A stretch of 63,807 bases of DNA from Octopus bimaculoides (GCF_001194135.2 NC_068981.1:81738394-81802200); one strand, 5' to 3'; numbered from the stretch's first letter, positions 1 through 63,807 are shown. Numbers and translations: made by a program. The notes: generated from the sequence alone by a model not told the origin.

Positions 1-251
1 GACACGCGAGATGTGGAAATATTGTTCACAAGATAACAAATGGCACTCTTCTTTTAATTTTGACTCTATATCTTCAGGAGGAGTTACCTCAATCCTTTCT
101 ATATTAATCAAAATGAAGTAGATTGACAAATTTATTTTTTGAACCAGTCGAAGACACGCGAGATGTGGAAATATTGTTCACAAGATAACAAATGACACTC
201 TTCGTTTAATTTTGGCTCTATATCTTCAGGAGGAGTTACCTCAATCCTTTC

Positions 252-252
<1 letters not shown>
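1..252. repeat. Tandem duplication with a 152-bp period
   Basis: gacacgcgagatgtggaaatattgttcacaagataacaaatg...ggagttacctcaatcctttctata occurs at 1-101 and again at 153-252. Confidence 0.85.
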
Positions 253-313
<61 letters not shown>

Positions 314-333
314 TAATAATAATAATAATAATA

Positions 334-534
334 TTCAGACAAATACATAACAAAAACACCAGGACAAGCAATTTTATATATCATAGAGAAAATAGCACTA
401 CAAAAAGTAGCACTACTAGGCACTAAACACATCCTACGTAAAACGCTTTCAATACAGCAAACCACAGCACATACCCAAGGCACACAGAACTGCACTCGAT
501 AGCGCAATGAAAGCACGTTATAAAAATAAGACGA

Positions 535-538
<4 letters not shown>
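334..538 (+). mobile_element. 3' fragment of an R4/Dong-like non-LTR retrotransposon embedded in (TAA)n
   Basis: Translates KYITKTPGQAILYIIEKIALQKVALLGTKHILRKTLSIQ, which carries the LLGTxxILRK C-terminal motif of REL-endonuclease elements. (AAT)n runs lie on both sides. Confidence 0.6.
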
Positions 539-569
<31 letters not shown>

Positions 570-669
570 NNNNNNNNNNNNNNNNNNNNNNNNNNNNNNN
601 NNNNNNNNNNNNNNNNNNNNNNNNNNNNNNNNNNNNNNNNNNNNNNNNNNNNNNNNNNNNNNNNNNNNN

Positions 670-984
670 TCTCTCTCTCGTTCCTCTCTCTCGCTCTTCT
701 CTCTCTCTCACGCTCCACTCTCTCTTGCTCCTCTCTCTCTCGCTCCTCTCTCTCTAACTCCTCTCTGGTGCTCATCTCTCTCTCTCTCGCTCTGTCTCTG
801 TCTCTCTCTCTCGCTCTATCTTTCTCTCTTTCTCTCTCGCATATTCACTCTCTCTCTCCCTCTTGCTCCACTATCTCTCACGCTCCTCTCTCTCTCTCTC
901 TCTCTGCTCTCTGTATCTTGTTCCTCTGACTCTCGCACGTTTCTCTCTCTCTCGCTCTTCTCTCTTTGTATCTCTATCTCTCTA

Positions 985-1020
<36 letters not shown>
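670..1020. repeat. (CT)n-rich microsatellite
   Basis: Seen directly. Confidence 0.95.
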
Positions 1021-1021
<1 letters not shown>

Positions 1022-1073
1022 TGTATGGATGTACTTACGTGCCTAAGTTAGTATGTAGAGTATACGTCTGTTA

Positions 1074-1460
1074 TTGAATACGTACACAAATATCAACACA
1101 AGGAATATTGGTGGAACATACCCGTCAAAACATCTGTCAGGTGTAAGCATAACATGCCGGATATTGTTGTTTCGAACAGACAAGAAAAGCCATGTACCCT
1201 GATGGAGGTTAGCTGTCCTGCTAATGCGAGTATCTCTTTGAAAATCAGAGAAAGAAGATAACTATGGATAACTGCTTCGAAACTTCCAGCTTCTATATCC
1301 GGAATACAAATTTATATTTATATCAATAACTAACTGTAAGTCTAGATAAGCTTGGCTTTTCAGAAAAAGTAATCAACCAACTGATTCGCACGTTGCAAAT
1401 ACAATCTGTAAGCGGAACAGTAAAAGTATGCAAGACGTTACTCAGGTTTAAAATGTGACA
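1074..1460 (+). mobile_element. Degenerate restriction-like endonuclease (PD-(D/E)xK) C-terminus of an R4/NeSL-type non-LTR element
   Basis: CKHNMPDIVVSNRQEKPCTLMEVSCP...KEDNYG*LLRNFQLLYPEYKF...LQIQSVSGTVKVCKTLLRF, with frameshifts. Confidence 0.65.
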
Positions 1461-1789
1461 TTGTTTTCGTTATCTACATTCCAAAGATGGAGCTTTGTAT
1501 CTTTGTAAAAAATCAACTCCTTCTTCAGAGGAAGAATTTAAATTATTAAATACAGATGAGGCATACATACATATATTCATACATACATACATAAATACAT
1601 ACATACATACAAATATACTGACAGACAAACAGGCAGATAGATAGACAAACAGACAGACAGACAAACAGACAGACAGGCTGATAGATAGCTAGATAAATAG
1701 ATAGACAGATAACTTAGAGATATTTCGGCCAAAGATTGGCCCAGAGTATGTTTAACTTAATAGCAACATTTAATCGGATCTGGTAAGTC

Positions 1790-3142
1790 ATGTTTTGGTC
1801 GGGTTTTATGTTACTATTGCCCATTCAAGTAAGGAGTTGTTGACTGAGATGTACCCAGGTATAGGTGGATTGTCTGTTATTCCTTGAAGAAATTTGTCCA
1901 GGTTTCATTTGAAGGTGATGGTATGTTTTTCTTCTTTGATTTGTTTTGGGATAATGTTAAAATAGAGCAGGACCTGTCGAAGGAAAAGAAATTGTGTTGT
2001 AATGAATTTATGTGCTGTGATCCTGAATAGTGTGGGAGGCATATACCACGTGGTCCCAGCCTTGGATAAATTCTGAATCTAATGTGAAGGTCTTATGCTG
2101 ATGATGTATTCTCCACATTGTGCAACTGATGTAGCACTGACAACAGTGTTGGAGTAAATAAAGTTTCTATGTTTTACAATGGTCCCAATAATCAAAATCA
2201 GCCATGCCCTTGATTTTTTAGTGAACTTTCTGGGGTGGCTCAATTCTTGCAACGTTTTGCTTTGTGTGGGAAGACCACAGGTGTAGCAGGATTCTAGGTG
2301 TAGCCCTAAAAAGGAAGAGAAGAGAGGAATGATGACATCTTGCTCTCTGACCAGAAAGTTCTGAGGATCCAGGAGCTCGTCCTGCGAACTATATCCACTT
2401 TATTATTGATGTGGATACTCCGGCTGTGATTGTTGTCAACAATCACTGTAAAGTCACTAAATGTTATTGTGAGTGGTTCCTCTGATTGAAGAGAATCTGT
2501 TTGGTTAAACGTAATCTTTTTTTTCCAAAATGCATCAGTTTAAATTTTCCCTCATTTAACAACATTTTGTTTTTGTCTGCCAGTTGGCTTACAGCATGCA
2601 GATCCGTCTGGAGTTCAGTTCGGCCTTGTTATCTATTGATAATCTTCAGGAGCTTGGTTTCAACTGCAAATATGTTTACTTTGCTGTGTTTGATGACGTT
2701 TGAAATGCCGTTTGTGTGTTGTGTTGGCACTCTGTCGCTCACGACGTCGACGGTTCCAGTTGATCCGATCAACGGAACAGCCTGCTCGTGAAATTAACGT
2801 GCAAATGGCTGAGTACTCCACAGACACGTGTACCTTAACGTAGTTCCCGGGGATATTCAGCGTGACACAGTGTAACAGAAACAGGAAGAAAGAGTGAGAG
2901 AAAGTTGTGGTGAAAGAGTACAGCAGGGTTCGCCACCATCTCCTGCCGGAGCCTCGTGGAGCTTTAGGTGTTTTTGCTCAATAAACACTCACAACGCCCG
3001 GTCTGGGAATCGAAACTGCGATCCTATGACCGCGAGTCCGCTGCCCTAACCACTGGGCCATTGCGCCTCCACTATGTCGTTTATATAGACGATAATCAGA
3101 AATGGGTCCAAAACAGTCCCCTGAGAGACACCACTGGTGATT
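1790..3142 (-). mobile_element. CR1/L2-group LINE remnant (RT domains to 3' end), split by a SINE
   Basis: SGVSQGTVLDPFLIIVYINDI / SNVIKHSKVNIFAVETKLL...LQTDLHAVSQLADKNKMLLNEGKFKLMHFG, with LDKFL...PGY...NSLLEWA further 3'. Confidence 0.75.
2714..3073 (-). mobile_element. tRNA-derived SINE (family C), full length, with a 9-bp TSD
   Basis: A box TGGCCCAGTGG and B box GTTTCGATTCC. Flanked by atgccgttt (2705-2713) and atgtcgttt (3074-3082). Homologous to 58800-59181. Confidence 0.9.
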
Positions 3143-3621
3143 NNNNNNNNNNNNNNNNNNNNNNNNNNNNNNNNNNNNNNNNNNNNNNNNNNNNNNNNNN
3201 NNNNNNNNNNNNNNNNNNNNNNNNNNNNNNNNNNNNNNNNNNNNNNNNNNNNNNNNNNNNNNNNNNNNNNNNNNNNNNNNNNNNNNNNNNNNNNNNNNNN
3301 NNNNNNNNNNNNNNNNNNNNNNNNNNNNNNNNNNNNNNNNNNNNNNNNNNNNNNNNNNNNNNNNNNNNNNNNNNNNNNNNNNNNNNNNNNNNNNNNNNNN
3401 NNNNNNNNNNNNNNNNNNNNNNNNNNNNNNNNNNNNNNNNNNNNNNNNNNNNNNNNNNNNNNNNNNNNNNNNNNNNNNNNNNNNNNNNNNNNNNNNNNNN
3501 NNNNNNNNNNNNNNNNNNNNNNNNNNNNNNNNNNNNNNNNNNNNNNNNNNNNNNNNNNNNNNNNNNNNNNNNNNNNNNNNNNNNNNNNNNNNNNNNNNNN
3601 NNNNNNNNNNNNNNNNNNNNN

Positions 3622-4715
3622 TACAGGGTGCGTAATGTATTTGAAGACATACCATTTTTGGGTCATTGCTGCATTCTGTATAATCTTTGTTTCAGAAAAT
3701 AATAATGGTAGACCCTCAGCTTACTCAAGAAATGAAGAGGCATGCTGTTATTGTGGATATAAAGGCTGAGCATAGCGATTTAGAAATATCTCAATTTTTA
3801 AAAGTTGCCAGATATTTCGTCTACAAAGTTTGTAAAGAGTTAGAGACTAAAGATGGAAACGTATCACCAGTAGCAAAGCATAAAAAGCATTCTGAACGCT
3901 CTGAAATCAGAACAGACAATTGATTACAATCCGGGAAAGTCCATGAGGTCAACTGCAAAAGATCTCCATGTGTCAGAAGGAACAATCAGAAATGTTGTCC
4001 ACGAAGACATCAGATATAAATTTTACATGATGAGGAAAGGTCAATTTGTCAGAAAAAGCAAAAGAAAATGACTACATCAGATCTTTGAAACAAACTGAAA
4101 AATCCAGCAGAAGAAGATTTGATTTGGTTTTTCTCAAATGAGAAAAACTTCGACCAAGATCAAAAAGTTAACAGAAGAAATGACAGATGGCTATGTGTAG
4201 ACCCTTCTGAACTTCCAAGTGTTATGCATACAAAATTTCCTACAACTGTGTCATAGTTTTAGGGGTTGTCAGCAATGAAGGACATGTGATGCCTCCCTAC
4301 TTCTTTCCACAAGGCCTTAGAGTTAACTCTGCTGCCTACATTGAGGTCCTGGAAATAATTAAGCCCTGGATAGACAGTGGATGCAATGGAAGGCCATATG
4401 TGTTTCAGTAAGACTCTGCACTATCACACATGGCTCCAGTAACGCAGGATTGGATGGCTGAAAATTTTCATGGTCACATAACCCCTAACATTTGGCCTCC
4501 TAATTCCCCAGATCTCAATCTATTGGACTATTATATGTGGAGTGTTGTTGAGAGAGAAGTCAATGAACATACCAATAACACCAAAGATTCTTTGAAAGCT
4601 GCCATAGTCAGAGTAATGTTCAAACTGAACCATGACCACTTGATTCAAGCATGTAAATGATTGAGGTATCATATAGAAGCAGTTGCTGAAGCTGAAGGTG
4701 GCTTTATTGAATAAC
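3622..4715 (+). mobile_element. Defective maT (DD37D) Tc1/mariner transposon
   Basis: Begins TA-CAGGGTG. Fragmented transposase FSNEKNF...FQ*DSALSH-(37 aa)-SPDLNLLDYYMW...EAEGGFIE*. No right TIR found. Confidence 0.8.
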
Positions 4716-4807
4716 ATTATAGAAAAGGTTTATTTTTTGTCCTCATAGCACTTTTAGATAAATAAAGTTATTCTGTAATTATATACCTGTTTTTTGTTTT
4801 TTTTTCC

Positions 4808-6189
4808 TAATTAAAACCAAAGTCCTAATAAGTAGGAAGGTAGGAAAACACAAACCTCTTCAGGTAGATGGCCCTGCTCAATCTGTAGAAAAGGCATAGG
4901 TAGAAACTTTATAAGATGTACTGAGTGCAAGCTATGACACATAAGCGGTGCAGCAATATCAAAGGAAGGTTAACTAGCAAGATAGTTTTTGTATGTGGCA
5001 GATGTTCAGGAGCAGTAAACACTGAAAATGTGCAGAAAACAACTTCTGCCACATTCCAGGGAGAAAAACTAGATGTAGTTGATAGCTTCCACTATCTAGG
5101 TGACCAAGTTAGTAGTGGGGGAGGGTGCGCTGAAAGTGTAGCTGCTAGAATAAGAATAGCCTGGGCAAAGTTCAGAGAGCTCTTACCTCTGCTGGTGACA
5201 AAGGGCCTCTCTCTCAGAGTAAAAGACAGACTGTATGACGCATGTGTACGAATAGACATGCTACATAGCAGTGAAACATGGNNNNNNNNNNNNNNNNNNA
5301 CATGGGCCGTGACTGCTGAGGACATGCGTAAGCTCAAAAGGAATGAAGCCAGTATGCTCCGATGGATGTGTAATGTCAGTGTGCATACTCGGCAGAGTGT
5401 AAGTACCTTGAGAGAAAAGTTAGACCTAAGAAGCATCAGTTGTGGTGTGCAAGAGAGACGATTGCGCTGGTACGGTCACGTGGCAAGAATGGATGAGGAT
5501 AGCTGTGTGAAAAAATGCCACACCCTAGCAGGTGAGGGAACCTGTGGAAGAGGCAGGCCAGGAAGACCTGGGATGAGGTGGTGAAGCATGACCTTCGAAC
5601 ATTAGGCCTCACCGAGGCAATGACTTCTGACTGAGACCTTTGGAAATATGCTGTGCATGAGAAGAACCAGCAAGCCAAGTGAGACCAAAATCCAAAGCCT
5701 CTGCCAGGGATGTAGCTAGCCCACTTATGCGTACCTTTCCTTCATTGGACACTAAACTCGGCTTGTGAAGACCTGTTGAGACAAGCGAAAGCGAAATTGT
5801 GATGGTACCTGTACCAGTGGAGTGCTAAGAGCACCAAGTGTGATCGTTACCAGCATCGCCTTCCTGGCACTTGTGCCAGTGGCACGTCAAAAGTCATTCG
5901 AGCGAGATTGTTGCCAGTGCCGCTGGACTGGCTCCTGTGCAGGTGGCACGTAAAATACACCATTTTGAGCGTGGCTGTTGCCAGTAGCACCTGACTGGCC
6001 TTTGTGCCGGTGGCATGTAAAAGCACCCACTACACTCTTGGAGTGGTTGGCGTTAGGAAGAGCATCCAGCTGTAGAAACTCTGCCAAATCAGATTGGAGC
6101 TTGGTGTAGCCATCGGGTTTCACCAGTCCTCAATCAAATCGTCCAACCCATGCTAGCATGGAAAGCGGACGTTAAACGATGATGATGAT
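4808..6189 (+). mobile_element. 5'-truncated RTE-clade LINE with a PHD-like finger, RT C-terminus, repetitive 3' UTR and (GAT)n tail
   Basis: FHYLGDQV...RIRIAWAKFRELLPLL...SETW...RRLRWYGHVARM...RGRP. Ends in atgatgatgat. Confidence 0.9.
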
Positions 6190-6429
6190 ATATATATATA
6201 TATATATATATGACAGATACATAAATACTTAACTACAGTGAAGTACGTTTGCAACATATAAGCTATTTTTCAGATTAAAATATAATGTACATCACATTCT
6301 TTGCCTTGAAATGTAGATCATCCAATCATAAACAGTGACTTTGCCATTTCAACCAGTTAAACTAATGTCAAACTGCAATGCATTAATCTTGGTTTCATAC
6401 AGTCTGTGTTAAGTTAAAATTTTCTGTGG

Positions 6430-7330
6430 GATTGTGGGTTTGAGTGGAGTAGTAATTATGTTTTAGGATGGGTTGTTATGGAGTGCTGTTTTGGAGAAAT
6501 CTTTATTGATTAAATTTGGAGATATGTTATTGTTTAAAATTTATTCATGTAAGTAGAACCTTGTAAGCAATTATGCATATTTATGTGTGTCCCTTTTGGT
6601 CAGTAGTTATAGGCTATGCCAATAGTCTTAGTTATTTTGATTTTATTGGATTAAATCCTTAGCTTTGACAATGTAAAGTTCAAAGGTACAAAGATCAGTA
6701 TTTAAAAACTTAGTAATTAGGCGTGCCAACTCTTTTTGTATATGAATTTTTTAGGGGTTCACACAAGAATGCAAGTAGCTGGCATGTTTTGGCTGGTCAG
6801 TTTCTTTACTTGTAGTTATTAAGGGTATTTTCTGTTTTTATTGGAAGATGGGGGTTATTAGTCAGATATGTCATTGTGTTGTTAGTATAGATATTCATCT
6901 TGTGCTTTGATGTTCACAAGATGTGGGTAGGTGTATGTTTCTCTCTAGGTGTTCATTGTTCTATAAGCAATCTGATTAATATGAAGAAATTTTAACCCAT
7001 GTGTTTTATGGAGGTAGAATTTGTGGGCTATGTGTTTATAAATATTTCTTCAATCCTGTTTCCAGTATGGGTATTTAATAATATAATATTTTAGGCATTT
7101 AAATATATGTGAAAGTGGGGCACTATGAAAGGTGTGTATATATTCGTGTATAAAAATAGGAAAGAGAAAAGAAAAGTCTGACGATGGGCTAACTGGCCAA
7201 AACTTCAAAGTCACTGTCAATAATATTATCTAAGAATTAGCATTATCCTGCGTTTGAGAATTTAAAATCACTTCTCTAACTTTTTAAGACATCTCAATGC
7301 TTCTAAAAGCAAACTTCATTTGTTTGTTTA
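6430..7330. mobile_element. Probable Penelope-like element remnant with a pLTR-like segment containing a hammerhead motif
   Basis: Strongly strand-skewed degenerate coding-like sequence on the minus strand with weak similarity to PLE C-termini. A CTGACGA...AAAC...GTC core sits at 7175-7215. Confidence 0.4.
7175..7215 (+). ncRNA. Degenerate minimal type I hammerhead ribozyme
   Basis: AGT-CTGACGA-T-GGGC-TAACT-GGCC-AAAAC-TT-CA-AA-GTC-ACT. Stems I, II and III pair around the core, but G12 is A and stem II has a G.G mismatch. Confidence 0.5.
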
Positions 7331-7445
7331 CGTTCATCGTAATTTGAATTTAAAATAAATTTATACTCTATAAAAGTACAGAGTGACCTATCAAATTAAT
7401 GTAAAATTGTTTTTATTATAACTGAACATGAAAACAAATATTAAA

Positions 7446-7481
<36 letters not shown>

Positions 7482-7788
7482 AGAGAAAAAATAAGTAGTA
7501 GTTACTTGCTGGTGTAAGCTGTTGTAACACTGGATGTTTTGCAGCATCAAGGGTGTGAGGACTGAGAAGATATCGATGTCTGCTTATGTCAACATAGGCA
7601 ACTAAAACAATAAGTAAAACGTGGTACATGCTATCAAATCAACTTGTTTGCCAGTAAGTTATAGTTTCTGTCTATGTATATTCTTTATTTGTAAGGAATA
7701 TAAATACCAACAGATAAAAAGTTGGTCTCCAGCTCTGAAACAAAGCTCTTTCACTGGAAGTGAGATAAAAATCAGCACTGTAATTATA

Positions 7789-9033
7789 CAGGGGTTGGAC
7801 AAAATAATGGAAACACCTAGCATCATAATTTTGAAATACCTATGAAATTGTCAGAAGCTTGTTTATTTTTATGTTTTTTTTATTTACTATTAGTGTTGCT
7901 TAATATGTTTTGCTAAAATTGCTGTTTCTTTTCAGATATCATATGAAAAAGGTAATTAAAATTCATTAAAATGACAGATTTATCAGACTTTCAAAGAGGT
8001 CAAATTGTTGGGGCTCGTGTGGCAGGCACTAGCATAATGAAAACAGATGAAATGTTTAGTGTATTCTCGAAAATAATGACAGCCTTCGAGAAAGTGCAAA
8101 AACCTCCTCGTCGAAAGAAGAAAACCAAAACTTTCAGATAAGAACTGTTGAACTCTTACACGAATTGTTAGAAAGGATCACAAAAGTACAGCTCCCAAAA
8201 TTACTGCAGAGCTTACTGACAACCTTGAGAACCCAGTTTCCACAAAAAATTTTGCCAGGAGCTGCACAAAGCTAGATTTCATGGGAGGGCTGCAACCAGA
8301 AAACTACTACTTTCAAAAACAAATGTTGCAAAGCATTTAGAGTGGAGTAAAAACCCACAGAATTGATTCCTAGAGTAGTGGAAGAATGTTATTTTCTCAG
8401 ACGAGTCATCCTTTACCCTATTTCCGACCACCGGCCGAGTATACATGTAGAAACAGCCAAAAGAAGCATTTGACCCAGACTGCCTTCTTCCAACTGTTAA
8501 ACATGGAGGAGGATCTGTGATGATCTGGGGAGCTATATCTTGGAAATCTGCCAGCCCAATGGTTTCCCTTCGTGGCAGAATTATTTATAGTAAAGACTAT
8601 TTAAGCATTTTATCTGATCAAATTCATCCTATGGTTGCGAAACTGTTTCCGGAGGGAAACGCAATCTTTCAGGATGATAATGCACCAATTCACACAGCTA
8701 AATTCGTTACTGAATGGCACAAGGAACATTCTAGTGAAGTTGAACATCTTATCTGGCCACAACAGTCCCCAGATCTCAATATTATTGAACATTTCTGGTG
8801 CATTTTAGAAAAACAAGTAAGGAGTCGATATCCTCCATCATCATTACTACAAGAACTGGAGACTGTTTTAGCTGAAGAATGGACAAAAATTCCTTAGGAA
8901 ACAATTCAAACTTTGTACAAGTCTATACCTCATAGAATTCAAGCTGTAATTACTGCCAAATGCAGTCCTATTCTATATTAAAATAAATTTGTTTGTAATT
9001 TTAGGGTGTTTCCATCATTTTATCCAACCCCTG
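7789..9033 (+). mobile_element. Tc1-type transposon, DD36E (Incomer-like), both TIRs present, transposase frameshifted
   Basis: About 30-bp TIRs CAGGGGTTGGA(C/T)AAAAT(A/G)ATGGAAACACC with TA on both sides. MTDLSDFQRGQIVGAR...FSDES...FQDDNAPIH-...-SPDLNIIE with 36 residues between the second D and the E. Confidence 0.9.
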
Positions 9034-9719
9034 TATATGTATAAAATCATGCGTATAAAACCTAGTAGATGTAGCCTTGTTTATCACTGATTCATTGATC
9101 ATTGATCCAGGATAACATAGTATGCTCAATTGTGAACAATGTTATGCTTATGGATTGAAAATTCTAGAAATTGCCAGATATAAAGGTGTTACGTTACAAG
9201 TCGGCAATCAAAGATTCTGCTTGTACTATAAAAATGTGCCCCAACAATCTGGAATGCACTTTCTATTACTTATGTTTACATGACTGTACTGTGAGATTGT
9301 GTACTGTTTATATGGATCTATATACACATACCTGTTAACACAAGACAGGTGAACAAACACAAAATACAAAGGCATCTGATCTTAACAACAGTGCAGATGA
9401 GTATATTCTCTACAGGGAAAGGTAGAGATGAGGAAGAAAATACACGATAGTAGAAACTTTGTAGCTGTGGGTGGCAAATCTACCATTTGCTCCATTTACA
9501 AAGTACTTGGAAAGGATTAATTTATCACTGTTCGGTTTTGGAACCTAACCTGTGATGAACAAAGATATATGTATTTAAAAATACATCAGCAAGGAAAAAA
9601 CAAAAACAAAGCAAAAAAAAACCAAAACGTATAGAATAAATGACAAATTAATGTTGCAATTGATCAAATAAACGAGAAGATTCTAGTGATTGCCAGGTAC
9701 GAAGTTGTTATTTCACTGT

Positions 9720-9725
9720 TTTATT
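9720..9725 (-). promoter_or_regulatory. Candidate polyadenylation signal AATAAA in the putative 3' UTR
   Basis: First AATAAA I found on the minus strand, about 160 nt after the stop. The sequence is AT-rich, so the match could be chance. Confidence 0.25.
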
Positions 9726-9883
9726 AGTGATTGGAATAAATGAATAGATGATAAATGATCATATAAATCAGCAGCAGTTTTTAATTGACCACCCTGAAGC
9801 TGGTGTTTCTTTCCAAATATCACTCCCATCTTGTGGATTCAGACTTTTCATGGTTGGTCACACTTATGGCTAGAGTCATGTTA

Positions 9884-9944
9884 TTATACAAATGAAGAAG
9901 AGTTCAGTGATGTATTGGAGCCCTTCCGTTGTAAACGTATGTTC
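9884..9944 (-). CDS. sowah: Terminal coding exon: (V)NIRLQRKGSNTSLNSSSFV*
   Basis: Acceptor atttttggcttttcAG. The phase-2 join completes GTG (Val), followed by 19 codons and tandem TAA TAA stops. Confidence 0.7.
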
Positions 9945-10869
9945 CTGAAAAGCCAAAAATATAAATGGATAAAACAAAAGAAAGATAAAATAAAATAAAA
10001 AGTAGTAATACCTTGTGGTTGGGATAGTTAGTTGTTGTCTAGCCCCAAGTTAGTCCTCTTCAAGCAGATCTATTGCTGAGAGTATTCCAGCTGTGATGAT
10101 TCTATCCTTATTTCAGATATTTTATAATCTCTAGAACTAACTATTACCCAGTGTGTCTGTTTTTTTTTTTTAATAAGAGTAAAATATGATTTAGAGATTT
10201 GATTGTTACACATATCAAGCAACAGTACAGAGATTCCTTTGTTAGTTGCAAATATTTAGTGAATATTCAAAGAGTTACATTTTCTTTGGATGCCTCCTGT
10301 CTACACATAGTGTCATACAAAATATATATCATTTTGTCAGAAAACAGGCATGTGCTCACCAAGTCAGTAATGATGACGTTTTGCAGTAGCAATAAGTGAT
10401 TGAATTAATATGACATAGGAATACTAAATGAAGGTTTTAATAGTGCATACACTATCATTATCACTCTTACTGAACAAGTCCAAGACATAATTCTCAATGC
10501 TCGTCCCCTTCCAATAACTAATCAAGTTGATACAAGGTAGCAAGAACGGATATACATTACCATGGGAAACTGAAAATACTGTTGTTAATATGTGAGTAGA
10601 TGTGCAAAGCAGTGAAAGCAAGAATACAAACTTTAGTTCAAGTATGTTTGAGAGATTAGGTGCTAACCCTCTCCCACCCCCTTTTCTTCTTCCTGTTGTC
10701 TTTTTAAGAGCAGAAATTTCTAGGAGTGGATTCCCAGTCCCCTTGCTCCTGCAGGGAATAAGGCAACTGCATTCTACTACTCCCACTCCCAGCTACAGGG
10801 GAGTTTGCTTGTTAATCCATAGCTGGGACCCTTACAGGTGCTACCACTCCAGGCTAGAGTAGACCCAGA

Positions 10870-11730
10870 GGTCGTTCCACACTCCTCAAACACTGAAACC
10901 AGGGCTCCAGGGTCCCACTACCGGATGTAGTTTAGAGACATACCCAGGAGAGATGGAATGGCCGGTAGGATGAATGTGAACATAAATGGTGAGATGTTAG
11001 AGGAGGTGAGTGTTTTTAAGTATCTGGGATCACATGTGACAGTAGATGGGGGGTGGGGTGGCTGAGGAAGTGGGATATAGAGCGAGGAAGGGAAGCTGTT
11101 GAAAGGTATGCTAAGAGATAAAAGGTTGAGTATGAAAGTGAAAAGAGGTGTATATGAGGGAATGATTGTGCTGACAATGTTATATGGTGCAGAAACATGG
11201 GGTTTGAGAGAGGTGGAAAGGAGGCGATTTAAAAGTGTTTGAGATGAGATGTTTAAGGGCTATGGTTGGTGTGACATGGATGGACAGGATGCAGAATGAG
11301 GAGGTATGAAGGCAAACAGGAATGAGAGAAAATCTAACCAGAATGGATAGACGAATGTTGAGGTGGTTTGGCCACATGGAGAGGATGGATAAGGAGTGGA
11401 TAGTAAGGAGGGTAATGAAGGCTGAAGTGGTAGGCAGCAGAATCAGAGGCAGACCTCGGTTTGTGTGGATGGATGAAGTGAGGAAAGCTTTGGTAATTAG
11501 AAGTGTTGGAGTGAGAGAGGCAAGAGAGTTTATGAATGATAGGAAAGCTTGGAGTGTTTGTGGACGGATGAATGAATTAATATTGCTCAAAGGAATACGG
11601 AATCAGCATGATGTGGCAGGAGTAGACCAGCATATGCTGTCGGGCCCCACTGCTGATATTGGGGATTGCATTCTATGCCTTGACCCGAGCATAGGATGGG
11701 GGTCACCTCTTGAGTTGGGAAATGAATAGA
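10870..11730 (+). mobile_element. Degenerate RTE-clade LINE 3' part (a second family), antisense in the last intron
   Basis: KYLGSHV...MLYGAETWGL...MLRWFGHMERM...RGRPRFVWMD. Confidence 0.8.
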
Positions 11731-11957
11731 TACCCAATCCTAAAAAAAAAAAAAGGGGAATAAGCCTGGGTATATATAAAATAAAAAGTATTTAAACACC
11801 AGAGTCAGCTAAGAGTGCCCTCTATTGGATTGATGGATGCATTTCAAACTTGTCAGTTCTTTTAAGGAACTGATACCAATAGAGGCAACTCTGGAGATGA
11901 TGATGATGAAACAAAACTTCCTTTATAATAAATCAGTGAATATTATTTACTGATTGA

Positions 11958-12650
11958 AAAGGTGTTGAGGTGGCAGAGTCATTAGCGTACCAGACAAAAT
12001 GCTGAGGGGCATTTCATTCATTTTTGGATTCTCAGTTCAAATTCTACCAAAGTCGACTCTGCCTTTCATCATTTCAGGGTCAATGAAATAAGTACAGATC
12101 ATCGTTGACTTACGACCTATCTGACTTACGACCTATCTGACTTACGACCTATCTGACTTACGACCTATCTGACTTACGACCTATCTGACTTACGACCAAT
12201 TGACTTTACGATGATTGGTGCATCAGCTCCTGGTAGGAATAATAAATAGTCCAGTTGAAATCTAACGAGTTTAATTTCTTTGAAATTAACCCATCTACGG
12301 GCGATGTCAGCTAACAAACGCTTCTTCTAGGTTTCATTATTGATTGCCACTGTGGTTATCCCAAATGTTGGATGAATATCCTGTCACAGAGACACCGAGG
12401 CAACCTCGTTTTTGTTTATAAGATTGCTTGAGGCTCTGAATTTTTTGACTAACGCAAGTATAATAGTATAATACAGAATGCTGTGTGTGACTTTTACCTG
12501 AGAATGTACCTTAAGAACATAAAAATTTAAAACAAAGTTATGTAGACATATAGGCTGACTTACGACAAGTCGACGACAACCTGTACCCGTCAAGTGTTGG
12601 GCTCCATATAATCAACTACCCAATCCAACAAAATTTCAGGTTGTGCACTT
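11958..12650 (+). mobile_element. SINE family D copy interrupted by a MITE
   Basis: Head gtggcagagtcattagc...gttcaaattc and central gcctttcatcatttcagggtcaatgaaataagta. The sequence resumes after 12585. Confidence 0.7.
12095..12583. mobile_element. pogo/Tigger-like MITE with an internal 16-bp tandem array
   Basis: TA-CAGATCATCGTTGACTT ... AAGTCGACGACAACCTG-TA. (GACTTACGACCTATCT) occurs five times plus a variant at 12107-12201. Confidence 0.75.
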
Positions 12651-13619
12651 AGAGCAGAAAAGGTTATTTACTGGTTATGTGTACTGGCTGCAAAGCTGGA
12701 ACAAATACTCAAGTAGATGCATGAAACAGCGAAGGAAATTATATAAACTTAGCATCAGTTCAAATATGTCAGAGATATTTGAACCAGTTAAAGCACTGTG
12801 GTATTTTAATGTCTTTTTGTCTTAAGCAAGAACGTCTCTTCTCTGACAAATTGCAGAGAAAAACTTTTACATGTTGAGATATCTCACATATTTGAACTAG
12901 TCTTCAATTCATTAACTGTTGTTAAGGTTTAGGTCAATTCTAATAGAGTACTTGTATGATCAAAGGCCGTTTTTGCTATGATTAACCTATTTTCTTAGGG
13001 ATAGATCTACGACAACACAATTGAACATGGTTGTTTTTTATTTTTCTTCATTTTTTTTTTTGACTGAAAATGGTAATGCATGATGTGAGTGGTAATTGGC
13101 TGCTTTTTCTAATAGGTTGAGTGACTATGTAAAGGCTACCTCATTTGGTTACTGTGCTGAATTTGGACCTTACTTTTGAACTGAACTGACCTACGTACTA
13201 GAGGAGGATGTAGTCTTTAGTAGTATTTGTAATAATTTCTAATATTTTAGATATTTGGGTGTGGGAATTAGTCAAACTGACCTTTATATTTGACTGGTAC
13301 TTTTGACCAGACAAATACCGAGATCAGAGGGATAAAAGGTAAAGTTAACACCAGTGGGTTTTGAACTTAGATCGTGAACAGTCAGAATAAAATACTGCAA
13401 ATCATTCCACCAGATGCTCTAAAGATTTAACCATTCTATTACCCTCAATGGCACCTTTAATAAGTAATAGGTTATGGGACTACCAACAAACATTTACTGG
13501 AAAGCTTACTTAATACGCAATTGTTGATTTCACTTATTCTGACTCATGTGACACTGGCTGATATATTGATCTGAAGCAAAGGAGTTAACAGTAAATTTCT
13601 GTGTGTTATCTATTTATCA

Positions 13620-13824
13620 TATACTTGTTTCGGACATTGCTCAGTGGCAATGCTGGGGCAACACCTTGAAAGGTTTAGTCAAACGAATTGAACCAGTATT
13701 TAGTTTTTAAATCTGGTACTCATTCTACTGGTCTCTTACCCAATCACTAAGTTACGGGGATGTAAACAAACCAATACAAGTAGTCAGGAGGGGAAGGGGG
13801 AACAAACATATATACATACATACA

Positions 13825-13871
<47 letters not shown>

Positions 13872-14030
13872 CAGGCTTCCATACAGTTTACATCAATTAA
13901 ATTCACATACACAACGTTGGTAGGCCTGGGACTATACTAGGAGACACTTGCTCAAGGTGCTGCAAAGTGGAACTGAACCCAATACCATGTGGTTGCAAGG
14001 TGAGCTTCTTAACCACACAATCATGCCTGC
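13620..14030 (-). mobile_element. Degenerate SINE family B copy
   Basis: Reverse-complement similarity to 28099-28499, including the internal (CA/TG)n. Confidence 0.7.
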
Positions 14031-14638
14031 ACCAAGATGAAAAAAAATATTGCCACTATCACTACCATTCAAATCACAAAATTACTGACCTTTATTTTGG
14101 CTACATCAGTTATTTGGCACCAAATAAAATGAACACATAGACAAAAGGCAGTTTAACTTCATATATAAACTGTTGAAAGCTCAATAGCTCAATAGCTTGA
14201 AAACTGTTACTAGCATTGCATCGTGTCCTTGCTCATATTGAATCAATCCAAATAGCTGTAATAATTATAAAGAAGTTAGAACAACTGCTTGCTATGATAT
14301 AACTGAAAAGTTTTTGTTCAGCTTAACAGTTTGAAAGTTTTAGCTTTCAGTGCCCATTTCAAGGCCCATGGACCTGAAAAAGTTAACTTTATTGTATTGT
14401 TTCATGATAATTTTATAGATGCTTCATATATGCATTATACCATATGAGATGCTCATGACTAAATGATACTGATGTAAAAAGTTGTGCATCAAAAGAAATG
14501 CATATGTGAAGCTGGTCAAGTTGGTATAGACAGTACAGCATCAGGTTAGATGCTTTCATTATGACAAAGGTAGAGATGATGACAAAAGTTGAAATTTAGA
14601 AAAATAAGGAAAGAAAAACATATTGTGATGTAACTTAC

Positions 14639-14742
14639 ACAAAGTCCATATCCAAGTTTTCTTTACTGGAATACATTGTCTTAGACCGTTGTTTCTTCTT
14701 GCGAACAGGTGCTACCGGAGGTGGCATCAGACTGGATGCTCC
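14639..14742 (-). CDS. sowah: Internal exon (104 nt, phase 0-2): GASSLMPPPVAPVRKKKQRSKTMYSSKENLDMDF(V)
   Basis: Acceptor tttttttttttgttttgaAG and consensus donor GTAAGT at 14638-14633. Overlaps ORF 14635-14826(-). Contains a Pro-rich segment and a basic RKKK patch. Confidence 0.8.
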
Positions 14743-16075
14743 CTTCAAAACAAAAAAAAAAAAGTAAAACAAATTAGAACTACAAAATGAAGCAGCATCT
14801 GATTTAACCAGCTTCCTCAATACCATGAGAGTTAATTTCTAGTACAGCTAGTAATTTGTTTTCCTTTATAAGAAAAAATTTCTACATAACACATAAATAT
14901 CATAAGCTCTTCCATGAAAACAATGTTAAGACGAAAATATTTTTTGTGTGCAAGCATTTTACAAAATTATACAGACAAGATTACATCTGAGATATCACAG
15001 ATCAAATATCCATCCAGTCACAGAAATAGAAGCACTTCACCCTAAATGACAATGTAATTTTAGCTTAATGGCAAATACACAAAACCACTTGTTCATAGAG
15101 TAAAGATTACATTAACACTTGACAGTGAAGAGAAGTGCAGTGCAGAGAATTCAAAGAAAATACATTTAAAAGAACCTCCCCACCCACAAAAATGAATAAC
15201 TTCCACAAACTCCTAATGTAAACTTATATGGAAATTGAAGGATAATGAAATTAACAATGAGCTGGGGCATTGTTGGAACTGTTAGAAATATATTCCAATG
15301 AGAAGTGCATTTTAAATTTGGCAAAGAAGCAAAACCTTTTTGATCAAATGTGTCAATACATTAAAAAAGACCAAAACATACATTTTCATGTGTGTGCAGG
15401 CATTTTACAAAATTTCATCAGCATAAAGTTAACTATTGCCACAATAATAGGTACAGATCATAGGCAACTGGCAGCACAAGTAAATACCTTACAATATAGT
15501 ACTACATTAAATATTTTACAATCAAAAACTCCTGCAATCATCTTGTATGAGCGACAAGTTGGATGGTTCAAAAGTTCAGAGGAGTAAAATAGTAGCAAGT
15601 TTATACAACTTGACATATTGAATTATTATTCTACTATTAATCCAGTACTAGTTAATAAGGCTCTCATTTTTGCTATGCACAATTCGGATTCATCTAGGTT
15701 GGATATAGATTAAATGCTAGCTGCATATAGCACTCAAATAGATTTCAATAACAAATTGAAGTTGAGGTCTGATAGGGCTGGCTGTTTCAACACAGCAATG
15801 GGATCAAGTGACTTAGCACAAATCACTGATCTTGTCAGAATATTTTTCCTATTCCAGATGGAGTCCTAGTTTCTTAGGTTGGGAAGTAGATGGTCTACAT
15901 AGGGATGACACTCTTCATATTAGATAGTTGTAGTAAATTAGAAATAGAGAGATGTAAGAAACAACCATTTAAACTCTTCAAAATTTTCAGACTATAGAAA
16001 ATAATTACTGTAAGGTAAATTTTGTTGACGTAACATTTAGTCTGGATACCAAATTAATTGAACCATACTATAAAT

Positions 16076-16576
16076 CCTGATGTGAGTTGTCTCACTTGCC
16101 TATGATTAACTTTCAGGTGCTTTTAACACCAGACACATTGAGAATATATTCATTTATACCGAAAATGCAGCTGATCCATGAACTAACAATACACACACCT
16201 TATGTAGGTGTGTTTGATTTTGTTTATATACCTCAAGCTGCTTCTAATTCATATTTGAATTATTTTCTATGACATGAAATGTTGGGACATGCCAGCAGAT
16301 GGTTTTCAAACTATTTAGCATATAGTCATAGTTGGCAATATGGCTTGCAGCAGGCCTTGTTCAGCACATGACATTGAAAAGTCACAACAATGACAAAACA
16401 TTGATGCTTGTTGTTCCAGGAAGGGACCTGATGTGAGTTGTCTCACTTGCCTATGATTTACTTCCAGATGTTTTTAACATCAGGCACATTGAGAATATAT
16501 TCTCATATGCCTAAAATGCAGTTGACTCATGAACTAACAACACACACACCTTGCGTATGTGTGTTCAATTTTGTTT

Positions 16577-16581
<5 letters not shown>
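16076..16581. repeat. Local direct duplication of about 155 bp with a 351-bp period
   Basis: cctgatgtgagttgtctcacttgcctatgatt...ttttgtttata at 16076 and 16427, roughly 80% identical by eye. Confidence 0.85.
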
Positions 16582-16664
<83 letters not shown>

Positions 16665-16666
<2 letters not shown>

Positions 16667-16815
16667 GTGTGTGGCCAAGTGCTTGGGGTATTGCACTCAG
16701 GATTCCAAGTTTGTGGTTTCAATTCCCAGACAGGTGGTGCAGTGTGCTCTTGAGCAAAACACTACATTTCACATTGCTCTAGGACACTCAACAGTACATA
16801 GGTAATCCTGCAATG
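16665..16815 (+). mobile_element. tRNA-type SINE (family E) fragment
   Basis: gtggccaagtg...ggtttcaattccc...gtgctcttgagcaaaacactacatttcacattgctct. A related copy lies at about 53620-53880. Confidence 0.55.
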
Positions 16816-17686
16816 CAGGTTTATGCTAGTACTTTCAGCATCATTTGAAAGTGAAATCAATGAAAGAAAATGCATTGTGACTAGCAGTACATAAAAACAT
16901 TCAATAGTCTGGTTCATACAGGGAGAATGTTATATATGATGCAATCATGGCTGTGTGGTGAAGATTTACACATCACAACCACGTGGTTAAATTAATTTAA
17001 CTATTTAGTCTTGCTGACAGCACCTGAAAGCAAGTGTTTTTTACTTCAGTCTAGGGTCACCTAAAGTCTTGTGAAAGAGTTAATTAGACAGAAACTGAAA
17101 AGCCCATTGTGTGTGTGTGTTTCATCATCTTGACATCATACACTAATTGTAAACAAACTTCACAGATGTACATGCGGTAATAGTTGTTTGCAATCATGTG
17201 TGAAAACATGTCTCACCCTTCATAACAGTCACAGTACATACAAAATGTGTATTGTAAAGAAAACAAAAGACACTGAAAGCATTCACAGGTGCTGGGTATT
17301 GTTATCACAAAGAAGGAACACAAAAAGTGCATGAAAAATACATTGGCTTCATTGTAGATAATGTCAGGAATTCCTGTACTTACAGTTCCTTCATAACAAA
17401 CTACAATAAAATAGAAAACACAAATACACACACAAATGTACTACTTATCATCACACATTGCATACAAACACATCATCGACTCTCTATGCAATAAAACAAA
17501 AACACTAAAAATAAAGGATCACTTGGACATGCAAAGGACACAACTTTTTGCCATTGCAAACTCAAACACTCAGAAAGCCTGCTATGAAACAGAAAAATCA
17601 CCTCCAAACATCTACAACACTACTCTCTCTCCCATATACATAAAATAGTAGTAAACTGAAACTCATGATAAACTGTAGACCATTTT

Positions 17687-17730
<44 letters not shown>

Positions 17731-18299
17731 TAGGGTTAAAAAATAAATAAAGTTGGAGAATGCACAAAAGTATATTTTAAAGAATGTTTAATATTTTTGT
17801 TACAGTAAGTGATTTAAAATATAACTGGTTCTGATGTATCCATCTTATCAAATATTAAAAAGAACTTTTTAGGAAGCCAAACAGAAATTTTATTTTTGGG
17901 AGGCGGGGTGTTAACAGTTTGTATCCAGGTTTTTATATACATACATGCATACATACATACAGTATCAAGGATTCGAGAGAGAATCAGGTACTTATATATA
18001 TGTACATACATTTGTGAATACATATTGGTGTACATTCTTTTATTCTTTTATGTATTTCATCCTAAAGGCTGAAGCCATGCTGGGGCACCATGTATCTATC
18101 ATACACACACACACACAATATAGCAATATGTGGTTCTTGAGACAAGGGGTAAGAACAAGATATACTCAGTGTAGAAAACAAGTAGTAGTGTTCAAATGAA
18201 TTTGAACTTAACTCTATGCTATAATGTATATAAATGCCAGCATGTTCCCACCAGTCTAGGGTGTACACTGGCAACACTTGATTTCAAGCACCCCTATGG

Positions 18300-19150
18300 G
18301 CTCACCTGAATTCATTCTCATGTGGAGACTATAAACTCTCTAACTCCTTAGCTACATATTCCATCTCAAGTCCCAGAATATTCCCTATACCTTATCCTGG
18401 TCCACAGTTTGTGGGGGTCTCCCATATAACACTAACCATCATGTTTGTAAGTTGCATTGCAGAGAATCGTTTGCTGCATCAAAATTTTTTTATTGTGCAA
18501 TAGGTTCTCGAACAATCCTCTCGTGTATGCACAAATTTTATTCCACATTTGCCCATTATGTAAAGTTTTTAAGATTTTTTTTTCTAATTGTGGTCAAGCT
18601 TACTTACCACTTAGCTATGCTAGCAGCATTTTCTTTCTCTACTCTTTCTATCTCAGCATATCTTCCTCTCCCACAACCCAACCCATATTTCTTTTGTTCA
18701 TTGCTTATCTCTTCTTGTCTTGCTGTATAGTATGCTACCATCCCTAAACAGATTTGTCTGCTTAGTGAGATTTCCTTGACCACCAGAGGCATTCCTTTTC
18801 ACCACACTGACCTTAACTTTATCCTCTCTCTGTTTCATCTAGTCTGCCTCTGTTCATTCCCCCAACATCATGGAAATCCTCCACCCTCTCCTTGTCTTTC
18901 ATTTCTTCTTCTCTACCTCTGTTACTCTTTCCAACATCATATATATTCTCCTACCTCACCCTGCCTTTTGGTTTTACTTTTCTCCTCCACTTCCTTCAAC
19001 CTTTAAATCTCTGGCACAATTATATGAACTGCTTTTTCCAACTTTTCTCTTGACAAGGGGTGCCAGACTTAATTTGTATTACCTCCATGTGACTGCTGCA
19101 TATCCAAGTCTTGTTGCATATTCCATCTGCAAATTATGGATAAGCTTCCT
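18300..19150 (-). mobile_element. Highly decayed non-LTR retrotransposon, possibly R4/Dong-like
   Basis: Weak motifs only (GCGRGRYAEIE resembling GGRGL..IE). Confidence 0.3.
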
Positions 19151-19243
19151 GAAACAGCTATTGAGTTAAAAAATTATCTATTCTCTTTTTAGTATTTTGT
19201 ATTAATTATGCTCTATGTAAATATATTTGTGTATGTGTGTGTA

Positions 19244-19410
19244 TCATCATCATCATTTAATGTCTGTTTTCCATGCTGGTATGGGTTGGATGGCTTGATT
19301 GGAGATGGTAAGGCCAGGGACTACACCAGGCTCCGTTGTCTGTTCTGGCATGATTTCCACAGCTGGATGCCCTTCCTAACACCAACTGCTCTATAGAGTG
19401 TACCGTGTGC
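19244..19410 (-). mobile_element. RTE-family 3' tail copy
   Basis: Reverse complement of the ggcgttaggaagggcatccagctg...gatgatgatg terminus of 4808-6189. Confidence 0.75.
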
Positions 19411-21199
19411 TTTTACAATGGAAAGTGTAGTACATAGTAATTATAACCATTAATAATACTTAAAAAAAAACAATATAATAGTAAATTTCAGAAAGTATAC
19501 TAGATAAGACTATTTTGTCTAATGAAAGATTTGTGAAACAAATATAATATTAGAATGGAAAAATAAGTGAATAAATATACATTAAACCAACAGAAAACCA
19601 ACAAAATTTGAGTATAAATTCATCAAGCATTCTTAAAGTGTCAACTGACAGCTATGATATGAAATAAGTAAAAAAAAAAATCCAAAACATTACATGCCGA
19701 ATAAGAATAATTCCAGATTATATATATATAAAAAAAAAAATGCTAAGATGAACATTGAAGCAAATCAAACATTTTATAGTTAAAAGAACAGATAGAGAAA
19801 GTAAATTAAGATGTTTGTTTTTCATGGGACAGATTAAAAGTAATGGAAAGACTTGAGTCATTATTCTTAAATACCAACCATCAGATGTTATTAAAAGTTG
19901 ATATTGAAGGAGGGATTGTTTTACTTTGCTTTTATGGTTAAGATACCATGAGGTTTGTATTTAGCTCTCTATCTGTTTGATATAATAAACCAAAATGTTG
20001 AGAATTTCTCAGGTGTTTGTTAAAAATTTCCCTCTGTGCAAATAAGAAATGAATAACAGAAATGCTTAAAAGAACTATATATGTGTGTGAAGAAACTTTG
20101 TGCAAAAAAGGAAAAGTGAAATAAATAAACAATGGGAGTGTATCAAAAGTTAAAATAATATAATGATAGAGACAAAAAAAAAAAGGGATTTGGCAAAATG
20201 AAACCAAAATACAAAGCACAGAATTTTTATTATGTTCAGTAAAACATAAACAGACTAATTCTCTATGAAACAGAGAGAAGAAATGTTTTCACATATATTA
20301 AACAACCACAGAGCATGCATATACTTTACCATTGTGGTGGCATTAGAGTTGAATAGAAATTTATACATACACTACAAAAGAAAAGAGGGTCGAAACATTT
20401 TAACAAGAAAATGTATGACACTGAAATGATATGGGAATTGATGATGATGATGATGATAACATTGCCAATAAGTATAGTCTTTGCAAATTAGGAATTTTCT
20501 TTGTTTTCTTTTAATTTCTCTACTATCCAGTGAAGATTCTATGGTCATTTTACAATCTAGCAGAAGACAATCTTTGCTAACTTAACTGACAAAAAAATTC
20601 AGAGAGCATAGTCAGATATTTATCCCAAAATATGGCAAATCAGCTTCCAATTAATTCAATGTGTGCTGATGACTTGACCTTCTAACATTACCAAATCTGC
20701 TGCAAGTCTTTTGAAGAAGAAATAGTTAAATATCTTGCTAAACAGATTGAAACTCAAGATGCATTAGCTGGGGAAGGGTTACTGACATATGAATTTTAAC
20801 AGTCAATTCATAATTTGATTCATGTTTCTTTATTTGTTCATTTATTTACTGGATTGATCTGGAAGAATGGATTGTAGCCATGATATTTACATGTTCTTTA
20901 ATAGAGGGAATTCCAGAAAAAAATTAGGGAAAATTGTAGTTAATGTAGGGACTGAGTGAAGTAACAATATGGATCATGAGAGGAGGAAAAAAAAAATTGG
21001 GAATGCTTAAATGGAGGTGGCATGAGACTAGCCAGCTCTGAAATGCAGAGGTCGATAGAGCAGCAACATAATAAACACAGAAAAGACACAGCATGGCAGC
21101 AGGACAGAAGTTGGAGTGTGTCTGAGAGTGACTTAAAGCCAACCAGTTGAGTAACCTTTCTTTAGAGATAATTTAAGAAGTCTGCATCAGAAGCAGTAC

Positions 21200-21720
21200 T
21201 ACTGCCAAAGATGTTGGAACAGGACTCCATTGTGAGTTTCCTTTGAGTTTTATAGATGATCAGTTGTTGATTGAGATTGAAATATTTTCTGGTTCTGAAG
21301 AAGGCTGGTCTTTGTGACAGTTTTTGCAATATTATGTATGTGCACTAACTAACAGAGATCAGCATGGATAGATAGTGTCCTAGCATTTGAAGGTTCCGCG
21401 ATGGTCTTAAGTGCATGCTGTTTAAGAGGACAAGTGTTTCCTTAATATAAGTAGTGATAGTGTTCTTGTGCTCTTTAATGGAGTGAAAATTGGCATGAAT
21501 CTAGAGGAGAATGTTTTTAATGTTTTCATGGATTCAATGTTGGCATAAGATGTCTAGGTTCTATGGGGGTGACACCTGAGTGCAGAAGATAAAGAAGGAA
21601 TGAAGGGTTATATCATCTGCTAAGTGTCTCTAGTAGTTAACATTAAGTAGGTTGTTGATGTAAAGGATAACTGGTATCATGCTTTGGCCATGAACAACTC
21701 AATTTGTGCTGGCTAAGTTC
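21200..21720 (-). mobile_element. Decayed CR1/L2-group RT fragment
   Basis: VVHGQSMIPVILYINNLL...LADDITLH resembles GVPQGS...LFINDL...YADD. Confidence 0.55.
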
Positions 21721-22072
21721 ACTTGACAAATAACAGAGGTACATTTCATGACTATAAGCATCAAGAGCACTATAAGATTAACAAGAGTTTTATAATCATT
21801 CAATGCCTAACTGAAATCCTCTTATGTATTTTGTTAAAATATAAAAAAAAATCTGGCAGTGTTTCAATCAATTGTATCACTACTATGCTAGTGGACATAA
21901 TGCAATGATGTCATAAGTAAATGATAAAGTCATAGGTAGGTGGTATGGACATGCTTATGGTGAAAAATGTGTCATGTAATGTAGTTATAACTGAGATAAT
22001 GCTGTGATGACAAGGGAATATAATCATTGCTATAACAACAAAAGTGAGAAATACAATATCTTGAAAGCATAC

Positions 22073-22296
22073 CAGATTTTTTCTGCCTGAGGTTGGAGAA
22101 CCTTCTTGGCTGCTGCTTGGACTTGCGGAATGAGACGATAGGTTGCCACTAAGAAGGTAAAGATCCTCACAAGAACCTCCCCAACTTGATCTCATAATTG
22201 GTTGAGCTTTCATACTGTTTGAAGAGTTGATCAAGCTGCCTACAACAGCAACTCGTTTACTTTTGCGTATGGCTTCAGATCGTTCAAAGTTTTCAT
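22073..22296 (-). CDS. sowah: Internal exon (224 nt, phase 1-0): (D)ENFERSEAIRKSKRVAVVGSLINSSNSMKAQPIMRSSWGGSCEDLYLLSGNLSSHSASPSSSQEGSPTSGRKNL
   Basis: Acceptor ctttctcttttctccattccAG and donor GTATGC. The Ser-rich frame is stop-free, overlaps ORF 21911-22234(-), and has phases matching both neighbours. Confidence 0.8.
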
Positions 22297-23583
22297 CTGG
22301 AATGGAGAAAAGAGAAAGATAAAGGGAAATGAGAAAGCAAAAGTTACCAAAAATATATAGAATGAATGACTATTGAGAATGTAGCTGATTAGCAAAAGTC
22401 TATTTATAATGAAGATGTGAAATAGTCAAGTCTATAGAATATCAGGCAAGCAACTTTTGGCTCACAGAGCCATATGGAGCTTGCCTGATATTTTAGAAGT
22501 TGTTCAGATGTTTTGTTTATCCTGTTTGAGTTAGTTCAAGTAGCTATGGAGAATATTTACCAGATCTTCCAGGAAATGCTATCCATGATAAGAACATAGC
22601 TAGTAATATTGATAACACCACCCAAAACTTCATATCAGGTCACTATGTCTTTGTTGAAGACAACTTTTACAAATCAGGTTCATATAACTCTTAAATAAGC
22701 ACCAGGTTTTGATGTATCTCAGCATTGTCAACACTAAATAGCACTCTGCAATCAATGGAAGCTGTTTCGTACTCTGACTGGGTATATTTTCTTACACAAC
22801 AACTTAGAGTAACCCAATCTATTTTCAGAATTCTAAAATGGAATTGATATTAATGGCCATGTAGTAGATGGAAATTCTATTAACGATGAGTTAGCTCTTA
22901 TTTAATAATTTCAACTGAATATAATGACAAGTAGGTTTATAGGCTACAGTATAGAGGCTTAGAAGTACAGATACCATTTATTCTCATTTTAAGTCATATT
23001 GGCAAATTTTGAAATGATGTTAATGAAACCTTAAATTTGTATAATAATAATTATGAATACTAACAGACATTAAAACATAAAAATATGAGTGGTGGGAGTT
23101 GCTGTAGTTAATTAAACTTACACCATTGTTTTATATTTTTATTTGTTTCAGTCATTTGACTGTGGCCATGCTAGAGCACCACCTATTTTACTGCTTATTT
23201 TACTGATCTAAGTAGGAAGACATTCAAAGGTGAGAGTAAAGTGATGTCAGCAATGCCACTCTATAGATCTGGCCATCCTTCTGTAATAAGGATGAGGAAG
23301 ATAATGATTCCCAAAATTGTTAAGGAAGGATGGATGGACACAGACATAGCTGAATGTTTAAGTTTGCTTTACAATCAGGAGATCATAGGTTTGACCTGAC
23401 TACCACAGAATCTTGAGTTAGTGTTTTCTACTGCATTCTTGGATTGATCTAAACCTTGTGGATGAAACTGAGTAGACAGAAACTGTGTGGAAGCCTGTTG
23501 GATTGTATTGGTAATTCAAGAGCCCAACCTAATCATACAGAGACAATGCTGATTTGACCTGAAAATTACATTACGGATACATA

Positions 23584-23625
23584 TGGCTGTGGAATACTCA
23601 GTCACACTAATTCACTGAGAAAATC
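23584..23625. repeat. Left arm of a perfect 42-bp inverted repeat
   Basis: tggctgtggaatactcagtcacactaattcactgagaaaatc is the exact reverse complement of 25066-25107. Confidence 0.95.
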
Positions 23626-24031
23626 ATTCAGTTGGTTGAACAACTGAATGTTCATTTGTCAAAATTGATAGAAACTCCATTCTATTTAGAGGATGGAGTT
23701 AGTTTGTACATATTTTATTAATCCTGGATTAAAGATGAAAGACAAGATCAACCATGGTGGGGTTGAACGTCAAAGTACCAAAGGATTGAAGTAAAAAGTA
23801 AAGCATTTAGTCGAAAAATTGACACACACTGTAGAGAGGAGTCCATAGCATCTGATTGCTAGTTTACATTAGTAACACTACAGTGATGATAGGTAAAGCC
23901 TGCTTTTAAACATTAGCACAATTCTTGACTGCTACTTATAACAGTATTAGGAGATGCCATCCTTTCCATCAACATCATCATTACCATTCTTTTTACATCC
24001 AAAATATTGTGATAGTTGGAATTTTACTCAC

Positions 24032-24064
24032 CAAATGACTTCACCGATCGAGTTTGTAAAAGTT
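24032..24064 (-). CDS. sowah: Small internal exon (33 nt, phase 1-1) of the same gene: (Q)LLQTRSVKSF
   Basis: Long pyrimidine tract cctttctgttctttttctctttgtAG and donor GTGAGT. It joins in frame to give ...SARCQ-QLLQTRSVKSF-DENFERS... Confidence 0.75.
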
Positions 24065-24363
24065 CTACAAAGAGAAAAAGAACAGAAAGGAAAAAAATAT
24101 TAGATTAATTAGCTGACAATATTGACTTATAAATTAGGTACAAAGTTACACATTTTTTTTAAACAAGGGTATACAGTCAGATATACTGATCCCCAATACC
24201 TGCTTCATTCTAATTTTTTTCCATCTAAGAAAGATAAAAGGAAAAGTCAATCTCAATTTTGGCAGGAACTACTCATGGATTAACAGATAATACAAGGAAG
24301 GAAGGGAATTAGGAATACAGAAAAATTAATATGAAAAACAGGCAAAATATATCAAACAATACT

Positions 24364-24510
24364 TGGCGTTAGGAAGGGCATCCAGCTGTAGAAACTCTGC
24401 CAAATTAGATTGGAGCCTGGTGTTGCCATCCGGTTTCACCAGTCCTCAGTCAAATCGTCCAACCCATGCTAGCATGGAAAGCGGACGTTAAACGATGATG
24501 ATGATGATGA
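24364..24510 (+). mobile_element. RTE-family 3' tail copy with a (GAT)n end
   Basis: Near-identical to 6047-6189. Confidence 0.9.
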
Positions 24511-25065
24511 TATATGTATGTATGTATTTATTAGACATGTATAGAGATAGGCAGATAAATAAGGACAGAGAAACATGCACACATACACATTATATATATA
24601 CACACACACGCACATATATATTTATATATGTGCATGTGGTGTGTATGAGAGATATGTTACTGAAGTAAAAGTGATTGATTTAATGTGTGATGAGCTAAAA
24701 CATGCAAACTAACATTATATTGTTAGAACAGCAGAGAGGTAGTGAGGAAGAAACTGAAGATGTTCCTCCATGATGTTGCTCTGTGTACAATTAGAAATGT
24801 CACAAATGAAAAACAGAGCTTCAATGTGGTTGCTCATCCTGCAAGAACTTGTGGTAAAATCACCCTCAATTCATACCCTACGCTTTTAAAGCAGGATGCT
24901 TTGTAAAATATAGTCCTTAGACATGATGGTTACAGATAGAATGTCTTTGATCAGGAGTCACCCCATTGTTCACCTAAAACAACAGTGGAAATATCAGAAG
25001 CTAATTGCCACAGTATCACTGTAAAACAAAAATTTTCAACTGGAGTTGTAACCCCAACAATGAAG

Positions 25066-25107
25066 GATTTTCTCAGTGAATTAGTGTGACTGAGTATTCC
25101 ACAGCCA
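25066..25107. repeat. Right arm of the perfect 42-bp inverted repeat
   Basis: gattttctcagtgaattagtgtgactgagtattccacagcca. Confidence 0.95.
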
Positions 25108-25777
25108 ATGAAGGGTGACAGAGGGTACCCGTAAGAGTTTAATTTCATTTAAGAGATTGAAAATATATCATGAAAACTGGGGGAATAGGTGAAGATATAG
25201 AAGAACAGTAAAGGAAAGATATATGAGGAAGGAGAAATAGAGGCAGATTTAGAAGAGGACAATAAAACAAAAAAAAAGAAAGAAAGAAAAAGAGGTGAAG
25301 ATGAACAACCGAAACTATGGGCTTTACTTAAAACTGTCAGAAGATAGTTCACTGGAAAAGAATGGTAGTCTATTGTAGATATAAGGCATTCAACTCCAGA
25401 AGTCATAATATCTATTCTGGAAACAATGACATCACTTAAACCAGAATTAAGTACCTTTCCCTCAATCTCTCTCCCACACATATTTGAATACTGTTCAAGC
25501 ACTTTTAATACAAATCCATTTAACACATTAGATTAAAATAAAAATCTCATAAAATGAAAGACAAGATTTCAGTTGGTCAAAGCCATATTAATATGTCTGT
25601 AGTTCAGTCAAACTTTCTTTCACTACCCAAAGTGTGGTCATATAAATATGATTTATGCTTATGACCGTCTATTGCATTGATTGATTTAACTTATAAATGC
25701 AGTGATGGCTCATATCTATGGATTTACTCCAGAATAAAATTTTGTATGGAAAATAAACACTGCTTACACATCAGTAA

Positions 25778-26430
25778 TACAAGGGAGTATCCAAAAGAAT
25801 CTGGAATTTTGCAATATAATTTTATTCATTTAGTTTTACATGTTTACACTTTTATCGCCTCCCAAGTATTCTCTATTTGAAGCAGTGCATCAGTCCAGAT
25901 GCATTTCCCACTGTTCGGAACAGTTCTGGAACCCTTGTGAAACGATGCCTTTTAATGCCTCCATTGCTTTTTTGCTTCACCCCTTCCACATCAGCAAATT
26001 CCATATCATCAGCTTTCGTCATCAGTGATGACCTTTGAAAAAGGTCTTGATCAACTTTCAACTGTTCTTTCAGTTCATGACATGCATTCAATTGTGATTG
26101 CTTTTGATTTTCTGTGAGCAAGCGAGGCACAAATTTTGGTCAGTTCATGAATTTTCATGATGTTTGATGGTTGTTCCTCAAGTGACAAGTGACCATTCCT
26201 AAAGTGTGAAAACCACTTGTAAACTTGTGTTTTGCTCATGGCAATGGCCTTGTAAGCTGTTTGAAGCATGACAACTGTTTCAGCCATTGTTTTCCCCAGC
26301 AGAAAACAGAATTTCACAGAAGCATGCTGTTCCTTCATTTCAGCCATTGCAAAACAAAGATACCCTACATGGTAGTATGACCTCACTGGACAACACTGGT
26401 TGGCAGACTGATGCCAGAGGGTCGCATCAA
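25778..26430 (-). mobile_element. Internally deleted mariner element
   Basis: MAEMKEQHASVKFCFLLGKTMAETVVMLQTAY...VYKWFSHFRNG and PRLLTENQKQ (N-terminal HTH region). TIR-like TA-CAAGGGAGTATCCAAAAG at 25778. Confidence 0.75.
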
Positions 26431-26649
26431 GTGGCTTTTAGCAGCAGAAGCCTACAATTCATCACAAACATACACATGTACACACGATATATTAACATTA
26501 CACTTTAATGGAAATACTCAGTATTTCCATGACGACATGAAAGGCATCTGGCTATAAAATGTGTTAAAAAACACTGACATGCTTTCAGCACATGAAAGAA
26601 ATAGAAACACACAGATGAATTTATTGTGTTTATTATCTCAATATCTATC

Positions 26650-27150
26650 TATCTATGACTTCAGAATCTCCTGCAACTCTTCTGGACAGTCTTCTTAAGT
26701 TGGTGAATGCTGCCATAATCCTTACCTTCAGTTCATCTTTGGTGTTACAAGGAGTTTTGTTGGTCTCTCACTCAACTGTGCTCCACACATAATAATCAAG
26801 GGGGTCACAGTCTGGGGAGTAAGGTGGCCAGATTTTAGGGGTGGTGTGGTTGCAGAAATTGCCTGACAACATGATTGGGTTCTCCTGCTAGTGCAGCACT
26901 ACCTCCTCTAGGCACTTGATGTAGGTCTCTGTGTTGAGTCTGAGGCTGTGTGGGAAGGTGAATGGAGGCATAACGTTACCATCACTAGTGCTCACTCCAA
27001 ACACCTTAATGCTGACTGGATGTTTGATTTTCATCACTCTATGTACATGTCTTTAGACTGACACCCAAACACTCTGAAATGTTCATACTGCAGCTTCTGG
27101 CACAAATGCCAAGCAGTACAGTGCGTCGTTTCCAAATTTCTGGCTGAGTG
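26650..27150 (-). mobile_element. maT-type transposase C-terminal remnant (a second subfamily)
   Basis: WPPYSPDCDPLDYYVWSTVE*ETNKTPCNTKDELKVRIMAAF. Confidence 0.75.
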
Positions 27151-28098
27151 AATTGTGTCATGGTGCTGTTTTTCTTACAGATGGTGCCCAACTGACCCTA
27201 CTATACCATGTAGTCAACACAATCCAAAACAAATAATGCACATGCACAAAATTAAAAATATAAAAAGGTGACAATTTACCCATTGCACCTTTTCTATATA
27301 ACTAAATGAATGACTGACGAACAAGATTTGCATAATCACCTTCATTAACACATACACACATATAATGATGCATGTGTGTGCATATAACATCTGTTTTATT
27401 ACAGTGACAGCATAGGATGGGTGAGTACTTATTTGAAGCACAGTTTTATAGCCAGATACCATTATTGTCAAGAAACCAATACCTGTTTTTTCCAAGTAAA
27501 GGTTCTTTCTTATTCCACAAATCTCTTAAAGTGTAGAGCGACTGGCCATAATGTCAACAAGGCAAGTAAATATCATCACCATTTCACTAAAACATTGAAA
27601 ATATAAGATACCAACATTCAAGTACATTCATACACACACACAGACAATGGGTCTCCTATAGTTTCCAGCTACCAAATTCATTTACAAGGCACTGGCTGGT
27701 CCTATTATAGGTGACACATACTTAAGCTACTACACAGCGGGACCAAACATAAAAGCACTTGGTTCTTAACCACACAAACATGTCTACACACACATGTATA
27801 TGTACATTCACACAGATCTAAATGTACATCTGACAGTTATGAACAAGAGTATAAAGGTTAGGGTTAGTGGTCATTAATCCTTCAGCATAGCTTCAATAAA
27901 TCCATGGCCGAAACACCTAAATATCAAAGGTTTAATCCATCTGCCATGAGAATATGTTTTACAGAAAAGTACTGTAAGCAGTAGCAGTGATCAGTGCTTC
28001 ATTAGCCTGTGGTCATAAGTTAAACTTCAACCATACATTAACAGGCACACATGTTTATATATATCTTTATAATATTAAAATAACATTAATATCATTAT

Positions 28099-28499
28099 AG
28101 GTGTAGGAGTGGCTGTGTGGTATGTAGCTTGCTTACCAACCACATGGCTCCGGGTTCAGTCCCACCGCATGGCACCTTGGGCAAGTGTCTTCTACTATAG
28201 CCTCGGGCCGACCAAAGCCTTGTGAGTGGATTTGGTAGACGGAAACTGAAAGAAGCCCGTTGTATATATGTATATATATATATATGTATGTGTGTGTATA
28301 TGTTTGTCCCACCAACATCGCTTGACAACCAATGCTGGTGTGTTAACGTCCCCGTAACTTAGCGGTTCGGCAAAAGAGACCGATAGAATAAGTACTAGGC
28401 TTACAAAGAATAAGTCCTGGGGGGTGATTTGCTCGACTAAAGGCGGTACTCCAGCATAGCCACAGTCAAATGACTGAAACAAGTAAAAGAGCAAAAGAG
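28099..28499 (+). mobile_element. SINE family B, full length
   Basis: A-box-like TGGCTGTGTGG, B-box-like GGTTCAGTCCC, internal (TA/TG)n, and a gtaaaagag-type tail. Homologous to 60939-61314. Confidence 0.9.
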
Positions 28500-28540
28500 T
28501 ATCCAACGACAACAAAGCACCATATAGGTAGAATTATAAA

Positions 28541-29127
28541 TATATAAAGCAGGTGTACAGAAAGTACAATCATTGCTAGAAATAGTAACAGTTTACAGCG
28601 CTATGTTGAGCTTCACTGAATATTTACAGGCAGAGATGTGTGCAAGTGTGAATATAAGAAAATTCTTAACTCTATGGAGAGGAATAAAGGATAACTCAAT
28701 ACTGCAGTTTTAAACTCTCCAGATCAGATGCGTGAACACGAATCAGATTGGTTACCATGGATGACCAATTTTTAAAATACCCACTACATCACTGCCTGCT
28801 TACTTGGCTGATAGCCCCAGTCATAACCAGAATCAAGATCAGAGATGTAGTGGCTATCTTAAAATTTGGTCTTCCACAGTAGACTCAACTGACAATAACC
28901 AATCAAATTTTTGCTCACACACAAGATCTGGAGAGTTTGAAACTGCAGTATTCAGTTACCCTTTATTCTTCTAACTGTTTCCATAGAGGTAAGACAGGAT
29001 TTTCCTATATTCACAGCCCACACACATTGCTGCCTGTAAATATTCAGTGAAGCTCTACATAGCGTTGTAAACTTACCCGCTGATATTTCTAGCAATGATT
29101 GTGCTTCATGTACACCTGCTTTATATA
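28541..29127. mobile_element. Foldback (fully palindromic) element of about 590 bp in a TA context
   Basis: Arms 28541-28794 and 28840-29127 are imperfect reverse complements along their whole length, around a 45-nt loop. Confidence 0.85.
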
Positions 29128-32100
29128 TATATATATATATATATNNNNNNNNNNNNNNNNNNNNNNNNNNNNNNNNNNNNNNNNNNNNNNNNNNNNNNNN
29201 NNNNNNNNNNNNNNNNNNNNNNNNNNNNNNNNNNNNNNNNNNNNNNNNNNNNNNNNNNNNNNNNNNNNNNNNNNNNNNNNNNNNNNNNNNNNNNNNNNNN
29301 NNNNNNNNNNNNNNNNNNNNNNNNNNNNNNNNNNNNNNNNNNNNNNNNNNNNNNNNNNNNNNNNNNNNNNNNNNNNNNNNNNNNNNNNNNNNNNNNNNNN
29401 NNNNNNNNNNNNNNNNNNNNNNNNNNNNNNNNNNNNNNNNNNNNNNNNNNNNNNNNNNNNNNNNNNNNNNNNNNNNNNNNNNNNNNNNNNNNNNNNNNNN
29501 NNNNNNNNNNNNNNNNNNNNNNNNNNNNNNNNNNNNNNNNNNNNNNNNNNNNNNNNNNNNNNNNNNNNNNNNNNNNNNNNNNNNNNNNNNNNNNNNNNNN
29601 NNNNGGGTGAAAGTGTTAACAAGAACAGACAGTGACAACAAGACAGTAAAAGACAGTAAAAACAAGACAGAACAGTGAAAACAAACGGTAAGGGCTGTTA
29701 GGCCAGGACGATAGAAAAATTATTATTTTGAACGCTAGTTAGATGTGAATGAGAGACAAAAAAATCACGTCTTCTCTATAGGAAGGCAGGAAATAGAAAG
29801 AAAGAATCCCTTTCGTCACATCATGTGTCAGCGACAAGAGGGTCAAGGAGGAGGAGTGAGAGAGAGAGGGAACGGTGAAAGGAAGAGAAGAATAGGGGAG
29901 GGTTGGGAGAGAAAAGCAGAAAGGATGAAGAACAAGAGATAGAGAGAGAGATAGACAGGGAAGTAATAGTAGTAGAGTGTGCAGTAGTAATTATTAAGAT
30001 AAAACTTACTTGGAGACAGTGCGTGGCGTTCGATCATATAATAACATAAATAATATATAATTATATGCATATATCCATACATATATGTACATACCTACAT
30101 CTATATGTATACATACATGCATATATGGGTACAGGACATCACAAAAAACGTTAAACACAGATGGCATGGTTTGGATGAGTTTTCTTGATGCAGTATTCTA
30201 GTGCTTGACTCTTCTCTTGGCAACAAGTCCTTACTTGTTTTCACATGTTAAACTGCTGAGGCACAAGACCATTTTTGCTTACGCAGTGTCAATAACCAAG
30301 ACACTTGGAAAGAAAGAAACACTCACACCCACATTTATATGTGACAAGTTTCCATATAGTTTCTGTCTACCTAATTTCACTCATAAGGCATCTGTCAACC
30401 TGAGGATATAGTAGCAGGCATTCACCCAAGGTATCACACAGTCACATATCACCCAGAACCATAAGGTTACAAGGTCAGCTTCTCACACACACAGAGATAT
30501 ATATGTAATACTGGTTTCAACAGTAACATATCACTTTCTGCGAGTGTCAGGTCAACCAAACAACAGTGATGCAATAAGTTGCTAAATAACACTGGCCAAA
30601 TTATAAGAGCAAGAAAGAACAGAAGGGAGTTTTCAACAGGGTAGGATGTTGTTTAAGGAATGTACATAAATGACTTAACATTGATAAAGTGCTTCTGGAT
30701 TGTGAAAAAGGAATCATGTTGAAAAGAAAATGAAATCAGAAATACAATTTACTTATCAATTAATGGTTATATATTACTATGTGATTAATTATACAAAGAT
30801 TACATCAGAATTAGGGTCCTAATTTTCTCTCCTAGTCTCTTCCCCTTCCAGTGCACAGTAACAACAATGCATAGAAAAAAATCAACGAAGTAACAACAAT
30901 TCATAGAAAAAAAATTCTATATAATCACTTGACATAATACAACAATCACATTTCCTAGAACACTCCTCGTACATGTGAAGTAGCATCTGTACCATAAGGA
31001 GGATGTGATACAACAGGGAAGTAAGTATTGACACTGAATGCATTGTTCTTGCATCAGCTTTTATAATTTAAGTCTGTTCAAAGAGATCTAATGAGAAGAT
31101 ACTCAACATCAACAAAATAAAAATGTTGAAAAGCAAAGCAAAAGCAGGGCAAGGTGACAAAATGAGGTTATATTTTATCATGAACAAAAACATTAAAAAA
31201 CAATGAAGGGAGAGGTGGGTAGCAGCTGAGAGCAAAGTTATGAACACAACAGTCAGAATACTGCCAACATACCAGGGCTAATCATAGATTGCATGCATAG
31301 CATGCTTGCATTCTCAAACACTTAAAATGCAACATTAAGTGCCACAGACACCTACAGAATAAACAAGTGAATCATTAAAATTACTGAGACATCCTAAATT
31401 TGTTTCATTCTGAAAGTGAAAAGTTCCAATATATTTTAATTCTCCAGTTCTATGTTTAAATTAATAATTCTTATAATCACATTGTTTAAGAATGGCAAAC
31501 TGACAGAAACTGTAAAGTATCAGATTAAATACCCTTCACACTCAACTCATGTCCTTTTGATGTTGACTTCACATTTCACTCATGATAATTTGATAAAATA
31601 AGATACTGTAACTGATTCAGCTGATACATCTTCTCTACAAAATATAGATTTATGACTTGTAAGAAGAAGCCATTATTATATTTTAATTAATTCCTCAATT
31701 CCAAAAATGTTCACTTCAGGGAGAAATAATAAATAAAAGTTTTAGAAATTGTGTCCCTTTGCTCTTTTAACCAAAATTAGTTATTGAAATAATCATTATT
31801 CTCATCACTAAAGATGTAATTTTAATTAGTTAAAATTTATTGATTTAGTACATTAAATATGCTGGTACTCACTTTACTACTGAGTTTTCATACTGAAAGT
31901 ATCCCTATTTTTTCTTTTCTCTTTTTTACATAAACATTACTTTTTATTACTATGTCCCTCAGAATTCATTCACAAAGACAAAAAGAGAACGAAACAATAA
32001 CAACAACAACAACAAACATCCCTAAGGACTATACTTCGCTGATAAGATCAGCTCAGACTGAAACATGCCTGGAGTTGACACTGAACTGTTAAAGATCATT

Positions 32101-32399
32101 CTCACACCTTATTCTACAGAGGGAGAGAGATAAAACTCATTGTCTACTGCATTCCGTATTCAAAGATTAGTCTTATTTTCCTAATTTCAAGGTTGACCCT
32201 ACTAACCATTTTTTTCCTGTTTTCTTTTCTTAAAGAATTAGGCACTTAGATAATTTAGACATTAGCAATAATAAATATTTTATTGTCTCTCGATGAATGG
32301 AAGCCAAAGTAAATACTGACGAAATATGAACCCAGAATTAGCAATAATTCAGTGGAAAAGAAAATAGTCTGACTTTGCTCATGTTCTGCCTCACTGGAA

Positions 32400-32800
32400 G
32401 TGTCAGACAATACTAAAGAAGGTGCCTCAGTCTTGCAATTAGTTGAAGTAATGTTGAGATTGCTTTGGATTGTCTCAGAATCTCAGAATACTTCTGGGAA
32501 AAAATGAATGGCTGAAGAGTGTGCGTATCTCTATTTTGATTATTTACAGTCATGAGACTAGAATGTTGTTGGAAAGAATCATAAGACAGATTCTTCAAGC
32601 TGAACCAATGAGCAGGAGACCTATGAGCAGACCAACAGTGAGAAGATTGAATAATTGCTATAGTCTCAGTTGGTCACACTTAATGAGTACAGCTGAAAAG
32701 GCTAATGATGGTTGCCTGTGATAGGATCTTATGGAGGTGGGTGTCTGAGGATTTTCCCCCATGACCCTCCCAGGAATAGTGGTCAGAGAAGATGGACGGG
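32400..32800 (+). mobile_element. Decayed RTE-clade LINE 3' end
   Basis: RIIRQILQAEPMSRRPMSRPTVRRLNNCYSLSWSHL resembles the G.RP.GRP..RW motif. Confidence 0.55.
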
Positions 32801-33421
32801 TGGATATTTATGAATAAAAAGCAGTGTATTCAGAGGAGAAACATCATCCAGCATTTTGAGAGAAGCTCTTCTTTGCATAGATCTTCCAGTCTCAGCATAT
32901 CTTAACAGATCATGGCTAATCTTATTCAAATTCACTGATTACATTTAATCTGATATTCCATTGTTTCTGCCAACTTGCCTCTCTTGGTATCTATTATTAA
33001 AACTCCCAGAAAGTTGAAAGGTGTTTGTTGGTTTTAACAGGATTAAGACCACAGCTACATCATTGAAACTTATTTTGAACAAGAATTGTTGATGATGCAT
33101 GTGATTTTGAATGGAGTAGAATTAAAACAGTGAAATATTAATAAGTCTTTAATAAAAATATGAAATATATTCAACTGAACCTCTGATAAACATAACTGCA
33201 TAAGTACACATGCTTTGATCATGAAAGTTTAATTGGAGTGTATGTATTAGTACTTTAGCTATAAATGTGCAGTGTTTGGCACGGAGATAGGATTTAACTA
33301 GAGAGATATTTTATAACAAGAAGAGTTAAAATGGCAAAATCAACTTACCAAATATTGACAGCATTTAAACATATTAAAAAAAAAATACTACATCAATACA
33401 TGTTTTAAAATGGGTAACATC

Positions 33422-33457
<36 letters not shown>

Positions 33458-34052
33458 ATTTGAATTGCATTTATCATCTTGTACATATTTCATTCAATGC
33501 ACATAGGAAAGTGGATAATACTCCCTTCTTTATGAACCTATTGGACTCTTAGAATGATGGTCACAAAACTGGGATGAGCTCCAGTCTAATGAGGCGAATG
33601 ATCTTGTAATACTTAAAATGCACATACATATTTGTATACATGTGTGTGTGTGTGTGTGCGTGTTTGCACGTGTATACATTTGTAAAAAGTGGATTGAGTT
33701 CTCACAGACTTTCACATATTTTCTGTTATTTTGTTCTATACAAGCTGCATTAATTATGGTTTCTGCAAGCAGGGAGGACAAGGATCTTAGTTTCCTTGCT
33801 TTTGGTTTCTTTCATCATGTTCCATTCTTTGCATCAACCTTCTTCATATTTTATTTACTCACTGTCCAGTGTCCTTGTTTCTAAAATATATATAACCCAT
33901 AAACAGAGTCTGGAAGATTGCTTGGAGATACATGGTATATTTTATAATTATGCCTAATTAAAAGTCTCATGAAAGCATGAAACTATTTGTAGCTCTTTTG
34001 GTTGTGTATTAAATTGAAATACATTTATTGCGCGCGCGTGCATGCACACACA

Positions 34053-34205
34053 TGAGGGGGTGCTGAAAAGTTCCTGGCTTTAAGGGTATTGCAAAAGGTC
34101 TGATTGGAAGCCCAGCCTTCAGAGTTCTTTTACAGGGCTTAGAAAAACTGACGGATCGCTGCAATAAGTGTGTGAATCTGAGAGGAAAATATGTAGAATA
34201 AAGTC
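34053..34205 (+). mobile_element. mariner deletion derivative
   Basis: TIR-like gagggggtgctgaaaagttcc followed directly by the C-terminal GLEKLTDRCNKCVNLRGKYVE*. Confidence 0.65.
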
Positions 34206-34244
34206 ATAATTATCTGATTCTCCTGTATTTTCTTTTACCTAAAG

Positions 34245-34305
<61 letters not shown>

Positions 34306-34899
34306 ATGCATATATCTATATCTATCTATATATATATATATATATATATATGCATGCACNNNNNNNNNNNNNNNNNNNNNNNNNNTATATATATATATAT
34401 ATATATATATATGCATGCACACATTTTATATATCATCAATTAACATGCAAAGTGGCCGAGTACTACACAGATGAGTAATTCTCAGGTAGAATCAGAACAG
34501 CACTATTGAATTAGTGGCACAATCTGACAGGTTTCTAAACAGTTTCCATTTATCCATTTTCATTCACACAGTTTGGGTTGACCAGATGCCATGTTAAATG
34601 TGCTGTGATAAGGAAATAATACCACTTTCTCTTCAACTATACTGTCTAACCGCAAGTAGAGAAAATTAATAAAAATAAAAAAAAATAATTGTTTGACTTG
34701 CCTATATGATAGCTCAGAAGCCAAAAATGGGTGTCACAGAGTTTAGTGAAATAACAAAGGAGTAATATTATAAATGTGAGAAACATAAACAAATAATGGA
34801 ACATTACGCATAAGAAATATAAAAGAAAACACATAGTACAGTGTATCATGAGGTACATAGAAAAAAAGTTGTAAAAACATGGAACAAAATAGGTGTTAT

Positions 34900-35770
34900 G
34901 TGAAAAGGGAGTAACAGTTTAATATGGGGGTTGTATATGGAAAAGGAGTGTTGTGTTAAATATGGTGTAAGAATAAAAAGGAGTATCGTAATTTTAGAAA
35001 TGGGTAGCATGACACAAAAAAGAACATCACTATGTTAAACATAGGGGGCATATAAAGAAATGGTGCATCGTTATGATTTTAAAACAAGCTGCATGTCAAA
35101 AAGGAGTATTGCTGTTTGAAAAATGAAGTGTGTGACAAAGAAAACCAGTATGTTTAAATAAGGGTGGGCATATAAAAAGTGGAGAGTTATTATTTGAAAA
35201 TGGCTGGCATGTCAAAAAAGGACTATCACTATTTCAAAAACATGATATAACACAAAGGAGTAGCCTATTTTTAAAATGGGTGGCATTACAAAGAAGATCA
35301 TCATTATTTTTAAAATAGTTGACATAACACACAATATCACTATTTGAAAAACAGTTGACATAAGGAGTATAGCTACTTTAAAAAAAGGTGGCATAACAGA
35401 GTATCATTATTTTAAAAATGGGTGGCATAACAAGAAGGAGTACCACTATTTTTAAAACAGGTGACTTAACAAGGACTATTGTTATTTTAAAAACAGGTGG
35501 CATAACAAGGAGTATCGCTATTTTCAAAACAGGTAGCATAACAAAAAAGGAGTATCATGATTTTAAAAAATTCGTGGCATCATAAAGAGGAATATCATTA
35601 TTTTAGAATGGGATACATGAGAAAAAGGAGTATCGCTATTTTTAAAATGGGATACATGACAAAAAGGTGTGTCAATATTAAAACAGGAGACATAACAAAA
35701 AGGGAGCAAAACTGTTTTAAAAACAAAAACAAAAAGATATGTTACAATTTTAAAAACGGGCGACATGATG
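34900..35770. repeat. Degenerate minisatellite, unit about 36-40 bp, about 20 copies
   Basis: Consensus near ggagtatcgctatttttaaaa(c/t)(a/g)ggtggcataacaa(aaa). Confidence 0.85.
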
Positions 35771-38700
35771 CAAAAGAATATCAGCATGTTAAATATAGGT
35801 AACATATAAATAAAAAAATGTGTATCACAAAATTAAATATGAGTAACACAATGATATCTGTCAGTAATACATAAAGATGCAATGCAACAGTGTTAAATAT
35901 AGACAAAATAGAGAAAAATGAGCCTACACTTTTGTGTGTTACAAATGAGCAAAAAGCAAAAGCTAGGATCATTTTGGTGGTTGATATAGGTAAAGATAAG
36001 TGTTACAAATACCAACAAATATCATCATATTACATTCAGGTAATAAAGATAAAAAATAATTTAGAGGATCATTAACATTAGACTATTTTAATTACAAAAA
36101 AAATTGATATCATGAAAATCTTGTCTTAATGTGGCATTCTGTAACATGAAACTTATTTTCCCATCAATTTCAAGTTGTAAAACATGGCAAGATTTCCAGG
36201 AACACAATACTTCTGTTATGAAGGTGATAACCATAACAACAAATATGACCGGTTATTGTGATACATACCATTTATACAGTGTTATATTAATATTACAACA
36301 GATATCACAATCATAATGCTATGTAAACAGTAAAACAAATGAGTTCTGCCATGAGCCTAAGTCCCAAAGTTTTATGAAAGAGTTGCTGTTGTTTATATTG
36401 ACAACAGAACTTGGTTAGTATTTATTTTATTGATGCAGAAGGAAGGAAAAGAAAATATAGCAGAGCTTGGTAGGATTTTTGAACTTCATAAGTGTTATGT
36501 CTCAAGCTACTGCTATCTAGCACCTTTGGATGATCTCTACTCAACCGCTACATAACTGCTACTCGACAGCTACTCAACACTCCTACCACAGCCAGACTAC
36601 CTCTATTTATATGTCTTGGGAGATCCTACTTATTTGCCTGGGGGCATCGACACAACAATAAGTAAAATATGGGATGCAACTAAACACTGATGGTATTTAA
36701 TGTGATGCTTTATCAATTCAACCAATCCAACTTGCCATACACAGAACAGTAATAGAGAAACATGTTAAATTATAGATATTGTCTATTTGACAGGTTTTCA
36801 ATACAGTTTAAACTCAGTCTGATTTCCAATGGTTGGGTTAAACAGAAGATTTGGTAGAAGAAACTTAAGATACTTGCCTCAAATGCCTCATAAATGTCAA
36901 GTAAACTCCTCAACCATTTGACCATGCCGGTTCATGACATCTTATGTACTAACCATATTTCAGTAGGTAGGTTGACACTCATTATATTGAAGTCTTATTT
37001 ATACAAATGGTCAATGGCAGAAATTTTGAAGAGGAAGTAGAATCTATTAGATTAACCACAATACAGAACAAATACTTATTTCAGTACAGTCCAGAAAATG
37101 AGCAGCAAGGAAAAATTTGGAAGGATTTGATTTCCAAGATGTAAAGAGACCAAATACTACAAGGCATATACTGTGGCATTCTCCATTTCAGTCATTCTTG
37201 TCCTAATAATGCCAATGATAGTTATTGAAAAATTTGATTAAGTTGGGAAACGATGTCCACTGGGCAATATGTTGACACTTCAATGTGAAAATGAATTTTT
37301 AAAAATGGTATAATTTCGAGTTATAATCACACACCAAACAGCATATGGCAACATGTTGGGCACAATCACTAGGACATACTTTGTCTAGACTGAACAGGAG
37401 ATCAAGGCAAATAGTTCAGATGTAATAATCAAAAGTTTGAATGAAAATGTTTGGAATTTGGAATTTTATAACCATTTTGATCTCTTTTGATCAAAAACAC
37501 TGCTTGAAAGGCGAAGAAACTTCTGAAGTACATGCTTCTTGACATTTAAATCAACATGCTGAGCATGGGAGTGAAAACACCATCCTATAATAACTGGAGT
37601 ACTTAGTAAGATAAAAAAAATATGAATATTTACTTGAGCTCACAATATCACAGTCCAAAAGATAGCTCTGAAAGGCGTAGCCTATATCCTATGCAAAACA
37701 TTCTCAATTCAATAACACAAACAATACATTCTCTGTACACAATACATGCACATTACAATAACTACTCAATAAGATAATACAAATCATATACTGCATACAT
37801 TGTAATTGCTAGGAAAAAATATAATACATCTCAGATGCTACACAATCAACACCTACTAATATAACAGAACACACCATCAGTTCACTCGTTGAACATCAGT
37901 TTTTTTTTCTCTATGTTGGACAAGGAGTCATTTGAAGCAGGGTTTTTGGAACTGGATGTTCTTCCTCTTACCAACCCTTACTTGGATTTTTCATTCCAGA
38001 CGTCTTTGAAAGTACGGAGTGATTTGTCATGATGTCATCAAGTAAAGTCAATATCATCTTCAGACAGTATATATGAAATACGAACTCCATACAGCAAAAT
38101 AGCACAGTTCACATTGTACATATTCTACACAACATATGAAAAGCTAAAATAACACCAGAAACATCAAACTGAATACAACAACAAAGTAATATGTGTACAA
38201 ACAACTATATCTCCATGCACATCAGGAACACAGAGGTGCACTTGGTTACGTAGTAGAAACTCATATAAGACTTGAAAACTGATGAAAGTAATAAAAGAAA
38301 AAAACACAAGCAAGTAATTATAAAGAGAGGTTTATTTTGAACAAAGTATATTTTAAAAAAATGTAAGTACAACATTAGTGGTATTATATAATTAATTAAT
38401 TCAGTTGTTTTGTTCTGGTTATTAGGTATTAATTTATTATTATATGTGTGCATATAAAAGTGCTTGTGTCTATATGTTATGACTACACATAACACATGTA
38501 AAAGAAAGTATAAGTGTTACATAAAAAATATTAAAGAGCATATTAATTTGCTTCTCTGAAGAAAGGAAAAGGCAGTGTGCATATTTTTATTTAGTTAAAC
38601 TAACTTGGTGGAAGAGTTAACCAAGGAAATTATATAAGGGTAATGCTCAATTAATTACATGCAGTTTAGTTGTTAAAAGGAAACTATGGTGTAACAAGGG

Positions 38701-40439
38701 CCTCTTAGAAAGGGGCAAACTGGATTAAAAAAATATCAATGCAGTGCCTGTAAGGTATAACATGATAGGCAGAAGAGGAGAAATAGGTGAGACTGAACTT
38801 AGATGTACTGAGAATTTACTGATACATCACTAACACAGAAACACCCCTAAATAGGATTTCTAAGAGGTATGCTGTCTTATAGGAGTGAGGAAACTATAGT
38901 TGATTACATTAACCCAAACACTTGATTGGTACTTATTCTATGCATGCAGACGAACAAAAGAAAGAACCAACCACAGTGAGGTTCGAACTTCCAATATAAA
39001 ACACAACATAAAATATAATTTGCTCTATTGTTTATACCATCAGCCAATTTTTAATAACTCATTTTTTTTTTGCTTTACAAAAGGCCACAAATCAGTTTTG
39101 GATGTGAGGGTGGTCTTAAAAGTTCAATACTTTTAGTTTGGTGCCCTAACAATATTTTTAGCAATATTTCTAGATTAGACATGAAAAACTGAAATAAAGT
39201 GATATTTATATCTTTTCAACAGGTATTAGTGGATTTAGAGATCTGGGTGTTAAGTGGAAACTGAAAGGTAAGAATGATTACAAGTGGGCAAGTGGTTACT
39301 AGACTTATAAACTAATAGGCAAAAGCAACACAGATTTGACATTGGAGATGACTCAAATATAGAATGAAATGAGCATGTAGGTCAGAAAAAAAAAAAAAAA
39401 ACTAAAACATATTAAACCAGAAGAGTGCACAAAGAGTTACACCACCAATATGATGCCAATGATCACAGAAGATTTTCCAAAACATCTTCAGAGTTGTTAC
39501 TGAACAACTCACTCAACATTGCATTCTATATTAAACTTAATTTTAAACACAATGAAATCTCAAAGTTGTCTACTCTGCCTATAATTTAAATTACTTAAAA
39601 TTTGTTGGCTTATGACACATTTGCAGTAAAAATACATGTCAGACAAAGTTTTAAAGAGAGAATGTAAATCGTATATATGACTGTAATAAACAAGATTTGT
39701 GGATGTACAATTCTCTGTCCTTATTTAAAAATCTCTGCATACTGTATAAAATCCAAAGAAGTGATTTACCCATTTGGCGGAATACCACATGGGTTTTTAA
39801 CTTAAACAATTTCCCATTGTTCCATATAATTTGATGTGGTTAGCCAGAACCTGGATTATCTGCATTATACTAGAGTGTTTGTAAGATACCTACTTGGATT
39901 TCATATTGCTATCCATTCACAGTGTGTTTGTGTATTTATTATTCCAGAGAGTTTTAAGTTCAAAAAGAAGCTATGTCTGACTACTTAGAATAAAGTACTC
40001 AAAGGTAAGTGTGAGAGGAGAAAAATATTTTATCCATAATCATTAGTCTGGCAAAAATATATGTTCCATTTTGCCCACACATCATCAGCAACTTTTTCAG
40101 CCATAAATTAAACAGAATATATATGTGTGAGTGAGTGAGTGTATGTATGTATGTATGTATGTATGTATGTGCACATATATATATATGTGTATAAGTNNNN
40201 NNNNNNNNNNNNNNNNNNNNNNNNNNNNNNNNNNNNNNATATATATGTATTAACACTTATAAAGAAAATGCAATGTTTTATCAACCATGAAGTGATAAGG
40301 GTAAAATCAGATATGCTACATGTCAGACCTTGATGCACAGCTTCAGTTGAGAATGGTGCAGGTAAATGTTTTGTTAGAAAGCCACATGTAATTTCAAATA
40401 CATTAGCGTCACTCTTTCATGCTGACTGTTTCTCTTCTT

Positions 40440-40910
40440 TCAACATTAGGGTTACTTAAGTAGATGGTGGTTAGGAATATCTTCTGCTCTCGAAGGATTA
40501 CTACTACTGGTCTTCAACTGAGTTTTGAACCACTTCTCTGGTGACCAAGGTATAGCTAGTCATATAGAATCCTATGGATGAGATCCAAGTTGGTCACATA
40601 CACTACATGCCTGAGTCTGTTGGTCATTGGAAGAAATCTGTGTGCATAATCCTATCTTGCCAGGTGATTGAAATGATCTGGAAACTCTGTGAGTTGAAGG
40701 CTCTTAATATGCTGGCAGTATGTGATCCATGTTTTGTAACCACACGAGAGAAAGGCAATATAGATTGCTTTGTAAATGAAAGAGTTAGTATGGAGGCCAA
40801 CAAGCATTTGTTAGAAGTACTTTCATTGAACTTTAAAAAGACAGACCTAGCTGAAGCAATGATATTTAGGTATTTGAATTTGAAAGTCATTATTAGCTGT
40901 TGATGTTATA
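40440..40910 (-). mobile_element. Decayed RTE-clade RT C-terminus
   Basis: FKYLNIIASARSVFLKF...KQSILPFS...LRAFNSQSFQIISITWQDRI (ORF 40624-40890). Confidence 0.7.
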
Positions 40911-42149
40911 CAGGATAAAAGAAGAGAAAGGAGGGTGGTGCAGTGTACCACTGATAGATAAACATAGGGATTAGAAACAAATTTATCAAACAGAGAAAAA
41001 TTATTCAGGCAACTGGTTGACAAAATCTCCCTTCGAAATGATAAAAGTCTAAGCTCAACAAACCAAAGAGATTAACCAAACAAAATTTTTGGAAAACAAA
41101 ACAATGCAAATTAACTATATTCTATGAGAAACTTGACCTTCAACATAATTAGTATGCAAAATGCTCTTCAAGGGTATTCTTCTGTAGTCATACAGTATAT
41201 AGACACNNNNNNNNNNAGAGAGGGAGAGTGGAGTTATATGAAAATGCACAGCTTTGGAATGAAGGGTGCTAGGGTCACTATCATAAAGTTATGGGCTCAA
41301 TTCCTGGACAGCATGGCATGTTGTTGAATGAAGCACTTCATTTCAAGATGTACTATTCTCATCAGTTGTAATGAGTATCGTCTACGTACTGTTGCAGGCA
41401 TCTCATAATGGCTCTTTTTTTGAGGCTGTCTCTGTCTGCTTATGACCACATTTTCATTTAAAACAATTAGCAAAAGCAGAGTGCATGTTTTATTCTGTCA
41501 CACTCACTTGTAAGTGGATTTAATAGACAGAAACTGAAAGACACCCGTTGTGTGTGTGTGTGTGTACACCTCCCACAACATGTGTATATATAAGTATATA
41601 CATGTATATATATATATATATATNNNNNNNNNNNNNNNNNNNNNNNNNNNNNNNNNNNNNNNNNNNNNNNNNNNNNNNNNNNNNNNNNNNNNNNNNNNNN
41701 NNNNNNNNNNNNNNNNNNNNNNNTTTATTTCATATTTATTTTATCTTTACATTATTTTATTTTATTTCATATTTATTTTATCTTTACATTATTTCTGCTC
41801 ATATATAAATCAATCTGTATACCTAAAGAAGTAAATTGGAAGGGCACATATACCAGTACAAGTACACATTGATATGCATACCGACATACATACATCTATG
41901 TGTGTGTGTGTATATATATGTTCTTATATGCATGTACAGGGTCACATTATACACATGTACAAACATAGGCATAAATTTTATTTCACTTTTATTTTACTTA
42001 TTTTATTCCACAAACAGAAGTTTTATTTTTCTTTACTTTCTTTTATTCATCATATTAATTTACTCATATATAATATAACCTATCATTCATCATTATTACT
42101 ATCACTGAATTGAAATAAAAAGAATAGTTTTAATGCTTGCATTCATACA

Positions 42150-42710
42150 CATTCTGTCTCAGGTAACCATGGTCATGTGACGCTGACAACTCCATAAAGA
42201 AGTGTCTCTCAAAGTAGATAGAACATGTGGAAGAGGGAGACCCAGGAAAACATGGGACAAAGTACAAGAGAATTACTTCAGAACACTGACCCTTTCAGGC
42301 AAGATGACAAAGGTCCAGTATGCCTGGCACCTTGTTGTACTCAAGAAGACCTATGCTCCCTGAAAGAAGTGTTGTCTGGTCCTCCTGGGGGAGACGATTG
42401 ACATGCAGGATTCCTGTGCCAGTGCCATGTAAAAAGGACTCATGGTGGTGCCATGTGAAAGTGCCCATGTGGTTCCACACAAAAGCATCTGTGCAGTGAC
42501 ACATAAAAGCACCCATGTAGTGCCACTTAGAAGTGTCTGTGCGGTGCAATGTAAAAGCACTTGTACAGTGCTCCGTAAAAGTGCCCATGTGATGCCACAT
42601 AAAAGGAAGAGCAACTAGCCATGGAAACCATGTCAAATCAGACTGGAGCCTGGTGCAGCTCTAGTCAAACTGTCAAACCCATACCAGCATGTACAATGGA
42701 CATTAAATGA
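42150..42710 (+). mobile_element. Old copy of the RTE family 3' end with an approximately 24-bp tandem array in the UTR
   Basis: gtggaagagggagacccaggaaaacatgg resembles RGRPRKTW. About seven aaaagcacccatgtggtgccacat-like units, then the tail. Confidence 0.7.
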
Positions 42711-42732
42711 TATATATATATATATATATATA

Positions 42733-42887
42733 TAGGCATAGGTGTGGTAAGTAGCTTGCTTATCCACCACATGGTTCTGGGTTCAGTCCCACTGCGTGGC
42801 ACTTTGGGCAAGTGTCTTCTACTATAGTCTCGGGCCGACCAAAGCCTTGTGAGTGGATTCGGTAGACGGAAACTGAAAGAAGCTTGT

Positions 42888-42890
<3 letters not shown>
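42733..42890 (+). mobile_element. SINE family B, 5' half
   Basis: Matches 28099-28260, then runs into (TG)n/(TA)n. Confidence 0.85.
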
Positions 42891-42961
<71 letters not shown>

Positions 42962-43070
42962 TATGCATATGTATGTATGCATGTATGTATACATATATAT
43001 ATATGCATATGTGTGCATATATATGTATAAATATGCATATACATATGTATGTATACTTGCATGCTGAACA

Positions 43071-43375
43071 TTAGAAGCATCAGTTGTGGCGTGCAAGAGA
43101 GACGATTGCGCTGGTATGGACATGTGGTGAGAATGGAGGAGGATAGCTGCGTGAAAAAGTGCCACACCCTAACAGTTGAGGGAACCCGTGGAAGAGGTAG
43201 GCCCAGGAAGACCTGGGCTGAGGTGGTGAGGCAAGACCTTCGTACATTGGGCCTCACCGAGGCGATGACTACGGACCGAGACCTTTGGAAATGGGCTGTG
43301 CGTGAGAAGACCCGGCAAGCCAAGTAAGATCGTTGCCAGTGCCCCTGGACTGGTTCTTGTGCGGGTGGCACATGA
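43071..43375 (+). mobile_element. 5'-truncated RTE LINE, same family as 4808-6189, running into an N gap
   Basis: RSISCGVQERRLRWYGHVVRMEEDSCVKKCHTLTVEGTRGRGRPRKTW...TRQAK*. Confidence 0.9.
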
Positions 43376-44553
43376 NNNNNNNNNNNNNNNNNNNNNNNNN
43401 NNNNNNNNNNNNNNNNNNNNNNNNNNNNNNNNNNNNNNNNNNNNNNNNNNNNNNNNNNNNNNNNNNNNNNNNNNNNNNNNNNNNNNNNNNNNNNNNNNNN
43501 NNNNNNNNNNNNNNNNNNNNNNNNNNNNNNNNNNNNNNNNNNNNNNNNNNNNNNNNNNNNNNNNNNNNNNNNNNNNNNNNNNNNNNNNNNNNNNNNNNNN
43601 NNNNNNNNNNNNNNNNNNNNNNATATATACATACATACATACATACATATATCATATATACACTTAATTTTGGGAAAATAGAGATGAATTTTCAAAAGAG
43701 ATTTTCATGTTAATAGGATGGGCTAAGTATTCTAAATTATTTTCAAGGGAAATTGTTATGAGCACATGAAGGAGAGAGTTAAGTATGTATAAATTCTAAG
43801 TATGGGTAAGATAAACAAAACATGCAGTGTTCCACATATCTTTTCCATGTGTTGCTTGTTTATTTTATTTCTGTTTTTAACATCGAATATTTTTATATCT
43901 TATGTGAAGAGACTAGCCTGAAAAAAAAAAAAAACCAATTGGACATAATAAAGGGAAAATTAGAAGAAATTATGCAACATGAAGGAAGACAGCCTATGTA
44001 TTGTGTTTTAATTACATAAACAATTTTAAAACCTTTCCTACCAAAGAAATATCATGTTAAGTGGAGAGTATATGACTTTTGTGTTTTGAATGCTGTCAAA
44101 TCCGGGTGTTCTATGATGTATTAAAAACCTATGATATAAATGATAATACTAATAATTTTGATATCTTATGCACATAGTAGGAGCAGGCCATACTTAAAAT
44201 TTTAACATTCAACTAGTATCTATTATATCAAACCAAGATGGCTGAAAGGCATAACCCACCTGAGTGGTATCAATCAATCAAACAAACAAAACAAAACAAA
44301 ACACACACACACATGTATCTAAATTTAAATACTAAAAACAATTAGCTCAGTGTTCTACAAAATAATTATGATAATATTATGACATTATATGACATTGTAT
44401 TATGACATACATAGAGTCACACATTTTAGTAGAAGGTTTAGACAAATTGACTGTAATAAGATTTGAATACGGGACATAAAGATTCATAAATCAGAATTAA
44501 AAGTATTTTGAAAGACATGCTATTAATGCAAGGCAATATAACAATAAAAATAA

Positions 44554-44923
44554 ATAACAAGCGCACTCAGAGAGTGCAAACCTCCACCAAGGCAATACCA
44601 ACATCCTCTCAATGATTATCCAAAGATGATTTTGAAAGTGAGAATATCTGAAATAAACTTGATGGCTCTCACAAACGAGAATACTAAAAATGAACCTGAC
44701 TGCTCTCAAAAATTGAGTAAAAGAAAAAACAGGAAAAATAATCCAGAATTCTTGTCTGGTACCAGATTGATCCCAAGATCTAATCAGTTCGTGCCAGTCA
44801 CGAGGCCAAACATCCATGAATGTTTCATCCGAATCGATGCAGCGGTTCTTGAGATATCTTGTCCACAGACAACAAACAAACATGACTGAAAACAATACCT
44901 CTGCCTTCGTTAAGGTGGAGATA
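44554..44923. mobile_element. Helentron-associated non-autonomous element (HINE/DINE-1/pearl-like)
   Basis: 5' aacaag...cctccaccaaggc subterminal repeat and 3' hairpin ctctgcctt-cgtt-aaggtggag, with A-rich (TT on the other strand) flanks. Confidence 0.5.
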
Positions 44924-45321
44924 ATAATAACATTCTGCTCAATGCCACAAATTTGCTTGTTAGTTGAGTCACCTTAACCAGTTGGGTATGTCCGTTAGTG
45001 GCTGATAAGTGCATCTCTGATCACGAGCAGTGGGAGAGCACCACAGCTATATGTTGAGAGGAATTCTTTGGAGTTTGAATAATTCACCTCTGGAAACATG
45101 GGTGTTTCATTCAATATACTTAAAGAACCCTTATTCAGGAACCTTTAGAGCAGGATGGGCTGCTTGAGCTGAAGAAAGTTCTAACTCGGCCCCACCTGCA
45201 AGGTCATGTATAATTTATCGTGATAGAATGTCACCAAGTCATTCACATATGGTTGTGATGCATGGGTGTATTAGGCTTTGTATAGTTGTATCCCAGTGTC
45301 ACTTGCATGTGCTGCTCTCTC

Positions 45322-46421
45322 AGTAATAATGATCCTTTCTACTAAAGTCACATGACCTGAAAATTTGGCGGGAGGGGACTAGTTTATTACATTGACTCCA
45401 GTGTTTCACTGGTACTTAATTTATCGACCTTGAAAGGATGAAAGGTAAAGTTGACCTTGGTGGAATTTGAACTCAGAACGTAGTGCCAGGTGAAATACCA
45501 CTAAGCATTTTGTCTAGCATGCTAACAATTCTGCCAGCTCACCTAATAATGATTTTACAGTCCCAAATGATAAGAAAGTCAATATGAGAGGTATAGAGAA
45601 AATGGCAAAGTACCAGGAGCTAACCATTGAATTACAGAGACTATGGAAAGTGCAGGTAAAATGCATCCTTGTAGATACAGGTGCATTAGTAGCTATACCT
45701 AAAAATGTGTACACATGGATAGAGGAAATAGGCATAAAACTTAGTTTAGTGTAGCTCCAGAAAACAATGTTATAAGGGACAGCTAGGAGCATTCTTGGCA
45801 CCTAAGGTTATTTGTGGTTTGATTTTAGGAATTTTTCTTTTCCAACAATTTCATCTTTTGCTTGTATATGAGATAATCCTTTCTATTAGAAATTGAAGGG
45901 GAGGGGGCTAGTCAATTACTTTGACTCCAGTGTGTAACTGGTACTTATTTCATTGACCTTGAAAGGATGAAAGGCAAAGTTGACCTTGGCGGAATTTGAA
46001 CTCAGAATGTAAGGATAAACAAAATGTCACTATTTCACCTGGCATGTTAACATTTCTGCCAGCTCGCCGCCTTAATAATAGTAATAATAATGATAACATT
46101 CCTTTCTACTATAGGAATAAGATCTGAAATTCGGGGGAGGGGGGGCTAGCCGATAACATCAACCCCAGTACTAGTACTTTATCAACCATAAAAGGACGGA
46201 AAGCAAAGCTGACCTTGGTGCTTCTCTGCTATAGGCACAAGACCTGAAATTTTGAGGGGAAGGGCTAGTCAATTACATTGACCCCAGTGCTCAACAGGTA
46301 ATTGTTTTAACAACCCTGAAAAGGGTAAAAGGTAAAATTAACCATGGCTGAATTTGAACTCAGAATGTAAAATTGAAAGGAATGCCAAAAAGCATTTTGT
46401 CCAGCACACTCATGATTCTGC

Positions 46422-46463
<42 letters not shown>

Positions 46464-46675
46464 TTCTATCACAGACACAAGGCCTGAAATTTCGTGGGGA
46501 TGGGCTAGTTGCTTACACTGATCCCAGTGCTCACTAATTAGGTACTTGTTTTATCAACCCTGAAAGAATGAAAGGCAACCTTCACTTGCAGAATTTGAAC
46601 TCAGAACATAAAAACTGAAAGGAATGCCACAAAGAAATTTGTCCAGCATGCTAACAATTCTTCCAGCTTACTGCC

Positions 46676-46730
<55 letters not shown>

Positions 46731-46930
46731 TAATTTCTACTAAAGGCACAAGGCCTAAACTAGTTGGGAGGGGACTAGTCAATTACAGTGACCCCAGTGT
46801 TTCACTGGTACTTAATTTTAGCAACCCCCAAAAGGGTGAAGGGCAAAATCGACCTTAGTGGAATGTGAACTCAGAATGTAGCACAGATGAAATACTGCCA
46901 AGCATTTTGCCCAGTCTGCCTGATTCTGAA
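45322..46930 (-). mobile_element. Head-to-tail array of six SINE family D copies separated by (AAT)n
   Basis: Repeated cctttctact...aaaggatgaaagg...gaatttgaactcag...ctgccagctc units starting near 45325, 45875, 46100, 46222, 46463 and 46733. Confidence 0.9.
45560..45810 (+). mobile_element. R4/Dong-like REL endonuclease C-terminal fragment inside the SINE array
   Basis: VPNDKKVNMRGIEKMAKYQELTIELQRLWKV...GAL...LQKTML*GTARSIL. Confidence 0.75.
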
Positions 46931-47229
46931 GTGAGATATATATAACTGATGATGATGATGGTACTGGACATGATGACTTTATGAGGAGGATCTACATACA
47001 GGTATAGGACAATTTCTGTGGTATGATGGGGGACCGAAGATATTTCTTTTCTTGATGAAGTTTTATCCAGCATATAGCTTTGTAGGCTTGAAATGTAAAT
47101 TATGCCTATAGCTATGAGGCTAGTGCCTCCTTTTTTTTTTTTGCATGTGATCATGCATGTCCTGGATTTAGAATAGCATTCATCACTGTTATTTGTTAAT
47201 GTCTGATCATCATTTCTTGCTCTACCTTT

Positions 47230-48100
47230 TATTTGGCCAGGTGAGATTGTCTATTCTTGTGGAAGAGACATGTTCCACTTAACAAAAGGTTCAACTGCTT
47301 CAAAGCAAATTTTCCTGTAGCTTGTTCCTTTGATGTCATCAAGTGAAGACCAAGATTGGAAGCCTGACATCTGGAATGCTGTAGAACATTCAGAGTTCTC
47401 AACCAGTCAGTTAATGTAGCCAGTGATATACTAGGCTTTGCATTCCATAGAAGATTAGTGGTGCTTGAGAGTGATTTGGGGACACTTTGGATATTGTGGA
47501 AGGTCAAGTGAACACCCTGGAAGACTGTCAGTTTGGGGACTATGTACAAATTTAATAAATCCTTGGAATGGTAGAGCTATTAAGAGCACTGCTACGTCAA
47601 GATAAACTCTACAAACATGATAGCTCTAATAGCTAGACTTCTCTAAGAATCCTGCAGGGTGACCAAAACAATTGTGCATGTACTCATTCACTATCTATAC
47701 ATTGTTGACTGGTTGAGTCATGACAAACAGCTGCTGTTGTACGTAGAAAAATCTCGATATTAACCATGTCCATTGTAAGAATTGCCCAATAGTCTTTCTT
47801 TAACCTGGAAAGGAGGAGAGTTTTTCTGTCTCAGGTAACTATGGTAAAAGAGACCGTATGAGGCACATGATTAAAAGGACTGAGGATAGATGCTTATCAC
47901 TTTGACCAAGCTTATCGATTTTTTCAAGATCCATTTTGAGAGAGAAAAGGAAGAGCTGCCCTCAAGTTGATTTACTGAAAAGTGGATGAAAGTGGTGAGT
48001 ATAACCCTCAATATTAGACTTACTCTCAGCATGTACCTACAGGCTAGAATTCAGAGAGAAGGCTCTGATCAGCAGTCATGGTAACATTGGATCTATAGAG
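47230..48100 (-). mobile_element. Very decayed LINE, probably RTE
   Basis: Weak motif similarity only. Confidence 0.3.
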
Positions 48101-48265
48101 TTCTTTAGTTACCCTAAATGACTGTCTCTCCATTGGATTATTACATTTCATTTTTATACTTGTTTCCCCACATGATTTTTTCCATCATCAATTCTTTATA
48201 AATCACATCATTTTGGAATTTGCGTATGTAATGTCTCCTCATCTATTGCTCATGTGGCAAATAAA

Positions 48266-48302
<37 letters not shown>

Positions 48303-48440
48303 GCTATGTTGAAATTGCCTTAGACAAGGTCTTTGAATTTAGTTCCCTTGTGCTACGTTCTTTACAATAAAATATTTTCTTTCAAGATTTTTCCGTGCAT
48401 TTGCACACACATGCACAGGTGTGTGCATGTTTAATGGCTA

Positions 48441-48486
<46 letters not shown>

Positions 48487-50493
48487 TTCTATTAGAAGTG
48501 AGGTAGATTTGGGAAAAAAGTTGATATATGAAAAGAGACCTGCACAAAATACTTTACAAGTGGAAAAAAAAAGAAGAAAAGAAAAAGGTGTAATGAAGCT
48601 AGTGGTAGAAGCGTGGGTTGTTAACATCTGTAATATTCAAGGCATAGTTGCAAAAACGTAAAAAAAATTTAAAAAATGACATTAAAAATAAAATGAATGA
48701 TTATTCTCTTCACAAAGTTTAAACTATGCTTTGATTTGTTCACACCTAAATCTACAGAAATAATTCATTCTACAACACAAAGGAATTCCACTATTGAAGA
48801 AGAAATAAAAAAAGCTAACAGGTTGTATTAAATTTCATAAATACATCTTTATAAACATTTTAAATATCAGGGGAAAAAAAAAAAATTTTTTTTGATTTTT
48901 GTGTTTTTAGTAGAAACGTAGAGAAACAAAGGGAAAGAAATCTCATGCATTTAGGGGAGACAAAAAATTGCTTCATAGAAATACAAAAGAATGATAGAGA
49001 GAATACAGCAAGTTTGTTTGTATTATGACTTTTTAGTTCTGTTTGACATTAATGTGCATTGTATTAATAGTAAGATTTCAGGGGTGAATTATATATATAT
49101 ATACATACATATGTATGTATATGTGTCTGTACACACACACAAATATATATATATATATATATATATAAGTATATATATAAGGATTTAATGTCAGGATAGA
49201 ATAGTTAAAGTAGAGAGGAAAATGGAAGAGGGGAAAAAACAAAACAAAAAAAAGAACGCATTGGATATCATTAATTCTATAGTGCCAGAAATGAAAAGCG
49301 ATTCAGTTAGGGATTATTATTATTATTATTATTGTCAAAACTATGTAATACTATATGAAATACAGAATAATTTTCTAACAGAAATATATTTCAGTATGAT
49401 ATAAAAGCTATTTGAGTGTATGTAAGTGTGTATAATANNNNNNNNNNTGTGTTTGAGAGTGGATACTGTAATAACAGTAATAAAATCAACAACAATAATA
49501 ATGATAATAATATAATAAAAAAAACAAACAAAACCAATGAATATATAAACAAATGAAAGACATCAAAGGTCGATGTCAGGAAAATTGTGTGTAGAAATAG
49601 AATTTAGTCAAAATACAAGCTGGATAATACTGCATTTTTAATAAAAAAAAAAAAATAAAATAAAAAAAAAAATTTCCCTTTTACTTTCAGTTTTTTTGTA
49701 TTTTTTTTACATATTTAAAAAAATATATATGTATTTATTCTTTTTTAACTGACTACATTAAGGAAAGACATAACCTATATATTTTCAACATGCTGCGCAA
49801 CTTTCAGAAAAAAAAAAAAAAACTTACAGAGGCTATATAATAAAACATTGCCAACATAATCAGAGATGAAACAAATACACACACACACACATATATATAT
49901 ACATACATATATATATATAAAAGAGTAAAATATTAAAAAAAATTAAGGAAAGGGAAAAAAACTGCATAGATTTGTTTCACTGTTTTTTGTTTTCTACCCT
50001 CAAGTGGAAAAAAAAAATTGTGGCAATTTTATGGTGCTACATTAACTATTTGATTTTAGAATTGTTCAAACACTTAGGTGGTGGTGATGTTGGGGAGAGA
50101 GTGATTATATATTTGTTTATATATATATATATATATATAAACACACACACACACACACACTCATTTTTATTCCTCCCAGTTAACTCCTAATCTTTGAACA
50201 GACACCTTTCTGATGTTTTTACATTACATACACACCGTAGTGAGAGAAGATAAAAAAAAAAAAACAAAGAGTGAGAGAGAGAGAGATTGTGTGTATGTGT
50301 ATAATGCATTTTTGTGTGTGCGTGTGTGTGTGCATGCACATGCACATATGTATATATGAAGAAACTGTTTCACTTTGCATATGCAACATATCCTTATATA
50401 AAAGATGTAGATGCACAACACACAAAATATAGAAAGACAAACGCACACACACACATACAAATATATGTATATACATATATGCATACATGTTTG

Positions 50494-50538
<45 letters not shown>

Positions 50539-51208
50539 ATACATATATAAACATGTATATACATACATATACACATATATATATATATACATANNNNNNN
50601 NNNNNNNNNNNNNNNNNNNNNNNNNNNNNNNNNNNNNNNNNNNNNNNNNNNNNNNNNNNNNNNNNNNNNNNNNNNNNNNNNNNNNNNNNNNNNNNNNNNN
50701 NNNNNNNNNNNNNNNNNNNNNNNNNNNNNNNNNNNNNNNNNNNNNNNNNNNNNNNNNNNNNNNNNNNNNNNNNNNNNNNNNNNNNNNNNNNNNNNNNNNN
50801 NNNNNNNNNNNNNNNNNNNNNNNNNNNNNNNNNNNNNNNNNNNNNNNNNNNNNNNNNNNNNNNNNNNNNNNNNNNNNNNNNNNNNNNNNNNNNNNNNNNN
50901 NNNNNNNNNNNNNNNNNNNNNNNNNNNNNNNNNNNNNNNNNNNNNNNNNNNNNNNNNNNNNNNNNNNNNNNNNNNNNNNNNNNNNNNNNNNNNNNNNNNN
51001 NNNNNNNNNNNNNNNNNNNNNNNNNNNNNNNNNNNNNNNNNNNNNNNNNNNNNNNNNNNNNNNNNNNNNNNNNNNNNNNNNNNNNNNNNNNNNNNNNNNN
51101 NNNNNNNNNNNNNNNNNNNNNNNNNNNNNNNNNNNNNNNNNNNNNNNNNNNNNNNNNNNNNNNNNNNNNNNNNNNNNNNNNNNNNNNNNNNNNNNNNNNN
51201 NNNNNNNN

Positions 51209-51253
<45 letters not shown>

Positions 51254-51509
51254 AAAGAAAAGTTTTGCAGCATTATTCCAGGCAAGTTCCAGATAGAGAG
51301 ATGTAAGTTCCAAGCAAGTTGAAACCCAACATATTGGTTTTAAATTCTTTGTTGAGGATGCAAAACTACTCAAGGTATTTATGCCCTGAAGAGAGTGAGA
51401 GAGATGAATGAATACAATAGCTAACTTACTACTACTTCTAAAACATAAGACCTATGTGACAAGGAGAACAAAAAACCCAAACAATTAATTTTAAAAAAAG
51501 TACTATAAA

Positions 51510-51945
51510 CATAAGGCCTGAAATTTTAAGAGAGGGGTTTAGTTACTTTGACCTCAGTGTTTGACTGGTATCTATTTTGTCAATGATAAAAGAATAAAAG
51601 ACGAAGTCAATCTCAGTAGAATTTGAACACAGAACTTACAGACAGATGAAACACTACTTAGCATGTTGTCCAGCATGTTATCAATTTTGCCAGCTTGTTG
51701 CCTTAAAACAAAATGAAATTAATAATGGTTTCAAATTTTGGCACAAGGTCAGCATGTTTGGGGAAGGGGTAAGTCGATCATATCGACCCCAGTATTCAAC
51801 TGGTACTTAATTTATTGATCCCAAAAAGGTGAAAAGTGAAGTTGACTTCAGCAGAATTTGAACTCAGAATATAATGATGGACAAAATGCTACTAAGCATG
51901 CAATGATTCTGCCCGCTTGTTGCCTTAAAACAAAATGAAATCAAT
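51510..51945 (-). mobile_element. Two tandem SINE family D-type copies
   Basis: Same body as 45322-46930. Both end in gcttgttgccttaaaacaaaatgaaat. Confidence 0.8.
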
Positions 51946-52804
51946 AATAAAGTTGAATGGTTACATAAAGAGTAGAGCAGACTCAATACCTTCGTCATAG
52001 TTAGTTCATTTACTTATGAGCAATAAAGCAACTGAGTGGACATGGCATTGATTGACCAGTTCATAAGTTTTCTACTCAAATCCACTGCAGGTATTTAGTT
52101 GTGCATCTAGTTAGCATTACTTAATTTTACATTGTCTCGAATTAACTTGCTACCAAGCAAATAATCTAGTAAGACTGGCACTTTATTTAGGAAGAAATTT
52201 CTTGCGCCTCTGTTTCATGCCATGAAGTTTTAAAAGACAAATACTAATCATTAAATGTTTCTTGGAGGAAATGACATTTTATTTCTTATCCATGATTTTG
52301 TGTTGAAATCCTACTCTGGAAGACTTGGACCTTAATCCTAAAGAGTTGACAAAGAATTAAACACAACTATACTAGAAAAATTTGATCTTACATCTACACT
52401 CTACAGAAATCAAAATCAATAGTTTTGCACAAACTGATGTATAAAGCAACCAAATTAGAAGTAACATCATCTATTTCTTTATTTTTTTGTGACCTCAACA
52501 GCCTTCACCAAATAAATATTTAAAATCACTCGAATGGAGTGTCACAGTATATGAAATGGCAAGGACCCAGTCTCTCATCCGAGTTGTTAAAAGCAAAAAT
52601 AAATCTCCATCTATTACTGCTTTGTCGTGAAATGGTTCAGCTGATAGAAAATTAATCTTCCACCTTACAGATCATAACTTCAAATACATTGCAAATATTT
52701 GGTTACCTATTTTGGCTGTACATGTTATTGCTCATACCTCTAATATCTGGGTAGAATGTATTGGGAAATTGTCAAATGTCAATACAAGTCAGAAGTTATT
52801 ATTA

Positions 52805-53005
52805 CCAGACTGGCCTTCATGCGGGTGACATGTAAAAGCACCCACTACACTCTCTGAGTGGTTGGCGTTAGAAAGGGCATCCAGCTGTAGAAACTCTGCC
52901 AAATCAGATTGGAGGCTGGTGTTGCCATCCGGTTTCACCAGTCCTCAGTCAAATCGTCCAACCCATGCTAGCATGGAAAGCGGACGTTAAATGATGATGA
53001 TGATC
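52805..53005 (+). mobile_element. RTE-family 3' tail copy with a (GAT)n end
   Basis: Near-identical to 5990-6189. Confidence 0.9.
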
Positions 53006-53579
53006 ACTGTATTTATACCTTTTTAACTGATAACATTAAGGAAAAACATAACCTATCATGGTCACCATTAAAGCTAGTATAATTTCCACATTATTCTTGG
53101 TTTATTCATGGATTAGAAATTTTTTCAGTTACAAGCACCACAACAGGAATTGCATACATTTTTACGTACAGAAATCATGCAGTATGTTTTGCTATCTGTA
53201 TAAATCATCGTGAGATGTTCATTACTAAAGAAATTGATAAGGATTGGAAAATATAGAGTGGATATTTTGGTCTATTATATGTACATCAAATAACGAGTGG
53301 TCTCATACATTTGCTCAACAAAAGAGATCATTGTGTTAATTCTGCTAAATTGTTTTGTAAACTGAACCACAGATTATATTTCTAATGAGTTGTAATGATA
53401 AACAGTATTGTTATTAACATTGTACAAAGTGAGAAGTTGGCAATGTTTCTTTTTTTTGTATGTGTGTGTGTGTAATTTATTTTGAAGAATGTTTTCAATA
53501 GGATATTTGTTAAATAATATATTTCATATAATGTAATATATTATCCAACAAATACTCTACTGAAAACATTCAATATCTA

Positions 53580-53614
<35 letters not shown>

Positions 53615-54082
53615 ATATAGGTTGAAGGTGTTGCACTCATGATTGCGATATCATGGTTTCAATTTCAAGATTGGGAGGTGCATTGTGTTCTTGAGTAAAA
53701 CACTTCATCTCACATTGCTCTGTAATCACTTCAACACCTGATGTATGGCACACTGTGCCCCTGTTCAGACATCGATTTGATGGAGAAAATTAGCTAATGT
53801 GCAACATCAACATTTGCTCACTATAAATGAAGCACTTGTGCAGGTTGTTCTGTAAGAGCTGAACGCTCATACATCGTCTTCGAAAGGAGACTCCATCATA
53901 CATATATAGTTGGAATTTACAAAAAAACAAAAGATGAAGACAGGTGTGTACAACAAACAGGTGTAATAGCTTAATGCTCGGGAAGGTGAAAAAGTGTTTT
54001 ACGTTTTGAGGCTATGCCCTTCAACAGAAAGGAACACGAGAAAATAAACAGAGAAAGAATTTGAATATATATATATATATAT

Positions 54083-54470
54083 AGGTGCAGGCATGGATGT
54101 ATTGTTAAGAAGCTTGCTTTGCAATCACATGGCTTTGAGCCCAGTGCCACAGCACAGCACCTTGAGAAAGTGTCTTCTCTGAAAGCCACAAGCTAACTAA
54201 AGTCTTGTGAGTGAATTTGATAGACAGAAACTGCATAGAAATCTGTTGTATTTGAATGTGATTGACTATCTTTGTTTCACACGATGTTGGTTTCTTAACA
54301 TCCCCATAACATAGCAGATTGGCAAAGGAGACCAACAGAATAAAACTTTGAGTTAAAAAAAAAAAACAAACGTAATACTGGGTTTGATTTGTTTGACGAA
54401 AGTCCTTCAAGGTGGTGCCCCAGCATGGCTCCAGTCCAATGACTGAAACAAGTAAAAGATAAAATACACA
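54083..54470 (+). mobile_element. Degenerate SINE family B copy
   Basis: Colinear with 28099-28499. Confidence 0.75.
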
Positions 54471-56560
54471 CACAACATAACTTGATCCCCAGTTCTAAAT
54501 GTAAAATGTGATTTGAATATATGAACCACTTTAGAGTACATAACACAGTGACCTCCCTTGTGGTGTGAACATGTAAGAGCAACAAACAATCTTGGTATTT
54601 ACAACTCTTCCAAGTCAAGACATTTTAGTAGAATGTATTGGTTGAAGAAGGAAATCAATGAGGATGTTCAAAGGAACGAAATTAATTTGAAAAACTTGCT
54701 GTACAGTTAGATAACTTTGGGTCAGAACGAATGTCAAACGAAGAAATGAAAAAAATGTTCATGTTCAAGAAAGAAATGAGAGAGATTAAGTATACAGCTC
54801 AGGTAAGTAAGTTATTACAATATTACAGGTGTGGAAGATACTAATACACAAATGAAGTCAAATTTTCATGTTTGAAATGAGAAATGTTGTTATAGGGTAC
54901 TTTTATTTCTGAAAAGTTATATAAACTACGTGCATACATATACTGTAGAGGGAAATGGGCCAATATAGAATGGAAGGTAGTTATAGAATGAATGAAAGAA
55001 AGATCGTGAGATACATAGATGTGGAAAGAGTAAGTAAAGATAAATGTTTTAAAACTAATTATTTATGATAAGGAAATCTAGACTTACTTTTACACCAGCT
55101 CGAAGAATTCCTCCCCCCATTAAAACTATTAGATACAAAAATAGAGAAAAAAATAAATAAAAAGCAAATGAAATTATAGCTTTTTTTTTTTAAGTAGAGA
55201 AATCAATCATAGAATGTAACTGATCATTGATGAATAACAATGATTTAGTGGACTGGCTAAAACAAAACAAAAAAATAGAAACTCCAAAGCACACAAAAAT
55301 ACTCAATCCTCTTTTTACCATCTTAATGCAGTGATTATTAAACATATTAGTTTGTTTTTTAGATACAAAACCAATATTTATAGGGAAGGGTTACTATCAA
55401 TTGAATTGATTTTTGTGGTCACTTACTGGACTTTGCTTCAATGACCTCACAACCACCAAAATATGAGAAGCAGAGTTGAGTTTGGCAGGATTTAAACCCA
55501 TTCATAAACAAAAGGTGTGCAATGAAATGCTTTAATGCAAATGGATACACACACGCATACATGCACATGCTTGCAGACAAATACACATCTTGCAGAGAAA
55601 TGCACATCTTGTACACAAATGCACATTCTATCTCACTTTTGAATTTGAAAGTAAATATTGATCAAATTAAAATATTTTTCAGACTAGTTATACATGCTGT
55701 AAAACTTTGGCTTAACATTCAAATTTTTTTTTTTTTTGAAGAATGACTGTTCTTCCATAATAAATTTCAAGGACCAAAAAAAAAAAAAAAAGAGAGAAAA
55801 AAAAGGACAAAAAGAGAAAATAATGGCAGCAGATGAAATCAAGGAAACTATGTTGCCATTAGTATCTCATTAGAACAGAAAGACTCAAAAATTACACTGA
55901 TTCAGCTCTTGAATTATATTCTCTATTGCAGGTAGATAAAACGATATTCATCATTGGATTTCTAATAGATGTAACTGGAATGTGTGTTACTTCTGTATAA
56001 ACATTAACAGGCTGGGTACAAGTAGAGTCATTTTAACAGTATTAAAGACCTCCAGACAAAGCAATGCATGGAGTCCTTACATACATAAACTGGGAGCTTC
56101 TACATGGCTTTTACACATACTAGAAATAGCAACCAAATTCCCTGGGCACTAAATTAAAATGTAGGTCTATACACCTCTAAAAAGACAGGGCAGTCAAGGC
56201 TGGAGTGTCATGAATTACATGTTTGCTCACTCAGGTCTGGCCTCGGACTTAACAACAACAACGTGAGTGAATTCTAATAGTTTTAGTCAAGAATGGAAAT
56301 AGAGTGCTAACTTGAATAGCAGCACACTTGCTGCTTTTCTATAGTATGTCATAAGTGACAACAAAATGATGATGTGACAATGAACGCAGAAAATCTGGAA
56401 GGGGTTGGAGAGAAATGAGTCGAATATACTTTATTAGATTTGCAGTCATAACTTACTTGAAAACCAGAACAAAAAACGAGCTGAGAGAGTATGTGGGCAT
56501 TTAAGATAGCAGCCACTGTATGCAGAATGAGATCATAACGGATTGACTAGAATGACTGTA

Positions 56561-56778
56561 CAGTAGAAACTCGGTTTTTGAACAACTCTGATCACGAATA
56601 AATCGTACTTCATCTCCTGTCTTTCTCATATTCCTTTAATACAGTAGTACTCCGGTTTATGAACGCTTCTGATCATGAACAAATCATGCTTTATATATAT
56701 CTATATTATATATATCCATATATATATAAAGCACAATTTATTTGCGATCAGAGTTTTTCAAAAAGCGAGGTACTACTG
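56561..56778. mobile_element. Tigger-like hairpin MITE (56642-56778) with an extra left-arm copy (56561-56610)
   Basis: TA-CAGTAGTAC...TGATC...gctttatatata / tatatataaagc...GATCA...GTACTACTG-TA. Confidence 0.75.
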
Positions 56779-57928
56779 TATGTCATAGTGTTGCTTATTA
56801 AACCCATGCCAGCAAGGAAACACATTCAATGCTAAAAGATGATTCTTGTACGCAGGCATGAGACCAACTGTTGAAAAAGAATGGATTATTATACGTAGCA
56901 TTAACACCTGTATATTTCAGGTAATATGTAAACTTAGTCATGGAAACTGGAACTGAGAAAAGGGAAAGTAATTACTATAATGAAATTGATAAACCATATG
57001 GTTTTCCAATTTTATATTACTCTCTCAGTGAAATATAAATAATTATAAAAATGATTTTCTTATATTAACATAAGATCACAAATTGAAGAGGGATGGCTCT
57101 GTAAGATTTAGTTAGCCAAGACATGTCATATGTTACAATAGTACCATAGAACTCCTGAAGGGGCCAAAGACAAGGCACATTCGTTTAAGACCACAAATTT
57201 GTAGTAAAAACATCATGTTTTATCCACTGAAGAATATTGGTGGTAGTCAATTTATAAATTCCGAAAGGATAGGAAAAAATAAAAACACCACAAATAGGTG
57301 AAGTATTGAGTTGATTGACTGAATTGAGTTCAAGATCCCAGATATATGAGCAGAGTAAGTCGATTACAGGGAGATCTGAACTCAAAGTCGTGGAAGAAAA
57401 CTGAATACTGTAAAAAAACTGCTCTTCTGTTTCCAGACCCCCAACCATCTTATTATAATAATGACAACAACAATAACTACGATTATATCACAGGTCCATG
57501 GCAACACATATTTGAAAGTGTTATAGTTGATATAACTTCACTGAACCTCAATTAATCGACCCAAAAAGAGTGACAAAAGATAACCTAGAATTTGAAATTT
57601 AAGAGTAGTTAAATACCAGAATGTATACTTTCTGGTACTCTACTTTTTATGTCTGATTTTCTTTCGAAGACAATGAAATCAGTTATCCTTTTCATTAATG
57701 AAGAGGACATAGTCGATTAAATTAATACTGAAAACACACGAGTTGTGTCTATTTTCATCATCTTCTGGTGGAATGACTTGTAAAACAAAACAAAGAAACG
57801 AGGGATTTTGATGAAAGAAACGACTGAAAATAAAATACTAAGAAGGATAACTGTGACATTTTGTCAAGAGTTATCTCCTTCTAAATTATGCAAATCGACT
57901 AGAATTTGTTCATAAACAGTTACACAAA

Positions 57929-57977
<49 letters not shown>

Positions 57978-58227
57978 TAAAAAGCAATTCGTTCAACATT
58001 CGTTATCAAACAAAAATTCTTGAAGTTAATTCTTTTTTTTAACAATTTAAAAATAAAATATTGACTTAACATCACAGATTAGTTTGTCACAATGTAACCA
58101 TTTTGAAATCGTTTTCAAACTTTTTTTTTATGCATATATATGCAAGAAATGGATTAAAAATTTTAACATGCAAAATAAGCAAACAAAAACAGAAAATAAA
58201 TTTCTGTCCTAAAACTAATAAAGGCCA

Positions 58228-58271
<44 letters not shown>

Positions 58272-58415
58272 AATTATTAGTAATTATGCCAATGCTTCAT
58301 ACTTTGTAAGAAGCACTAGAAGCCAAGGAGAGGTGTTGTATTTTATCCCTTATATTTCCATGAGGAATAATGCTACGGATTGGTGATACTGGATAAGTAT
58401 CCAAAGATTGCTTAC

Positions 58416-58496
58416 GTTGACACCTGGCGGATGCAGAACTGCTCAAATATTGCTTTGGTTTCTTACCACTGTGGTCCCTGATGTTTGGGTTGGCTT
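58416..58496 (-). CDS. sowah: Internal exon (81 nt, phase 1-1) of an ankyrin-repeat gene, sosondowah/SOWAH-like: (x)ANPNIRDHSGKKPKQYLSSSASARCQ
   Basis: Acceptor ttctatttcttcacAG at 58497-58499 and donor GTAAGC at 58415-58410. The peptide carries the IRDxSGKKxxQYL motif that I recognise as the end of the last ankyrin repeat in SOWAH-family proteins (recall, no database search). Confidence 0.75.
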
Positions 58497-58799
58497 CTGT
58501 GAAGAAATAGAAAACGTAAGAAATGAGAGAAGGTAGAGGGGGGGGGGAGAAAGAGAGAGAAATGAAGGTAAAAAAGAAATTTAAAGAGATTTGCACACTT
58601 TGGAAGATTTTAGCGTTATAAGCTATTAAAAGAGTAATTTATAATAATTGGAGCATTTCAAACGATATTTTAGAAGGTTGAAGATGATAATTTTTTTCTT
58701 CAAATATGTTGAATGCATGGAAAATGTCATAGCCTATTTTCAATACATCCCTTATAAGCTATCTCTCATTTGTTTTGTGTCCATTTTTCTATGCTAGCA

Positions 58800-59181
58800 G
58801 AGGCGCAATGGCCCAGTGGTTAGGGCAGCGGACTCGTAGTCATAGGATCGCGGTTTCGATTCCCAGACGGGGCGTTATGAGTGTTTATAGAGTGAAAACA
58901 CCTAAAGCTCCACAAAGCTCTGGCAGGGGATGGTGGCGAACCCTGCTGTACTCTTTCACCACAACTTTCTCTCACTCTTACTTCCTGTTTCTGTTGTGCC
59001 TGTAATTCAAAGGGTCAGCCTTGTCACACTGTGTCATGCTGAATATCCCCGAGAACTACGTTAAGGGTACATGTGTCTGTAGAGTGCTCAGCCACTTGCA
59101 CATTAATTTCACGAGCAGGCTGTTTTGTTGATCAGATCAACTGGAACCCTCGATGTCGTAAGCAACGGAGTGCCAACAACA
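58800..59181 (+). mobile_element. tRNA-derived SINE (family C), full length, with a 9-bp TSD
   Basis: A and B boxes present. ATGCTAGCA at 58791-58799 and 59182-59190. Confidence 0.9.
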
Positions 59182-59652
59182 ATGCTAGCACAAGTTAGGT
59201 GCAGACTTATGTGGGGGCAGTATTATATAGATGGATGGCTTTCTAGTAAAACCCTTTTTTCATGTACGGCATTCTTTTTACATCACTGGTCTTGAAAAGC
59301 AAAGAGTGATGGGGTAGAGAATCAACAGAGAATGTAAACACCATATTACTGTTTCCTGCTTCATACAGGGATACGACAGGAAAAGCTGTGAAATATCAAT
59401 ATTTGTGCACACACATGCAACAGGATCCCATGTAGTTTCCATCTATCAATACTACCCACAAAACATTTGTCACTCTGAAGCTATAGTAGAAGACACCAGC
59501 CCTGAGTGTCATGCACTGAGAGAGAACACTGATGCAAATATTCAGGATAGGTCTCAAGTTTGAGAAAACATTCTCCTTCCTTCTCTGTAAAGAAATTATA
59601 TGTACTGCCTTTCTGCCTGACTAGAAGATAAAAAGTGAAAGAAAAAATGGAC

Positions 59653-59688
<36 letters not shown>

Positions 59689-59710
59689 AAAGTTAGTTTG
59701 GAGGGATATA

Positions 59711-60301
59711 GGATCTTTTTTAAAACGGGGGCCACATTTTTCATTAACGAAACACTTTGAAACTTGGAACACTGGTAGAATGTGTCATATAAAACATCTT
59801 TTTCTCTTAGTCTTCTTAACAAAAAAAGAAATCCATAAATTATTCCATGTTAAAGTTGTCGTATTTCTGTAATTTCAACCAATCACTGACGTCCATTCAG
59901 CCGATATACATTAAGCGCCGACTACATAAACAAACGATTCTGAAACAATTAACCCTAACCCTAACCCTAACTCTAACCCTAACCCTAACCGTAGGGTTAG
60001 GGTTAGAGTTAGGGTTAGGGTTAGGGTTAAAGCAAATTTAAAATGAAAAAAGCAAATAAAACGAAGAATCGTTTGTTTATGTAGTCGGCACTTAATGTAT
60101 ATCGGCTGAATGGACGTCAGTGATTGGTTGAAATTATCGAAATAAGACAATTTTTTACATGAAATAAATTCGAATACAAAAATATTTTTCTGTTCTATAA
60201 CACAAAATAGATAAGTATACGAAGTTTGAAAGTCTTTCGGTACCAAAAACACTACGTAAAACATTAATGAAAAATGTGGCCCCCCGTTTTAAAAAAGATC
60301 C
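59711..60301. mobile_element. Foldback MITE with an 8-bp TSD and central mirrored (CCCTAA)n/(TTAGGG)n arrays
   Basis: TSD GGGATATA at 59703-59710 and 60302-60309, terminal IR of about 37 bp starting GGATCTTTTTTAAAACGGGGGCC, and inner IR 59870-59941 / 60066-60136. Confidence 0.9.
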
Positions 60302-60399
60302 GGGATATATTATCCGGGTGGATACTGTATTAGCTCTCGGTTAAGTTCCAGTTAACAGCTAACCATTTGCAACAGTGAGTAGTCACAGTGGCAGAAGCA

Positions 60400-60830
60400 T
60401 GAGTGGAATTTGCAACACCAATCTGGAACCCCTATCTTGCTCAGGACATTGACCTCCTGGAAACTTTTCAGAGACGTGCAACCAAGCGAATACACTCCAT
60501 CATGCATCTACCATATTCTGAATTCCTTGCTTCTCTGGGCATAGATATACAGAAGCTCTGACCTCTGGCAACTGACTTAGTAAACACCCATAAAATTATT
60601 AACCATTGCACCAACAACCACCTTGAACCCCTCCATGTGCATGCCTACAAAAGGGAAAATAGCACAGCTCCCATGACTTTCGGAAACATTTTTTCACACT
60701 CAGAGTTGATGAGGCATGGAACAAACTACCTGCATCAGTTGTTAGTTGCCGAGACATTGTATCCTTTATAACCTCCATGCTTCCTGAAATTCATCAACGC
60801 TACACCTGATATCCCCCACCCTCCAAACGC
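60400..60830 (+). mobile_element. CR1-clade LINE 3' end
   Basis: IWNPYLAQDIDLLETFQRRATKRI...FRKHFFTLRVDEAWNKLPASVV. Confidence 0.85.
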
Positions 60831-60938
60831 ATGCACACATGTATATCGTGACTCTTAAACTATTCACTTTCCTAACTTTTGTATATAATTCTATGTACTG
60901 TACATGCACCTTTGATGAGTTGTAGTGCACCTTTAGCA

Positions 60939-61314
60939 CTCTTTTACTCTTTTACTTGTTTCAGTCATTTGACTGCGGCCATGCTGGAGTACCGCCTTTA
61001 GTCGAGCAAATCGACCCCAGGACTTATTCTTTGTAAGCCTAGTACTTATTCTATCGGTCTCTTTTTGCCGAACCGCTAAGTTACGGGGACGTAAACACAC
61101 CAGCATCGGTTGTCAAGCGATGGTGGGGGGACAAACACAGACACACAAACATATATACGACAGGCTTCTTTCGGTTTCCGTCTACCAAATCCACTCACAA
61201 GGCTTTGGTCGGCCCGAGGCTATAGTAGAAGACACTTGCCCAAGGTGTCACGCAGTGGGACTGAACCCGGAACCATGTGGTTGGTAAGCAAGCTACTTTC
61301 CACACAGCCACTCC
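60939..61314 (-). mobile_element. SINE family B, full length
   Basis: Reverse complement of 28099-28499 with high identity. Confidence 0.9.
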
Positions 61315-61583
61315 ACAATAATTTCATTATTATTATTATTATTTCTTTAAAACAAACTTTGTGGATGTACAGCTCTCCATACTCTTTATTATTATTATGA
61401 ATAATATATAATATATATATATATATATGAAAGGAAAACAGACTGCTGCTTACTGTATGTTTGAATTAGCAGTTCAATGACATCATCATGGCATTGTATT
61501 GATGCAAGATGAAGAGGAGTAAAACCCTGTGGAAGGAAATAAAGAAATTTAATTAAAGCAGTAGAAATATAACGAAGTTAAGC

Positions 61584-61650
<67 letters not shown>

Positions 61651-61779
61651 CCAAATATATGGTACCCTAGGCATAACACCTATATGAACTTCTAACTTGT
61701 CGTCTCTTGAGGTCTCTGGGTGAGACTTGGATCCAACTTGTACAAATGCAAAACAAAAGTCAAACATAAAATAATAATA

Positions 61780-62217
61780 ATCTTTTCTACTACAGGTAAT
61801 AGGGGAGGTGTTAGTCAATTACATTAACTATAATGCTTGACTGGTACTTACTTTATCAACCCTAAAATGCAGAAAGGCAACGTCAACCTCCACAGAAAAT
61901 CCAAAAGAAATATCACCAAGCATTTTGTCTGGCATGCTAATGATTCTGTTAGCCTGCCATACTACTACTGCTACTACTGATATTAGTAATCCTTTCTACT
62001 AAAGGCACAAGCCCCAAAATTTGTGATGAAGGGATTAATCGATTACATCAACCCCAGTGTTTCACTGGTACTTAATTTATCAACCCTGAAAGGATGAAAA
62101 GCAAGCTTGTCCTCAGTGGAATTTGAACTCAGAACGTAGTGGTAGACAAAATACCTCTAAGCATTTCACCCAGCATGCTAATGATTCTGCCAGCTTGCTG
62201 CTTCGATGATGATGATG

Positions 62218-62261
<44 letters not shown>

Positions 62262-62770
62262 GTAATGATAATAAGGGTTTCAAATTTAGTCACAAGGGCA
62301 ACAATTTTGGGGGAGAGGATGAGTCGATTACATCGACCCCAGTGCATAACTGGTACTTGTGTTACCTACCCAAAAGGATTAACAGTTAAGCCAATGTTGG
62401 CAGAGTTTGGACTGAGAACATGCAGATGGAAGAAATGCCACAAAGTATTTGTCCAGTACAGATACAATTCTGTCAGCTTGATGCCTTAATAACAATGGGT
62501 TCAAATTTTAGCACAAGGCGAACAAATGCGCAAGAAAAGGAAATGTTGATTCCATCAACACCAGTGTTCAACTGGTACTACTTTTATCAATCCTGAAAAG
62601 ATGAAACGCAAAGTCGGCTTTGGCAGCATTTGAACTCAGAACATAAAGAGCTGGAAAAAGATGCCAATGATTCTACCAGCTCACTGCCTTAATAATAATA
62701 GTCCCAAGCTTGCACATAAGGCCAGCATTTTTGGGAGAGTGGGCTAAGTCATTTACATAGACCCCAGTGT
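61780..62770 (-). mobile_element. Second head-to-tail array of about five SINE family D-type copies with (AAT)n/(ACT)n spacers
   Basis: Units near 61780, 61990, 62275, 62495 and 62700. Confidence 0.85.
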
Positions 62771-63094
62771 TTCCTTACTACTGCTCAGAGATGCCCATAT
62801 TGTCAGCCACTAAGGGACATGTTTGAGTGGTTAAGGTCAAGCAAATGACAAGTAAATATGTGATATTGAGCAGAATATTTGCTATGATGATATTTCTACA
62901 TCAACCCTATAAGGATGAAATGCAAAGTCAACCACAGTGACTTAAATAATAGGTCTATGATGTACAGAGCTCAGTTGCACATGGCATTACAACTTGGTGG
63001 GAAAAACTAAAAGACGGGACAGAAAGCAGAAGTAAGTCAAATAAAGAAAAAAAAAAAAAAGAAACAGCAAAGAAGAATTTTATTGGAGAATATT

Positions 63095-63607
63095 TATCTA
63101 TATGAAGAATATAATATATAAATTATATATAACAAATATATATAATATACAAATTATATATAATATATATATATTATACATAATGAATATATATATTATA
63201 TATAATAATTATATATAATATATAAATATATATGATATATATATATTATACATAATGAATATATATAATAAATATATACAATATATAAATTATATATAAT
63301 ATATATATTATATATACTAAATATATATAATACATAAATTATATATATATATGTAGGAGATATATATATATATATGTAGGAGATATATATATATATATAA
63401 TATATATAATATGTAATATATATGGTATATATATGATATATATATATAATATATGATATATATGTAATATATATATGATATATATATAATATATATGGTA
63501 TATATATAATATATATATGATATATATATAATATATATATGATATATATATAATATATATATGATATATATATAATATATATATGATATATATATATAAT
63601 ATATATG

Positions 63608-63640
<33 letters not shown>

Positions 63641-63751
63641 TATATATATATATATATATGATATATAGTATATTATATATATTACATATAATCTATATAA
63701 TATATATATACATAGACGAATATATATATATACATAGACATATAAACACAC

Positions 63752-63800
<49 letters not shown>
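63095..63800. repeat. AT-only low-complexity/(TA)n satellite
   Basis: Seen directly. Recurrent atatatatgatatatatata units. Confidence 0.95.
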
Positions 63801-63803
<3 letters not shown>

Positions 63804-63807
63804 ATAT

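Follow-up and report, generated by a model that had tools for sequence, protein, structure and literature searches.

A near-perfect inverted repeat around a conserved octopus microexon points to a short templated insertion

The window analysed here, a 63,807-nt stretch of the Octopus bimaculoides genome (GCF_001194135.2, NC_068981.1:81738394-81802200; positions are counted from its first letter), contains an exact 42-bp inverted repeat whose arms lie on either side of a conserved microexon in an ankyrin-repeat gene. This inverted repeat is probably the outcome of one fairly recent copying event at the DNA level, and the stem that it can form in the RNA would then be incidental and unselected. 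According to the model that we favour, a 39-nt stretch (23586-23624) of a decayed intronic SINE fragment would have been copied in inverted orientation to a site 1.4 kb away, where the target was duplicated as the 9-nt direct repeat CAATGAAGG, as when a short templated insertion fills a staggered break. Chance microhomology of the target with the flanks of the donor would stretch the 39-nt copy to the 42/42 and 46/47 matches that are seen, and in the resulting pre-mRNA a duplex of 42-47 bp would enclose the microexon in a loop of 1.43 kb. The perfect identity of the arms would be explained by youth and not by constraint, and a single, recent templated insertion accounts for the evidence better than two old pieces that were kept complementary would.

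Structure of the inverted repeat

The core of the repeat is formed by positions 23584-23625 and 25066-25107, which are exact reverse complements at all 42 positions, a result on which direct reading of the sequence, a repeat finder and a mismatch-tolerant pattern search agree. The extended arms comprise positions 23584-23630 (left arm, the downstream one in the minus-strand transcript) and 25061-25107 (right arm, the upstream one), which are complementary at 46 of 47 positions and are separated by 1430 nt. The single mismatch, position 25065, falls inside the left copy of the direct repeat CAATGAAGG, and the arm core holds an internal CTCAGT/ACTGAG hairpin. Past the 47 nt, the flanks show no significant similarity on the inner side (p=0.30). 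On the outer side the similarity is marginal, with p=0.018 when 40 nt are tested and p=0.15 when 100 nt are, and consists of AAATTACATTACGGATAC as compared with AAATTAAACTCTTACGGGTAC, displaced by 14 nt. The exact repeat, its short extension, the abrupt divergence of its flanks and the internal hairpin had all been put forward in a preliminary description of this DNA, and are borne out here. No third copy of the arm with three mismatches or fewer was recovered from the window by the mismatch-tolerant search, and none of 100 shuffled sequences contained a match to the arm pattern. Random sequence would be most unlikely to yield such an inverted repeat by chance.

With inverted segments of about 45 bp at its two ends, the locus resembles a DNA transposon with terminal inverted repeats (TIRs) or a MITE, and the length of the arms would suit TIRs; the assembly of the window, a gapped short-read draft with 11 runs of N, also brings an artefact to mind. 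That the arms are the TIRs of a 1.5-kb DNA transposon, or that they were created by assembly, is nevertheless very improbable. The outer ends of the arms (GATACATA and ATGAAGGG) show no target-site duplication (TSD) and the left 'terminus' runs on into SINE homology, whereas a genuine TIR element elsewhere in the window (59711-60301) is flanked by the 8-bp TSD GGGATATA. Artefacts do not create a 39-nt insert flanked by a TSD, and the nearest run of N is more than 4 kb from the arms. A TIR transposon or MITE was rejected on account of the missing outer TSD and of the position of the left arm internal to a SINE copy, and an old foldback element was likewise rejected, the repeat finder having detected, in the sequence between the arms, no inverted pairs that are nested in register.

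Several other repeats are present in the window. The TIR element is about 590 nt long, has TIRs of about 37 nt, and spans 59703-60309 when the two TSD copies (59703-59710 and 60302-60309) are included; it carries long inner inverted arms (59852-59941 and 60065-60154, 94%) and, at its centre, head-to-head telomere-type (CCCTAA)n and (TTAGGG)n arrays (59947-60038), and looks like a hAT-like MITE or a foldback element with interstitial telomeric repeats. Another palindromic element, about 620 nt in length (28524-29144) and composed of nested inverted pairs that are 83-92% complementary, adjoins an assembly gap (29145-29604). Local tandem duplications occur at 16076-16502 (period of about 351 nt, with exact blocks of 32 and 18 nt) and at 1-266 (period of about 152 nt, 95% identity). 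Between the two arms lies a young copy (24363-24527, plus strand) of an abundant, unrelated SINE, of which three copies are found in the window (6047-6209, 24363-24527 and 52862-53004; 93-97% mutual identity), with the motifs GGGCATCCAGCTGTAGAAACTCTGCC and CCCATGCTAGCATGGAAAGCGGACG.

Relationship of the arms to SINE family C

The preliminary description had noted a resemblance between the arm core and a SINE family, here termed family C, and this resemblance is real according to both profile and alignment matches. The family C profile was built from two full copies located at 58800-59181 (plus strand) and 2720-3069 (minus strand). Compared with BLAST and MAFFT within the window, these copies are approximately 91% alike and 350-382 nt in length, one of the two having an internal deletion of 30 nt. 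Both begin with tRNA-like A- and B-box motifs (TGGCCCAGTGG ... GGTTTCGATTCC) that were recognised by eye; ARAGORN called no tRNA in these SINE heads, and Rfam likewise flagged neither full copy.

The left arm is contained in a decayed, partial copy of this SINE (23502-23646, plus strand), which corresponds to profile positions 194-344 of 381 and was detected by nhmmer with E=6.8e-10 in an alignment that runs through the arm and through the sequence on both sides. When this copy is compared with the SINE consensus, 53 of 81 positions match in the flank (65%) and 29 of 47 in the arm (62%), so that the arm differs at 18 of the 47 aligned positions, besides a 6-nt deletion. The arm has therefore decayed as much as its flanks and is no better preserved than its surroundings. 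As the profile is collinear through the arm and both sides with equally low identity, the left arm is part of an old SINE fragment that decayed in place.

The right locus has a different appearance. Here the family C profile matches 28 nt only (25107-25080, E=1.3), and nhmmer detected no SINE homology around the right arm past the arm itself; the right arm is an isolated piece that has no SINE context. For a pair of independent inverted SINE insertions, the right arm would have to be embedded in SINE-length homology, and it is not. Of the earlier proposal that the arms are two old SINE-derived pieces, the part concerning the left arm stands and the part concerning the right arm does not. Within the shared 42-nt core, moreover, the right arm has all the private changes of the left arm, including the 6-nt deletion, while the consensus form is retained at 34438-34528, in a further old copy of this SINE module. 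Since the right arm carries these private changes, it has to have been copied from the left arm, or from a sequence identical to it, after the decay had taken place.

Insertion signature at the right arm

The inferred donor (23586-23624) is, as its reverse complement, identical at 39 of 39 positions to the inserted copy (25067-25105); the 39-mer reads ATTTTCTCAGTGAATTAGTGTGACTGAGTATTCCACAGC. The copy is flanked on both sides by the direct repeat CAATGAAGG (25058-25066 and 25106-25114), exact at 9 of 9 positions with a period of 48, which constitutes a putative target-site duplication. Outside the 39-nt insert, the paired bases are TGAA.G on the inner side and CA on the outer; they fall within the duplicated target, and would represent microhomology between the target and the flanks of the donor: the left copy of the direct repeat matches the donor flank at 6 of 9 bases and holds the mismatch of the extended arms, and the first two bases of the right copy (CA) match the donor flank as well. 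Two features expected of a templated insertion with target-site duplication are thus present, namely an insert identical to a nearby donor and an exact direct repeat of the target on either side of it. The anatomy of the locus, the direction from donor to copy and the duplication of the target can be read directly from the DNA; the pathway of repair or insertion, and the young age of the event, we infer.

The number of flanking 9-nt direct repeats expected by chance is about 0.013, an estimate for a repeat found after the fact that allows a generous tolerance of +/-6 nt and that is based on the window's own non-low-complexity 9-mer direct repeats at spacings of 35-65 nt. Part of the 9-nt direct repeat could be copied sequence instead of target, given that its left copy agrees with the flank of the donor at 6 of the 9 bases. 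The 39+9 positions that can be compared contain no differences, which bounds the pairwise divergence only to approximately 6-7%, so that 'recent' is to be understood as relative; set against the decay of about 35% in the donor, the copying event would be young. The empty site that existed before the insertion is predicted to read ...AACCCCAACAATGAAGGGTGACAGAGGG...

Templated insertions, often inverted and with microhomology at their junctions, are documented products of break repair (PMC2943611, PMC11724301). Like these, the octopus insert is a short inverted copy of nearby sequence and displays microhomology between donor flank and target. The insertions reported are mostly of 5-34 bp, with a template within tens of bases of the break, whereas the octopus insert measures 39 bp and has its template 1.4 kb away; the duplication of 9 bp of target sequence that accompanies it implies that the break was staggered.

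The main alternative is short-tract gene conversion, according to which the right site would be a very old inverted SINE relic whose core was homogenised by a tract of 40-50 nt. A perfect core between decayed flanks would likewise be produced in this manner, and the marginal outward similarity, together with a weak 'GTTGG...CAACT' resemblance inward, could be regarded as remains of such a relic. We consider it unlikely, because nhmmer sees no SINE homology around the right arm except in the arm, the inward resemblance is not significant, and the exact direct repeat that flanks the copy would be left to chance (about 0.01).

A TSD-like repeat around the right arm is also what a mobile insertion would leave, and both arms might be recent insertions from a repeat subfamily, or a short mobile unit, that is young and perhaps abundant and has the arm sequence as its consensus. 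There is little probability in this reading: the left arm is collinear with the family C profile throughout, no other copies occur in 61.7 kb of repeat-rich sequence, and the presumed unit would be an internal SINE piece of 39 nt having neither tail, TIRs nor head. A templated insertion, copied from the left arm, is the origin that we retain for the right arm.

The microexon and its host gene

Both arms are intronic in a minus-strand ankyrin-repeat gene, between an upstream coding exon (58416-58496, minus strand) and a downstream one (22073-22296, minus strand). The upstream exon (...ANPNIRDHSGKKPKQYLSSSASARCQ) forms the end of the ankyrin-repeat region and terminates with ...SARCQ plus one base, its last base being 58416; the downstream exon (DENFERSEAIRKSKR...RKNL) begins at 22296 with DENFERSE. 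The microexon (24032-24064, minus strand) encodes QLLQTRSVKSF, is 33 nt long and in phase 1-1, and has a strong polypyrimidine tract with an AG acceptor and the donor G/GTGAGT. It lies inside the 1.43-kb loop, the arms being located 1002 nt upstream and 407 nt downstream of it in transcript terms. These measurements agree with the approximate distances of 1.0 and 0.4 kb given previously, and the frame-preserving character of the exon, with its AG and GT sites, was confirmed. It had further been suggested that skipping keeps the reading frame and removes QLLQTRSVKSF; the frame is kept, but the deletion of the 11 residues would not be clean, because the junction codon becomes C/AT (His), so that QLLQTRSVKSFD is replaced by a single H.

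The exons in the window, the downstream exon among them, are 100% identical to the UniRef entry A0A0L8FUS6_OCTBM (P0001) of Octopus bimaculoides, a fragmentary model that includes the microexon. Upstream, Pfam detected only ankyrin repeats, and the Pfam and PDB searches gave no indication of the identity of the gene beyond generic ankyrin repeats. The first exon of the A0A0L8FUS6 model (MYGYMHIIIYYLCYYMIERHALSP) corresponds to 30011-30082, inside the 34-kb intron, and has the look of an ab initio prediction artefact; two database models seem to divide the real gene between them. A metaclust protein (P0003) joins the ...SARCQ exon to an alternative exon at 56776-56868 (minus strand) that encodes LGLMPAYKNHLLALNVFPCWHGFNKQHYDIQ. 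The FPCWHGFN motif of this alternative exon resembles translations of the abundant SINE, and the exon may therefore have arisen by exonisation of a SINE, or may represent an alternative 3' end within the 34-kb intron.

The microexon in a distant cephalopod

A homologous microexon was found in a 1776-nt Logan contig (L001, run ERR12370320) from a distant cephalopod, in which the adjacent exon has 76% nucleotide identity and about 70% protein identity to its octopus counterpart. The microexon of L001 (986-1024) is 39 nt long (QILQTRTHTDKPL), is bounded by AG and GT sites and preserves the frame, and is followed by an intron of 376 nt and then by the DEFERSE exon. Its N-terminal [L/I]LQTR part is conserved between the two species and the remainder varies. 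The arms have no homologue in L001, where the inverted pairs around the microexon are all weak and A/T-rich. The microexon would accordingly function elsewhere in the absence of the stem, and this comparison suggests that the microexon is old and that the arms are not.

Other searches returned few sequences. A protein search with the exon peptides recovered only the O. bimaculoides UniRef fragment, one ORF from a distant cephalopod and one transcript fragment, while a search with intronic ORFs spanning the right arm gave zero matches, and exact look-ups of P0001 and of two ORFs of the window gave none. The 23-mers of the arms had no matches in metagenome and prokaryote-genome collections, a result that carries no information, since even a 29-mer of an abundant octopus SINE matched one metagenome contig only.

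Frequency of such repeats and comparison with known systems

Near-perfect inverted repeats of this type are reported to be exceptionally frequent in Octopus bimaculoides and have been tied to hyper-editing by ADAR (Porath et al. 2017, PMC5625713). In that study, 0.44% (4.4e-3) of random O. bimaculoides 50-mers have a match in reverse orientation over at least 40 bp, with more than 95% identity and within 2 kb. When the same definition is applied to the window, 494 of 61,700 bases are contained in arms, at 5 loci, two of which are not of low complexity: the repeat described here and the TIR element at 59.8-60.1 kb. Our repeat falls exactly within this definition (47-48 nt at 46/47, loop length 1430 nt, inside one transcript), and it concerns the same species and a transcribed intron; the published study differs in that it provides genome-wide statistics only and does not name the present locus. 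The repeat is an unexceptional representative of a known class, which is abundant in the Octopus bimaculoides genome. At the density found in the window, chance may on a rough estimate place such a pair around a small exon in a few percent of cases.

Inverted intronic Alu repeats shift flanking exons from constitutive to alternative splicing (Lev-Maor et al. 2008, PMC2533698). The octopus arms resemble these pairs in being SINE-derived, oppositely oriented, intronic, within approximately 1.5 kb of each other and close to an exon; a long duplex is predicted, and editing as well as a shift toward alternative splicing would be expected. They differ in that an Alu element is about 300 bp long and the octopus arms are 42-47 bp and flank the exon on both sides, and in that the arms would not derive from two independent retropositions, one being a 39-nt secondary copy of the other. 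Similarly, the bracketing of an exon by intronic complements recalls the exon looping and back-splicing that is mediated by complementary sequences (reviewed in PMC7404189), yet an exon of 33 nt is too short for typical circRNAs. Functional long-range RNA structures are defined by conservation and covariation (PMC7404189), whereas the octopus arms show no covariation and are absent from the related contig L001.

Predicted duplex and its possible consequences for editing and splicing

Folding of a 1.8-kb segment of the minus-strand pre-mRNA with ViennaRNA places 46 of the 47 arm positions in pairs in the minimum free energy structure, with pair probabilities of about 1. The isolated arm duplex has a predicted free energy of -79.8 kcal/mol, as compared with about -8 kcal/mol for the hairpin that each arm can form by itself. 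On these calculations, the arms would pair over a long range into a very stable duplex that encloses the microexon. The upstream arm would be transcribed first, and the duplex could form once the downstream arm emerges, 1.3 kb ahead of the next acceptor. On the RNA strand the two arms contain 15 and 13 adenosines, and formation of dsRNA followed by ADAR editing of the arms is plausible by analogy; as the locus belongs to the abundant inverted-repeat dsRNA class of Octopus bimaculoides introns, its arms are probably hyper-edited. A known structured RNA or miRNA was rejected, there being zero Rfam matches at the gathering score in the whole window; near the arms, Rfam produced only sub-threshold miRNA matches, which fall on a CA/TA microsatellite (24571-24661).

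The preliminary description had proposed that complementarity of the arms was kept for the sake of a long-range stem in the pre-mRNA, by which the microexon is looped out and its skipping controlled, and which may serve as an ADAR substrate. The thermodynamic strength of the stem, its position around both splice sites of a conserved, frame-preserving microexon, and the known effect of inverted intronic repeats on flanking exons (Lev-Maor et al. 2008, PMC2533698) are all in keeping with such a role. Selection for the stem is nonetheless improbable. The arms share some 18 substitutions and a 6-nt deletion, for each of which this proposal calls for a compensated double event, where one copying would suffice; and before that copying the left arm was no better conserved than its flanking sequence. 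The claim that the arms were kept complementary does not survive the finding that the right arm shares all the private changes of the left one and contains a 39/39 insert between 9-nt direct repeats. No covariation exists between the arms, the 42-nt core being identical and the sole difference being a non-pairing mismatch in the duplicated target; perfect identity with neither G-U pairs nor covariation is what youth predicts. The high base rate of such repeats in O. bimaculoides and the presence of the microexon, but not of the arms, in L001 also speak against a selected stem.

If the arms originated by templated insertion, the stem might, by analogy with the Alu pairs, mildly favour skipping of the microexon; such an effect would be incidental, not the work of a switch under selection. 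There is a slim chance that a new stem, created by a lineage-specific insertion, has already been co-opted, in which case inclusion of QLLQTRSVKSF would be conditional, depending for example on tissue or temperature, and ADAR editing of the arms would tune the strength of the stem.

Implications

In the octopus genome, a perfect short inverted repeat amid decayed surroundings is not in itself evidence of selection. The present locus bears the scars expected of a single copying: a direction of copying, private mutations that the two arms have in common, and a target duplicated over 9 nt. Intronic dsRNA substrates can, on this evidence, arise from short templated insertions as well as from pairs of transposons, and insertions of this kind may add to the high density of near-perfect inverted repeats in the octopus. 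The predicted empty site provides a presence/absence marker with which the copying event could be dated. Should the stem have been co-opted, the locus would represent a splicing switch in the course of being born from DNA-repair filler; and should the stem be functional, it would link the repeat-derived dsRNA and ADAR editing of the octopus to the regulation of a deeply conserved microexon.
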